From Auanema rhodensis (lineage: Eukaryota > Animalia > Nematoda), in contig OZ059896.1 of assembly GCA_964057225.1 (NCBI GenBank), positions 7,068,001-7,132,000 of the forward strand: 64,000 bases of DNA. Direction: 5' to 3'. Below, in pieces: positions 1-64,000 of the stretch. The number at the start of each line of letters is the position of its first letter. Position 1 is the first letter of the stretch. The notes below the pieces were generated by a model, which had not been told where the DNA came from, did no database searches, and saw nothing but the letters and a program-made list of their open reading frames with translations. Both the position numbers and the translations under genes were made by a program.

Positions 1-1342
1 TGCTCGGACAAGGATTAGTAATTTATAAAAAAAAAGAAGACAGATCCTATTCCTCGGCTCTCGCTTTTTCTCTCTCTCTCTCTCTCTCTCCCTATGTTTC
101 TTTCTTCCTCTCTCTTTTTACCTCTTCTCCCACTCTTCTCTTCCTACAATTCGTCTACCCTCCCACAATCCAGCATCATCTTTCGATTCCATCACCACAG
201 ATCTGAAAATCGTCGTCGTCCATTGAATGTCATAAAAGTTTCTATAGAGTTTTTAATATGTCCTTCTGTTGTAGTTGCCAAGCAAGCTTATAGCTTAGCA
301 TTAAAGAAATGTTCTTGTATAAGAAATATGAAAATAGTTAAATAGACGATTTTACAATATACTATATAATACAGATAGATATACATACATACATATAATT
401 TATTTCTTTTCCCTTTTTTTTTCTTAAATTATGAATATTACAATGATGATACATGAATATTATTATAATATATATAAAACATTTATATAATCATGATGAT
501 AATCTTTTTTTATTTATAAATACAAATATATATTGTAATACAAACATTGATACATGTTTCATCATCATGATTGATCATTTATTAACTTCGACAATATCCA
601 ATTTATTTTTCTTTTATCTAAATAATAAAACAAAAAGATTACAGAATTAATTTGTCTTCTTGAAAATATATATTTTTATTTTTATAAAATAAAATTATAT
701 GAAGTTTTATGTTGCATTCATCAAGTTCATACTTCATACAACTTTTGCAAAAGTTTTAAAGTTGAAACTAATACAGTAATAAAATTAATTTTATACAATT
801 TATGAAATTCCCTTATTTTTTATTAAGAAAATTTTAGAAAAAAGTTGCATATTTGAAATATGAATGGGTTTTCTCCAGAATCTAAAAATGAATCATAGTA
901 ATTGTGTAATATCGTCATGTTCATAAATCTGAAACGCATGTGTCATAAATGGAGGTATGTGTAGCAAAAGCTTATCATGTTTGAATATGCTTTGATGATT
1001 TCAAAACTTAAAGCTATTAAACTTTTGAAAGAATTTTCTTGACGACAGTTTGGAAATATCCATATAATAGAATATGAGAGATGGAATGCTGAAGAAAGTC
1101 ATATAGTTGCGAATAGAAGACGCAAAATGAGAGATTCTGGCAAACGAAGCAAAGGTGACAGAATGAAACTAAAGAACATGGTAGATGACGAATCAAATAA
1201 TAAAATAGCTAAGTGTTATATAAACTTATCAAATGGCTCTTGATGCTATAGGATAGTTTAGTTCAATTCAATTTTTACGTTAAAGAAACATTCTGTGCTT
1301 TCTCCTTTTCTTTTCTAAATTATTTTGCTTTTTAAGGTAAAG

Positions 1343-2267
1343 ATGAAGCTATTTCATGAGAAAATGATGTTTAATTATGTTTTAATATTAGTTTATATGG
1401 TATGAAATTATCTTTTGTTTTACAAATGTTTTTAAATTTTGTCATTAGTGTACCCAAGTACAGTGTGTTGATCCTGTTCCACCGTTACCAGATTTTGACC
1501 CTTTGATATTCTTTGGACGACCAAAATATGGAACATTATATGATAATTCAAATAATAATAAAACAGTAAGATATATTAATTATAAATTATATACTATATG
1601 ATATGGTTAAGGATGCAAATTATGAATATGGGTATTTCAAACAAAAAATTGATCATTTTGATGACAAATCTGATTATTTTAAGCAGGTATAAGAGTATAA
1701 TTTTATAAATTAGTATTTTTGTTGTATAATTAATTTAATTTGATTTCTTATTTTATTATGAAAATTATGATTATTTAGCTTTATTACTATCGAAGCATTG
1801 AAGATTCTTCTTGCGTATTTCTAATTCTTGGAGGAAATGGCAATTTCTCAGATAATTCGGTTAGAATTCTAAAGATAAATACTTAAAGTATTTAAAATTA
1901 AAACATAATATATCTTTCTATTCTGCAGATAACAGCAAAAAATTCTCCTTTTCTTGAATGGGCTGAGATGAACAGAGCTAGTATCTTTGGCTTAGAGCAT
2001 AGGTATTATGGCACAAGTCTGCCATTCAAGTAAGATAATTTTGCAAAATTTCGATTAACATGAGGAAATGGATAATTTGATTTCAAATGTTATATTCCAG
2101 TAAGGACTCATTAAGAACGGAAAATTTGAAATATTTAACGATTGAGCAAACTGTTGAGGATATAGCCTATTTCATTGAAACAAAGAGAAAGGAAAATGAT
2201 ATACCTGAACATCATAAATGGATTATATTTGGTGGTTCACATGCGGGTAAGAGTTAAAAAAGAAAAA

Positions 2268-2307
<40 letters not shown>

Positions 2308-5300
2308 AATTATATTTTTATTATAAATAATGATTTTAGGATCAATTGCACTTTGGGCTCGTCAAAAGTATCCTGAACTTATATTTGGAGCTGTTGCTAG
2401 TTCAGCACCGTTGCAAGCAAAAATTGACTTTTATGGTTAATTCAATTATAAAATAAATAAATTAAAAACAATAAATTAAATAATTTAGAATATGGAATGA
2501 GTATTGAATCATTATTCTCATCTGATTCCGAATGCTATGAGAAAGTTGCAAAAACATTTAGTCAATTTATTGACCAATTCAAGAACGATCGAGCAAATCT
2601 TGCTAAAGAATTAAAGTTTGTTTATTTATTAAAAATAATTTAAAAATAAAAAATATTAAGTATAAAATATGATGCAAATCAAGATAATGTTGATTATACA
2701 TCAGATCAATTTTTATTTTGGACATTACAACAACCATTTCAAATTATAACTCAATATTATAATGTTGGAACAGTAAGTTTTGAACTTTGATATAGTTAAA
2801 TTTTTATTTTTTCTTCTAATATTCTAGAGATTTCAAGATTTTGGTCTAAAAGATATTTGCGATATATTCAAAAATGCAGATGATAAAACTCCTCTTTTCA
2901 CAGCAATTAAAACAGCTTACGGTATAGTAGAATTGAAGAATTTTTATTTTTATTTTTAAAATTTTAGAAAAATATTATAAACAACCAATTACTGAACTTA
3001 ACACTAACTATGCTAGTGCTGTTGCAACTTTAAAATCTGAAGATATGACAACAGTATCATATGATTGTAAGCAAATTATTTTTTAATTATTATTAATATT
3101 ATTTCCTACTTTTTTATTTATTTTTCAATATTTCAATATTATTTAAACTTAAAAAAAATGTCAAACTTTCTATTTTCATAGACGAAAATCGTTTATGGCT
3201 TTGGCAATTGTGTACGCAATTAGGATATTCTATAACAACTGATAATGGGTTAGATACAACGCTGTTTGGTTCCACAGTATCAACTAGGTATTGAGATTAC
3301 GGTAGATTAAAAAATATTAAAAATATAATGTTTGAAGTTTGTTTGCTGAACTATGTAAAGATGTATTTGGTTTGAGTATTAACGATGTCATTGCTGGCAT
3401 TGAAGCGACAAATTCAAAGTTTGGAGGAATAGCTGGGTATACGGTATATGAACTTCGATAAAACAGTGTTTTTGAACAAAAATTATTATTATTTAGGGTA
3501 CAAATGTAATATTTATTACTGGAACATATGATCCATTTCAATATTTAACTAAACAAAATGGAACGAATAAAAGTATTCGATCATTATATACTAAAGGTTA
3601 TATTATCTAAATAGTTTTGTTTAAAAATTAATTTAATTAATTCAGGAGGTAGTCATACTTCAGATATGTATCCATCTGATGATCAAAACATTAAGAACAC
3701 TCAAAATGCTATTAAAACGTACATTAGAGATTGGTTCAAAAATAAGGATACACCATTACATGGTGATATATTCTTGCTTCAAACTCATTATTTCTCTTTA
3801 TTTTAAGCTTCAACTGTAGCACCATGGGATGTCGAATTTAGAGTTAAAAAGACATTCAATAGCAATGCAACAGTTTTACAGAGTCATGTCACTCATGAAG
3901 TATGTGTTTTTATATTTTTTTTTGTAATTTTATATGTAATTTCAGCATATACCTATAGCAGCTTTTGATGTCAAGCCTGATATTAAATTAAAACTTTCTC
4001 AAGTTTTCTTTGGTCGTCCACCATATGGCTTCACACCATCACCTAAATGGGTTAATGATAACGAAAATTCTGGAATCAGAGGCCAAATTACACAAAGGTT
4101 GAACCATGAAGATGAGAATAGTCCACGTTTTCAACAGGTTTATATCTAAACATACTTATTTTTGTTAATTTTAATATAATGATCTTTCAAGTTTTATTGC
4201 CAATACGGAGAATATGAAAAACCAGATGGTCCAGTGTATTTGGTAATAGGTGGAGAATCAGGCATAGATTGTAATTGGATTATTGATAATTCATCAACAT
4301 ACGTCCAAATGGCAAAAGAAGCTCATGCTACCTTGTATTTCTTGGAACATCGATTCTATGGAAATAGTAGAGTTCAAGGGTATAAGTTGTAATATAAGTT
4401 GTATTTCTATATATTTCTATTTAGATATAATAATTTGAAATATTTAACTATGTCTCAAGCAATTGAAGATATTGGAAGTTTCATTGAATTCAAGAAATCA
4501 AAACATTTAAAAAAGCAATGGATCTTGTTTGGATCATCATATGCTGGTATATCTTATACTATATTATTATTATTATTATTTACTAAAATAATATATTTGT
4601 TCAGCAACCTTAGCAGCAATAGCTCGAATAAGATTCCCTGATATAATTGCCGGTGCTGTAGGTGGTTCAGCATTTTTAAATCCACAGTTTACATATTTGA
4701 GTATAGTCACTGTATAAATTATAAAATAATTTATTTATTATATAGGAAATACTATGCAAATGGAATTAATTATACGTAATCTTAAAGATTCTTGTGCAAA
4801 TGGTATACAAAAAGCATTTACTGAATTAAGAAATGCTGTAATGACAGCAGATGTTGCAGCAAAGTTTGGTACTAATTTCAAGTAAGTTATAATATTTATA
4901 TGTATAATTAAATATTTAAATTAATAATAATATTACAGTATGTTTGAAGATCGAAAGTTAGAAACTATAGATGATCGTCAATATTTCTTTTATATATTAT
5001 ATAGTGCTATACAAGGATCATTATTTTTTAATGAACAAAAACTTGTAATAATTCAAGTTTTTCAACAAATTTATTTTATTTTTCTTAAATTAAGGATGAT
5101 GCACCAGCTTTTCTAACAATGTGTGAATCATTAGAAAAAGGAAGTATAGAAGGTTTATCGAGTTATATGGATTATTCAAATGCTATATATGAGGTAAAAT
5201 AATAGTATTTCTTATAATATTTTCTTATTTTATGTATTATAGGCTGACACAATACTTTCAAGAACAAGTGTTATTAATGTTTTAAAAGATATTTATGATT

Positions 5301-6150
5301 CTCATGAAAAATATGATAATAGTTAGTTATAACATTAATTATAATTTTTTTTAAATAAAATAAATTTATAGAAGATATTGCTACTGCTAATTGGATTTGG
5401 CAATCATGCTCTGAATTGGTCAGTTTTCCAAGTGCAGATTCAGGTGCAAGCATATTTGGAACTCCTACATATGTTGAGTATGTTATATAAATTATAATTT
5501 TTTTATAGTTAAAATAATAATTATTTCAGTTTCTTTGTTAGATTTTGCAAAGATGTTTTTCATTCAAATTTATCAAATACTTCATCAATAGATTTTGATA
5601 ATACAGCTCGAATTACATCTTATTTAATTGATAATTACATATTTAACGTAAGAATTATTATTTAAAATATGTTTTTTTATTTTATTTTATTTTTAGAGTG
5701 ATGATATGATATTTGTTAATGGAGGTTCTGATCCAAGACTTTACTTAAATATTCCAAAAGATTGTTCAAAAGAAATTGATATGACCGTAATTAACAGTAA
5801 TAATTTATTGAAATTTATAAAAATTAAATATTTATTTTTAGAAACATCTCATTCAGCTTTATTTTATCCAGCAAGTGATAATGATCCTGTTGAATTAATT
5901 CAAATTAGAAAAGCTATAGTTTCAAAAAGTAAAACATGGACAGCCCATTTGATTACAACAACAGAATCACCTGATATTTCGACAACTAGTGGTAATGGTG
6001 ATGATTCTACAACAAGTCAAATTGCAACAACAACAACAACAGGTAAGCTTCATTATACATTATTAAATTATTTAATAATTTCTTTTAGACTCTGTATCGA
6101 AATTGACCATTTCATTAAGTATATATCTTATTTCTTTGTTTTTAATTTAG
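1343..6150 (+). CDS. Multi-exon S28 family serine carboxypeptidase (prolylcarboxypeptidase-like) with two tandem S28 domains, Thr-rich stalk and hydrophobic C-terminus (probable GPI signal)
   Basis: Spliced translation, domain 1: FKQKIDHF, GLEHRYYG, LKYLTIEQTVEDIAYF, WIIFGGSHAG, GAVASSAP, WLWQLCTQLG, TGTYDP, GGSHTSD. Domain 2: FLGRPPYG, YLVIGGE, LEHRFYG, LKYLTMSQAIED, ILFGSSYA, WIWQSCSE, NGGSDP, TSHSAL. Ends TTTT..LSIYLISLFLI*. Confidence 0.9.
2272..2302. repeat. (TA)n microsatellite in an S28 gene intron
   Basis: About 15 TA units. Confidence 0.9.
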
Positions 6151-8955
6151 TTTTAATAATTCTTGATTTAAATAATAAAATTTTCATTTATTTATTTATT
6201 TATAAATAATTATATTATTAATTATACTAATTATAAAACTTATTTTATTACTTCTTTACTCATAAGCTAAAACTGCAAATATATTTTTTTTGTCTCTTCT
6301 TCAATGAATGAACAAGACACAACAACACACATGATAGTTAAATGTACGACGTTAAGTCAGTTGTTCATTCTCCTTTCTCAGACTCACCTTCTCTTTCTAT
6401 CTCTTTCTATCTCTCTCTCTCTCTATATCTCTCTCTATCTATCTATCTCTATCAATCTATTTCCCTCTGAATTTTCTATTACTATCTTAAGTTTTCATTA
6501 TCACTTTCTATTGATGTCTGCACAATAGATCAGTAATTTAACTGAGCGGGGGAGTGTAGCTTTGTGAAGAACATATTTTTAACTGTGAAGAAGCTAAGTT
6601 AAAACAAAATGAAAAATAGAAAAAAAAAACAAATTCATTCAAACACAGGAAATTCTTTTAAAATTTGGAAATTGTTGATGAGAATCTTCAATTAAATAAA
6701 CGTTTAATAAATATTTTCTATATTTAAAATAATTTTAAATTAAAATTATAATAATCAATTAAAATATTTTAATTAATTATATTTTACTTTAACTAACATT
6801 TTTAAAAAAATTTATTTCATTTCTCTATAAAACTCAAAACATGTGCCTTAGTTAAAATCTAAAAAGCTTGTCGGGAAGCAACACCATATGGCAAAAGCTA
6901 AAGCTAAGAATTGTGCTGTAACATTCAGTGAATTCGTCTTTGTTTTCATCTTCTCCTTCGTCTTCATCGTCTTCATCATTTCCATCTTCTTACTATGTAT
7001 TTTCTACTTTTTAATCTTATTTTCTAAACTTTTCCAGAACATTCTGGATAATTATTAAAAAAATGTTTTATTACAATAAAGATTTTTCATTTATTTTAGT
7101 AATTTTTATATTAATTACAAGCAAATATTTCTTATTTTCTTTTTTAAATTATAATTAACAAAGTTTTTATTATTTTTTTCAAATTTATCAATCTTTCTAC
7201 TACTGTACTGTAATCTATACATTGAAAATGTAATGAAGATAACATTCAACTCTTTCGATTATTCCAAGAAGCTATCTAAGAAAAAAAAAGAAAAAGATAA
7301 ACCGAGCTAAACCATCTCCTCCTACTCGTTCCACTTCTGCTCTTCCTTCCAATTTTCTTCAACCTTTTTTTCAAATTTTCTCTATATATATCATTGATCT
7401 CTCAATCATATTGTGTCTAACATTATCTCTTGATCAATGCTCTGACTATGGCAACTAGAATCAGCTACTAAGGTCTTCATCATTCATAGATCTGAGAGAC
7501 GAAATAAAGAAAATACATATATTAACACAAACTTTATATATATAAATATATATATACAAGAGGTTCAGACAGTTAGAGATAATGAAAAGAAGTCTGTCGC
7601 TGATGCGGGGGCTGAGAAAGGAGGAGCTGGCACAGCCAACGGCATTACAGCGGGACCTATGGTTCCTATCTCACCCCCCTCATTTTCTCTAAAACTCTCT
7701 TTATTTTTCTCTTTTGCTCTCTTATTTCTTTTAACTATCTGCCTTTCTCTCTTCAATTTCTATACTACTTACTCCGTTTTTTCATCGTCGATTTCTGTTG
7801 CTTATCATCTGTTTCGTTCACTTTCTGCTATCTAGCCCAGCTTCTTCTTTCAGCCTCTCTCCCCCCCCCCCTCAACCAGCTACCCAGAAACTCCCAGCCT
7901 TCCCGGCTAATGTGCCTCAGTAGTTCTATACAGTGGAAAAGTCTTCACAAGAATATGATTTTCTTTCTTCCTTCATTTTCATTTTCTGTAATTTTAATTT
8001 TCAAATTTAGAATTTTCATTTCTACCCATGTCCTTACGTGTTGTTTCTCAAAGCTTTTTCATAAAATAATTTGTGTAGAAATCTTATATTTTAAATTTTA
8101 AAATTAATTTACAACAAAAATTATTTTATTTTAATAAATTGAAACTATTTTTTCAAAAAATGTAAATGGCTTTCTTTCGTACAAAGATCTATTATTACAA
8201 CATGGCTTAATGCTTTAACGCCCACCATATTATCCAATTTTTTGAATTTAAACCGTAGTGCAAGAGGAATATTACTGTTTGATATGTAAGCCTCAGGCAC
8301 ATTTTCCAAAAAATTATATATTTTTGAAAGTTGGCGTTACTCTGATTTTCTTTTTTGTCTTTTTCCGAAGTTTGTATAATTTGCTGTCACTTGTAGTATT
8401 CACCTATTTCTCTAACACCTTCTATAAATTTTCTTTATATCTTTCTATCTACTGTCCCTTTGCATCTGTTCCCTCTTCTCTCTTCAATATCTCTCATCCG
8501 TTGTGGTGGGTTGTAGGAAGGTGATGAGGTTGTGAGGAAGGATCTCCTCTTCTCCTCCTCCGCTATCATCTCTCTTGTCTTCTTGCCTACGGCCACATGT
8601 CAAGCGAGGGCAGGAAATGCCTGTCTCTTCTGTTTTTCAGATTCTTATTTCTCTTTTTCTTTTTTTCTCTTATCTTCTATCACTCTTTCAATAGTTTATC
8701 AAATCCCTTTATTCTTCATACAAGCTATTCACATCAGCCAGTCTCTGTCCATCTTTATTGGTGATCATTCCAACATGTATTCCAGCATTATCTCTTCTGT
8801 CGTTTACCATGTAAAGATTTGAAACTTGAAACTTAATAATGTTTCTAAATATTATTTTATATGTTGTAGTAAATATTTCGTTTCAATTTATAAATAGAAT
8901 TAATTACAACTCTTCTTATTATTATATATCATATTTTAGCGAATTTTGAACCAGA

Positions 8956-10779
8956 ATGTCTGACTTTGACGAGGGTCTTCGTTACGGTGGTCAACAAGCC
9001 GATGAGGGCGATGTGAGTAAAGTCATTCAAATTTTCCTTAAGTTCTAGAAAATTCTCAATTATTGATATTTATGATGTTTGTTCCGAATCAAGTTACATC
9101 AGTTGATTTCAGGATGCTGCCCGCAAGGCTCAGGAACGTGAGGCCAAGAAGGCTGAGGTTCGTAAGCGCTTGGAGGAAGCCGGAAACAAGAAGAAGTCTA
9201 AGAAAGGTTTCTTGACTCCTGAAAGAAAGAAGAAGCTCAGAGTATGTTCAGACATTTTTCATTCAAGATAGTATTACCAATGACCATATTTGCAGAAGCT
9301 TCTTATGATCAAGGCCGCTGAAGACCTCAAGAGACAACAGTTACTTAAGGAACAAGAACGACAAAAGATTCTTGCTCAAAGAACTATTCCCCTTCCTGAT
9401 GTTGATTCCATCGATGACAAGGGTAGGTTAATGCCTTTCGAAAAGAAAAAGCTAAGAAACTCTTTCTGATATTTCTCCATCATGTTATTCAATATTATTT
9501 GAATATGATACCTACCTTTTTATCTTTTATTTTATCATGTAAAATCTATATAAACTGACTATTTATAGTTATATTACAAGAGTTAACTCAGTTTTTTTTT
9601 AAATGGAATGCCTCGTTTACCATTGATTCTATAAGCGTTCCAATACATCTCGTTTAAAGCTTACACTTTGGTGATCGATCCTCATTCTTTCTCTCTCTCT
9701 CTCATTCATACATCCTCATTCCCTCTCTCTCATTCTCACCTTTTCTTTCTTACAACTTTTTTGTTCTCTCTATCTCTCTAAAGTTTTCATTTTATTTCTC
9801 TTCTTCTTTCATTCTCTTTGCTTTTTCACTTGTGCTCATTCAATGAATGATGTGTAATAGAAAAGAAAAGCAAAACTCAATACAAAATATTTCTTCACTG
9901 AATCTTAAAACTTTATCTTCCAATTCAATAATTTTAAATTCTAATATAAAAAATATTTTCTTTTTATCAATCTATCTTATATGTTATAATTTAGGCAAAC
10001 TTGAGCAAATCTACAATGACATGTTCGAGCGTGTCTGCAAGCTTGAAGAGGAGAAGTACGACATCAACCGCATTGTCACCCAGGCTGAGGTTTGTTTTAT
10101 ATAAATTTGTAACATCTTTGTATTATTTAGATGAAACATTATCATTTATTATTTCAATTAAAATATATTTTTAGTCTGAAATTAACGAGCTTACCATCGC
10201 CGTCAACGATCTCCGAGGAAAATTGTAAGCTTGTTATGAATTTTTCAAAAATGCTTCATCTCAATATTTTAGCGTTAAGCCAACCTTGAAGAAGGTTTCC
10301 AAGTATGAGAACAAGTTCAAGACCACCAAGATCAACACCGTAAGTTCTTTGTTTTCATTATTTTCTTGTTGTTATTGGGTTTTGACCCTTTTCATAAATA
10401 TAAGCAATTCGATTATGAATTGAAATTTCTTTCAGCAAACCGAAAAGCAAGATTTCCGTGCCAACCTCAAGGTTGTCAAGAAGGAGAATGCTATTGAGAA
10501 CATCATGAGCAAGACCAAGAAGAACACTGAGAAGCCAGACTGGTCCAAGAAGCCAGCTACAGATGAGCCAAAGGACGACAAGAAGGAAGAGGTATGTGCT
10601 TACTTTCACTTCTCAAGCACTGACAAGTTGCATTTATAGGCCAAGGAAGAAGCCCCAGCTGAGCCAGAACCAGCCGCTGAGGAAGGTAAGTAGCTTTTTC
10701 AAAATTCAATGAATGTCCATTTACTCAACTTGTTTCAGTTGAAGAAGAGGAGGAGGAAGAGGAGGAGGAGGAGGAATAA
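8956..10779 (+). CDS. tni-1: Troponin I (body-wall muscle type; tni-1/unc-27-like) with poly-Glu tail
   Basis: [103 protein letters not shown]. The paralogue assignment is tentative. Confidence 0.93.
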
Positions 10780-11026
10780 GCTCCACGCCTCTCAACAATT
10801 TGTAATCTCCATCTTTGGCACTTTTTTGTCCAAAAAAATAAATCATATAATGTACCACTTCGATGCTTTGAACTATTTTTACATTTTATAGCCTTCCTGA
10901 CAATAATAAATGAATTCAAATTACCTGATTTAGAAAATTTTGTTTAATAAAATAAGTTTGCTAAGAAGCTAAACTTATAATATATAATTTTTAATATTAA
11001 ATATGATTATTGAGTGACGTCTTATT

Positions 11027-11031
<5 letters not shown>

Positions 11032-11094
<63 letters not shown>
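11032..11094. repeat. (TC)n microsatellite between the convergent troponin I and flp-13 genes
   Basis: About 31 uninterrupted CT/TC units. Confidence 0.97.
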
Positions 11095-11099
<5 letters not shown>

Positions 11100-11728
11100 G
11101 CATATAAAAAAAACATTTCGGATTATTTTGTTGTAAAATTGCTTTCGAAGCAAAAAAAAATAGATTATGCATCATGTAACAACGAATCTTTTCTTTACTC
11201 GTTCTCACAATAAATCTGAGCACCTACTACACAACTGGCTGACAGACAGACGATGAGAATGAGATGAAGATAATCAGAATAGTTTTGTGAATAATGACAA
11301 AGATGGAATATGTCTGAATCACGGACATCATTGTATTTTGGACACAAACTCATGAAGTTAGCACAATTAGTTCTTGCGGGATTTGATAATATCATTTTTT
11401 TTTCGTTTGAAATAAAATAAGTAATAAAGAAAATAAATAGGAAAACGAAATACAACCAAATACATATTGGGATTACGAGAACAATCTGTTGAATGAGTTT
11501 CAATTTACTTGACTTATATACTTCATGATTAGTCAATTCGTACATTTGCCAGAACATTGTCTCATCTTCTTATAGCTCAAACAAGTCGTCAACTGCAGCA
11601 AAGAGAGTGAACAATTGTAGAAATAAATGGACAATGAATAAGCACAAAACGAGACAAATATGGCATCAGATGTAATAGAAAGTATGAAGTCGGGAGCAAA
11701 TCGGTTTGGCTGTACTGTGCTAAGCAGC

Positions 11729-13617
11729 CTACTTGCGTCCAAAACGAATCAAAGGAGATGAAGCAGCTGGAGAACGTCCAAATCTCACAATTGGGGCTCC
11801 CATACTACGTCCAAATCTGAAATTTGTTAAATGATTTCTGATTATATGTTTATAGTTTGATTTGATAAATCACAAAAATATATTAGTTGTTTTAAAATAT
11901 TATTGAGAGAGAAACTACAGTACCTGATGAGAGGTGCTCCTGCACTTCTCTTTCCAAAACGGATGAGAGGTGAAGCTTCTGGTGCACGCCCAAATCTGAA
12001 AATGGATTGAAAGATTAAATTATTTTCAAAAACGAAATGAATTGCTTAGCAAAAAAATATCTAACTACCTGATTATAGGGGCGGATGCCTCTTCCATACT
12101 TCTTTTACCAAAACGAATTAATGGTGATGCCTCAGGAGCACGTCCAAATCTGAAAAAACGAAATATCGAAAAGTAAATATTGAACATTGCAAGCATATTT
12201 TTTTTATAAAATGATTAAAAAGAATTGATGATTTGATATGAATATCAGTTAGTTTTTTGCAAAAACCATTTGTATTATATTCAATATTTGCAATCTAATC
12301 TAATAATATTTATATGATCTTGTATCATCTTATATTTATGTTTATCATAAAGTTTAATTGGACTATCTTTTCAATCAAAGTTCTATATAAAGCTGGACAA
12401 GATGTTGAAACTTCACTCATTCGCCACATCTCGTCTTCAAACCAACATGCATCTCCAACTTATCTTTATCAGCTCTTTGGCTGTTATCATGCTAACTTCG
12501 GCTTGTGCTCCCCCAGCAAACCCTGCAGAACCAGAAAATGGTGGAGGAGAACGTAAACGTCGCTCTGTTGCTACTGTGGACGATTCAGCTTTCCTTTCTA
12601 TTACAATTGTCACTAATCAAGCTTTTAATGCCGAAACTAACACGGCTAACATGAACCGAGTACGTGATCTGATTGAAGCTTTTGAAGTTCATCATAACAT
12701 CACTTATGATGTTGATCGTCTCCAACATGAAGCTCGCTCAATTGGAGGAAAATTGGCTGTTCATTATCAGATGAATGAATCATGCCAGAAGGTAACCAAC
12801 TTTGTCAGCCAAATTCGTCAAGTTTACACAGAGATGATCGCCTACGGATTAATTCATTGCCCCGGACACGCATTAACTGTTGTTTAATTGCAATCAATAA
12901 ATTCATTTTTTATGTTAACTTTTCCTTTATTATATAATTTTAATTTTGTATATTATTCACCTAATTAGAGGAGCTGAAGCTTCTTGAGAACCAGATCGTT
13001 TGCCGAATCTAATCAATGGGGATGCCAACTCCTAAAAAGCAAAATTTTGCAAAAAAAAAAATAAAAAGCATCGCAAAGAGCAACTATATGTTATAACATT
13101 ACAAGATCTAATTGTAAAAATAAAATAAAAACATGTTTCTTTGTTCCATAATCCAAGAGTCAATCAGATATTCATAAGCTTTCATAAAAGTTTTACTATT
13201 TTGAAAAAAAAACGTAGGTTTACTTTTTTTTTCAAATGTTAACTAGTATATTGACAAATACTATTATTTTTTTTTATAGTATTGAATGTTATAAAGTTTA
13301 TTATCACCTCATATGATCTTCCAAAGCGGTAAATATCTTCACTTCTCTTTGATGTGGGATCTAAAACTAAAATGTTTACTATTATATATATATTTGTAGA
13401 ATTATGAAAAAAAAAACATATTTAATTGAATAATATTAAAAGATCAAAAGATAAAAGATCTCTTTACTCTGTAACTTTTAACTCAAATTGACTTACATTC
13501 GCCTTCAAGCATTCGGATCTCGCTGGAATCAAAAGCTTGTCCAACAGAAAGAACCGCAAGGAAAAGGCAGAAGCAAAAAGCTGTAGAAGAAGATGAATAG
13601 TATCTCGTAGACATCAT
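11729..13617 (-). CDS. flp-13: FMRFamide-like neuropeptide precursor FLP-13 (6 coding exons)
   Basis: Signal peptide followed by AFDSSEIRML, then repeated (S/A)PLIRFG-R/KR units including APEASPLIRFG twice; ends FGRK*. Confidence 0.93.
12384..12391 (+). promoter_or_regulatory. TATA box of the nested secreted gene
   Basis: TATATAAA about 25-30 nt upstream of an initiator-like TTCACTC and about 55 nt upstream of ATG 12447. Confidence 0.6.
12447..12887 (+). CDS. Intronless secreted protein (signal peptide, CAP N-terminus, RKRR proprotein-convertase site, ~110 aa mature domain with 2 Cys), nested antisense in flp-13 intron 3
   Basis: 146 aa ORF MHLQLIFISSLAVIMLTSACAPP..GGGERKRRSV..; TATATAAA at 12384-12391 and AATAAA at 12896-12901; codon usage (cgt, aac, ttc) resembles troponin I. 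Confidence 0.85.
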   Translation: MHLQLIFISSLAVIMLTSACAPPANPAEPENGGGERKRRSVATVDDSAFLSITIVTNQAFNAETNTANMNRVRDLIEAFEVHHNITYDVDRLQHEARSIGGKLAVHYQMNESCQKVTNFVSQIRQVYTEMIAYGLIHCPGHALTVV

Positions 13618-16600
13618 CGTTGTGCTGTTTTTCAAATTTATTTGATTAAAAGTAATAATTAAATAAATTTAAAAAGCTGAGTCCGTAAAGGATAGAATGT
13701 GTATATGTTGGCGTCGTCTGGTGACAGACAGAAGCCGGGGACCGAGTTTGACGTTGAACTGAAAAATGAATCTGAATGATATGCAGAGCATACGAGAGAG
13801 CAAAAGTATAAGAAAGAAAAAGAACTTCAATATACGGAAATTACTCTTCTAAATATGGTAATGAGAGAAGTTTAGATGAATTGATGATAGACATAGAAGA
13901 AGGAATATGAGGCGGAAAAAGAAGCATAAGATGTCTATTTGAAGACAAAATGAAAATGCCGGAAGATCAAATGGTGAAGAAAACTGGACGATGAGAGAAC
14001 AACAGAGGGCATTGCATCATCATTTACTCATTTGTTCCTGACGTATATATACTATATACTATATATACTATGCTATATATATATTATATATGATAGCTAT
14101 GATGGAATGAGCAATAAGCAATGTTAAGAGTAAGTGAAGCACTCAATAGTAGTGAGTTGTTGAACAGTTTAGTTGAAATGAGGCTGTACATGAAATATAA
14201 TAATATCAAATTACAAGTGGATATGCTTAAATACTGGAAATGACGTGCAATATCAAAATTAAACCAATATAGAATGATTAATAGGAAATTATGAAGTATG
14301 CTGTAAGATGTCTCAGGTAATTGAAGAGTATTTTAAGAAATAAAAAAAATGGCAATTTGATCTTTTGATCGTCGTTGATATAACCTTAAAGATTATGAAA
14401 TATATATATTAAAATACATCATATTTATTTAAAATAAGAAACATTTCAATATAATATACTAATAATATGAAATAATAATAAATTATTTATGAAAAACGTT
14501 TTTTTGGAGACAAATGAGACGAACGAAAAGATGATCTTGATGTCTCCTTCATCTTAATCCATTGGATGAAATTATGGAAAAGCTATTGAGAATAGTCAAG
14601 CTTTTCTTATTTTTCCCATCAAAATATATATTATATATATTTATAAATAAAAGAAAAAAAACTATTAGATCTTTATAAAACAAAATTTGTCAGAAAATAA
14701 AGTTAAAAGATTTCTGAAATAATTTACTATGTTATTTTGAATATTACAATGAGATTATGGTTTGAAGTAAATGAAATTAGTTGTTAAGGTAATACAAACT
14801 TCAACAACAAAAATTGAACTTAATACATTCAAATATTTCTTTTATGTTTTAATTAAATAATTCTTCTGACAGCTTTTAGTTTAAATCAATCTACAGATGT
14901 CTTTTGAATACATTTTTTAAAAAATACTTTGGAAGAAATTAAATTAGAAACCATTAGATGAATAGATGGGGGCGGTCGAAGCTTGATCAGTAGAGATAAT
15001 GAGTAAAATTAAAATTAGTTAGAAGTCAGATTTCGTTTTCCAACATTAAAAATTTAGAAAATGAATTTTATTCTTAGATATTGGTTTGATCACAAAATTG
15101 ATTTTGGTGGAAGAAGAGGAGAGACCACAACCTTATTTGAACCTATTAGCGTGATTTGATATCGAAGCAGCAGTTTACTTCAAAATGCCACTATTGGCTG
15201 CTCCTGAAGTATACAAAAGAGCTTAATATAGCTGGAGGCAAAGCGACGAATATAAAAACATCACATTTCGGCTACCGAGATCAGCTTCCGACATTGATGT
15301 CGTTCTCCGCATTCGTTCGTCCCTGCGTAAACCGGAAGCAGAACGCTGGGAATTTTCATCAGTAAGCTGTTTGCTATTGGCTTTGCCAAAGCACGGTATC
15401 CAGGAAAATTCATAGTAGCAATCTTGAAGATATAGGTTTTTTGAAATAACTACCAGACAAGGTAGGAAAAGGCAATGTAAATGAGACTTGAAGTTAGGCT
15501 GATGGAGAATATATACGGGTCTGATGTAGATCGGAAATCAGACTATGATCTAGATTCTATTTATTATATTATATTATGTCTATATGCATATACATATATA
15601 CCTCTTACAAAGATAAGAGACGTGTTTTGTAAAATAGATGGATACCATAAAGAGAAGTAGCTACGTCAACCAATTGAGTTGACGTCAGAAACATGAGCTG
15701 TCGCTAATGTTATCTGGAGAGCATATGAGGTCTGTTTGAGATAATTCAACTCAGAAAATTCAACAATAAACCTATAAATGAGCAATTTGTCTTTTGTTTC
15801 AAGTTATGGAAGTAGTATGAAAGCAAAACAGTGGAAGATAGGGAAGTCTACATTATGAGAGAGAAGGAATCATTGCAGAGAGGGAGGGCAGCAAGTGGTG
15901 GGAGGAGATTTCGACAAGGTAATTGAAGATGGAATCCTAACCATGATGAGACTTTTCCCAAAGTTTATTCATATAAAGATGAACTATACTTAATATGTTC
16001 CTGTTCAGGTTATATCTTTTCTCTCCCACTTTTCTATTTTTCTCTTTTACAGAATATAAAATGTCATTTTTCTTCCACCCTCACCAATTTAACATCTAAC
16101 ACAACTAGTTAATTTAATTTTTTGTTATATTTGAGAACAATTATAAATAAAAAAGAATCTAAAATAAATAAAAAAAGTTTTTCGATATATTAAGAGAATT
16201 CTATCACATCATATTTTCGATTTTTAGTGAATTATGAAAGCACACAGTGAAATTACAATATTTGAAATATGATTGAGTATGTTCATTAAAGATAATAAAC
16301 TTTATTTTTGTAAAATTTTTAATGATTTTCTTATATTTCTAAAATTAAATATATTTATTTATATCTAATTTGAATTCATAAGATTATTTCATAAAATATC
16401 TATATATTTATATATAGAATATAAAAATATATTATATTTAAATTTATAAGTATATAAATATGTATTAATTTTAATTTTTCTTTTATTCTAATTCAATAAT
16501 CAATATTTTTCTTTTTTTTTCTTTTAAAGGTAAAATATTTAAAGTACTTTTCATTATTTCGTTTTAGAATACTAATGATTACAGTTTAATAGAATGGAAA

Positions 16601-17229
16601 TATATGGATGAATGTATTATGTTTACGATAGAGATAGAAGAGATCTATTATATATTTTATTTATTTAAAAATTAATTTTAAACTAATTTTATTCTTTTTC
16701 TTTTATATTTTTTATTTATTTTTTTAAATATAATATTCTATATAGTATATCTAAAGTACCAAACTTCTTCTACTTGAATACTAAGCTTTCAAACTACAAA
16801 CGTTAATTTAATATATATTTTTTTGTAAAAAGTCAAAACACAAACGTTTTCGTTTTTTAATTGAAATAAAGAAAAATATTTAGTAAGAGTTTAGCAAGAA
16901 ATACAAGGAATATATGGTCAATAATTATTATATTTTGATTCTACAAATATTATTTCGTTCTTTGATTTAAATTATATAATATATGTCAGAATATGAAAAT
17001 TTATTTTGATGTATATAACTATATATATTATATAATTTGACTTTTTATCATAAAAATATGAATAAGTAAGTATATATGCATTTGAAAATAAGCTTAATTT
17101 CAAAGACAGATTTACTTACTTATTCATATGACATACTTAATTATCAATTAAGTCTTTGTTGAAATAACTCTTCAGAATCACTTGAATTTAAACATAATTT
17201 GTATATACATAAGTACTTCTAATGACCTT

Positions 17230-20218
17230 ATGATGATGAATATATTCAAAAATTATTTTAACATCAGTATGGAAATAAAGAGAATCATTCAAAAGACATG
17301 TTGTTATGTATACAACCAAAAATACATAAACTAATTAAAAGAAACTTTTTTTTCTTTTTTTCCACAATTATTGAGATTATTTCTAAAAGTTTAATAAGAA
17401 AAGTATCATCAATTCAATATACAATATGACTGAAGTTGGTCAAGATGACACACCACATGCAAAGACAAACGAGAAATGGTGGTCGGCTTAGAAATTGTTG
17501 AATACTATCATATTTCATGAACTAACTTACCTACATACATCCATATACATATGTTTCTTTCATATTTTACATGAAAATACCTATCACACATCAATTTTGT
17601 TTTAAAATTTCAACTATACAACCAGTAGAGCATGTTGTTGATGAACCCAAAAATAAAAATTCTGCCATAGCGGATCAGGAAAAGCAGGCGTTCAGCCGAA
17701 AAAACATTTTCTCTCTTTAACTTAAAGAAATCGAATTACTTGAATATAATTATGGTTTTTAAATACAAAGACAAAGGATAATTTTATACACAATCGTGTT
17801 TCAAAAAGGTTTTTTTTAACTTAAAAAGTAAGACATTTAACTCTTCATACATTATCTAATATTCTCTCAGAAAAAAGAAGATGAAGTTATAACAACCAAA
17901 AGCAAGGTACATCCGCCTTTTTAGAAACAAAAAAATTTAAAATGATGTGTACAAAGAAATAAGTTGTTCTTAAAGAACAATAGAAGAGTTTAAACATTAT
18001 TAATGAAAGTGCTTTTAATAGAGATTTCAAAAAAAAAAAAAAAAAAGAAGTTAATTCTTGGTCGTTAGCTCGTTAACAGATCTAAAAAGCTGAAGCATGT
18101 TTTTAGATTTTGGCAATAGAGATGACGAGAAAAAGAAAAGGAAGACAACAATATTCATATTAAAATACATCAAAGATCCGTATATCTTGTATGACTTCTG
18201 GATTGGGAACAACGTTTTTAAAATTAATTTCAAAAAATGAATTCAAAAAATAATATGAATGAATCTGAACAACTATATATGAGTATATATATTTATATAT
18301 TATATATAGTTATATAGATATATACTTATATTACTATTATATGTATCTTGTTTATTTATTTATTTGCTACTATCTATTTCTTTAGCATAGTATTATTCCA
18401 GGATCAAATAGAGAAAAAGAGAGGTTTGAGAAGAAAACAATTAGCTTACGTACTCGAGAAAGACAATAAAAAAGTGATAAAAATAGAGAAAAAATAATTT
18501 TTTTGGCACTAATTTCATATAATTTTACCTTATAATTCATAGCATATCAAATATCAATTTTTTAAATTATTAAACATAGATAATGTGGACCTAAAAAGAA
18601 GCTTAGCTAGATGCAATACACGAAGAGATTTGCTGTCATGATTACTCCATTTTCAATTTTATATGCATCATGCAGGCGGTACTCAAAAACCTAAAATGAA
18701 AACAAAGAATTGAGAAAGAGAGAGAGAGAGAGAGAAAAGCTGAAGAGAGAGAGAGAGAGAGATCGGATAAAGAGGAAAGAGGGTGAAGTGAGATTTTCGA
18801 AAATATCAAACGCAATTTCTGATTTCACCTGATCATTGCTAATAATATTGACATTTGATACTTTTCCGTACTCATGTGCATTGTTTTATAATTCTATTTC
18901 ATTTTCATCTATTCTTACATTCTCACCATCTTAATATATTCATCCTCTACTATCTGTACTTGCTTATATTATAATATAATCATCTAACTATTTCTTTCAT
19001 ACAGACAATGTACTCATAAACTTTCTGCAACAAAAAATCAAATTATCATATTAAAATAATTTTTATAAAAATATAATATACTATTTTCTATATTATATTT
19101 TAAACTAATATATGTATAGTATTTACATATAAATATTTTTAAATTTATTATATTAAATAAAAACTTTGTCTTTAGAATTATGTTACCATAAGTATAGAAT
19201 AAAAACTCAGATAGTATAAAGCTTAATTCTTCAGAATTCGTGCAAAAAAAAAAGATTGGAAATAAGCTAAAACGTTAAAGAACAAAAACACATATATGTA
19301 TATTATAATTTATAAATATATGTATGTATGTAATATGCTATTAAAAGAATGAACAGTATGCTTGATAATCTAATCATGTAACTATTCCTATTTTTTGATT
19401 ATAAAATAATTTTTGAAAAACATTTCTCTTGTATTTTAATTTGGAAACAACATAATACTATATGTTCAAATGATCTAGTAAAGTGAAGCTGAATACTTAA
19501 TATAAGTAATATTTAAATGCTAGCTTTTTCACAACAATATATAGTATATAATTAAGAATATTAGATAAGTAATAGATAAGATCAAGAAGAAAAAAAATCA
19601 TATTAGTAAAAGAATAAAAGTACTATATGTACTAAGAAGTAAAAGTTCTAAACTAAAATATTCGAAATTTAATCAAATGCAACCGATATAAAAGTATCAT
19701 ACATCATTAAATGAATTTTTCCACGTAAATTTTCACGTAGTTTAATCAGAGATACGTTATTAAGGTCATGACGTATTTAGAAGTTTATATAAATATAAAT
19801 AAATAAGAAGATAAAGCATATTGAAATATATAAAATACGAAATATTCTTTGAATATGTATTACATACTTTTTTTTTGTATTTTTCGTTTTAATTAATTAT
19901 ATTATATATAAGAATGTGACTCACATGAGGAATGAAACAAATTAAAAATAAAGATTAAAGCAAAACACGAGTTTCATAAAAAAATTTGATTTTTTACGGT
20001 TCATTCCACTGTTCCGCCTACATAGTTGTCTTTGAAAACTTCTCAACACTGCAATGAATTCTCTTCATCACAATATATTTGGAAGTTTACCATTTAAAAA
20101 ACTGTAGAAGGATACTAAAACAGGTAAACTATATGAAAAATACGGCAATGTAGAGACGGCTGCTATTCTTTGAAGTTCATATAATATTAAAAACAATAAA
20201 ATAGCTTTGATATACGTA

Positions 20219-20253
<35 letters not shown>

Positions 20254-20467
20254 TAATATATATGAAAATTAGATATGCTATAAATGTATATGTTCCTATA
20301 TGATTCAGTTTTGCAGATGCAATTAACTAAGCTTTCTTCATGAAGTACTGCAAAACCGTATTACTTCACCAATAATCTCGACGATGCAAATGAAAATCAG
20401 GTTGTATATCAGGAAAGCAACAGAAGCATGAGTATTAGTTGAGTTGGAACTAATCGGGATTGACATG
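17230..20467 (-). CDS. Putative divergent multi-exon membrane protein (chemoreceptor/7TM-like); model incomplete
   Basis: Phase-compatible small exons: MSIPISSNSTNTHASVAFLIYNLIFICIVEII / AAVSTLPYFSYSLPVLVSFYSFLN / KKNLFETRLCIKLSFVF / ENVFSAERLLFLIRYGRIFIFGFINNMLY / WYFHVKYEKKHMYMDVC / SIQQFLSRPPFLVCLCMWCVILTNF. The 3' end was not found. Confidence 0.3.
18716..18762. repeat. Interrupted (GA)n microsatellite
   Basis: Two GA runs separated by aaagctga. Confidence 0.85.
20222..20250. repeat. (TA)n microsatellite
   Basis: About 14 TA units. Confidence 0.9.
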
Positions 20468-22906
20468 TTGAGGTAAAGATATCACCATAACATCGAATAG
20501 GATAACGCATAGCTTGCTACTGGAGATTCCAGGAGGGGGCCATTGCCAATGAAAGCTAAATCAGAATTCTATCAGCTTTTGAAGCTAAAGGCTCCACCCA
20601 TTCACCTCCTCTTCTTGATTAAATTCATCGTCATGGTCATTATGGAAAGATCACAACGGTGAACTCCGCCTACAAAATTAAACGAAAAACTAATGACGTC
20701 AGCTATAACTTGGAAATATTATGAAATTAAAGAAAAAATACAAAAAATATGTGAGAAAATAACGAGGATATTTAGAGAAGAATGTCTGCTGCAAATGCTG
20801 GTAAATAGAAAAAACATATTTTATTTTGTCTGTTGTTATACAATATGGAACTTGTAAGTTCATTAAGAATTCTTTGTTACTTGCTTAAGGACTGATACAC
20901 TTATCATTCAGCATCTGTTTCTCAAAATGCCTGATATCTGATGTCATGTTTGAATGAAATGTTTAGTTACTGTCAACTTCTTTATATGTATATTTAATAC
21001 AAATTTTATGTATATTTAATGAATTTTCCTAGAAAAATTCATAAGAAATCATGAATATTACAATTGCAGTTATGAAAGTTGTAACTGTTAAAATCAAATG
21101 CATCTAAAAACATAAATGGACAACAGCCATATGTACCACAAAACAAAAAATAAGAAAAATATATCGCTCTCAAACATAAGCATCAACTCTATTTAGCGAA
21201 TTTCAATTTTTTTTTTCAAATTTTTCAAAGATGTTCTTCACACGAGACATTGTGGGAAGAAAAGCAATATGTTATACATTTCGATGCACAATTATCAGCT
21301 TCTAGCTTGAAACCTTATACGAACTACATTCGTTTTTCTTTTAAAAAAAAGAGAAAAAAATCGTTGTGGTCATTCAGTTGGTTCAATTGTTCTATTTAAT
21401 TCTAATGAAAAATAACATTAAAAATAATGTTGTTTTCTCAATATTCAGGATATTTTCAGCTGTATAATACCTGAACTTTGATAAATTATAAATTTTAATA
21501 ATCTACCAGTATAAAATGTACAAGATGAGATAATGTTTGATATTTATGATATTCTTATTCAAGACTACAAATGAGTTTCTCATTTTCATACACACAGTTA
21601 TCTTTGAAATAGCACTTTTTTTCAATAAAAGCAATGCATTGTCCTTTTAGACTTCAATCTCGCTTTTAATTTGAAAATTCGTGTTTAATAAAGGTATATA
21701 TTACTTTTCTTTTTGTAATTTTTTATATTATTTTAGTATATTTGTATCTACATAAATCAACTATCTAATTTATATAATAGGAATGAATAAAGCTAAATAC
21801 ATATACCACTCACTTCATTATCGTTATTATAACTACGGTATATGTACGTATATTGAAGCTTTCTCTCTTCATATAAACCAAATTTTACTAATAGATTTGA
21901 AGCTATTATGTTGTTCTTCCTACCAATACGAAGATGCTTTAGCAGTACAATCTCTATTAAGAGGAAATGAACCTGAATTTGGTTATTTAGCGCATAATAG
22001 AAGCTTTTAGTCAAATTGATAGTAGGCGAGATGCGACAAAACAATCAAATCATGATACCGCCAATGAATTTAAATCAACACAGTACTTTACGCAAAACAC
22101 AAAGATTCTCCTAATTTTTTTTTTCCAATTTTGAAGTATATTTTGGAATTTTACAACGGAAATGGAACTGGTCATTACGATGTCTCGTTGCAGTATTTCT
22201 CCCATTAACTCCAAATTTGAAAAAAAAATTTTGAATATATTCTAGGTTCATTTTGAATTTTCGTATAAATAATAGCGTAAATGATCTCAAAGTAATAGAG
22301 ACAGCTTTTAAAGAAAAATTCAAACTTACCACTTACATCTCAGTTTCAATATAATTTTAACTAATAAGAAAAATCTAACCAACATTCGGTAAATATTAAT
22401 TGGTCATCGAGTTGCCTGCGGCTATTTAAAGATTCTAAGTGGACAAAACATAGGCTCAATTCCTCATTTTAATATAGTTTTAAGGATTAAAATCTTGGAA
22501 AAGAAATTTTATTGATAGTTATATATATACATATATATATATATATAACGTCCTGAATATATGTGCAAACGAAGGAAGCTAAGAGCAGAACGAGAATCGT
22601 ATAACTACATGTTAATGCAAAAGAATGGAGTTCTAAAACTAACGTAGAACATTAGCAATAACCAAGCATATCCCGAGAAAAAATTAGAATACTGTCGTAC
22701 TTCAAGGCAAGTAGGGAAAATTATTTGGCTAGAAATGTCTTTAAACTTATTGGAAGGCAAGAGCTATTTTAACAACAGGCAAGATAACAAATTAAGTCTA
22801 AGAGAGCAATATAAAGAATTAGAATTATACAAAAACAATTTAACGGATTCAATATTTAAATCCGTGTAATTTGATCTAGAATACAGATAGGAGATTATCA
22901 CAAGCT

Positions 22907-24685
22907 TCAAACTTCTTTTTTCGAGGTAACAAGCCCAGTAACCAAGCGGAACACCTGAAATATTCATAAGTAAGCTTTTTGCGGTAGTTTTCCAGATGCT
23001 GATGCTTCAGCTTTGAGAAAAAAGAAGGCAAACAATATAAATAACATTTTGATTACTTACCCCACCAATAGTTTGGAAAACTCGACTACTCTCAAACTGT
23101 CCTGTTCCCCAAAACCGGAATTCTTCTTCCTTGGCATATTTTCTCTTCATTCTTGATCGTAGACTCATTTTAGGATTTGTAGCGAAATCGTACATCATCC
23201 AAACCCAGCTATCATGTACTTTCAGACCATTATAGTATTCGGGTGCAATTTGACGAACCTAAACAATATAGATTGTTTATAAGAAGGATATTTGAAAGGT
23301 ATGAAATAAATTTGCTTAAATTTCAAATATAGTAAATACATATTGAATTGGCTGATGAATTACTTGAAGGTCAATAAATAAGTTATAATGCCAATTGAAA
23401 ATGAATTGTATTATATTACTAAAGAAGTAGTTAGTAACATAATCCAATTATGACTTAAGACTATAGAAAAAACTATAATAGGAGAATATGAAAAAAAACT
23501 TGAAATAATATAGAGCGCATTCAGGGATTGTTCAAAAAAAGTTTTTTTTCTCATAAATCAATATTGGACTAAATGCTTACTTTGGGTAGATTACAGCCCG
23601 GAATGAATGGGAAATCGTGATGTTCAACATGATAACCAACGTTGAAGGTAACCTTATTAATTGGCCCATAATAACTGCAAATTTCTTTATAAATAAAGCT
23701 ATAAAATGAAACAAAAATACCTGTAGGTTTCCTGACCAGGCTCAAAAATATAATGTTCTGAAACGTAATGACCAGCAAGAGGATGTAGACCCATTCCAAG
23801 TACAAAGCCGATGACAAGATAAGCCATAGCTTTTGGTCCCAGAGTATAGTAAATAGTTAAGTCAAAAAGCAACTGGATCATAAGATTTACAATTTCAAGA
23901 TCAGTCAAAGACTAAAAAGTAAAATTAATTAATCAAATCGTGCTTCTTCATTTACCTTAGGATAGATAAGGAAAGGTCTAGTTCCATAGAAAACAGGTTG
24001 TAAAAACATCCATACGGTTTTACCAAAAGTATTATTAAAAACGCGGGCCTCGAATTCAGTTGGTACATCGGTATCAATAATATCCTCTCCTAAAGAAAAT
24101 AAAAATTACTAATATTTCAAAATATTTCAAAGATGAAACCTAAATTCCTATGGTGTTCAAGATGGTACTTCTTGAAAGATATGGAAATTGGAATGAGTAG
24201 AGGTAAATTTGCAACAAAGCCGAATATTCTGTTCTGGAAACTACTATAATTATTGATGATTACTGAAATTTTCAAACAGCAAGAGGTTTAGCACATCCAA
24301 AAGCCTGGTTATGACTGATTTCATGAATCGCCAACGTTAAGGAGTGATTGAATGTTCCTGATACCAGATAAGCTTGTAAAATAATAAGAAGCCAGTCAGA
24401 ATCTTCAAATTATTATATTGTAAAATAAAAACATTTGTAAACATACCTTTTAACAAATAGGCAAAGAAAATCTGAGCTAAAACCATACATACTACAACGA
24501 TCTTAAACGCTGGATCTTGCCCAAAGAGTTCTTTTATTTCCGGATGTTTTTTCAGTATCTCTACTCTTCTAAAATTTTAAATGATATGTAAAAGGAGGAT
24601 TAGATGATTCGAGTAAATACCTGGTCGCATGAGGTTCTTCCGTATATGACCATTGAAAATCCGCTTTGGTTACGGCTTGACCCAT
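22907..24685 (-). CDS. Sphingolipid delta(4)-desaturase / C4-hydroxylase (DEGS family)
   Basis: [22 protein letters not shown]..; three His boxes HEISH, HLEHH, HVEHH; [14 protein letters not shown]; the spliced terminal exon gives an ER-retrieval end VTSKKEV*. Confidence 0.95.
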
Positions 24686-25107
24686 GTTTGAATCCTGTAA
24701 TAGGAATAAAAGATCAGTAATGAGTAACTTTGTTTAGAAAAAGATCAATAGCGTATGATATGATAAAATGAATTATATGTCAATCAAACGATGAACGAAT
24801 TCCGGCAAAAGAAAAGTCGGAGAGAGAAGTAAAAAAGGCGGATCGATGAACAGAAGACAAATTAATTCATCAAGTGATAACTGATACAGCTCTATCAGTG
24901 ATTAGATAGATAAGGAATAAAGGTAACCATGCATATAGTTAGTATGATACAAAATAAATTTAAGATATCATTCATGCATTGAAGTTCAGCATTTGATTTT
25001 TTTAAAAATTCAAATTATAATTTAAAATTTTATATATCAACAGCTAAACAAGAAAACAAACAAAACAATAATCTAACTATGCTAGACTTTAATTATATTG
25101 CAACATC

Positions 25108-26632
25108 CTACATAGCTGCAGCTATCTCTCCAGTTTCTTCAGTCTTTTTTTCTTCCTTCTTCTTTCCCTTTTTATTTCTTCTTTTTTCAAGCTATAATAA
25201 TCATATAAAATATAATAAAATTTAAAAATTTAAAACCTTCTCGATTTCTTCTTCACTTGCAACTGGTAACCATTGCTGAATATTAATAGCATAATGATCA
25301 TCTCCAGGCATTGTCATTAACAAAGCTCTGAAAATTATTATTCTACTTGATTCATAAACTTTTAGAACCTGTTAACAAATGGACCTAAAGCTGGGTTTCT
25401 ATGTTCGCATGCTGCAGCAATTACAGCACCAATGTTAGCTTCAATATGTTCATCGGGCATATTAAGCTGAAACAAATAAAACTGCTAAAACAACAACAGA
25501 AACAAAGAATACTCGGCCGATAATTGGATCACAAATACCCCAGATGGGATATACTGGATCTCCTTTAATATTCAATTTGACTCCACTTTTGAACTTTTCA
25601 ATAAGCTCAGGAAGATTGTCCCCCAAACCGCCTAAATAAATATAAATAAACACATTTTTTGAAAATATTTAAACCATTTTTTCTAGTGGGAAATCTAGTT
25701 TTTAAAATGCCTCTGAGTGGCAAAATGAAAGAAGCCATATCTGTATGGGAAACACAAAAATCATAGTCATCAGTTCGAAATTGGCCTTTCATAATCTAAA
25801 ATAAATTCAACTAACAACATTATTTTTAAAAAGAACAAACTTTTTTGATCATTTCTTGACCAAGAGCAATTTCGGCGCCGTTTTCAGTGGCTAATTCTTG
25901 GAGCTTTAAATCATTCGCAAACGCAAGAATAGTTCTTTTTTCGCTGTGAGCGAAAGGAAACGGAACGGGAACGATTTCATCTGAACTCGATATCATTTTA
26001 GTCTAAAATTATCATTATGAATTTTCAATATATAATTAAAAATTACTTGTCTTTCAGTTGACATATTCAATTCTAAACGTAATCTAAGAGGAGCATTCGG
26101 GTTGTTATAAATAGACGGTTGCTGCAACTCCCTGTGCATAGCGAGTGCTTCGGAAACTGAATAAAATTGTGTTTTTACGCTACCTCTGTAAATTATAAAT
26201 AAATTCAAAAATAAAGCTCTCTGTTACCTAATAAATACATTAGTTATCGGCTTCTCAGGTAAATGAGCTTCATCTTCTCGAATCAAACGTCCAGGAAATT
26301 GTTGAGATGGAGAGAGCCTATGAGAACACAGATGTAATATAAATTTAAATAGAACAAAGCGTACAAACTCTTCATTCTGCGAATATTAATTCTTTCCATG
26401 AAATTATACTGTTTCCTAGCAGCTTCTTTTTCTTCACGTTTTATCCTACGTTCCAGTTTTTGCTGTCTAGTCATAGTCTGTTTCAATGCTCTTTTACGGC
26501 CTGAAAATATCTGTTAGTATGAAATGAATACATGGAATAACCTCTTTGTTGTTGCACACATGCAGCCAACATAGAAGGCTGAAGCAAATCAAACGTTGCA
26601 TTATTAACGGTTCTTCTGATCAGGGAAAACAT
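25108..26632 (-). CDS. mrpl-1: Mitochondrial ribosomal protein L1 (uL1m)
   Basis: Transit-peptide-like start MFSLIRRTV; AMHRELQQPSIYNNPNAPLRLRLELNM; RTILAFA; GAEIALG; LRGILKTRFPTRKNG; EANIGAVIAAACEHRNPALGPF. Confidence 0.88.
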
Positions 26633-27433
26633 TCATGTGATTATATACGCCTAACTACCTGATTCTGAAACATATTTACAAATGTTTATTTATGTAAGAG
26701 CAACATATAACTTTTCAAACGAAAATAAAAGTCATTGTTTAATGTTTCATGTTTACAAGAGCATACATCTATGAAAGTTCAAACGTTTATTTTTTTTAGA
26801 AAGAAAATGGATGTAGAAAATTAAACTACAATATATACATAATGATTTTTTACTAATTAAAGAACACTGGAATATTTAAGACTGAAGTACATTATAACTT
26901 TCTCTTAACATTTAGAGCCTATAATAAAAAATCGAATCAACAACCATTAGAATATTAATTCAATAATTTGATTTTTCATGCTTATTATTTTATGTTTTAA
27001 AAAAATAATCATATTATAGTGATTTATTCTAAATCAAGCGTTTGATCAAGTTTGTATAGCTTAAGTGTGAAGGATTGGCCATTAAAACTCTCACAACGAA
27101 ATATATCTTTTTATTCGCGAGCAGTTGCGGGGCGGTCGAATATGAGGGTACCTCTCGACATGACTGTTCGACCACGATGCTCAATGATTTTCAATAGATT
27201 TCTTCTAAAATCCCTTTTACTAATCAATATTAAGTTATTCAGATTTTTTAAAAAGTTTTATTAAGACATTATTTTTTTGCTTATTTCCTGTAGTTGGTAA
27301 TCGATATTTTATCATTTGTTCGTTTTATTAAATTTAATTGTCAATGAATGTGGTGTATTGTTCGTTAAAGGAATAGCTCTTCCCAATATCGCTCATTTTT
27401 CCTAAATTTCAAATTATTTTGTAGCATTATAAA

Positions 27434-28680
27434 ATGGCTGGTGGTGAAGGTGGACTTCCTGATAATGACAAAGCCCGTATTGCTAGTGGCTTTTTAGAAC
27501 ATGCTCCTCCAGGAGAATTTAATGAGGTTGCTTTCGAATTTTTTTATTAATTATTGTGTATTATTTAATTTTCAGGTTTTCAATTCAGTTAGAATGCTCT
27601 TAAATAACGACACACTTCTCAAAGAGAGATGTTCTCCTGCTATTGCTCAATACAATTGCAATCAATTTGTTCCTGTTAAGTTAGATGGAGTAGAGAGACA
27701 AGTAGTTTATTTTTTTAATATTTCATTGAATAACTTCTTTTAGACACTTGTTACTCCTTACAATGATTTAGGAAACGGTAAATTCTTTGATGATAACTCA
27801 AAAAAGAGCTTTAAGTATGATCACTTGCGAAAGGAGGCAAGTGATATTCAACCCTATCAAGGTGAAGGAGGTACTATTGAAACATGGAGAGTTGCTCTTC
27901 AAAAGGTATTGATTTTTTTTACTATTTACTTATTGTTATCTACATGAAGGAACTTGATCATTATATTGATGAGCATTACACCAAATCTGGCGTTGGATGT
28001 GTGTTTGCTCGTAACGGCCGTATTAGTATTTGCATTGAATCACATTTATTCCAACCAAAGAATTTCTGGTATATCTATCTAGTTCATTCTTTCTTTATTC
28101 TTTTTTATAGTAATGGGCGCTGGAGATCTGAGTACACAGTTCCCGTTGCAGATATCAAACCTGGTACTTTTGAATTTACAGGGATTATTAAAGCACAGGT
28201 ATTTTCTTATTTTTGTTTATTTTAATTATTTTACTGATTAGGTTCACTATTTTGAAGATGGAAACGTTCAGTTAATCAGCCAAAAAGAGACGAACAGCAA
28301 AGTAAATGTCACTGTATGTTTCTTGTTTATAATATACTTAAATATTCGTCACCCTTTAAGGCTGATATTGAAAAAACAGCAAAGGAAATATTTGCCGCAA
28401 TCTGTGAAGAAGAAACCACTTATCAGGTTTTTTTGTGATATTTGTTATATTTAAAAACATTTATATGTTTAGTTATCTGTACAAGAAAGTTATACTTGTA
28501 TGTCGGAAAATACCTTCAAAGCTCTTCGTCGTCAGTTACCAGTTATTAGGGCCAAAATGGATTGGCATAAGGCAAATATTTTTTTTATAATTTTTCAACG
28601 TTTGTTTTTGATAAGGAGTTTTTATTCGTAATTTTCAGGTTCAATCTTACCGTATCGGACAAGAGATGAAGCCACAATAA
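27434..28680 (+). CDS. cap-1: F-actin capping protein alpha subunit
   Basis: [85 protein letters not shown]. Confidence 0.97.
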
Positions 28681-29127
28681 AGCATTAATATTCTAGTTAT
28701 CGAGCTTCGGACTTTACCTTATTCGATTCTTAATCGCTTCTCACGGCTTTCGTTTTGTATGGGCTTTTGAACTCCTTTTAATTGATTCTTTTTTGCCAAA
28801 GGCCCTGTGTGTTCCTTAACCTTAATACCCTCTAGTTGGTTTAGTGTTTGTAAATTATTTGCACATTCTCGTATTTATTCCAATTTATTCTATGTTCGCA
28901 TGCCTTAATGTATAGCCTATCTTTCTTCTAGGCGGCATATTCAGTCACTCACCTGAAGAAATATAAGTAATTGAAAAAACTCTAATTATGCTTGTGTATT
29001 CAAGTGCTGTACTGCTATAAAAATTCTCATTTATAAGGCTTAAATATTGATTTAATCTGATTGAACCAGTAAAATGTCTAGATTGTGAAGATGTTAAAAT
29101 TGGAGATCAATACATAGCTTGTTGTAG

Positions 29128-29953
29128 ATGACAGAAGCTGCCATTACAAATGAACTCAATTCTACTTCTGTAACTAGTCTTCTTCCGTTGAATTCAACTG
29201 ATGTTGAAGCCAATAACGTGACTTTGACTTCCACGTTAACAACTATTCTTTCGACGTCAACTTCATTGGTTTGTAATAAAATACTCTTCTTTCTTAATAA
29301 ATACTGCTGTTAGCCATCAACTATATCGACAACAAATACAGTGCCCACCTCAGTAACTGAACTTGTAACATCTACTGTAATAAGTACAACAACGGAAGCA
29401 GTTTCAACTTCATCGTCTGGGTTGATATTTTTCTCTTTCATAGTTTTTATTGTTGCTTCTGCTCTTATTGGTAAGATTATAATAAGTAACCGTAAAAAGT
29501 AAGTTTTTTTATAATTACTAGTATAGTAATCCGATTGTTTAGAAGATCCGATCTAATCGGAGGTAGTGCTCGGTGGCGATTAGCTGCATCACAACAATCT
29601 GGTTCTGGACCTACTAGAACCGCTGCTAGTTATGCACCAATGGATACAAGACGACCAGGTGCTCCGGGTGGTTTAGATGCACCAGGTCCCGATCGTAATT
29701 TGGATTGGGAACGTCAATTTTTCGATGATAGTGAACCAGTGGTGAGTATATATTAAATTTTTTTTTTTGTTATTTTTTACGCCAATGGTTTTATAGATAA
29801 ATGTTGTTATTTAAGAGAAGGTTTGTTATTGTTGTAACTTTTGAGCGTTGTGTTGTTAACTTACTTTTTCTTTGGAATACGCATGATTTACACTTGAGTA
29901 TCTTTCAGGAACCATCACGTCTTCGATTTGAATTTGGACAAGAACGTGTATGA
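29128..29953 (+). CDS. Small single-pass membrane protein with Ser/Thr-rich (mucin-like) ectodomain and a cytoplasmic tail ending DRNLDWERQFFDD..RLRFEFGQERV
   Basis: Four phase-compatible exons; TM segment GLIFFSFIVFIVASALI followed by basic NRKKR. Confidence 0.75.
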
Positions 29954-30204
29954 CTAGACAATTGTTGAAAAACAACTATATGCTTTATATTTATTCGGGC
30001 ATTTTTTCATTTAATATTTTTGTTAACATTTTTGAAGAAAATAGCAAGCATCATTAATGTTTGTTTAAAATGATATCGTGTAATTGTTACCTGCAGTCAT
30101 TTCTATCCAGAAAGATTAGTCATTCCGTTTCCGGGCTTATTTTGTTTTTTCTTTTTCAGTACTTGAAATAAAAAATAAAAACATTTTTATTTTTATACAA
30201 TGTT

Positions 30205-30902
30205 TTAATAAATTGCTGTTTCTTGCTCTCTTGTGTTTCGATAATAAGTTATTGCCTGATTTTCAATTGAAGTAGGTGTTGATATGACGAATCCCTCATT
30301 CGGAGAAATTTGTCGAGTGTTTTCATCTGGGGTAGATATTTCTTTTCTAGGTGATCTTGGTGTCGGTAAAGGTCCCAGACGAGGTGAGAGTCGATCAGGA
30401 TCCATGGCTTAATATTTATTTATGTTTCCGTAGTGTTCTAGTAATAACTCACATGCTCCTCGGCTTCTACGAACACTATTTGATCGTGAGTGTGTGGATG
30501 TTGATCGCTTTCTTCGAGAGGACCGAACAGAACCACCTGAATTCGAACAAAAATCAAATGTTTATGTATGAGTAGACGATTGGTCAAGGGTTAGTAATGC
30601 GAGAAAAACTTGCCATCGGACCAGAATTTTGAAAATTCTTTAACACTTCGGTTTGTATTACGTAAAGATGGTTGTCTTCTAGGTAAATTGCCTGTGGCTG
30701 GCGCTGGAAACTTATAAATTGAATCTATTAGATGTACACTTTCTGGTATGAATAATAGATCAGGGTATTATTGATTGTAATATGTTTGGAAGAAGCCCTT
30801 AATCTATAATTACATTTTAAACTAACCGCTATTGCAAGCACGAACTCTTCGACGGGCTCCGTTGAACTTCGCTGCTCGGTTTGCCGATTGACTACTACCC
30901 AT
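30205..30902 (-). CDS. Small basic, Ser/Arg-rich disordered protein with N-myristoylation motif (MGSSQS)
   Basis: Four exons join in frame (one GC-AG intron): MGSSQSANRAAKFNGARRRVRACNSAPATGNLPRRQPS..SRRKRSTS..MDPDRLSPRLGPLPTPRSP..EQETAIY*. Confidence 0.65.
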
Positions 30903-31167
30903 TTGAACTGCCTTTAAAAGTAATGGCAATCATAATAAAAGTATATGAGAAAAAAAAGCTTAAGCCAATAATTGTTAAGAAACAAGTTAATGAATTTATA
31001 TGTAGCGGTTTAAGTCGAGTTAAGCTACTACATAATAGATATTTTGAAATTTTGTTGTTTTTCTTTTTGAACTGTGCAAAACAGAAAAAAACTTCTTGGT
31101 TTAAACATCAAGAAAGATTGTCGAAGATATGAATAGTAAATGAGTGCCAAAAAAGCGATATAACTCC

Positions 31168-31184
31168 GGGGGGGGGGGGGGGGG
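31168..31184 (+). repeat. G17 homopolymer (G-quadruplex-capable)
   Basis: 17 consecutive G in AT-rich intergenic DNA. Confidence 0.95.
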
Positions 31185-33871
31185 ATGAAAAACAAATGTT
31201 CAGAAACAGTTGAATAGGATAGGGATATAAAAGTCCTCCATTATTCAGTTTTGGTTATAGATATTCAGGAGAGAGTTAGAATGAGTAGAATGACCTAAGA
31301 ATACGGGAATGAAATAGAACTTTTAGATCAGTGTGGGATAAGAAGTATCATTTTCCAAATTGTAAACGAAATGTGTTTTTGTAAAGAGGCAAAAATTGAA
31401 TTGAAAGCTTAGAATGAGGATCGCCATGCTATTTGAAATTACATTGCCAGGGACAGGAACTAAAAAAAGTGAATAAAAGAAAATGAACAGAACAAAAGAA
31501 GAAAAAAAGAAAGTCGAAAATTCTTCTCAGAAACGTAGAGAGAGGGGGGGGAGGAAATAAAACAGCTGGATATGAAGCAGAAAAATGAAAAAACCGAAGA
31601 GAATATTCAGTAAATCGAAGTAAGACATAGTTTTGAGTTGGTGATTTTGAAGTTCTAGACGAATACACCAACGAAAACCAAGCCAGCAGACCAGCATGAT
31701 GAGCTTGAAACATTGAAAAGGATATACCGAGAGAATGGAGAAGAGAATCTGTGAAACAGAGGAATATGACAGAATTAAAGAGAGATTGAGAACGAGAAGA
31801 TGATACAAGATGACTAAATAAAGGTTCGATGGGAAATTTGATGATGTGCCTTGGATGGATGGAGATTCAGGACTCATGCTGAATTTCATTACAGTAGTTA
31901 TGTATTAGAGAAAGAAAAGCAGATTTATAGAAAATTAGAACAACTTTCATAACTAATACTTTTTGTATTCTATTATATAAATCATATAACATAAAATAGA
32001 TGTTTGATATTACTATGATTTTCATTTCTCATCACACATCTTTAATAAAGGAAAACTTCAAATAAAGAAATCAGATAGTTTTTTTCTAAGAATAATACTT
32101 TCATATTAACATTATAAACTTGATATGTGATATTATCAACATATAACATTATTAAAAAAAGTAGCCTACGAGAAGTGTATATTGATTATGAAAGTCTTTC
32201 AATCATAAAAACAAAATATAAAGAAACGCTCGCTAAAGAAGGATTATAGTTGCGATCTTAGTTCTTAAGATGTTTGAAAATACGCTTGTGAAATAGTCCT
32301 TTATGTCCCCCAAGGGGATGTAAGTTTAGCAAGATAGAAAGCTGTTGAGTATCTTCATCTGGAAGCAAAAAAAATAGAAACAAAAACCAGATTACAAGGC
32401 TTTTAAAAGTGTCATTGTGAATTTCTATTCAGTCTTTACCCTTTTTCTGTTTAGTAGAACTTTTTTTTTAAATAAAAGCAACAACTGTGACAGCTTGTTC
32501 ATGTTATTGAACAATTATGAAGAATGATAATTTATCCTCTGAAGATATCACTGAAGAAAACTGAAACAGACTAAAATTTCAAAATAAAAGCAGGAACTGA
32601 AATGTAGAGAATCTAGAGAAATCTAAAAAGAAAAGATTCTTTGGTCTTGCATAGGCTCCTGCTCATATCCGTTGCCAAGGAAATAAAGAAATGATGTGAT
32701 TAGAGGATTGTCTAATACTACATGAGCTTCCTAAAATGAACTTCAGATGCAGACTGCTCTCTCTGATTATATGGAAATGCTAAACTTCATCTAAAGCATT
32801 AGAGAGAACCGCAAACATGAACCTAACTTAATCATTATTTGTAGGAGATGATTCAGAGATTGGCTCAGTTTCAGACACGCCAAACAAAGAAACGGCAGAA
32901 ATCCGATGAATAATCGTGTATCATCTATAAGACAGATTACATACCAAAAAGAAAACATTTTTCTGTTTAATTTCTAAACTTTGATGTTATGAAGCATAAT
33001 GTGAAAGATTTTTTTATTAATAGCTCTATCATCAATATAGCATATTCAGCATGCTTTTTGCGGCTTTCTTTTTGCAAATTGTGAAGACTACGTCGGATTT
33101 TCTGATTAACGTGGTCTTGTTATGTAAAAGATATATTATTGTTGTGAGATTGACTGAAATTACGTAGTATTATACTGTTTCGTGAAATAGAAACAATATT
33201 TGAATGGCAATGTCTTGTGCAACATACAGTGTCATATTAAAATTAGTCTTGAAAGAAAAGATGTTTCTGCTGATAAACAACATTTACATCTTTTCTCATT
33301 CCAAATTTGATAAATGTATATGCAAAACATATTGGAACTGATTACTTTCAAATTGTTCATTATAATTTCTTCAATATGCGGATATGTAACATAAACTGTT
33401 GAAACAATGGAATAGAAATCACAGCATCTTAGCCGATTTACAGCTTCCAGTGTTTAATGACTTAGATCGTTCAGTAACAATCCATTAATTTTTCAAATAC
33501 ACGCATTAAATCTAAATGAAAGTAGTAATTTTAAATAAAGAAATACATGATATTCGAGAACCTGTGTGTGAAATCACAAATATAAAAAATAGGGATTACA
33601 TGAGATTATTATACAAAATAACACAGATTGGAAATGATCACAAGCGATGCATGGCCTCAAGCTAGTAGCAGAATTATTAAAAAATAAGAAATACAATGAA
33701 AATACTTGATGATACCGGTCTAATTGTTAGTGTTGGGGAAAAAACTTTCAACTTAAGATTTGTTAATGACAGAAGGGTATAACTATGATATTATGACTAG
33801 AAGCACCGATATATGACCAGTACTCTTTGTCTAGTATTACATTAGTTCATTTACATTTATAGCTATTCCTC

Positions 33872-36800
33872 TCAAAGTTTTAAAGAGGAAGGAATAACAT
33901 TTTTATCGGTGCTGCTTGAAAATCTCGTTTTGCGATATCTGCAAAATACACTAATTATTTAAAGAGATTTATCTATAGATTACTTTTTAACGATAGCATC
34001 CACAGAATATTTAGTATCAAGAAATGTGGCTAGTACACTCTCAGATAAGACTGAAGCGACTATCTGGGCTAAATTGATTCTCCATTCTCCGTCTTCTAGC
34101 CTGAAACAAGTAGAACTTAATGAAAATCAGCTAATAAGGAACGTACCCATGAGGTATATTACCAATTCGTCTCATTTGAGCCGTTTCATTATCTTCTTCT
34201 TGATCTTCATCCGAAAACTCATCATCATTTTTGCCGTCTTCACTTTTGTTTGTTAAGGTCTGATCACGCATAGCATCGGCTATCTCAGCTTCCATTTTCG
34301 CTTGAAACTCGCGATATGACTCTCCAACTTGTAACAGAAGAGTCCCTAAAAAGAATATTTCAGTCGTGCATTAATCTAATGAGGAAACATACCGACTATA
34401 GCCAATGCGTGAAATAGTTGTTGATCCGTCTCTCGCCCACTCAGTAAGTCATAAATTGTTTTCCATAATTGAATAAATTGAACCTGCAAAAAAGCTCCTA
34501 ACATTGTTTTTGAATATCTACGGACTTGACTCATATCCGGAAGCGATTTAAGCTCTAATTTGGTAGAAGCTGGCTCGGTTGTATTCAGTTTTGCTTTCAA
34601 ATCTCTCATCTTCACTATAGATTCCTCGACTAGTGAGAAAGAATCTGTAAACAAAAAGATTTTTATTTAATAATGCATATAATTACCTTCAGATGCTTCA
34701 TCCGCAACAGTAATTTTTTCATTACTATTATTGGACGGTGAGCTCCCCACAGATTTGGCAGCTATTAAGTCTATGAGAGATGCAGCATCCGATGATTGAT
34801 CGTCAATAGCGGAAACACTTCCGATTGTGCTGGATCGCAGCTGAAAAAATAGTGGATTGGTGTTTTTTTTTCTAATTTAACTACCTTTTCATCATTCACC
34901 TTTGAACACGATGGGCCAGTATTAGATCTTATTCTGTTAACAGGAGGAGACGCAAGAATTGAAGCAGCTTCTAAAGCTTCTTCCGGCTCATCTAAGATAT
35001 TAAACAGTTATATAGTCACATTATGAGTAAAACAACCTGACAAATGATCAGTAGTTGGTGTTATTTCGTCCAAATCAGTAATATCAAAAGCTGGAGGTAG
35101 ATGGCATTTATAAAGCAGGTAAAGCTTTTCCACTGATTCCCCTCGGATAAGAGTTGATAGAGCAAGGACGACGTCACGAAAAGTTAAAAGACCACTTTCA
35201 CTAACGTCTAATAGCTAAGAAAAAAAGAGATATAAATAGTTTCAGACTACGGTTATCATGAAAGAGAAAGTGCGTTATAGAAGAAGATACTAACCCTGAA
35301 TAATCGGACAATAAAAATATTTGAAACTGGCCATGGAAGTAAACGAGGAAATACTTCAGCAAAAAGATCGTAATCCACTCTTAATGCACATATCACAGTT
35401 GTAACTCTATTTCTCTTAATATTACCTATATTGTGACTGAGCGCAGGGATCAGGGCGAGGCCTTTCAGTTAATGTACGGGTATTTCCATATGCACTAACA
35501 CCAAGTCTCTGGCGCCAAGATAGCAGATGTTCTTCCTGTAATACGTAACCGTCATGATAAGTTCAAGGATTGTCATCAATTAATCAAGAGAAGTGAAGTG
35601 ATCGTCAGAATCTAAGCGATAATGGGGTCATATTTGGTTTCAGAGAAATGAACTTCATTGGATTGCCCAGATTGTGATCGGTCCGAAAATTTTGTCATTA
35701 TTTCAGCTGTCTAACCTTTGTATAATTTTTACTTTTCTCCAGATGTCTACGTTGATCAGGTATGTAAGCCTGTTGCTACTCTTATGCTGGACACATACGG
35801 TATCTAGTTGTATGCCTACAACATCAACATCTAATCTACAGCTTGTGTCAACTTCTCAAGAAAGTAAAAATATCGTTCGCCGAGCTCCTCAAGCTAAAAT
35901 CGAACCCGGCAAGATAAGAATAACCATCAACAATCAGGAGCAGCTAAAGGCCAAAACATTCTTACCAACTACTACTGCTGCAACTACTACCGTGAGCCAA
36001 ATAGAGTTGAACCAGAATATAAATTCGAATGCATCGGCAAAACCCACTGAGCCCTCAAGGAAAGTTCAAAAAGAGGTTCCAGATGATAACTTAGCGGAAC
36101 ATCGCGCAGCATTCCAGAAAGCAAAAGCCTTTAGACAGCCATCTCTGACCACATCTACTTTAGCGACATTTAAACAACCTCAAGAGGAAAAAAGACCTCA
36201 AGCTAAGGCAAAAGCTTCAAAACGTTTGACAGTTGCGGAAAACAACAAGCTAAAGCATTCACGACAGAATGGAAAATTCTTTGAAATAGAATCGAGTAAT
36301 GTGAAGGTAAATGCTATTAAATATAAGAAGAAACATTTTCAGATGTCTGCAAGTCGTGCCCTGAATTGCTCATGCCCACTAATGGAAAGATGAAAAAAAT
36401 ATGTGACAATTGGAATTCTCTGGAGAAAAATTTTAGCATGGTGATCGATCCAAAGAAACCCAGAATTTCAAATTATGAGAATATAACTACATGTTCTAGG
36501 AATATTACTTGCTCAGCTCCTCATGCTATTATAAAGTAAGGATTAAAAAAATATGATTTAGTAAATACTTTGCACTTTCAGATGGCCAAATTTTCATCTT
36601 TGTGACATTTTAACAGAAGTAAATCCCGATCTATCCTTCACTTTTACTTGCAATGGAACACACTGGTTCGTCAACAAGTATCCGATAGAAGCAGTATCAT
36701 GCGGAATGAAGAAATAGAAATTGAAACAGTAGAAAAATTAATAAATTAAAAAAACAACATTAATAATAAAACGTTAAAATGCTTATCAACTTACTTTAAT

Positions 36801-39800
36801 TATGCAATATAAGAGTTCTAATTCTTCTTTCGTAAATTTGCATTCTTTTCCTACACTTCGAATTATACTTTTCATTTGGCAATCTTCCATTGACTGTAAA
36901 AATGTAGAGAATGGATAATACTATAACTGTGAATATCATACTTGAACGACTTTGAGTCTATATTTCAATCTTAAATCTTCGATTTGTTCATTTGTAAATG
37001 AACATCCATAACTGAAATAGGAATCGCCCAGAAGTTTTCCGATTGGGATCTAAACATGGTGTTTTAAATATAATTAATCATTATAATACCTTCTGATAAA
37101 CTTCAATTTCTCCTTCATATATTTTAGCAGTATAATTTTGAAGAATTGTGAGGGTTTCCCCATCATCCCGGGCTTTGCATATATCATCTTGATTTTCTTT
37201 CATCATTTCTAAAGCAACTTGGAACATTAGCTAAAAATACATGTTAACATGAGATAAGTCGATGAATACTATACTTTGGAACCCTCGAAGAAGAAAAGAT
37301 CCAAAATCCGAACGGCTGCATCAAATTTTATTGCAGAGAGAAAGATTGTAAGAAACCATGATAAGGATACCATATCGTCAAGAGAAAGTTTTGCTAAATG
37401 AGCACCAACCGATGGTAAAAATCTTTCCATTAATTCAGCAAAAACACCTAAAACAATTATCGTGAATTTTGAACTATTTGTTATCATAAATACCTTGATC
37501 GACACGAGCTCCAACTACTTTCGAATTATAATAATCTGGAAGTAATCGCTCACAAACAGCGACGAGGAGCCAAAAGCCTTCTTCTTCTTTTGTGAATAAA
37601 AGCAGAACAGCTGCGACAATATTCATAGCTTGACAGTAACCTATAAAAAAAACTGTTAACTCCGTTTCAAAAATTAGAAAATTTACCAATACTAGGATTC
37701 CGAAAAGCATAAGCAGTTAACACTCGACGCAATGCATCTATACCTGGACCAGATTGAAATGCTGGATGTTCGGGTAAACTTCTTAAAAACTAACTAATCA
37801 ACTATAAAAATTGTTTTTCAACCTGTGTAAATCTCTTTCAATTTCATCTAATGCTACCGAATAAGCTCCCTCATTTTTTCTGAGTAATTCATCATAATAT
37901 CCAGGATTTAAATCCATTTCAGCTTTAGCTCCTGAGCATATCATCCACAGCTAAAACAAGCTCAACATTGCAAATATAAATAATCGACGGTTTGTCTACC
38001 TCGCCTCGTATGTTGTTTGGCAGCCCTTCTAATAATAATCTGTGTAAATCAACAGTTCGATACATTGTAACATCTCTTCCATATTCAGAGAACAGTGCAT
38101 CCCATCTGAGTTAAATATCACAATAGGCTAAAGAAATATAAAAAAACCGACTTTCCTCTGCATTTATCGCTTACATCAATACCAAATGGATATGTTTCAA
38201 CTAGTGGGCATAACAACTTTTCTACCGGCCTCACAGGCTCCTGAAAAGATGATCTTACTTAACGTAATAACAACAAAATCATACTTTTGACTCATGTTTG
38301 TGTAAAGATTGATTAATTCGAAAGCGTTCTGTGAATGTCGTAATTTTAGAGAGAACCCTATCCCTATCAGGAACAGAAGAAAATACAATAGCAGCCTAAA
38401 ATCAAGAACATATAAATCATTGATAACATTGTCAATTTTTTCATGAAAAGACAAATATTTTCTATCTGTTACTGACTCCATTACTTAAGCATATTATAAT
38501 TGCTTTTCCGTTTGAATTGCCAGCTCCTAGAAGAGTATTACATTCTTCGGCTGTAGAGATAGAACTAATTGGAATCACAAGAGATACAAGTTTGTCAATC
38601 TAAATTTAAATGAATTCCTGAGAAAGAAAAATATAAATGTTTACCTTGCTAGAGAAGCAAAGAAAATTAGATGAAAGGAATAATTGTCCTTGTACGTATT
38701 TGCGATCATACGGGGTAAATAGGCGACAGCTTGTGTCTCCATCCAGCCGTTCCGATATTGGAAGAGAGAACCGACATCTAAGATATTAAAATAAAGCAAT
38801 TGAACTCTATAAAAATCAAAAATATCACAGAACATCATTTTCGCTCATGCGGTCCATAAAACGTTTGAAAATGAGCATAGAAAAGACGTATCAGATTTTT
38901 ATGACCGTCGAATATGAAATGCCTTACAGCTGTATATTCTGGTGAATCATACAACCTTAAATGTCAAGTTTCTCGATTTTTCCAATTACTTCTGACATCT
39001 TTGTCTAACAAAATCAAATACTAAAGGACGAACTAATTATTCTGATTTTCAAAGATGAAAAACTATTCCACTTATCGACATATTACTGCTATGTATTTCT
39101 ATTCGACAAAATATATTTTTCGTATCATATCCTATACATTTCCCAGGAAACTCTACTTAGTGACTATTATGAGCGATATTTGACAGCGCTGAGGTCTTTC
39201 ATCTCTCGTACTTTTTCGAGGTCATATTGTCTTCTTACTTCTACGATAACATCAACATCTTCTATATGATTCGGTCACCACAATACGGAGTCTAAATCGG
39301 AATCTCCTCATCTTTTGTAATTTGATTTCAATTTTTCTTGAGCCAATTATTATTGCATAATAATCTCTATTGCCCATTTTTTATGTATATGTATATAATC
39401 TATGAATAATATAAATAATTTTATAAATTGTTGTCTTCTTTTCAGAAGCAGAAAAAAAGAAGAATGATTTCTGATCGTTTACCTGGTCAAGTGATTATCT
39501 ATACTATACTAGGCAACGCACAATGCATGAAAGCCAAAGGTATTCTCAATAGAGCTAATATTCCTTACACAGATGTATCACTTGACTCTTTTCCACAGGT
39601 AAGAAAATAATCAATTTGTTCATAAACGTTTTGTTGTTTGAGTGTCGAGAAGAAGTGATACGAAGATCAAAAGGTGACATTTCCCTTCCCCAAATATTTT
39701 TCAATCATATTCACGTTGGTGGAGTTGATCAGTTACAGTTTCTGGTGAGCTTTACATACACAACAAATAAAAAATCTAATTTCAGATGAACGATGAAAAC

Positions 39801-42800
39801 GCGTGGGATAGTATGATGGCTAAAATCATTGAAGGCAACTTAGAACATGAACCTCCAATTCCACTCCCCACCACAGCAGTAGATTACAATGATAACAAAG
39901 AAGACATCGGTTGGTTAATCAACAAAATAAAAAACTTAATTCAATTTTAAGATTGTGTCCTTCACTGGATGCCAGATGAATATGATAAGCTAATTAGTGA
40001 TATGCGAAAATCAAGCTTAATTAGAGATAACAAAGTAAGCTGACAACCTTTAAAGCATTTATATCATGAGCTTTAGGTTGGACTTTTAAAAACATATAGA
40101 AACTCTTTCAAAGGTGAAGAGCTGATAGAATGGATAGTCCGAGAAAGAGGATTGCGTAAGTTGAAGTTTGAAACGTTCAGAATGCAAACAAAATTTGACA
40201 GTTCTTATATCGTCCCAGCTTTGAGTTTTCAGCACCTTTCGTTGAAAGAAAATTTTATGACCCCAATTCGAGAATATTTACGTTGAAAAATATCTTTGAA
40301 GTTAAATATTTCACCATTTAAGCTCTTACTCAGCTGATTTATAATTTTTTTATTTTTAAAATGCGTAAATACATTGTTGAGAACATGAAAACAAAAATAC
40401 CGGTTATTGATGATGTTCGATTTGACAGAGAGATAGAGAGAAAAAAAAGTTAAGTTAAGTGTGTGACAGAATCTTTTTTTCGAACTGTGTTTCTGCCAAC
40501 AAGGTCTATATTCTAACATTCCTCATGGAAACTTATGAAGGATTCCATCCTCTCTCTTGGAACCGTGATTCCAATTGTGAAGCAGATACATACTCTCGGT
40601 TTGCTTATTCATATAATGACGAGTTTCCCTTAGGTAGTTCAATTACAAACATGCATTATATTGTTAATTAATTTTTAAAAAATGAGTTTTTCAAGTTATC
40701 TTTCTTTCAGAACGAAGAGAGGCTTTAGAGATAGGACAAGACTTGATAGATCGTAATTTCGGACAACAAGCATCAAGCGAAATGGGAACCTCGTTTAGTC
40801 CGGATAGGTTGTAGCTTGAGATTTAACTTTTTACCACAACTAATTTAGATTTTATCAACTGGTAGAAGACGATGAAAATCGTCCATTAAACTTTGGTGTA
40901 CCATCAAAAGAGGATATAATGACTGTGACTGAATTCAATAACAACTTTACAAAAATTACTAACCCAGTATTGAATGACATACTGACTGAAGATAGACATG
41001 TTTGAAATGCTTTCGAGAATATTTTGAAACTTTAACATTTCAGACAGTTCACTATCAGAAATTAATAGACAATGATAACTACACGCGATACTTACATTTT
41101 GCTAAAGACCTAAGAAATGTTGATCCGGCACTAAGTAATCCAGATGAGAGAATGGCTTTTTTTATAAATATCTATAACATGATGCTCATTCATATGACAC
41201 ACAAATATGGACCTCCACAAAGCGTGTGGCAAAGAAGAAAAGTTAGTTAATATATTGGTTTAACAAAAAAAATTCTTTCAGTACATGAATAGCACATATT
41301 ATCAAATTCATGAACACAAATATAGCTTGCAATCAATATTGAACGGAATTTTAAGAAGCAATAAGAAAGGATTAGGAATGCTTTGGAAATCATTTGGAAA
41401 ACAAGATGAACGACTTCCAGTAGGTGGCCCAAAGATTTCAAAAATTTAAACAATAAATTTTAGCTGATACTACCTGAATGCGAACCTTTAGTTCATTTTT
41501 GCCTCACGTCGGGAACAAGATCAACTCCTCCAATTCGAACATATTCTACCAAAGTATGTTAAAACCAATACAATTTTTTTGAACAAGGATCACAGGGAGT
41601 ACGAAAAGAAATGATGGAAAATGCGAGAGCTCACCTATTAAGCGATGAGGCATTGAAAGTGGACTCCAAAAAGAATATGGTACACATATCCAAAATTTTC
41701 AAGTGGTATGCTGATGACTTTGGTTCAAGCCAAGAAAAGGTGTGTATAAGAGAATGAAACTATCACTCATTTCTTTTTAGATATTATCGTGGATTCTGCA
41801 ATTATTCGAGGGAATAGAGCATCCCAAGATCAAAGCTCTCCAAACTATGTTTTACACCGGAGACTATGTAGTGGATTACTTAACTTATGACTGGACTTTT
41901 AATGGAATAGAAAAGGTAATGAAGACACATCATTATTACAAATGAACTCGTTTTTTTTTTAAGAAAGAGAGCAGACAAGATTGTAACAGGCATGCCAAAG
42001 ACTGTCCTAACATGGCTAAAGAAATATCGTGTGATTTTTCCTGCTGAATACAACATTCCCTTTACGACAATAGCATAATGTCAAACAATATTGAATGTAT
42101 ATAAAATCGTCTAACCTGTAACTATCACTCCTGTGTCTAGCATCTAAATCACGCTTCAAAAAAGAGCTTGAAGTTTTTCTAGCTCTCTTTTTTGAACTTT
42201 CCATCAAAGCTTTTCGGACAAGATCGGGATCTTCTCGAAAACCCTCTTCTTCTATTAATCTTGAAATAAAGCATAAAAACGCGATAAACCAAACTTAAAA
42301 CTACTGTTTCATAGCTATATTAGCAAGTTGTGATGCCAACGTATATGTTTCTTGAAAATCGCTAAACATCGAAAAATCATAAGACTCGCCCCGAGTTACT
42401 ACTGTAAGCCCTTGCGAAAAGATAAATGAAGAAACTTTATCCAGTTTCTAAATTAGTTCCCATAAAATAGTTGAAAAAGAAACCTATGCTTACCACTATA
42501 TCAGCCCATCTAAGTTTTATTTTTGTTTGACTACCCATTATGAAAGAATGAAAGCATAAGAAATTTACAGACAAATACATTTGCCCTTGATACGGAACTT
42601 TTCCATTCCAATAACAACATTTGTAATCTATAATCAAGGAGATTCGCTCGATATTTCAGAAAACCCTACAATTTACAAGACGTTCATCAGATGGAAGAGC
42701 AAAAAGTTGATGAAATTTAATATGTACAGAACGATTAGAAACAGAATCAAGCACATCTGAACGAGAGAATGAATACTTCGATTAATTTATATTAATAAGT

Positions 42801-43328
42801 ACCTTTTGCGGCTTCTTCTGTAACTTGCATATCCATATTAACTAAGCTCTCTACCTTGGTGAGAATATATTTTCGAGCATCAGCTTCGAGAGTGAAAGAT
42901 TCTGAAAAACTAAGTTCAATAAAATTGCCTAACTTATCGTGTATGACTTAAGGTTGGGGAAATATTCTGCATCAACCATTCCCAATGCTCCCTAATTTCA
43001 GTGAGATCTGCAGCCACTGCCAAAACTACAAGAAATAAAAATAAACAACCAAATCGAAAAACCGAACCTATGGAAATATGAAGATCGTCGTCATTTGAAT
43101 AATCGTATATTATTCTAAACGGTGGTGGTCTTGTATCAAACACTGTATCAATAGTTGCCACTAGAAGTGACGAAATGCCTTTAGTTTCCTTCCCTTTTCT
43201 TTTTTGCAACTTGAAACATTCACCGGATTGAATACAAACCCTAAAATACTCGCATTTAAAATGAAAATCAATTTTCAATACCAGAAGGACTGTCCAACGA
43301 GTATGTGTTCAGGCTTTATCCAAACCAT
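33872..43328 (-). CDS. tbc-9: TBC1D8/TBC1D9-like Rab GTPase-activating protein (2 GRAM + TBC + EF-hand)
   Basis: [27 protein letters not shown]; GRAM1 [25 protein letters not shown]; GRAM2 [22 protein letters not shown]; TBC IERDLHRSLPEH and GYCQAMN; EF-hand [14 protein letters not shown]. Confidence 0.92.
35743..36717 (+). CDS. Secreted protein with Thr/Lys-rich linker and C-terminal C6-type cysteine domain, nested antisense in tbc-9 intron 35538-36794
   Basis: Signal peptide [22 protein letters not shown] then CMPT; the spliced C-terminus reads [27 protein letters not shown]; AATAAA follows the stop. Confidence 0.8.
39464..42047 (+). CDS. Glutaredoxin + DEP + DUF547 domain protein, nested antisense in tbc-9 intron 38779-42114
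   Basis: Grx: [35 protein letters not shown]: [28 protein letters not shown]547: [43 protein letters not shown]. Confidence 0.88.
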
Positions 43329-43464
43329 CGTTACACTGCTTACTGATCGTTCGCAGGGCTGTGAATCAAATTGTTGATCTTTTATACATCGGAATATGTT
43401 ATATTGAGTCGTGCAAGTACTGACTAAATAATCTATAAAGTGAACATACGACTAACAAGGTGTA

Positions 43465-43472
43465 CACGTGAC
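43465..43472 (-). promoter_or_regulatory. CLEAR-like E-box (GTCACGTG) upstream of tbc-9
   Basis: CACGTGAC on the + strand, about 140 bp 5' of the tbc-9 ATG, within a cluster of overlapping palindromes. Confidence 0.35.
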
Positions 43473-43825
43473 TCACGAAAATAAACAAAAAAATATTGAT
43501 GAAACAAAAATTGAACTGAGCAATACTTGAACAATACTATTGCACTTATTAAGCTTATAAATTAGGATTTTCTCACTTTATTAGTATTGTTTATTAAAAT
43601 TCAGTTTGACTGAGCTATTTATGACTAGTTCTCAATAGAGCGCACCTCAGTCCAAGAAAACAGAATTCAACTACAACAAATAATTTTGAGTTTTAGTGAA
43701 GTATTTGGAGTATACCTTTTCAATTAAAACTTTTATTATCAGTTAGTCCATAAACAAATTCGCAAAACAAAGTATTCATATTATGGCAGAAATTCGAAAT
43801 AATCTATTAGTTGAAAAAGATGGAA

Positions 43826-45299
43826 TCACGACTGGGTGATGTCTTCGGTAGTCTGTAATAAACAAGTTTAACCATAAAATATTATGACTTGTTCAGAATT
43901 ACAGTTGCATTATTCTTATTGTTGACGATGATCATATCAGAGAGATTTGTTATCATTTTTTTCATTTTATTCATTTCATGCAGTAGAATATTAAAATCAT
44001 TTCTAGATGGTGGAGCCTAAAAATAAAAATGACAATTATATTTAATTCAATTAGTATGAAACCTCTTCTTCTTTTTGCTGTTTATTTTTCATGCAAATTT
44101 CATACTTCGAAGCGATTTCTGCTAAATCTTTCCAGAACGAGAATGTTGATTCCATCTGAGAATTGGTAGAGCAATCATCAAAAGTCTGGCACTAAAAATA
44201 TAAATAGACTGGAATTTACTAAACACCTACTTCTTTGTCACAAAAGCTGGATGGTGGCATATAGTCGTTCTTAAAAATTAATATACATATATATTGGTGA
44301 AATGTTAAAAAGCAAAACAACCAGAGGTCTCCGTTCCGTGTTCACCCCTATGTCCCTAGGAAATGACTCTGACATGCTGGGAAGAAATATACTATAATAT
44401 GATTTAAATTTAATTTTCAGACTATTATTACCTGGATTGATCATTAAATGATGATGTATATCTACCTATAAGTAAACACTAGTAAATAAGCACTGAATTG
44501 TAACAGACCTTGCATAGTGTTATGGTCTGGATAAGTAGTGTATACTTCAGATTTAATGCTAGCACTGGTTGAACAGTTATTATAGGAATGATCATGTTGA
44601 ATATTTCTCAAGTTTGAAACTTTTTCAAGAACTTGAGTTGCTCCAAAATTTAAATTTGAATGATTAATATCAGTAATTTCTTTAGAACGTGAAGTAAAGA
44701 CATTATTAGACCATGTTTCAAATGTTTTTTGTTTTCCATCTAAATAATACAGTAAAGAAAGTAGTTCATATACCAAGCAATACCTATGAAATGTATTGCA
44801 TCATCCATTTGTGATGTATTATCCAAGCCAATATTAGCATTCTCATTAGCAAGAACAGTTATTTGTAAGTTTGTGCTTTGTCCGCTTATGACTCGGGGGT
44901 TCTGTTTCGAGTCTGTTAATCGGTCAACACATGTACCCCAAATATGGTTATTTCCTACTACAGGAAAATAAGGAGCTGAAATTTGTTCGATATGGTTTCA
45001 AGTTCTAAGGTAATTTGTTTACATCTGTCCAATCTTTGTCGTTTTTTGAATTTCCCATGATACCCCTTATGTTGAAACTGTAATTAATGCGTTTTTCTAT
45101 AAAGAAATCAAACCAGCCTTTTTATTTCGCGAATATGAGGAATCATTCTTAATTCTGGACGTGTATGAATCTGTAAAATATATACATATATACATATTTA
45201 TAATATATTATATATTTTACTACAATTAACAAATCAAAATAGCGAGGAAAACAGTTGAAGAGTACCTTTTTTAGGAAAATATCTGGATCGTGATGACAT
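43826..45299 (-). CDS. Uncharacterised multi-exon protein, low-complexity body with a C-terminal predicted coiled coil
   Basis: MSSRSRYFPKK/DSYTSRIK.. with several GT-AG exons, ending FWKDLAEIASKYEICMKNKQQKEEE/APPSRNDFNILLHEMNKMKKMI../TTEDITQS*. No family recognised. Confidence 0.6.
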
Positions 45300-45666
45300 A
45301 TTTCTTGTTTTGGGATTGCTTAAAGTTTAAAAATTCAAATTTACAGAAACAAACGCTTTACGTGTGACCACACGTTAATATGCAGATTTCACGTAATTCA
45401 TAAACACCGTAATATATTACGGGAGATATGATTTGAAATATTTGAATAGTAACTATGTTGTTGAAAGAAAGTTTTGGTTGTAAATGAGTGTTGTAATGTT
45501 ATTAATTTCATCATAGTTTATTAAAAAATGGTACACTTGTTTTTTTATACATTAGAAATCAGGCAAGGTTTTCGAAGTACAATAAACATAACCGTAGAAG
45601 TTAAAGATAAGGTATAATAAGATCGGTGATTTAATGATATGCTACATATTGTTTGATATGATGTAA

Positions 45667-47045
<1,379 letters not shown>

Positions 47046-47181
47046 TTCTAAATCAGAAGTGTTGGATAAGTATTTTTCCGTCAGATAAAATATGTTACTA
47101 ACATGTTGTGCAACAATCACAAATATAAAAGAATGTTTATTAATAGTTCTGTATAATGACAAAAACTTGACTAGTATGTAC

Positions 47182-50100
47182 TCATTCAACCTTTTTTGAT
47201 GACCATAGAGTTTGGGGAATGTTCATATAAGCGATAGTAAGCATAATTACAATGTGAGATACGAATAAAGGTAGAAAACAGGAATAAGTATAAGATGAAA
47301 CCAAATAAGCTAAAGGAGCACCAGCGAAAACTGCACCAACTGAAAAGAATAAATGATGGATAAAAAACTTATATTAAACTTACAGTTAGCAATAAAAGAA
47401 GTGAACGCACTAAATGAACCTGCATTGTTTTTAAGACCAGCTTTGGCTGAAATCATACACCAGACATTTATTGAAGAATTGACAAAAAATCCCAGAATAA
47501 ACCCAAGTGGTATGATAAGGTTCTAAACAGTTGATATAAAGGTTCCATGTGAGTTTGTAAACAACTTACGGAGACGCTTGTGGAAATAGCCACGGTTGAA
47601 ATCATGATAAATTCGAAGATGAACGCTAGGATTCGCCTTGCTTTCAAAGCATCGACATATTTACAAAGTAAATCTAGAATTATTCCCGAAGCAAAAGTTC
47701 CGATTATACTGAAAACAAAATTTGAATAATGATCAGAAAAATTGACAAACCCTCCCATTTCATAGAGGAACATAAATTGAGCACTATCTAGTTTAATATC
47801 ACTGATATACAGTGGAAGCCAACTTTCAGAAACTGTTCTAATCTATAAACAAAAAAAGATACTAATATGTACCTTAGGAAATGTTCACCTCGAGTACAAA
47901 CAAAAATGGAAGAGCAACCCCCCATAAGACAGGTGTTTTCAACAAACTGAAGACTGATGCTTCGTTTTCTTTTTTAGCTATCTTTTGCTCTTCAACAATT
48001 TCACTGCTCTTGATCAGAAAATAACCAACGATGGAAAAGGCGATACAGCCGAAGGCTATAAGTTATTGATTGGGATAAAAATTATATGCATGATAAGGCT
48101 ACCTAAAAACGATGAGAATGTTCTCCAGTAAAACCAGGTAATTGTTGGAAGAAGCAATCCAGCAATATTACTTCCACATCCAAGTAGAGAAAAAAATTTT
48201 CCGAACGAATCATCTTTGAACCACTTAAATAATGCATAAGTTATTACATATGCAAATTTTTCTAATATTGCTCACTTTTCCTACTAATTTCGTAGCAGGA
48301 ACCCATCCAGCTCCTTGTAAAGACCCGATTAATGCAACAGATATCAACACATGACTAAGACATGAAGCATAACCTTAAGAGGTTATTTTATTTTCTATGA
48401 TTTCAAAGTTATCACAAACTCAAAGTGAGAATCGATAAGGCAGTTCCAAAGAGACCAGACATAAGTAAGATATCTGGAGAAATCTTATCAGATGCAACTC
48501 CAAAAATTAGTTTGCTGGCAGTAAAGCATAATGCTTGAGTCGAAACAAGAAAGCCTAAAACACAAAAAATTGTTCGTTTAGTTCGCATGAAACACTAAAC
48601 AACATTTAACATCAATTCATACTTTATTCCACAAAATAAACGTATAAAAAAATTAATTGACATTTAAAGCACAAGCGAGATATGACCTAACTATGAAAGT
48701 GATTAGAAATGCTATCAAAGGTGTGCTTTGCAGAAAACACCTGGTTTCCTTGCCTAAACTACGAATTTCTCGCTCTTAATATATCGCAGAAAACTTCATA
48801 AAAAAGGAAAGCACAACCCGAACTTGCAGCTGCTTTCAGCTGACTAGGCAGTAAACCTTTGAATAACCCATAAATAGATTCATTCCGTAAAATAAACATC
48901 ATGGATCGAATCATTCCGCGGTCATGTACAGATTGTTTTCCAAATCCTGATCGTTTGAAACCATTGACTTGTAGTCGATGTCTAACCATATCCAATGGAT
49001 AAAGAACCTAAAGACAACGCGCAAATTTGAATATTTCACGGTGTCCTTACCGTTTTAGCTACAGTTCCGGAAGCAGCACCTGCGACTAAAGCCCCATAAT
49101 TTTCATGATTTTCAACCAACTTGTTCCAGATTTTGTAAAAAGCATTGTACATAGTGAACTGAAGTCCCGTGAATGGAGCTACTTGTATTAATCCAGGAAC
49201 CCAACCACGGAAGTAACCTTTAAATCCCTCTGTTCGCCAGATATGTGGCAAAGCATCTATTGTTCCTAAAGAGCATGGTGACTCTTCTAACTACATTTCG
49301 GAAACCTTTATAAACAACAGATTCATGACCTTGAGCAACAAGTCGCGTTCGAATAACATCCAAAGGCATTGCAGCAGTCATAGCAAAGCATCCAGCTAAA
49401 CTACCACATGCGAAGTCTATAGGTGAGTGGAATTTGTTCACTATATCTGTGTTAAGATGAATGGCGACCCAAAATAATAAACATTTAAAAAATATGATAT
49501 GCCAAAAAAGGAATACTTGCCGGGTCAGCCATTCAAAAGAGGCAAACTGCACAAGTCCGTATACAGCTGAGAGACCCTGTGCTGGAATATGGCCTTTCCA
49601 GAAAGCTCTGGCACTTTCTTCACGTAAAATAACCCGAACAGATTGCAGTATTCCCTTAAAAAAAGCATAAGACCTGTCGATCACAACCAGATACCTTGTA
49701 TTTTCCAGAATTAGCCCCCCCGATAGGTTCTTCCTGCAATTGAAACCTAATTTTTAAAACATCTAGTGGTTGGATAATCACACGAGTGGCTATACCACTA
49801 ACTAATCCCGCTTCACTAAATCAATCCAAATCAGAACCATGGCAACGGCCGAGAAATACCTGTGCTCGACAGATGACAGCTCTCTACCATTAATAGGTTC
49901 TGACTCATACCCTACCATTACATACAAATACTAAATGATCTGTAATACCAAAGATCATTTTCAAAAAAAAAATATAAATAACTCAAATAAAAGAGCTTAA
50001 TAATCATAAAAAAACAGAAATCAATCACAATATTTGGATTCAGACAATTAGACCAGAGATGAACATGAACCAATACATTTATAAAGGTATTAGAACCTAC

Positions 50101-50224
50101 CGATGTTATCCTTTGTTAATAAAATTTCATCTCTGATCTGACTGAGAGACATGATAGGAAGTCTTCGGCAGTAGACATACAGAATGTAAGTAGTCAGAAC
50201 CACTATGAATTTTAAGAGAGCCAT
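47182..50224 (-). CDS. SLC37A4/G6PT-like MFS sugar-phosphate antiporter; exon 1 at 50101-50224, exon 2 starts at 48554
   Basis: YILYVYCRR..DEILLTKDNIG|FLVSTQALCFTASKLIFGVASDKISP..LQGAGWVPATKLVGKWF..FGKFF..SNIAG; later FLYEMGGIIG and GAVFAGAP. This parallels SLC37A4 (EEIPLDKDDLGFITSSQ..AQGLGWPPCGKVLRKWF). Confidence 0.85.
48759..49918 (-). CDS. SLC25A19: Mitochondrial thiamine pyrophosphate carrier (SLC25A19-like), nested same-strand in intron 1 of the SLC37A4-like gene
   Basis: AGLVSGIATRVIIQPLDVLKIRFQLQEEP, AFWKGHIPAQGLSAVYGLVQF, PLDVIRTRLVAQG, YPLDMVRHRLQ, GLFKGLLPSQLKAA; three PxD/ExxK/R carrier repeats. Confidence 0.93.
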
Positions 50225-50802
50225 ACTGCAACTTAATATTAGGAGACAATAATACCACTCACAATTTTCCAAGCAAAATGATTAAAAATTGTTATATATA
50301 GAGATAATTGAATGATAAAAACATTAATACATCTAATTTTAGAAAAATGATGAAATCATGAAGTCTTAAAACTTTTCGAAAAAATGATGTCATCATTACG
50401 GCACACAATATCATATATTAACCACAATCAACGTGAGAAAAATCTAATTTATTGTTTTAAAGACAAACTTCAAGGTCAACGCACAAGCAGTATAAAGTAA
50501 AATTATTTCTAATAAAATTATCTATGAAAAAAACGGAAATTAAGATTATGCCCTTCAAGATCATGAACAAGTTAGAAATTAAATCCTACGAGAAATGCAA
50601 TGTTTACTTTCGTAAAAACAGTGCATTTGTATGTAAGAAGTATCCCTCACAAGAAGCTACAGTTTTTCTCTATTTAATGGGTTTATGTATGCCATTTTGT
50701 GTTGATTTTCATAAGATTTGTATATATATAAATATACATTCACTGTTAAATATCGTTTCCAGTCATTAATATCCCAAGTTATATTAAGGGTTTGTTTTTG
50801 TA

Positions 50803-51535
50803 ATGGATTCTCAATACTGTGTGCGCGAGGTAATACTACCTGATGACACGAATGCATTTATTGATCAGGTTTGAAACTGAAGAAAATTGGAACGTTAAAT
50901 AAGATCTGGTCATATGAATAATTAAAGGAGATCGAAAGCGATGTCGGTGGTGTTGTTTGGGATAGTTCTCTTGTAGCTGTTTATTATTTTTTGAAACAAG
51001 GACGAAATTTTTGGAAGAACAAGAATGTATGTTCAAATTTCATATGTTGAAAACATTCTTGCTCCAGGTACTAGAGCTTGGAGCGGGAACTGGTGTTTGT
51101 GGAATTGTTTTGGCATCATTAGGAGCTCTAGTTTCGATGACCGACTTACCTGATCGTGTATCTTTGTTAGAAAGAAATACCAACAAAAATTTGGCATTGA
51201 CCGGACAAAATATTAAAAGTTTTTCGCTAGATTGGACAAATTACAATAGAGATGCTATTGGAAACATTGATGTTGTGGTTTTTATCGATTGTATATATTA
51301 CCGTGACGGAGTTAAACCTTTGATAGACTTATTGAAAGATATTAATGCTCCCGAATCTTATTGTATATATGAAAAACGTGATATTGGTGAACCAGCCAAA
51401 GCTCAAAAATTATTTCTTGATCTTATTGTTAATTTTTTTGATATTACTTTTGTGAAAGAGGACGAATTAGATTCGTTGTACGCTTGTCATGAAATCCCGG
51501 TTTTACGTCTATGTCCGAAAACAATTAAAGAATAA
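50803..51535 (+). CDS. METTL21/VCPKMT-type protein-lysine methyltransferase
   Basis: DVGGVVWDSSLV, VLELGAGTGVCG (motif I), MTD, LDW, DCIYY (DxxY), YEKR. Confidence 0.9.
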
Positions 51536-51607
51536 AATTATTAATTTCGATATCTTATTTTTACGAGCACCTGTAATTGTAATCATAATTCACGATTTTA
51601 TTTTAGG

Positions 51608-54004
51608 ATGGTCAGAGATCCTGCTACCTTTTCTAATTATGAGGAGATTAAAGTAGACAACTATAGTCTGAAATGGAGTGTTGATTTCGATAACTCTAAT
51701 ATTCATGGATCTGCTATCATAGCTCTTACAGCTATTCAAGATTGCGATAAAATTGTTAGTTGTGCTGTTTTTTTCTCTTTGATTTATTTTACATTTTTCC
51801 AGATATTTGATGGAAGAGATTTAATCATTGAATCATTCGAAATTGACGGCAAAACTTTACCATTCGAAATTGCTTTGGATTCTGTCTTTGGACAGAAGAT
51901 TACTGTACAAACATCACCACTTTCTGCTGGGCAGAAAATGTAAGAGTCTAATTGAATTAATATATAAAATGTATTTCTTAAGATTATTGCATGTGTCATA
52001 TAAGACAGGATCTAATGCTACTGCATTACAGTTCATGAAACCCGAACAAACAACGGATAGAAAAGTGAATAAAACATTATATATAATATAAAAAAATAAT
52101 ACAACATAATATATTATTATAGGCTCCTTATCTGTTTTCACAATGTGAAGCAATTCACGCTAGATCCATTTTGCCATGCATGGACACCCCTTCTGTCAAA
52201 GCAACTTATGACGCCGAGGTAAAACATGGTTAAATATTGAAATATGATTGGTTAATTTAAGGTTACTGTTCCAAGTGAACTTACATGCTTGATGAGTGCG
52301 ATCAACGAAGGTAAGAGAAGTTCGGACAGCACGGATACCTTCTACTTCAAGCAGTCTGTTCCAATTCCTTCTTATCTTATCGCCATTGTAGTCGGATGTC
52401 TTGAGAAGCGAGATATTAGTGATAGGTTCTTAATTACATCAAAATTATTGTACTGTTGTCTATTTATAGATGTGCTGTTTGGGCTGAGCCTTCGATGGCT
52501 GATTCTGCTTTGTGGGAATTCGAAAGTACCGAAAAATTTTTGAAAACTGCCGAAGATCTAGCTGGTCCATATGTTTGGGGCAGGTAAAATATCATGATAA
52601 TCTCAAAATCTGATTGTGTAAAATTAGATATGACATGGTTGTTCTTCCCTCAACGTTTCCTTTCGGTGGAATGGAAAATCCATGCTTGACTTTTGTAACT
52701 CCTACTCTTCTAGTATGCTTATCACTATGGTATCGTTCTATTATTATATTTATAGGCTGGTGATAGGTCTCTTGTTAATGTAGTTGCTCATGAGATATCT
52801 CATAGCTGGACCGGAAATTTAGTCACCAATGCAAGTTGGGAACATTTTTGGTAAGTTGTAAATGTAAATGAAATTTATCTCACATTGTTAACAATATTTA
52901 AGGTTGAATGAAGGATTCACAGTTTTCTTAGAAAGAAAAATACATGGAAGAGTTAATGGTGAATTGGATAGACAATTCGAGAGTGAACGTGGATATGAAG
53001 AAGCACTTGTTAATGCAGTAGAAACATTTGGGGCTGACAATGAGTTTACAAAACTAGTTCAAAAGCATAAAGGTGTTGACCCCGATGATGCATTCTCATC
53101 TGTACCTTATGAAAAAGTAATGTTCTCATAGTATGCTTCATCTTTTCACCTTTTCTACAGGGATCTGCTTTGCTATTTACTCTTGATCAGAATCTTGGAG
53201 ATTCGGCCCGTTTCGAAGAATTTCTTCGTACTTATATTAAAAAGTAGATAAGATTTTGTTTTTCTCTTTTATTGTTATCTTTTTCTACAGATATTCATAT
53301 GAGTCGGTAACTACTGATGTTTGGAAGAATGAGTTATACGATTTCTTCTCAGATAAGCAGGATGTTCTTGATAAGATAGACTGGAATACTTGGTTGAACA
53401 AGCCTGGACTTCCTCCCAAGCCTGTGTATGAAATATTGAACATTCTTTTTTAATTTTCTTTCCTGCAGCTATGATACTACTCTCATGGAAGCTTGTCGTG
53501 CTCTTTCGAATGAGTGGCTTGCTGCTTCTCCACCACCAACAGATCCCGAACCATTTTTGAAAATGTCTTCAAGCCAGAAAGTTGCTGTTCTAGATACTAT
53601 TAGAACAAGTGGAAAGTTTGACGTTGCGAAGGTTATTAAAATATTTGTAAACAAATGGTGAATGATTGTTTCAGTTCCCCAATTTATCTTCAACATATGA
53701 TCTACCATCTATCAAAAACTGCGAAATTCGCTTCAAATGGCTTATGTTAGGCCTTGATTTAAAATATACCGACATTGTTGCGCCAGCGCTTGCTTTTGTG
53801 CTTAATGTTGGACGTCTGAAGTTCTGCAAACCAATTTATTCGTATGTCTTTTGTATTGTAAACTAAAAACCACTACCAAGTCTTAATTTTAGCTCCCTGT
53901 TCAAATGGCCTGTGTCCCGCTCAGCTGCTGTCGATCAGTTCAACCGGAACCGTGCCAACATGCACCCTATTACTGCTGCAGTGATTGCAAAACTCCTCAA
54001 CTGA
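51608..54004 (+). CDS. Leukotriene A4 hydrolase-like M1 zinc aminopeptidase, copy 1 (all short introns)
   Basis: [76 protein letters not shown]. Confidence 0.95.
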
Positions 54005-54233
54005 GAATGTTTTCCTTGTTTATATTGTAATGTAAGTACGCAATGTCTTATGTTGTATTATAGTGAATTATTATTTGGGTAATTGGTGCATAATAAAGTC
54101 TTTTTAGGGTATTAGTTTTACATCTCATAGTAAATTTGGAGGCTTAGTTGCAGTTTGATCTCCTCAAACAACTAATAAATTATCAGTCGACACAGCTGTC
54201 AATTGATTCTCTGATAATATGGTGTCATCGGAG

Positions 54234-54574
54234 TTATGAAGGCTTTGTTCCAAACTCTGCACCCTTTTTTGAATCACTCGTGACTTGTAATACAGGGTGG
54301 GCGGAGCTTTTCGATAACCCAAGTGAGGCGGTGCACCCATCAAAACCGACCTCCATCTTGACTGGAAGCATCATTTGGCTCTGGCCCGAGTTACGATCCG
54401 GTCGAAACTGTAAACCAATCACATATCTTGCTCATTTAATTTATATACCCTGTATTTAACAGTTTGCCACCCCCTCTTCTTCATATCACTTTGCGAACAC
54501 CGCAATCGCAGTAATATGAACCACCAAATGCACTTGTGTTTGTGAAATGCTGAGCTTGCATTTCTAAGATTCAT
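54234..54574 (-). CDS. Possible small two-exon orphan ORF (or ncRNA) between the two aminopeptidase genes
   Basis: Locally higher GC; a short GT-AG intron (gtatataa..tttacag) joins MNLRNASSAFHKHKCIWWFILL..VKYR to FRPDRNSGQ..TKPS* in frame. Confidence 0.25.
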
Positions 54575-54810
54575 AGATAAGTGTTGTGGAGTGGACAAAA
54601 TCGCACTATCTTTTGACCAGTCGTAAATCTTTTCTCATATCTACCAATTATTAACACCGTCCAATTGTAACAGCACTTGCTGTATAATTATAAAACAAAT
54701 TAGTTTTATATAAGGTCTGTAGTATTGAAATTTCTCTTATTGATACAATTGTCTTGATAGAACAGATTTAAAGCCTTGTATTCATAATAATCACAATAAT
54801 TTTAAAGGAT

Positions 54811-57800
54811 ATGTGTATCTCTCATCATCGTGCTCGTCGCGATCCGTGCTCAGCTGCAAATAACAATGAAGTTATTGCCACACACATTGCTATCAAATGG
54901 GATGTTCATTTCCAACTTCGTATGTTAATGGGACAAGCCACTTTGACCTGCCAAATGTTAACAAAGACAGACAAAATCGTGAGTTTTATTCCCGTTTTAT
55001 GAACTTTAAAATTCCAAATTATCAAACGTCTGTTACTATTCTTTTTTATGGTATTCGTAACCATAATCGAGTAGATGATAACTAAGATATCTTGAACTAA
55101 AGTTCTCTAATCGCCATTAGATTAAGATTATTGAAATTAATTTGATAAATTGTAACTGGTTAAGAAATAGTTATACAGTCATGAGTTTAACTTTAAATAC
55201 GAGATTGCACTTATTATGATATCATCTTCATTTCCAATTCTCAACTCCAGCTAAGTTTGTATGATTCAGCCAATATAGTGTCTATGCATAGGAATGAGTG
55301 AGTTCTCACTAAAGAAGAGATAAGAGAGTTACAGAGAAAAGAATGGAATTTTGTATTAAACGTAGTGATAAGGAAAGAGAAGTAACAAAAAGCAATAGAG
55401 TAAGTGCTGAATGCAGCCTGGCGCCACAGATAAGATGAACATCTGACGCTGTCTGCCAAAGTCACCTCGAAGTAGTTGTGGATGAGCGATAAGCAATGTT
55501 TCAATATATTTCTGGATTATAAAATTCCATATTTGATTAGGATTAGTCGATGAAAACATCACTTCTTGTTAATTAAAGAATAGAATGGTTGATGTCGCTT
55601 TGAGATAAAAAAGCTTTACGAGATTAGGGCACGGAATGAAACATGCGTACTACGCTCATAATCAGATTCGACCTGATAAGAACATTGACATATTAGAGTC
55701 ACTGGCTGCAACTTGAAAAATGCTCTGATATCAACCCGCTAATGATTTCCATGTTGCATAGTTATCATGGATACGTGAAACAGTTAGAATTGATCTGTAT
55801 ATTAACATAAAAGGATAAGGTAAAACTTATCCAATATAAGTATAACTGTGAAACTGCATTGGCATCCATGCTTACGACATTCTCTTATACAATTACAAAT
55901 GATAAGAAGTTTAGCTGTTACTTCTCCATCAGTTTTCAGACAACGCTATAATCCTTTGACATGCTACAATGATTACTAAGTAAAAGATAAAAGTAGTTTT
56001 GTATTCTAAAGACTGTCGTTAATTTTTCAAAGGAATATGAACATTTCTTTCAAAAAACTATAACTTTTAGAGAAGTTATTGGAATGAATAATTTAAACAC
56101 ATCTTTAGTTACTCGATGTTCGTGACCTATCGATACGATCTGTCTCTGTTAATCAGAAGGATGTTGATTTTCGTATTGCTCCAAATTCCTACACCTTTTT
56201 CGGATCCAAGATGACTATTTATATTCCAACCGAATTCCAAAAGGAAGGACTTGAACTGTAAGCATTGATTTGAAAAATATTTTTATTGTTATTTATACAC
56301 AGGACTGTTGTCATATCTTATGGAACATCACCAGAAGCTACTGCTCTTCAATGGATGAAAAAGGAACAAACAGCTGATAAGAGAGTGAGTACCCACAACT
56401 TCGAGTAATAATTTTGTTGATTATGCTCTAATAATATGTAGATAAAATTGTTTCTTTTTAGGCTCCTTATCTTTTTTCACAATGTCAAGCAATCCATGCT
56501 AGATCCATTGTCCCATGTATGGATACACCATCTGTGAAAACAACCTATGAAGCTGAGGTTCGAGTTCCATTGGGATTAACGTGCTTGATGAGTGCTATTG
56601 GAGAAGGATCCAAAAGCGATGATGAATTCACTACATACTTTTATAAACAACCTGTGGCTATTCCATCATATCTGATTGCTATTGTTGTTGGATGCTTAGA
56701 AAAAAGAGATATTAGTGATAGATGTGCTGTTTGGGCTGAACCTTCTATGGTTGATAAAGCACACTGGGAATTTGCTGAAACTGAGGACATTCTAGCTTGC
56801 GCTGAAGAAATTGCTGGAAAGTATATTTGGGGAAGGTATATTGCTTTCAATAATTACTTTCTATAATAATCTGTATAGATACGATATGGTATGCTTGCCT
56901 CCTTCATTTCCATTTGGAGGTATGGAAAATCCTTGCTTAACCTTCTTAACTCCTACTCTTATTGTAAGTTTCATACAAGTTTATATATATGTAAAGAAAA
57001 AAATTCAATTTAAGGCTGGTGATCGATCACTAGTTAGTGTTATTGCTCATGAAATCGCTCACAGTTGGTCAGGTAATCTCGTTACCAACAGCAGCTGGGA
57101 ACACTTTTGGTAAGACAATTTTGAAGCAACTGTATGAAACAAGATCTTTGTTAAGGCTCAATGAAGGATTTACCATGTTTATTGAACGTAAAATATGCGG
57201 TAGATTAGTAAACGAAGACTATCGTCAATTTATGGCTTTCAATGGATGGACAAATGCCCTCATACCAGCTGTATGTTTTCTTAACATATGTATTTCTATC
57301 GAAAAATAACAAAAATATGGTTTTATATGATAAGAGGCTTACTAATCTTTTCCATACATCAAGCTCAGCAGAATGAACTGTAGAAAATCCTAAGTAAATT
57401 ACCAGTAATTCTCTAAGGCAAAAAGCAATCTGAATCAGAATAATGCATGTTATGTCTTATCCATTATCATCATTTTGCAAATCAGCAAATTCGACCTTTT
57501 CTTCATCATTCGATTGACATTTTGCTGTAATGGGCTTGGACTTTGAGCTAGCATATGACGATAAGACATAGCTCTGTATATCATTAGCAACTTACTCAGC
57601 AAAACGTGATGTCAAGTAGATCCTGATTTGCTAATGGTTTCTTGATAATCCGAATATAATAAAAATTTTTTTACCACAATTTATTGCAGGTTTATGAGCA
57701 GTTCACACCTACTCATCAATTCACAAAATTGATTCAAGATCATACGAACGTTGATCCAGACGTAGCTTTCTCTTGTGTTCCGTACGAGAAGGGATCAGCC

Positions 57801-59520
57801 CTCTTATTCTACTTAGAGCAAAAGCTCGGCGGGCCAGGTAAAGATTATTAAAATTTTAATTATATTATGTTGCGAGAGTCTGAATTATCAGAATATCCAT
57901 TCTTCTGATAGTACTCATGTTTCCAAAGAATGGTTTTCAAAAATCAGATTATCGTGTCCAGAGAATACTAAGAGATTAAATGGGCGAGATGATTCTTTAA
58001 TCATGCAACCCATATAAAACTGCTTAGTGGTTGATAAGATAGTGATTATAAGAATCAAAGCAAGTCTCTTTGCACTAACGACATGAGCTTTTAACGTACT
58101 TTAATTGTTTTATACAATTATTATTCAAAAGAGTAAAGAGAAGAAGAAAAAAACAACGAGAGAGAAGAGATAGAGAGAGGAAGACATTGGGATGGTAAGA
58201 AAATGCTTGAACATGTAAATTCTTGTTCATATACATATAGTTAAATCTATTTAACTTGATATCTAAACATGATAAAGTGAAATAGATAAAACTACGAAAT
58301 AAATGTACACTCTATAATCTGAATATTGCGTAGTATATGATTGGATGAATAAAAACTTGAAATAGGGATTTTAATAAATGCATTTTCAGAAATTTTCGAG
58401 GAATATTTGAGAAACTATATCCAAACATTTGCTCATAAAGCAATTGATAGTATGCAATGGAAGGATCATTTATATAGTTATTTCCATGTATGATTCATGA
58501 TATTTTCATTATATATACATATGCTATTAACTTATAGGACAAGAAACATATTTTGGACAAAGTCGATTTCAATATATGGTTTAACGGAGTTGGTATGCCA
58601 CCAGAGAAGCCAGAGTAAGCACAGTTGATGTTTTCATTGCTAAATGTTCCATTAAGTTATGGTCAAGAAATGGTTCATGCTTGTGAAGAGTTGTTCAAAC
58701 AATGGATTAATGCTAATCCTGATGATGTTAACAGCATTGATTTGTCTACCTACCAGAACATGCAGCCATTACAACAAATTGAATTCATATCTCAGCTATG
58801 GCAGGTATGAATAGTTACGATCAAACCTATTATTCAATATCGTTGAACTCCAACTATTATTTGGAATTATAGCATGATCCTCCTCTCGAACACTGGAAAT
58901 TAACTGCTCTCAATAAAGCATATGGTCTTTCAGACTCACAAAATTCTGAAATACTACTCAAGTAACAATAACGTTTTGATAATTTCTTAATATTCGTGAA
59001 ATTTAGCTGGATTCGACTATGCATCAAAGCTAAATGGGAGCCGATCATTGACAAAGCTTTAACCTTTGTATCAACACAAGGAAGATTGAAATACTGTCGA
59101 CCTGTTTACAGGTAATACTTACTCTTATCATCAAATATAGAACCAGCTGTGCTATTATAAAATTAAACAAAAAATCTTAACCGCTGTCTATCTTATATTC
59201 TCTTAATATAATCTGTCTGATATGATGAATACAACTGTGATATCATCTTTCCCATACACTGTTTCTATTATTAGAACAAAACCAAAACTATTTTTGTTCT
59301 TAAATATCTTATATGGAAAAAAAAGTTTTTCGTTGCTTTTATTGATGCAATGATTGTACTTATCATGTCATATTTCAGGGACTTGTCTAATTGGCCTGCT
59401 GCTAATCGTCGTGCTCGTGAAACCTATCTCAGTGGCAGACATGAAATGCATCCAATCACAGCGGAAATGATTGCCAAGGACTTGCACTTAAGACATTCAA
59501 CTCATACTGTTTGCTTCTAA
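54811..59520 (+). CDS. Leukotriene A4 hydrolase-like M1 zinc aminopeptidase, copy 2 (several long introns)
   Basis: [79 protein letters not shown]. Confidence 0.94.
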
Positions 59521-60680
59521 AACATTTTCCTTCTCTCCTCTTGCTAGAAACAAAAAATAAACAAAAAAAATCATCCAAACAATCTTTAAGATTGATGCTA
59601 TATATGTACAACTTGATTCGATAAAGAAGGCTTAATCGTCATTGTCCCTTCCCATACTGTACACTGGCCCTCGTTTGTTACTCATTTAACCAAAGCATTG
59701 CTTTCCTTCTTGCTCACAGTTTTCTTTCTTGTTTCATTTCATTTAATTTTTTCTTGTTGTACACTGTATATATGATTTTTAATGTGGAGATAAAAGGTAT
59801 TTTTAACTGTTCTGTTTTTTTTTCTTGGGTCTATTATCAATTATTAAACAATACGCATTTTCAAAAATTTTCAAAGATTGCATATACAGATGATCAGCAA
59901 CGCTTATCTGTTTAATTTTCTGAACTACGTCAAGAACTTTCTAGGAAAGCAGCAGATACATCATTTTGCAAGAGAAGGTACAGAAGCGATTTATGATGAA
60001 AAGAGACCACCAATTTATAATATGTTCAGATCTCCATCTAGATAGAAATTTTACCATCTTTTTTGAGGAAAAAAAAAGAAAAAGATTCAATACGATAAGA
60101 AAAAAAAAACAATTTGCAAAGGTCATACCGTCAGCCAAGATTAACGACGAAGCTTCTAAAAATTTTTTTTGAGGTAGTAATTCTTTCATAATTCACACAA
60201 AACTATACCACTGATAAGATTAAAAACGTGAATAAGTACAGATTATTTTATCAAACTGTAAAATTCCAAGTAGAAACCAGGAAAAAACAGTTATCTAGAA
60301 ATAAATTCACATGGTTTGCTGTCCTTCTAGCGACTGTAGATTTATATTTTGTCGATAACGTATAAGAAAAAAATAGCCTCTATTACTCGTAATATGGAGT
60401 ATTTTTATATATAATATATAGACATATACTTATACAGTATGAATACATTAAAGGACATAGATCTTTACGGATGATATTAAGTAAATTTCGAGGAAATTTA
60501 TTTCATTTCAATAATATATACTAGTGAAGTCTAGTATTAGAGTTAATATTCATTATACAGGTTAGTTATAATAAAAGTTATGTTATATTATATAATTTTA
60601 ATTTATACATAATATTATATTAAACTTTACTTTAGTTCTGACAATAAACTATCAAATCAGTTGTTTTTTTCATATTTAAT

Positions 60681-61202
60681 ATGGATTACTACTCACATAA
60701 AACAACAGATACTCGTCAAGCCACTGAAAGCTCCGGTTCGAATCAAACTTAAATGAATATATACATGTCTATATTAATTATAAATTATAAAAATATTATA
60801 TTTAGAAGTTGTTTTTCGTTCTGCTCGTAATAGATATGGACGTCCATATATTTCTGGTCGACCTTTGTTAACCTGTGATAGAAAACGAGTTGTTCAGCTA
60901 TATCAGTTAGGAATCAAAAAGATTCACATAGCGAAACAGCTTGGAATCACACATAGCTGTGTTAGTAAGGTATTACGACGGTTGGTGTATTTGAATTAAC
61001 AGTTTATTTAAAAACATTCTTGTTTAGGTATCATGAAACAGGCTCTGTGGAAGCTAGAGTTTCGCGTACAGCTTCTTGCTCATGTCCGGGCTATTCACTG
61101 AACCATGATGCCCGTTACTGCCGTCATATTCTTCGTTATAATTGCATTACCAAACTTGAATTCACAATTGATAAGTTGGTTTTTGGTCATTGTCTTTCTT
61201 AA
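60681..61202 (+). CDS. Nematode npax-type protein (paired-domain PAI subdomain only) with Cys/His-rich tail
   Basis: RNRYGRPYISGRPL..RKRVVQLYQLGIKKIHIAKQLGITHSCVSKVLRRYHETGS matches the PAI helix-turn-helix; no RED subdomain; three exons. Confidence 0.85.
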
Positions 61203-62554
61203 TCATTTAATTTATCATCTGGTAATACAATCATTTTTCTTTCAGCATTTTAAAACCACATGGATCAGCAGTAATCTATTATTCGAAAACTTTTCTATAA
61301 CTACAAATATAAACATATATAAATACAAATATATACATACATATATAGATATGATTTTAATTTTATCATTTGAAACAATTATTTTCGGGAATTTAATAGA
61401 TTATATGGGCAAACCGTCGATTACGTTCAAAATGCAATTTAGATATGAATATGTCTGTCTGACTCATATGTCTAGTATAATTAATAAGAAATCTTGTTAT
61501 AATAAATAACTAATTTTTATTTTTTTCTTCACAAAAAAAATCAAAGAAACGTTTTCATTTCAGAATAGATTTTAGATGATTTCATTACAATGATTTATGA
61601 TGTTGAAACTGAGTAAATGACCTCTCCTGAATGCTATAACTTTTTCTAAATAGATAATTGTTTTGAATTGTTTACTACACAAAATAAAACTATTTAGTTT
61701 TACTACAAGATAAGAGAAAACGTATTTCTTGGATTTATTCGCATAAATATTATTCTGTTTTTCCCTAAATCCTTCATTTCGATCCTGTTAAATGTCTTCC
61801 TTGTATATGAACGAGAGATTAAAAGAAAAGAAAGATGGTTCATAAAAATATACTTATTCCATATAATATAGAATACTTTTTGACCTCTCAAACTTCATTT
61901 ATAGTATCTAAAACTAAAGCTGACCAATAAAAGCTTGATCTATGTATATACAACTTATAGAATGCCAAAATGTTTTCAGAAATACTTCTTTTTTTTTGTT
62001 TTCTCAAACATCTATTGTCCAGAGATGTTCTCAAAATGGCCAAAATTTTGATTTAAAGTTTTTTTTTGGTATTAATAAGTAATTTATTTCGTATAATATT
62101 GAAAATATACATACATTTGTATAATAGATCAAGTTTGATACATTAAAGTATTAGCAGATGAAAATTCAAAAAGTTTTCATTCTTTTTTTATAAATAGATT
62201 AGTTAATTTTTTCTGAAATGTTTCCCTTTCCATGAAAGATAAATGTTTTTTGTTCTAATTGCTCTACAGAAAGTGTGAAGATTGTGATCTCTGTTCTCTT
62301 ATTATCTACAGACAGAGCTCAGCTCAGCAACTCTCTCCGCGACTTATTTTGAGATTATCCCTGAATAGAAACCCAATTCGTTCATTTCCTCTTAGATATT
62401 TGGCCAGTTCATATAATTACACACTTCGATCACTTCAACTTTCTTCCATTTTCCCTTTTGGTACAGAAAACTATTTTCTATTTTATATTTTGGCAAATAT
62501 TCATTCTTGTTTAATTTTTCTAATTTTTCTGAAGGACTCTAAAACTTTTCACAG

Positions 62555-63614
62555 ATGCCAATGAAATTGATTGTGGCTTATAAAACGCCTTGTTTGGTTA
62601 GTTAATAATATCAACTTTAAAATTTATTTATATATTATAAAACATTTTAGACTGTACTATTATTTTATTATTTTATATGGTCAGTAATGCTCACAGAAGC
62701 ATGTGTACCGACCAGAACTCCAACTCCTATAACAACAACAACAGTTCGTAAGTAAACGATATATTTAACTTTATATTTAACTTTGTTATTACGTTTATTA
62801 TTTTTATATAACAACTAATCAAATATATATGTAAATGTATGTATCTTTAAGCTTCAATCACGACAACTACAACTCTTCCTGATCCACAAACAACAACAAC
62901 AACAACAACGACTACTACTTCAACAACTACTACCACTACAACTACACCTGGAACAATCACAACAACAACTACTTTGATACCAGGAGAACGTATGTACAAA
63001 GCATTTTTTTATGTTTTCATATTTTATTATTTTTCACGAGCTTTGAATTTGTTGATTTAGTTCATGATCGCTAGTTGTCTTTCCATTTGAAAAAGCATAA
63101 TTTATCAAGTTTCAAATAACTTATTCATTCATATTTTATATAATCAATGTATTTTTAGACGTTTTCAATAATTTTTAATTTATTTAGAATGCGGACCAAT
63201 CATTGAGCAAACCTTAACCAGTTCGAATTTTGTTGATGGCGTATTAGATGTAACGTATGATTCTGATGAGTGTCCTACAACTGCTCTTATTAGTTGCCTG
63301 TATGTTTTAATACTTCTTTTTATTATTTTTAAATATAAAAATTATTATTACAATAATTTTGATTTATAGGAGTAATCCCATCTACGATTTAAATGCTGGA
63401 ATTGTTGTAAATGGCAATTTCTTTGTTGATTATGGTCTTCATAATGTTACAATTACAGGACGATATAATTCTACTGATGGTTTATGGTACATTTAAAAAA
63501 TATTTATTTATTTACAAATGTTTATATGCCTCATGATTTTCTTTCAGGTATGTGTCAGAGGAAAGACCCTTGGGAATAGAAACAATTGAATGCTTGTTGA
63601 CAGATCAAGAATGA
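62555..63614 (+). CDS. Secreted Thr-rich (mucin-like) protein with C-terminal C6-like domain
   Basis: Hydrophobic leader then EA/CVPT; poly-Thr exon at about 62852-62988; CGP..GVLDVTYDSDECPTTALISC..LNAGIVVNG..W..IETIEC. Confidence 0.8.
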
Positions 63615-64000
63615 CTTATAGGAAACTATTCCAGATTTAATAAAATTGAGATTGAAAAGTTATTTCTATACATATATATATATATCTCAGATTTCAAGCC
63701 TGGCTATCAATTTTTCATTTTATCGTTCATCTCAAAAATATTTTTATTATTAATTTATTTGTTTCATATTTATCTTGTCCAAGATTATGATGTTATTCAT
63801 TCAATAAAAGCCACATTTTGCTGAAGTAGATTGCTCAACTACTTCAAACTATTGTTACATTTCGGGTTTATTTATTTATTTTTCTCAATCTTATTGTATA
63901 TGTTGTTTAATATTTTAACTTTTCTTTCTTTTAATAAGTTTATATAATACGAAGTCTAATAAAAAATCTTTATTCAATGTTGTTTCTGACATCAAGAGAT

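Follow-up and report, generated by a model that had tools for sequence, protein, structure and literature searches.

How are two unrelated transporter genes expressed when one lies wholly within the first intron of the other, on the same strand? The nematode Auanema rhodensis raises this question in a 64,000-nt stretch of DNA (the window, meaning the whole stretch analysed), where the gene of a predicted mitochondrial thiamine pyrophosphate (TPP) carrier sits in intron 1 of the gene of a predicted SLC37-like MFS transporter, both on the minus strand. The answer that we consider probable is that the two genes make up one transcription unit of this clade V nematode, with a common first exon that is joined to either gene through alternative 3′ splice sites.

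Structure of the locus

The shared exon 1 (50101..50263, minus strand), defined by RNA contigs, carries the host ATG at 50224 and ends at the donor G|GTAGGT; its coding part of 41 codons and 1 nt, ending in phase 1 at 50101, contributes TM1 of the MFS protein. Host exons 2-9 (47182..48554), placed by joints in RNA contigs and by the ORF, extend over 48554-48420, 48373-48276, 48223-48103, 48055-47889, 47842-47751, 47708-47570, 47522-47384, and 47339-47182 with the stop codon, and together with exon 1 they encode a protein of 390 aa. Exon 2 is preceded by the acceptor TTTTAG and by the distal host intron 1 of 1546 nt (48555..50100, GT..AG; joint 48553|50100, cut +1, in runs X1-X4), which contains the entire carrier gene, the carrier spanning 49939-48604 and the intron 50100-48555. 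The carrier gene (48604..49939), delineated by RNA contigs, its ORF and Mito_carr matches, has six exons (49939-49860, 49815-49695, 49654-49517, 49468-49306, 49265-49051, and 49007 to about 48604), with the acceptor AG at 49941-49940, the ATG at 49918, the stop codon at 48761-48759, and an AATAAA poly(A) signal in the sequence at 48623..48628. Between exon 1 and the carrier acceptor lies the proximal intron 1a of 161 nt (49940..50100, GT..AG; joint 49939|50101 in X1-X4). Introns other than these two measure 40-52 nt. All coordinates given in the first-pass annotation of this DNA, including ATG 50224, donor 50101, acceptor 48554, and AATAAA 48628-48623, hold upon re-checking of the sequence, and the same-strand nesting that it described is borne out by RNA contigs at all exon boundaries.

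The carrier ORF is intact over 314 aa given a 48-nt intron 3 (49469..49516), which has non-canonical ends in the RNA contigs (GT..GG in the best register; joint 49466|49515, AC..AT on the plus strand with 2 nt of slack, in four of four runs). A canonical 70-nt GT-AG intron at this position, which would cause a frameshift, was discarded in favor of the 48-nt intron seen in RNA, and the idea of a carrier pseudogene was dropped since that intron preserves the frame. Similarity searches used single exons or relatives' proteins as queries. Mito_carr (PF00153) matches fall on five carrier exons (2-6) and span three repeats, and the carrier shares 65-69% identity over its full length with nematode proteins that bear the name mitochondrial thiamine pyrophosphate carrier, C. 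elegans P0192 among them; in the same search, vertebrate TPCs were 41-45% identical to the Pristionchus query. The only other genomic copy of the carrier is 32% identical. We predict the carrier to be the TPC/SLC25A19/HPO-12 ortholog, a ThDP transporter.

The MFS_1 match on host exon 2 covers profile positions 37-78, and the exon begins at SLC37A4 residue 53; an upstream exon encoding TM1 is therefore required. The exon-1 peptide is conserved in C. elegans, C. brenneri, Ostertagia, and Pristionchus, and neither this peptide alone nor a five-species exon-1 profile compared with solved structures yielded an MFS match, the piece being too short in both cases. Orthologs P0171 and P0178 have TIGR00881 as their best NCBIfam match (1.8e-56 and 1.7e-103, respectively, both below the curated cut-off). 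The host protein of the window is 46% identical to P0171, whose best solved relative, at distant similarity, is human SLC37A4 (5e-21; GlpT, 1e-11). Judged by sequence, the host is a predicted SLC37-like member of the organophosphate:phosphate antiporter family of the MFS (TC 2.A.1.4), and it may be an ER-located SLC37A4 (G6PT) ortholog.

Downstream, the host gene has an AATAAA in its sequence (47136..47141, minus strand), about 90 nt ahead of the ATG of the next gene, and host RNA contigs terminate at 47135-47158. This next gene is erlin-like, with its first exon at 46941..47047 on the minus strand (ATG 47045; acceptor TTTAG, 47052-47048) and a Band_7 match on its second exon, and it is probably an operon-style downstream gene. 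The upstream neighbor is a divergent Methyltransf_16 gene on the plus strand, starting from 51011.

Alternative use of the exon-1 donor

The RNA evidence consists of Logan contigs from four runs (X1-X4), all of one study. Such contigs lose rare variants and short dead-end tips (22-nt tips are clipped), by which an SL1-joined carrier form could be hidden, and they carry no 5′ ends, tails, or strand information. Within this material, all 14 of the 14 exon junctions of both genes are present in spliced contigs that are identical to the window sequence, with zero differences. The dinucleotides at the joints read CT..AC on the plus strand, matching minus-strand genes, with carrier intron 3 as the one that differs.

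The donor at 50101 is joined to both 49939 and 48554 in each of the four runs. The 50101→48554 junction, which the first-pass annotation had proposed, skips 1546 nt with GT..AG ends and bypasses the entire carrier gene. The 50101→49939 junction (GT..AG, 161 nt skipped) cis-splices host exon 1 to the carrier acceptor, a splice that had earlier been ruled out as out of frame. Each junction is covered by 28-31 nt on the exon-1 side, where the assembly graph branches, and the full-length mRNA lies in no single contig. Because the exon-1 donor can be used only once, the two mRNAs are mutually alternative for each primary transcript, in agreement with the earlier view of the two products as alternatives for a single donor. 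An alternative transporter first exon between 48555 and 48759, raised earlier as a scenario that would do away with the exon 1-exon 2 splice, was not seen, as no joint falls there and the 50101-48554 junction is present; the sole in-frame ATG upstream of host exon 2 (48588) is intronic, and its product would lack TM1.

An artefact, be it a misassembled carrier, a carrier pseudogene, or a false host exon 1, counts as refuted and is highly improbable. Such doubts could draw on the apparent frameshift of the carrier at intron 3 under the GT-AG assumption and on the exon-1 profile, which alone matches no solved MFS. They are met by the zero-difference RNA contigs, the frame kept by the 48-nt intron, the observed exon 1-exon 2 junction, and the single copy of each gene in the 181-Mb genome, and also by the same order of exon 1, carrier, and exon 2 in Ostertagia, Pristionchus, C. 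brenneri, and C. elegans. The exact contigs, single copies, and identical order in relatives likewise refute the misplacement of the carrier by an assembly error, which the first-pass annotation had named as a possible flaw.

As a plausible mechanism under the shared-exon reading, transcription would begin near 50265, below a TATA-like element, and would proceed through exon 1 up to 50101. Splicing to the proximal acceptor at 49939 would then add the six carrier exons and lead to an end near 48604 at an AATAAA-directed site, producing the TPP carrier mRNA, in which exon 1 would be a leader only. Splicing to the distal acceptor at 48554 would remove the carrier gene as an intron and produce the mRNA of the SLC37-like transporter, which would take its start codon and first transmembrane helix from exon 1. 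We infer a single promoter and competition between the two acceptors. A candidate TATA box for this transcription unit, TATATATAA (50292..50300, minus strand), found in the sequence, may have a promoter role; the X4 exon-1 contig has its 5′ end (50263) 29-37 nt downstream of it. In X4 that contig spans 50101-50263, and in X1 it extends from 50101 to beyond 50500, so that the contigs do not pin down a start site. A candidate internal poly(A) site for the carrier, as proposed in the first-pass annotation, lies about 50 nt ahead of host exon 2; this is consistent with the AATAAA and with the end of the X1 carrier contig at 48604, 19 nt downstream of that signal (48628-48623), and the X2-X4 carrier contigs read through to 48526, within host exon 2. 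Exon-1 depth comes close to what the host-junction and carrier contigs give when added together (about 92 vs. 96 in X2 and about 113 vs. 104 in X3), an agreement that is suggestive only.

The same contigs bear on whether the carrier is instead an independent nested gene with its own promoter in host intron 1, the exon 1-49939 junction being splicing noise, which we regard as very unlikely. Positions 49940-50100 have zero contig coverage in all four runs, in X1-X4 the carrier contig continues on its 5′ side into exon 1 and nothing else, and the contig with the 50101→49939 junction is at least as deep as the host mRNA contig. The exon 1-carrier junction furthermore recurs in a strongylid relative. 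What speaks for a separate promoter comes from C. elegans, where hpo-12 contigs begin inside the intron (5857 and 5880 of L009) and carry neither exon 1 nor SL1.

The 5′ leader of the carrier mRNA

Whether a nematode acceptor is cis- or trans-spliced depends on a donor ahead of it in its own transcript: cis-splicing takes place where there is one, and trans-splicing where there is none. The first-pass annotation had assigned SL trans-splicing to the carrier acceptor; the contigs of the four runs, which can hide such ends, contain no spliced leader or loose end at 49939, nor loose ends at 48554 and 47047.

When exon 1 leads the carrier mRNA, the host ATG opens an out-of-frame uORF of 52 codons that overlaps the carrier AUG and ends in GTA TGA, 14 nt beyond it; the stop predicted earlier for this joint is thereby borne out in the sequence. 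With five upstream AUGs, the exon 1-carrier leader is a poor template for the carrier. Since the uORF overlaps the carrier AUG, translation of the carrier would need reinitiation, leaky scanning, or a minor SL1 trans-spliced form. The distance from the uORF stop to the carrier AUG was considered as a conserved feature and rejected as such: in A. rhodensis the stop ends 14 nt downstream of the AUG, in the strongylid it precedes the AUG by 39 nt (observed), and in Pristionchus it would do so by 3 nt (predicted).

In a different balance, SL trans-splicing at 49939 (or 49931), with internal polyadenylation, would be the main source of the carrier mRNA, exon 1 would serve the transporter only, and the exon 1-carrier RNA would be a minor by-product. 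An SL1-led carrier mRNA would be free of upstream AUGs, the A. rhodensis genome holds at least 1258 exact SL1+GT copies, and the clipping of 22-nt tips during contig assembly can make SL1 forms vanish. In the strongylid relative, the homologous acceptor is found with SL1 in one contig (L016), with four more that have an SL1-like GAG tail, against a single contig with exon 1 (L012). We nevertheless judge this balance unlikely, as the carrier contig runs unbroken through the acceptor into exon 1 in four of four runs, an SL1 branch of similar abundance would be expected to interrupt it at 49939, and an exon-1 depth of about 2-2.7 times that of the host-junction contig, albeit a weak measure, fits most carrier mRNAs having exon 1. 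Under the shared-exon reading, SL1 trans-splicing at the carrier acceptor is plausible as a minor route because the homologous strongylid acceptor takes either exon 1 or SL1.

A further-reaching, and rather doubtful, extension would give exon 1 a dual use, as start codon and signal-anchor helix for the distal gene and as a regulatory uORF for the proximal one. Translation of the uORF and the choice between cis-splicing and SL1 would then set the amount of carrier, and one promoter would serve two metabolite transporters at a ratio fixed by RNA processing, conserved across clade V.

Conservation of the locus

The ortholog comparison suggested in the first-pass annotation reveals the order exon 1, carrier, exon 2 also in Ostertagia, Pristionchus entomophagus, C. 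brenneri, and C. elegans. As annotated in C. elegans, hpo-12 (6001-7700) falls within the MFS coding range (5670-10554 of L009). Look-ups of contigs for the C. briggsae MFS proteins gave none. The nested layout is absent beside the carrier in Brugia and Bursaphelenchus. The downstream Band_7 neighbor is shared with C. elegans, C. brenneri, and Pristionchus.

Both ways of reaching the carrier acceptor are seen in the strongylid relative. There, contig L012, from an independent study, has 30 nt of the orthologous exon 1 spliced onto the 5′UTR exon of the carrier, and contig L016 has the homologous acceptor joined to SL1; four further contigs begin with the SL1-like GAG tail, and only L012 shows exon 1. 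In C. elegans, RNA contigs L010 and L011 have an hpo-12 5′UTR that follows the genomic sequence without a break, beginning 47-70 nt below the donor of exon 1. Given these contigs without exon 1, the shared-exon route is not universal.

Discussion

Loci of this kind are already known in C. elegans from unc-17/cha-1 and unc-60, as is the nested annotation of hpo-12 in that species. In unc-17 (VAChT)/cha-1 (ChAT), alternative splicing connects a common 5′ exon to one gene or the other, the proximal gene possesses a separate 3′ end, and the products are unrelated proteins (PMC3875643). The A. rhodensis locus is alike in that the proximal gene lies inside the distal intron 1 and one 5′ exon is joined to either gene. 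However, the shared exon of unc-17/cha-1 is untranslated and the products act in one pathway, whereas in A. rhodensis the shared exon encodes the distal start and first transmembrane helix and forms an out-of-frame uORF in the proximal mRNA, and nothing evident connects the TPP carrier with the SLC37-like transporter in function. In unc-60 (UNC-60A/UNC-60B), two sets of exons, each closed by a separate poly(A) site, follow a common first exon, and the choice lies in whether the proximal acceptor is used or spared (PMC3875643). The two unc-60 products are paralogous cofilins that both start at the shared ATG; here, the shared ATG serves only the distal product, and the proteins are unrelated.

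The closest counterpart by position is C. elegans hpo-12 (C42C1.10) within its MFS gene, with the same gene order and strand as in A. rhodensis, erl-1 (C42C1.15)/Band_7 downstream, Methyltransf_16 nearby, and the carrier 3′ end about 65 nt ahead of MFS exon 2. It differs in that the hpo-12 contigs seen have a colinear intronic 5′UTR in place of exon 1. The nesting that the first-pass annotation described stands, but the rarity that it ascribed to same-strand nesting is weakened by its conservation across clade V, its presence in the C. elegans annotation, and the precedents of unc-17/cha-1 and unc-60. Our literature search returned no paper on the hpo-12-inside-MFS arrangement, and a search on C. 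elegans alternative operons returned nothing; Morton and Blumenthal reportedly described unusual operon arrangements in 2011.

The locus also resembles SL2-type operons in its same-strand genes and in the distances of about 50-100 nt from a poly(A) signal to the next acceptor, both between the carrier and host exon 2 and between the host and the erlin-like gene. Unlike in such operons, host exon 2 is an internal coding exon dependent on exon 1, and SL1 or SL2 junctions are seen nowhere in the A. rhodensis contigs, which can hide them. C. elegans erl-1 has been reported in an operon (PMC3292932).

The A. rhodensis locus adds a second, non-neuronal case to a very short list of nematode first exons common to two unrelated genes, and this shared-exon locus is conserved from Caenorhabditis to strongylid parasites. 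At a single 3′ splice site, it brings together cis-splicing to an exon further upstream and, as seen in a relative, SL1 trans-splicing, and it thus lends itself to work on how nematodes decide between the two reactions. Automatic annotations are wrong at this locus in several parasitic and free-living nematodes, where the carrier is fused to the MFS protein or the first MFS exon, with transmembrane helix 1, is omitted.

A carrier gene nested on the same strand within an SLC37-like transporter gene

The minus strand of the window holds two genes between 47182 and 50263. The host ATG is at 50224; exon 1, with 41 codons plus 1 nt, ends at 50101 at the donor G|GTAGGT. Eight further exons (exons 2–9, minus strand) lie between 48554 and the stop at 47182, and the full MFS-type protein has 390 amino acids. 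Between host exons 1 and 2, also on the minus strand, lie the six exons of the carrier gene (ATG at 49918, stop at 48761–48759, 314 amino acids; AATAAA at 48628–48623, minus strand). A Methyltransf_16 gene lies upstream in the opposite orientation (from 51011, plus strand), and an erlin-like Band_7 gene follows downstream (start at 47045, minus strand). Host and carrier are each single copy in the 181-Mb genome.

Pfam Mito_carr is matched on five carrier exons, and across its whole length the carrier shares 65–69% identity with nematode proteins bearing the name mitochondrial thiamine pyrophosphate carrier; in the same search, vertebrate TPCs are 41–45% identical to the Pristionchus query. MFS_1 is matched on host exon 2 from profile position 37, leaving room for one helix upstream of that exon. 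For orthologs of the host protein, the top match among solved structures is human SLC37A4 (5e-21), ahead of GlpT, in an alignment that places query residue 3 at SLC37A4 residue 53, and the best NCBIfam model is TIGR00881 (organophosphate:Pi antiporter family), with a score below its cut-off. Judged by these similarities, the host protein can safely be termed SLC37-like, short of an SLC37A4 ortholog in the ER.

Exon 1 is shared by host and carrier transcripts

We compared the locus with RNA contigs from four public runs of one study (X1–X4), in which 60–64% of sampled words of 46900–50500 are present. All introns are missing from the contigs, with CT..AC at the edges of each gap (GT..AG on the minus strand), and the remaining letters agree with the window without exception; the contigs are therefore cDNA of this organism. 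Each exon boundary of both gene models is reproduced by them, bearing out the nested same-strand layout. The host junction proposed in the first-pass annotation, 50101 to 48554, is present in all four runs, skipping 1546 nt that include the entire carrier gene. A second joint, 50101 to 49939, likewise occurs in four of four runs, skips 161 nt and places host exon 1 onto the carrier 5′UTR exon; it contradicts the earlier view that cis-splicing of exon 1 to a carrier acceptor was unusable given the ensuing stop. The observation thus stands, and the mechanism attached to it is partly corrected. On the exon 1 side each key joint spans only 28–31 nt, since a k=31 graph branches where one exon has two continuations.

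Across the four runs, 49940–50100 has zero contig coverage, and none of the contigs is reported with an unmatched leader at 49939. In X2 and X3, exon 1 depth approximates the summed depths of host-junction and carrier contigs; in X4 it reaches 0.7 of the sum. Contig depth, a weak measure by the tool's own warning and used here as a hint only, suggests that exon 1 is present on most carrier RNAs. In this species, the cis route to carrier mRNA is the one seen; an SL1 route is plausible and, if minor, would be hidden from contigs. In X1, the exon 1 contig extends upstream past 50500 at depth 24 (50264 to beyond 50500, minus strand), a region with weak coverage in X2 and X3 and none in X4; this may stem from starts farther upstream, or from carry-over of unspliced or genomic material in a single sample.

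Leader, 3′ end and intron 3 of the carrier mRNA

When exon 1 serves as leader, five AUGs precede the carrier AUG. The host AUG, with A at −3 and G at +4, opens a uORF of 52 codons whose TGA ends 14 nt past the carrier AUG. Translation of the carrier from this form could proceed by reinitiation or leaky scanning, or depend instead on a minor SL1-capped form.

In X1 the carrier contig stops at 48604, 19 nt beyond the AATAAA. Those of X2–X4 continue into host exon 2 as far as 48526, which shows that some RNA extends beyond the putative carrier poly(A) site.

Carrier intron 3 (49469–49516, minus strand) is removed as 48 nt, and none of its registers (GT..GG, TA..GG or AT..GT) has GT–AG ends. From the same donor, a 70-nt GT..AG version that looks canonical is unused and would break the frame. 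The 48-nt form may reflect a genuine but unusual 3′ splice site or a wrong base in the assembly.

The layout recurs in other clade V nematodes

Searching with the last carrier exon gave predicted carrier–MFS fusion proteins from Pristionchus entomophagus and Ostertagia ostertagi, and in both loci an orthologous exon 1 precedes the carrier and exon 2 follows it: in Ostertagia exon 1 at L005:5–100, carrier at 4758–9390 and exon 2 at 10003; in Pristionchus exon 1 at L006:7754–7880, carrier ATG at 8001 and exon 2 at 12752, then Band_7. In C. brenneri (L007), exon 1 ends at 6166, the carrier spans 6363–7438 and exon 2 begins at 7782. On C. elegans chromosome IV, the annotated MFS coding range (L009:5670–10554, 403 amino acids) surrounds the carrier (6001–7700, 313 amino acids), and a Band_7 (erl-1-like) gene comes next after the MFS gene; the nested layout itself is thus already known from C. 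elegans annotation. We equate this carrier (P0192) with C42C1.10, which is hpo-12 (PMC3048360), through its cosmid neighbourhood with erl-1 (C42C1.15), a reported operon member (PMC3292932). No MFS exons lie within 8–10 kb of the carrier in Brugia or Bursaphelenchus, so on this small sample nesting is a clade V feature. The clade IV model P0003 (Rhabditophanes sp. KR3021) fuses the carrier to an upstream t-SNARE protein, a different upstream neighbour.

Many automatic models are wrong at this locus. Carrier–MFS fusions are found in Pristionchus entomophagus, Ostertagia, C. angaria, Cylicocyclus and one further representative (fusions P0001, P0002, P0196, P0198 and P0015), and MFS models of H. 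contortus and C. briggsae omit exon 1, starting at or after exon 2 (other faulty models P0171, P0178 and P0181); all of these lack the TM1 exon.

The architecture matches that of unc-17/cha-1, with a shared 5′ exon and the proximal gene inside the first intron, and unc-60, with a shared first exon, two exon series and a poly(A) site for each (PMC3875643). Unlike in those systems, the shared exon here codes for the distal gene only and is a uORF-bearing leader for the proximal gene. No paper on this locus was found in the literature searched.

The route to carrier mRNA varies among species

RNA contigs L012–L019, from a strongylid relative, come from two or more studies. At the homologous carrier acceptor, L012 carries 30 nt of exon 1 and L016 carries SL1; four further contigs start with GAG, the SL1 tail, unlike the exon 1 tail. 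Two C. elegans hpo-12 contigs carry neither exon 1 nor SL1, and their 5′UTR is colinear with the genome from 47–70 nt below the exon 1 donor, which is suggestive of a separate start within the intron (L009:5857–6000). The carrier mRNA is thus reached by different routes in different species.

In two of the strongylid contigs, L013 and L015, a TTAG|GTTAGT donor in the carrier 3′UTR is joined to the MFS exon 2 acceptor with the AATAAA removed, yielding a bicistronic carrier plus MFS RNA; two others, L012 and L014, are unspliced read-through.

The nematode SL1 leader followed by a GT donor has at least 1258 exact copies in the genome, most in a tandem array of 252-bp period (G000:C3:6741531–6770267 and beyond; array stretches L022 and L023); the SL1 gene array is very large. 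Taken with the homologs found, these copies identify the genome as that of a nematode near clade V species. At the erlin-like gene, no leader letters are reported at the contig 5′ end in the four runs, and depth arithmetic puts that end at 47049 in all four (47021–47049, minus strand), 2 nt inside a TTTAG acceptor, which fits an SL ending in AG joined at 47047.
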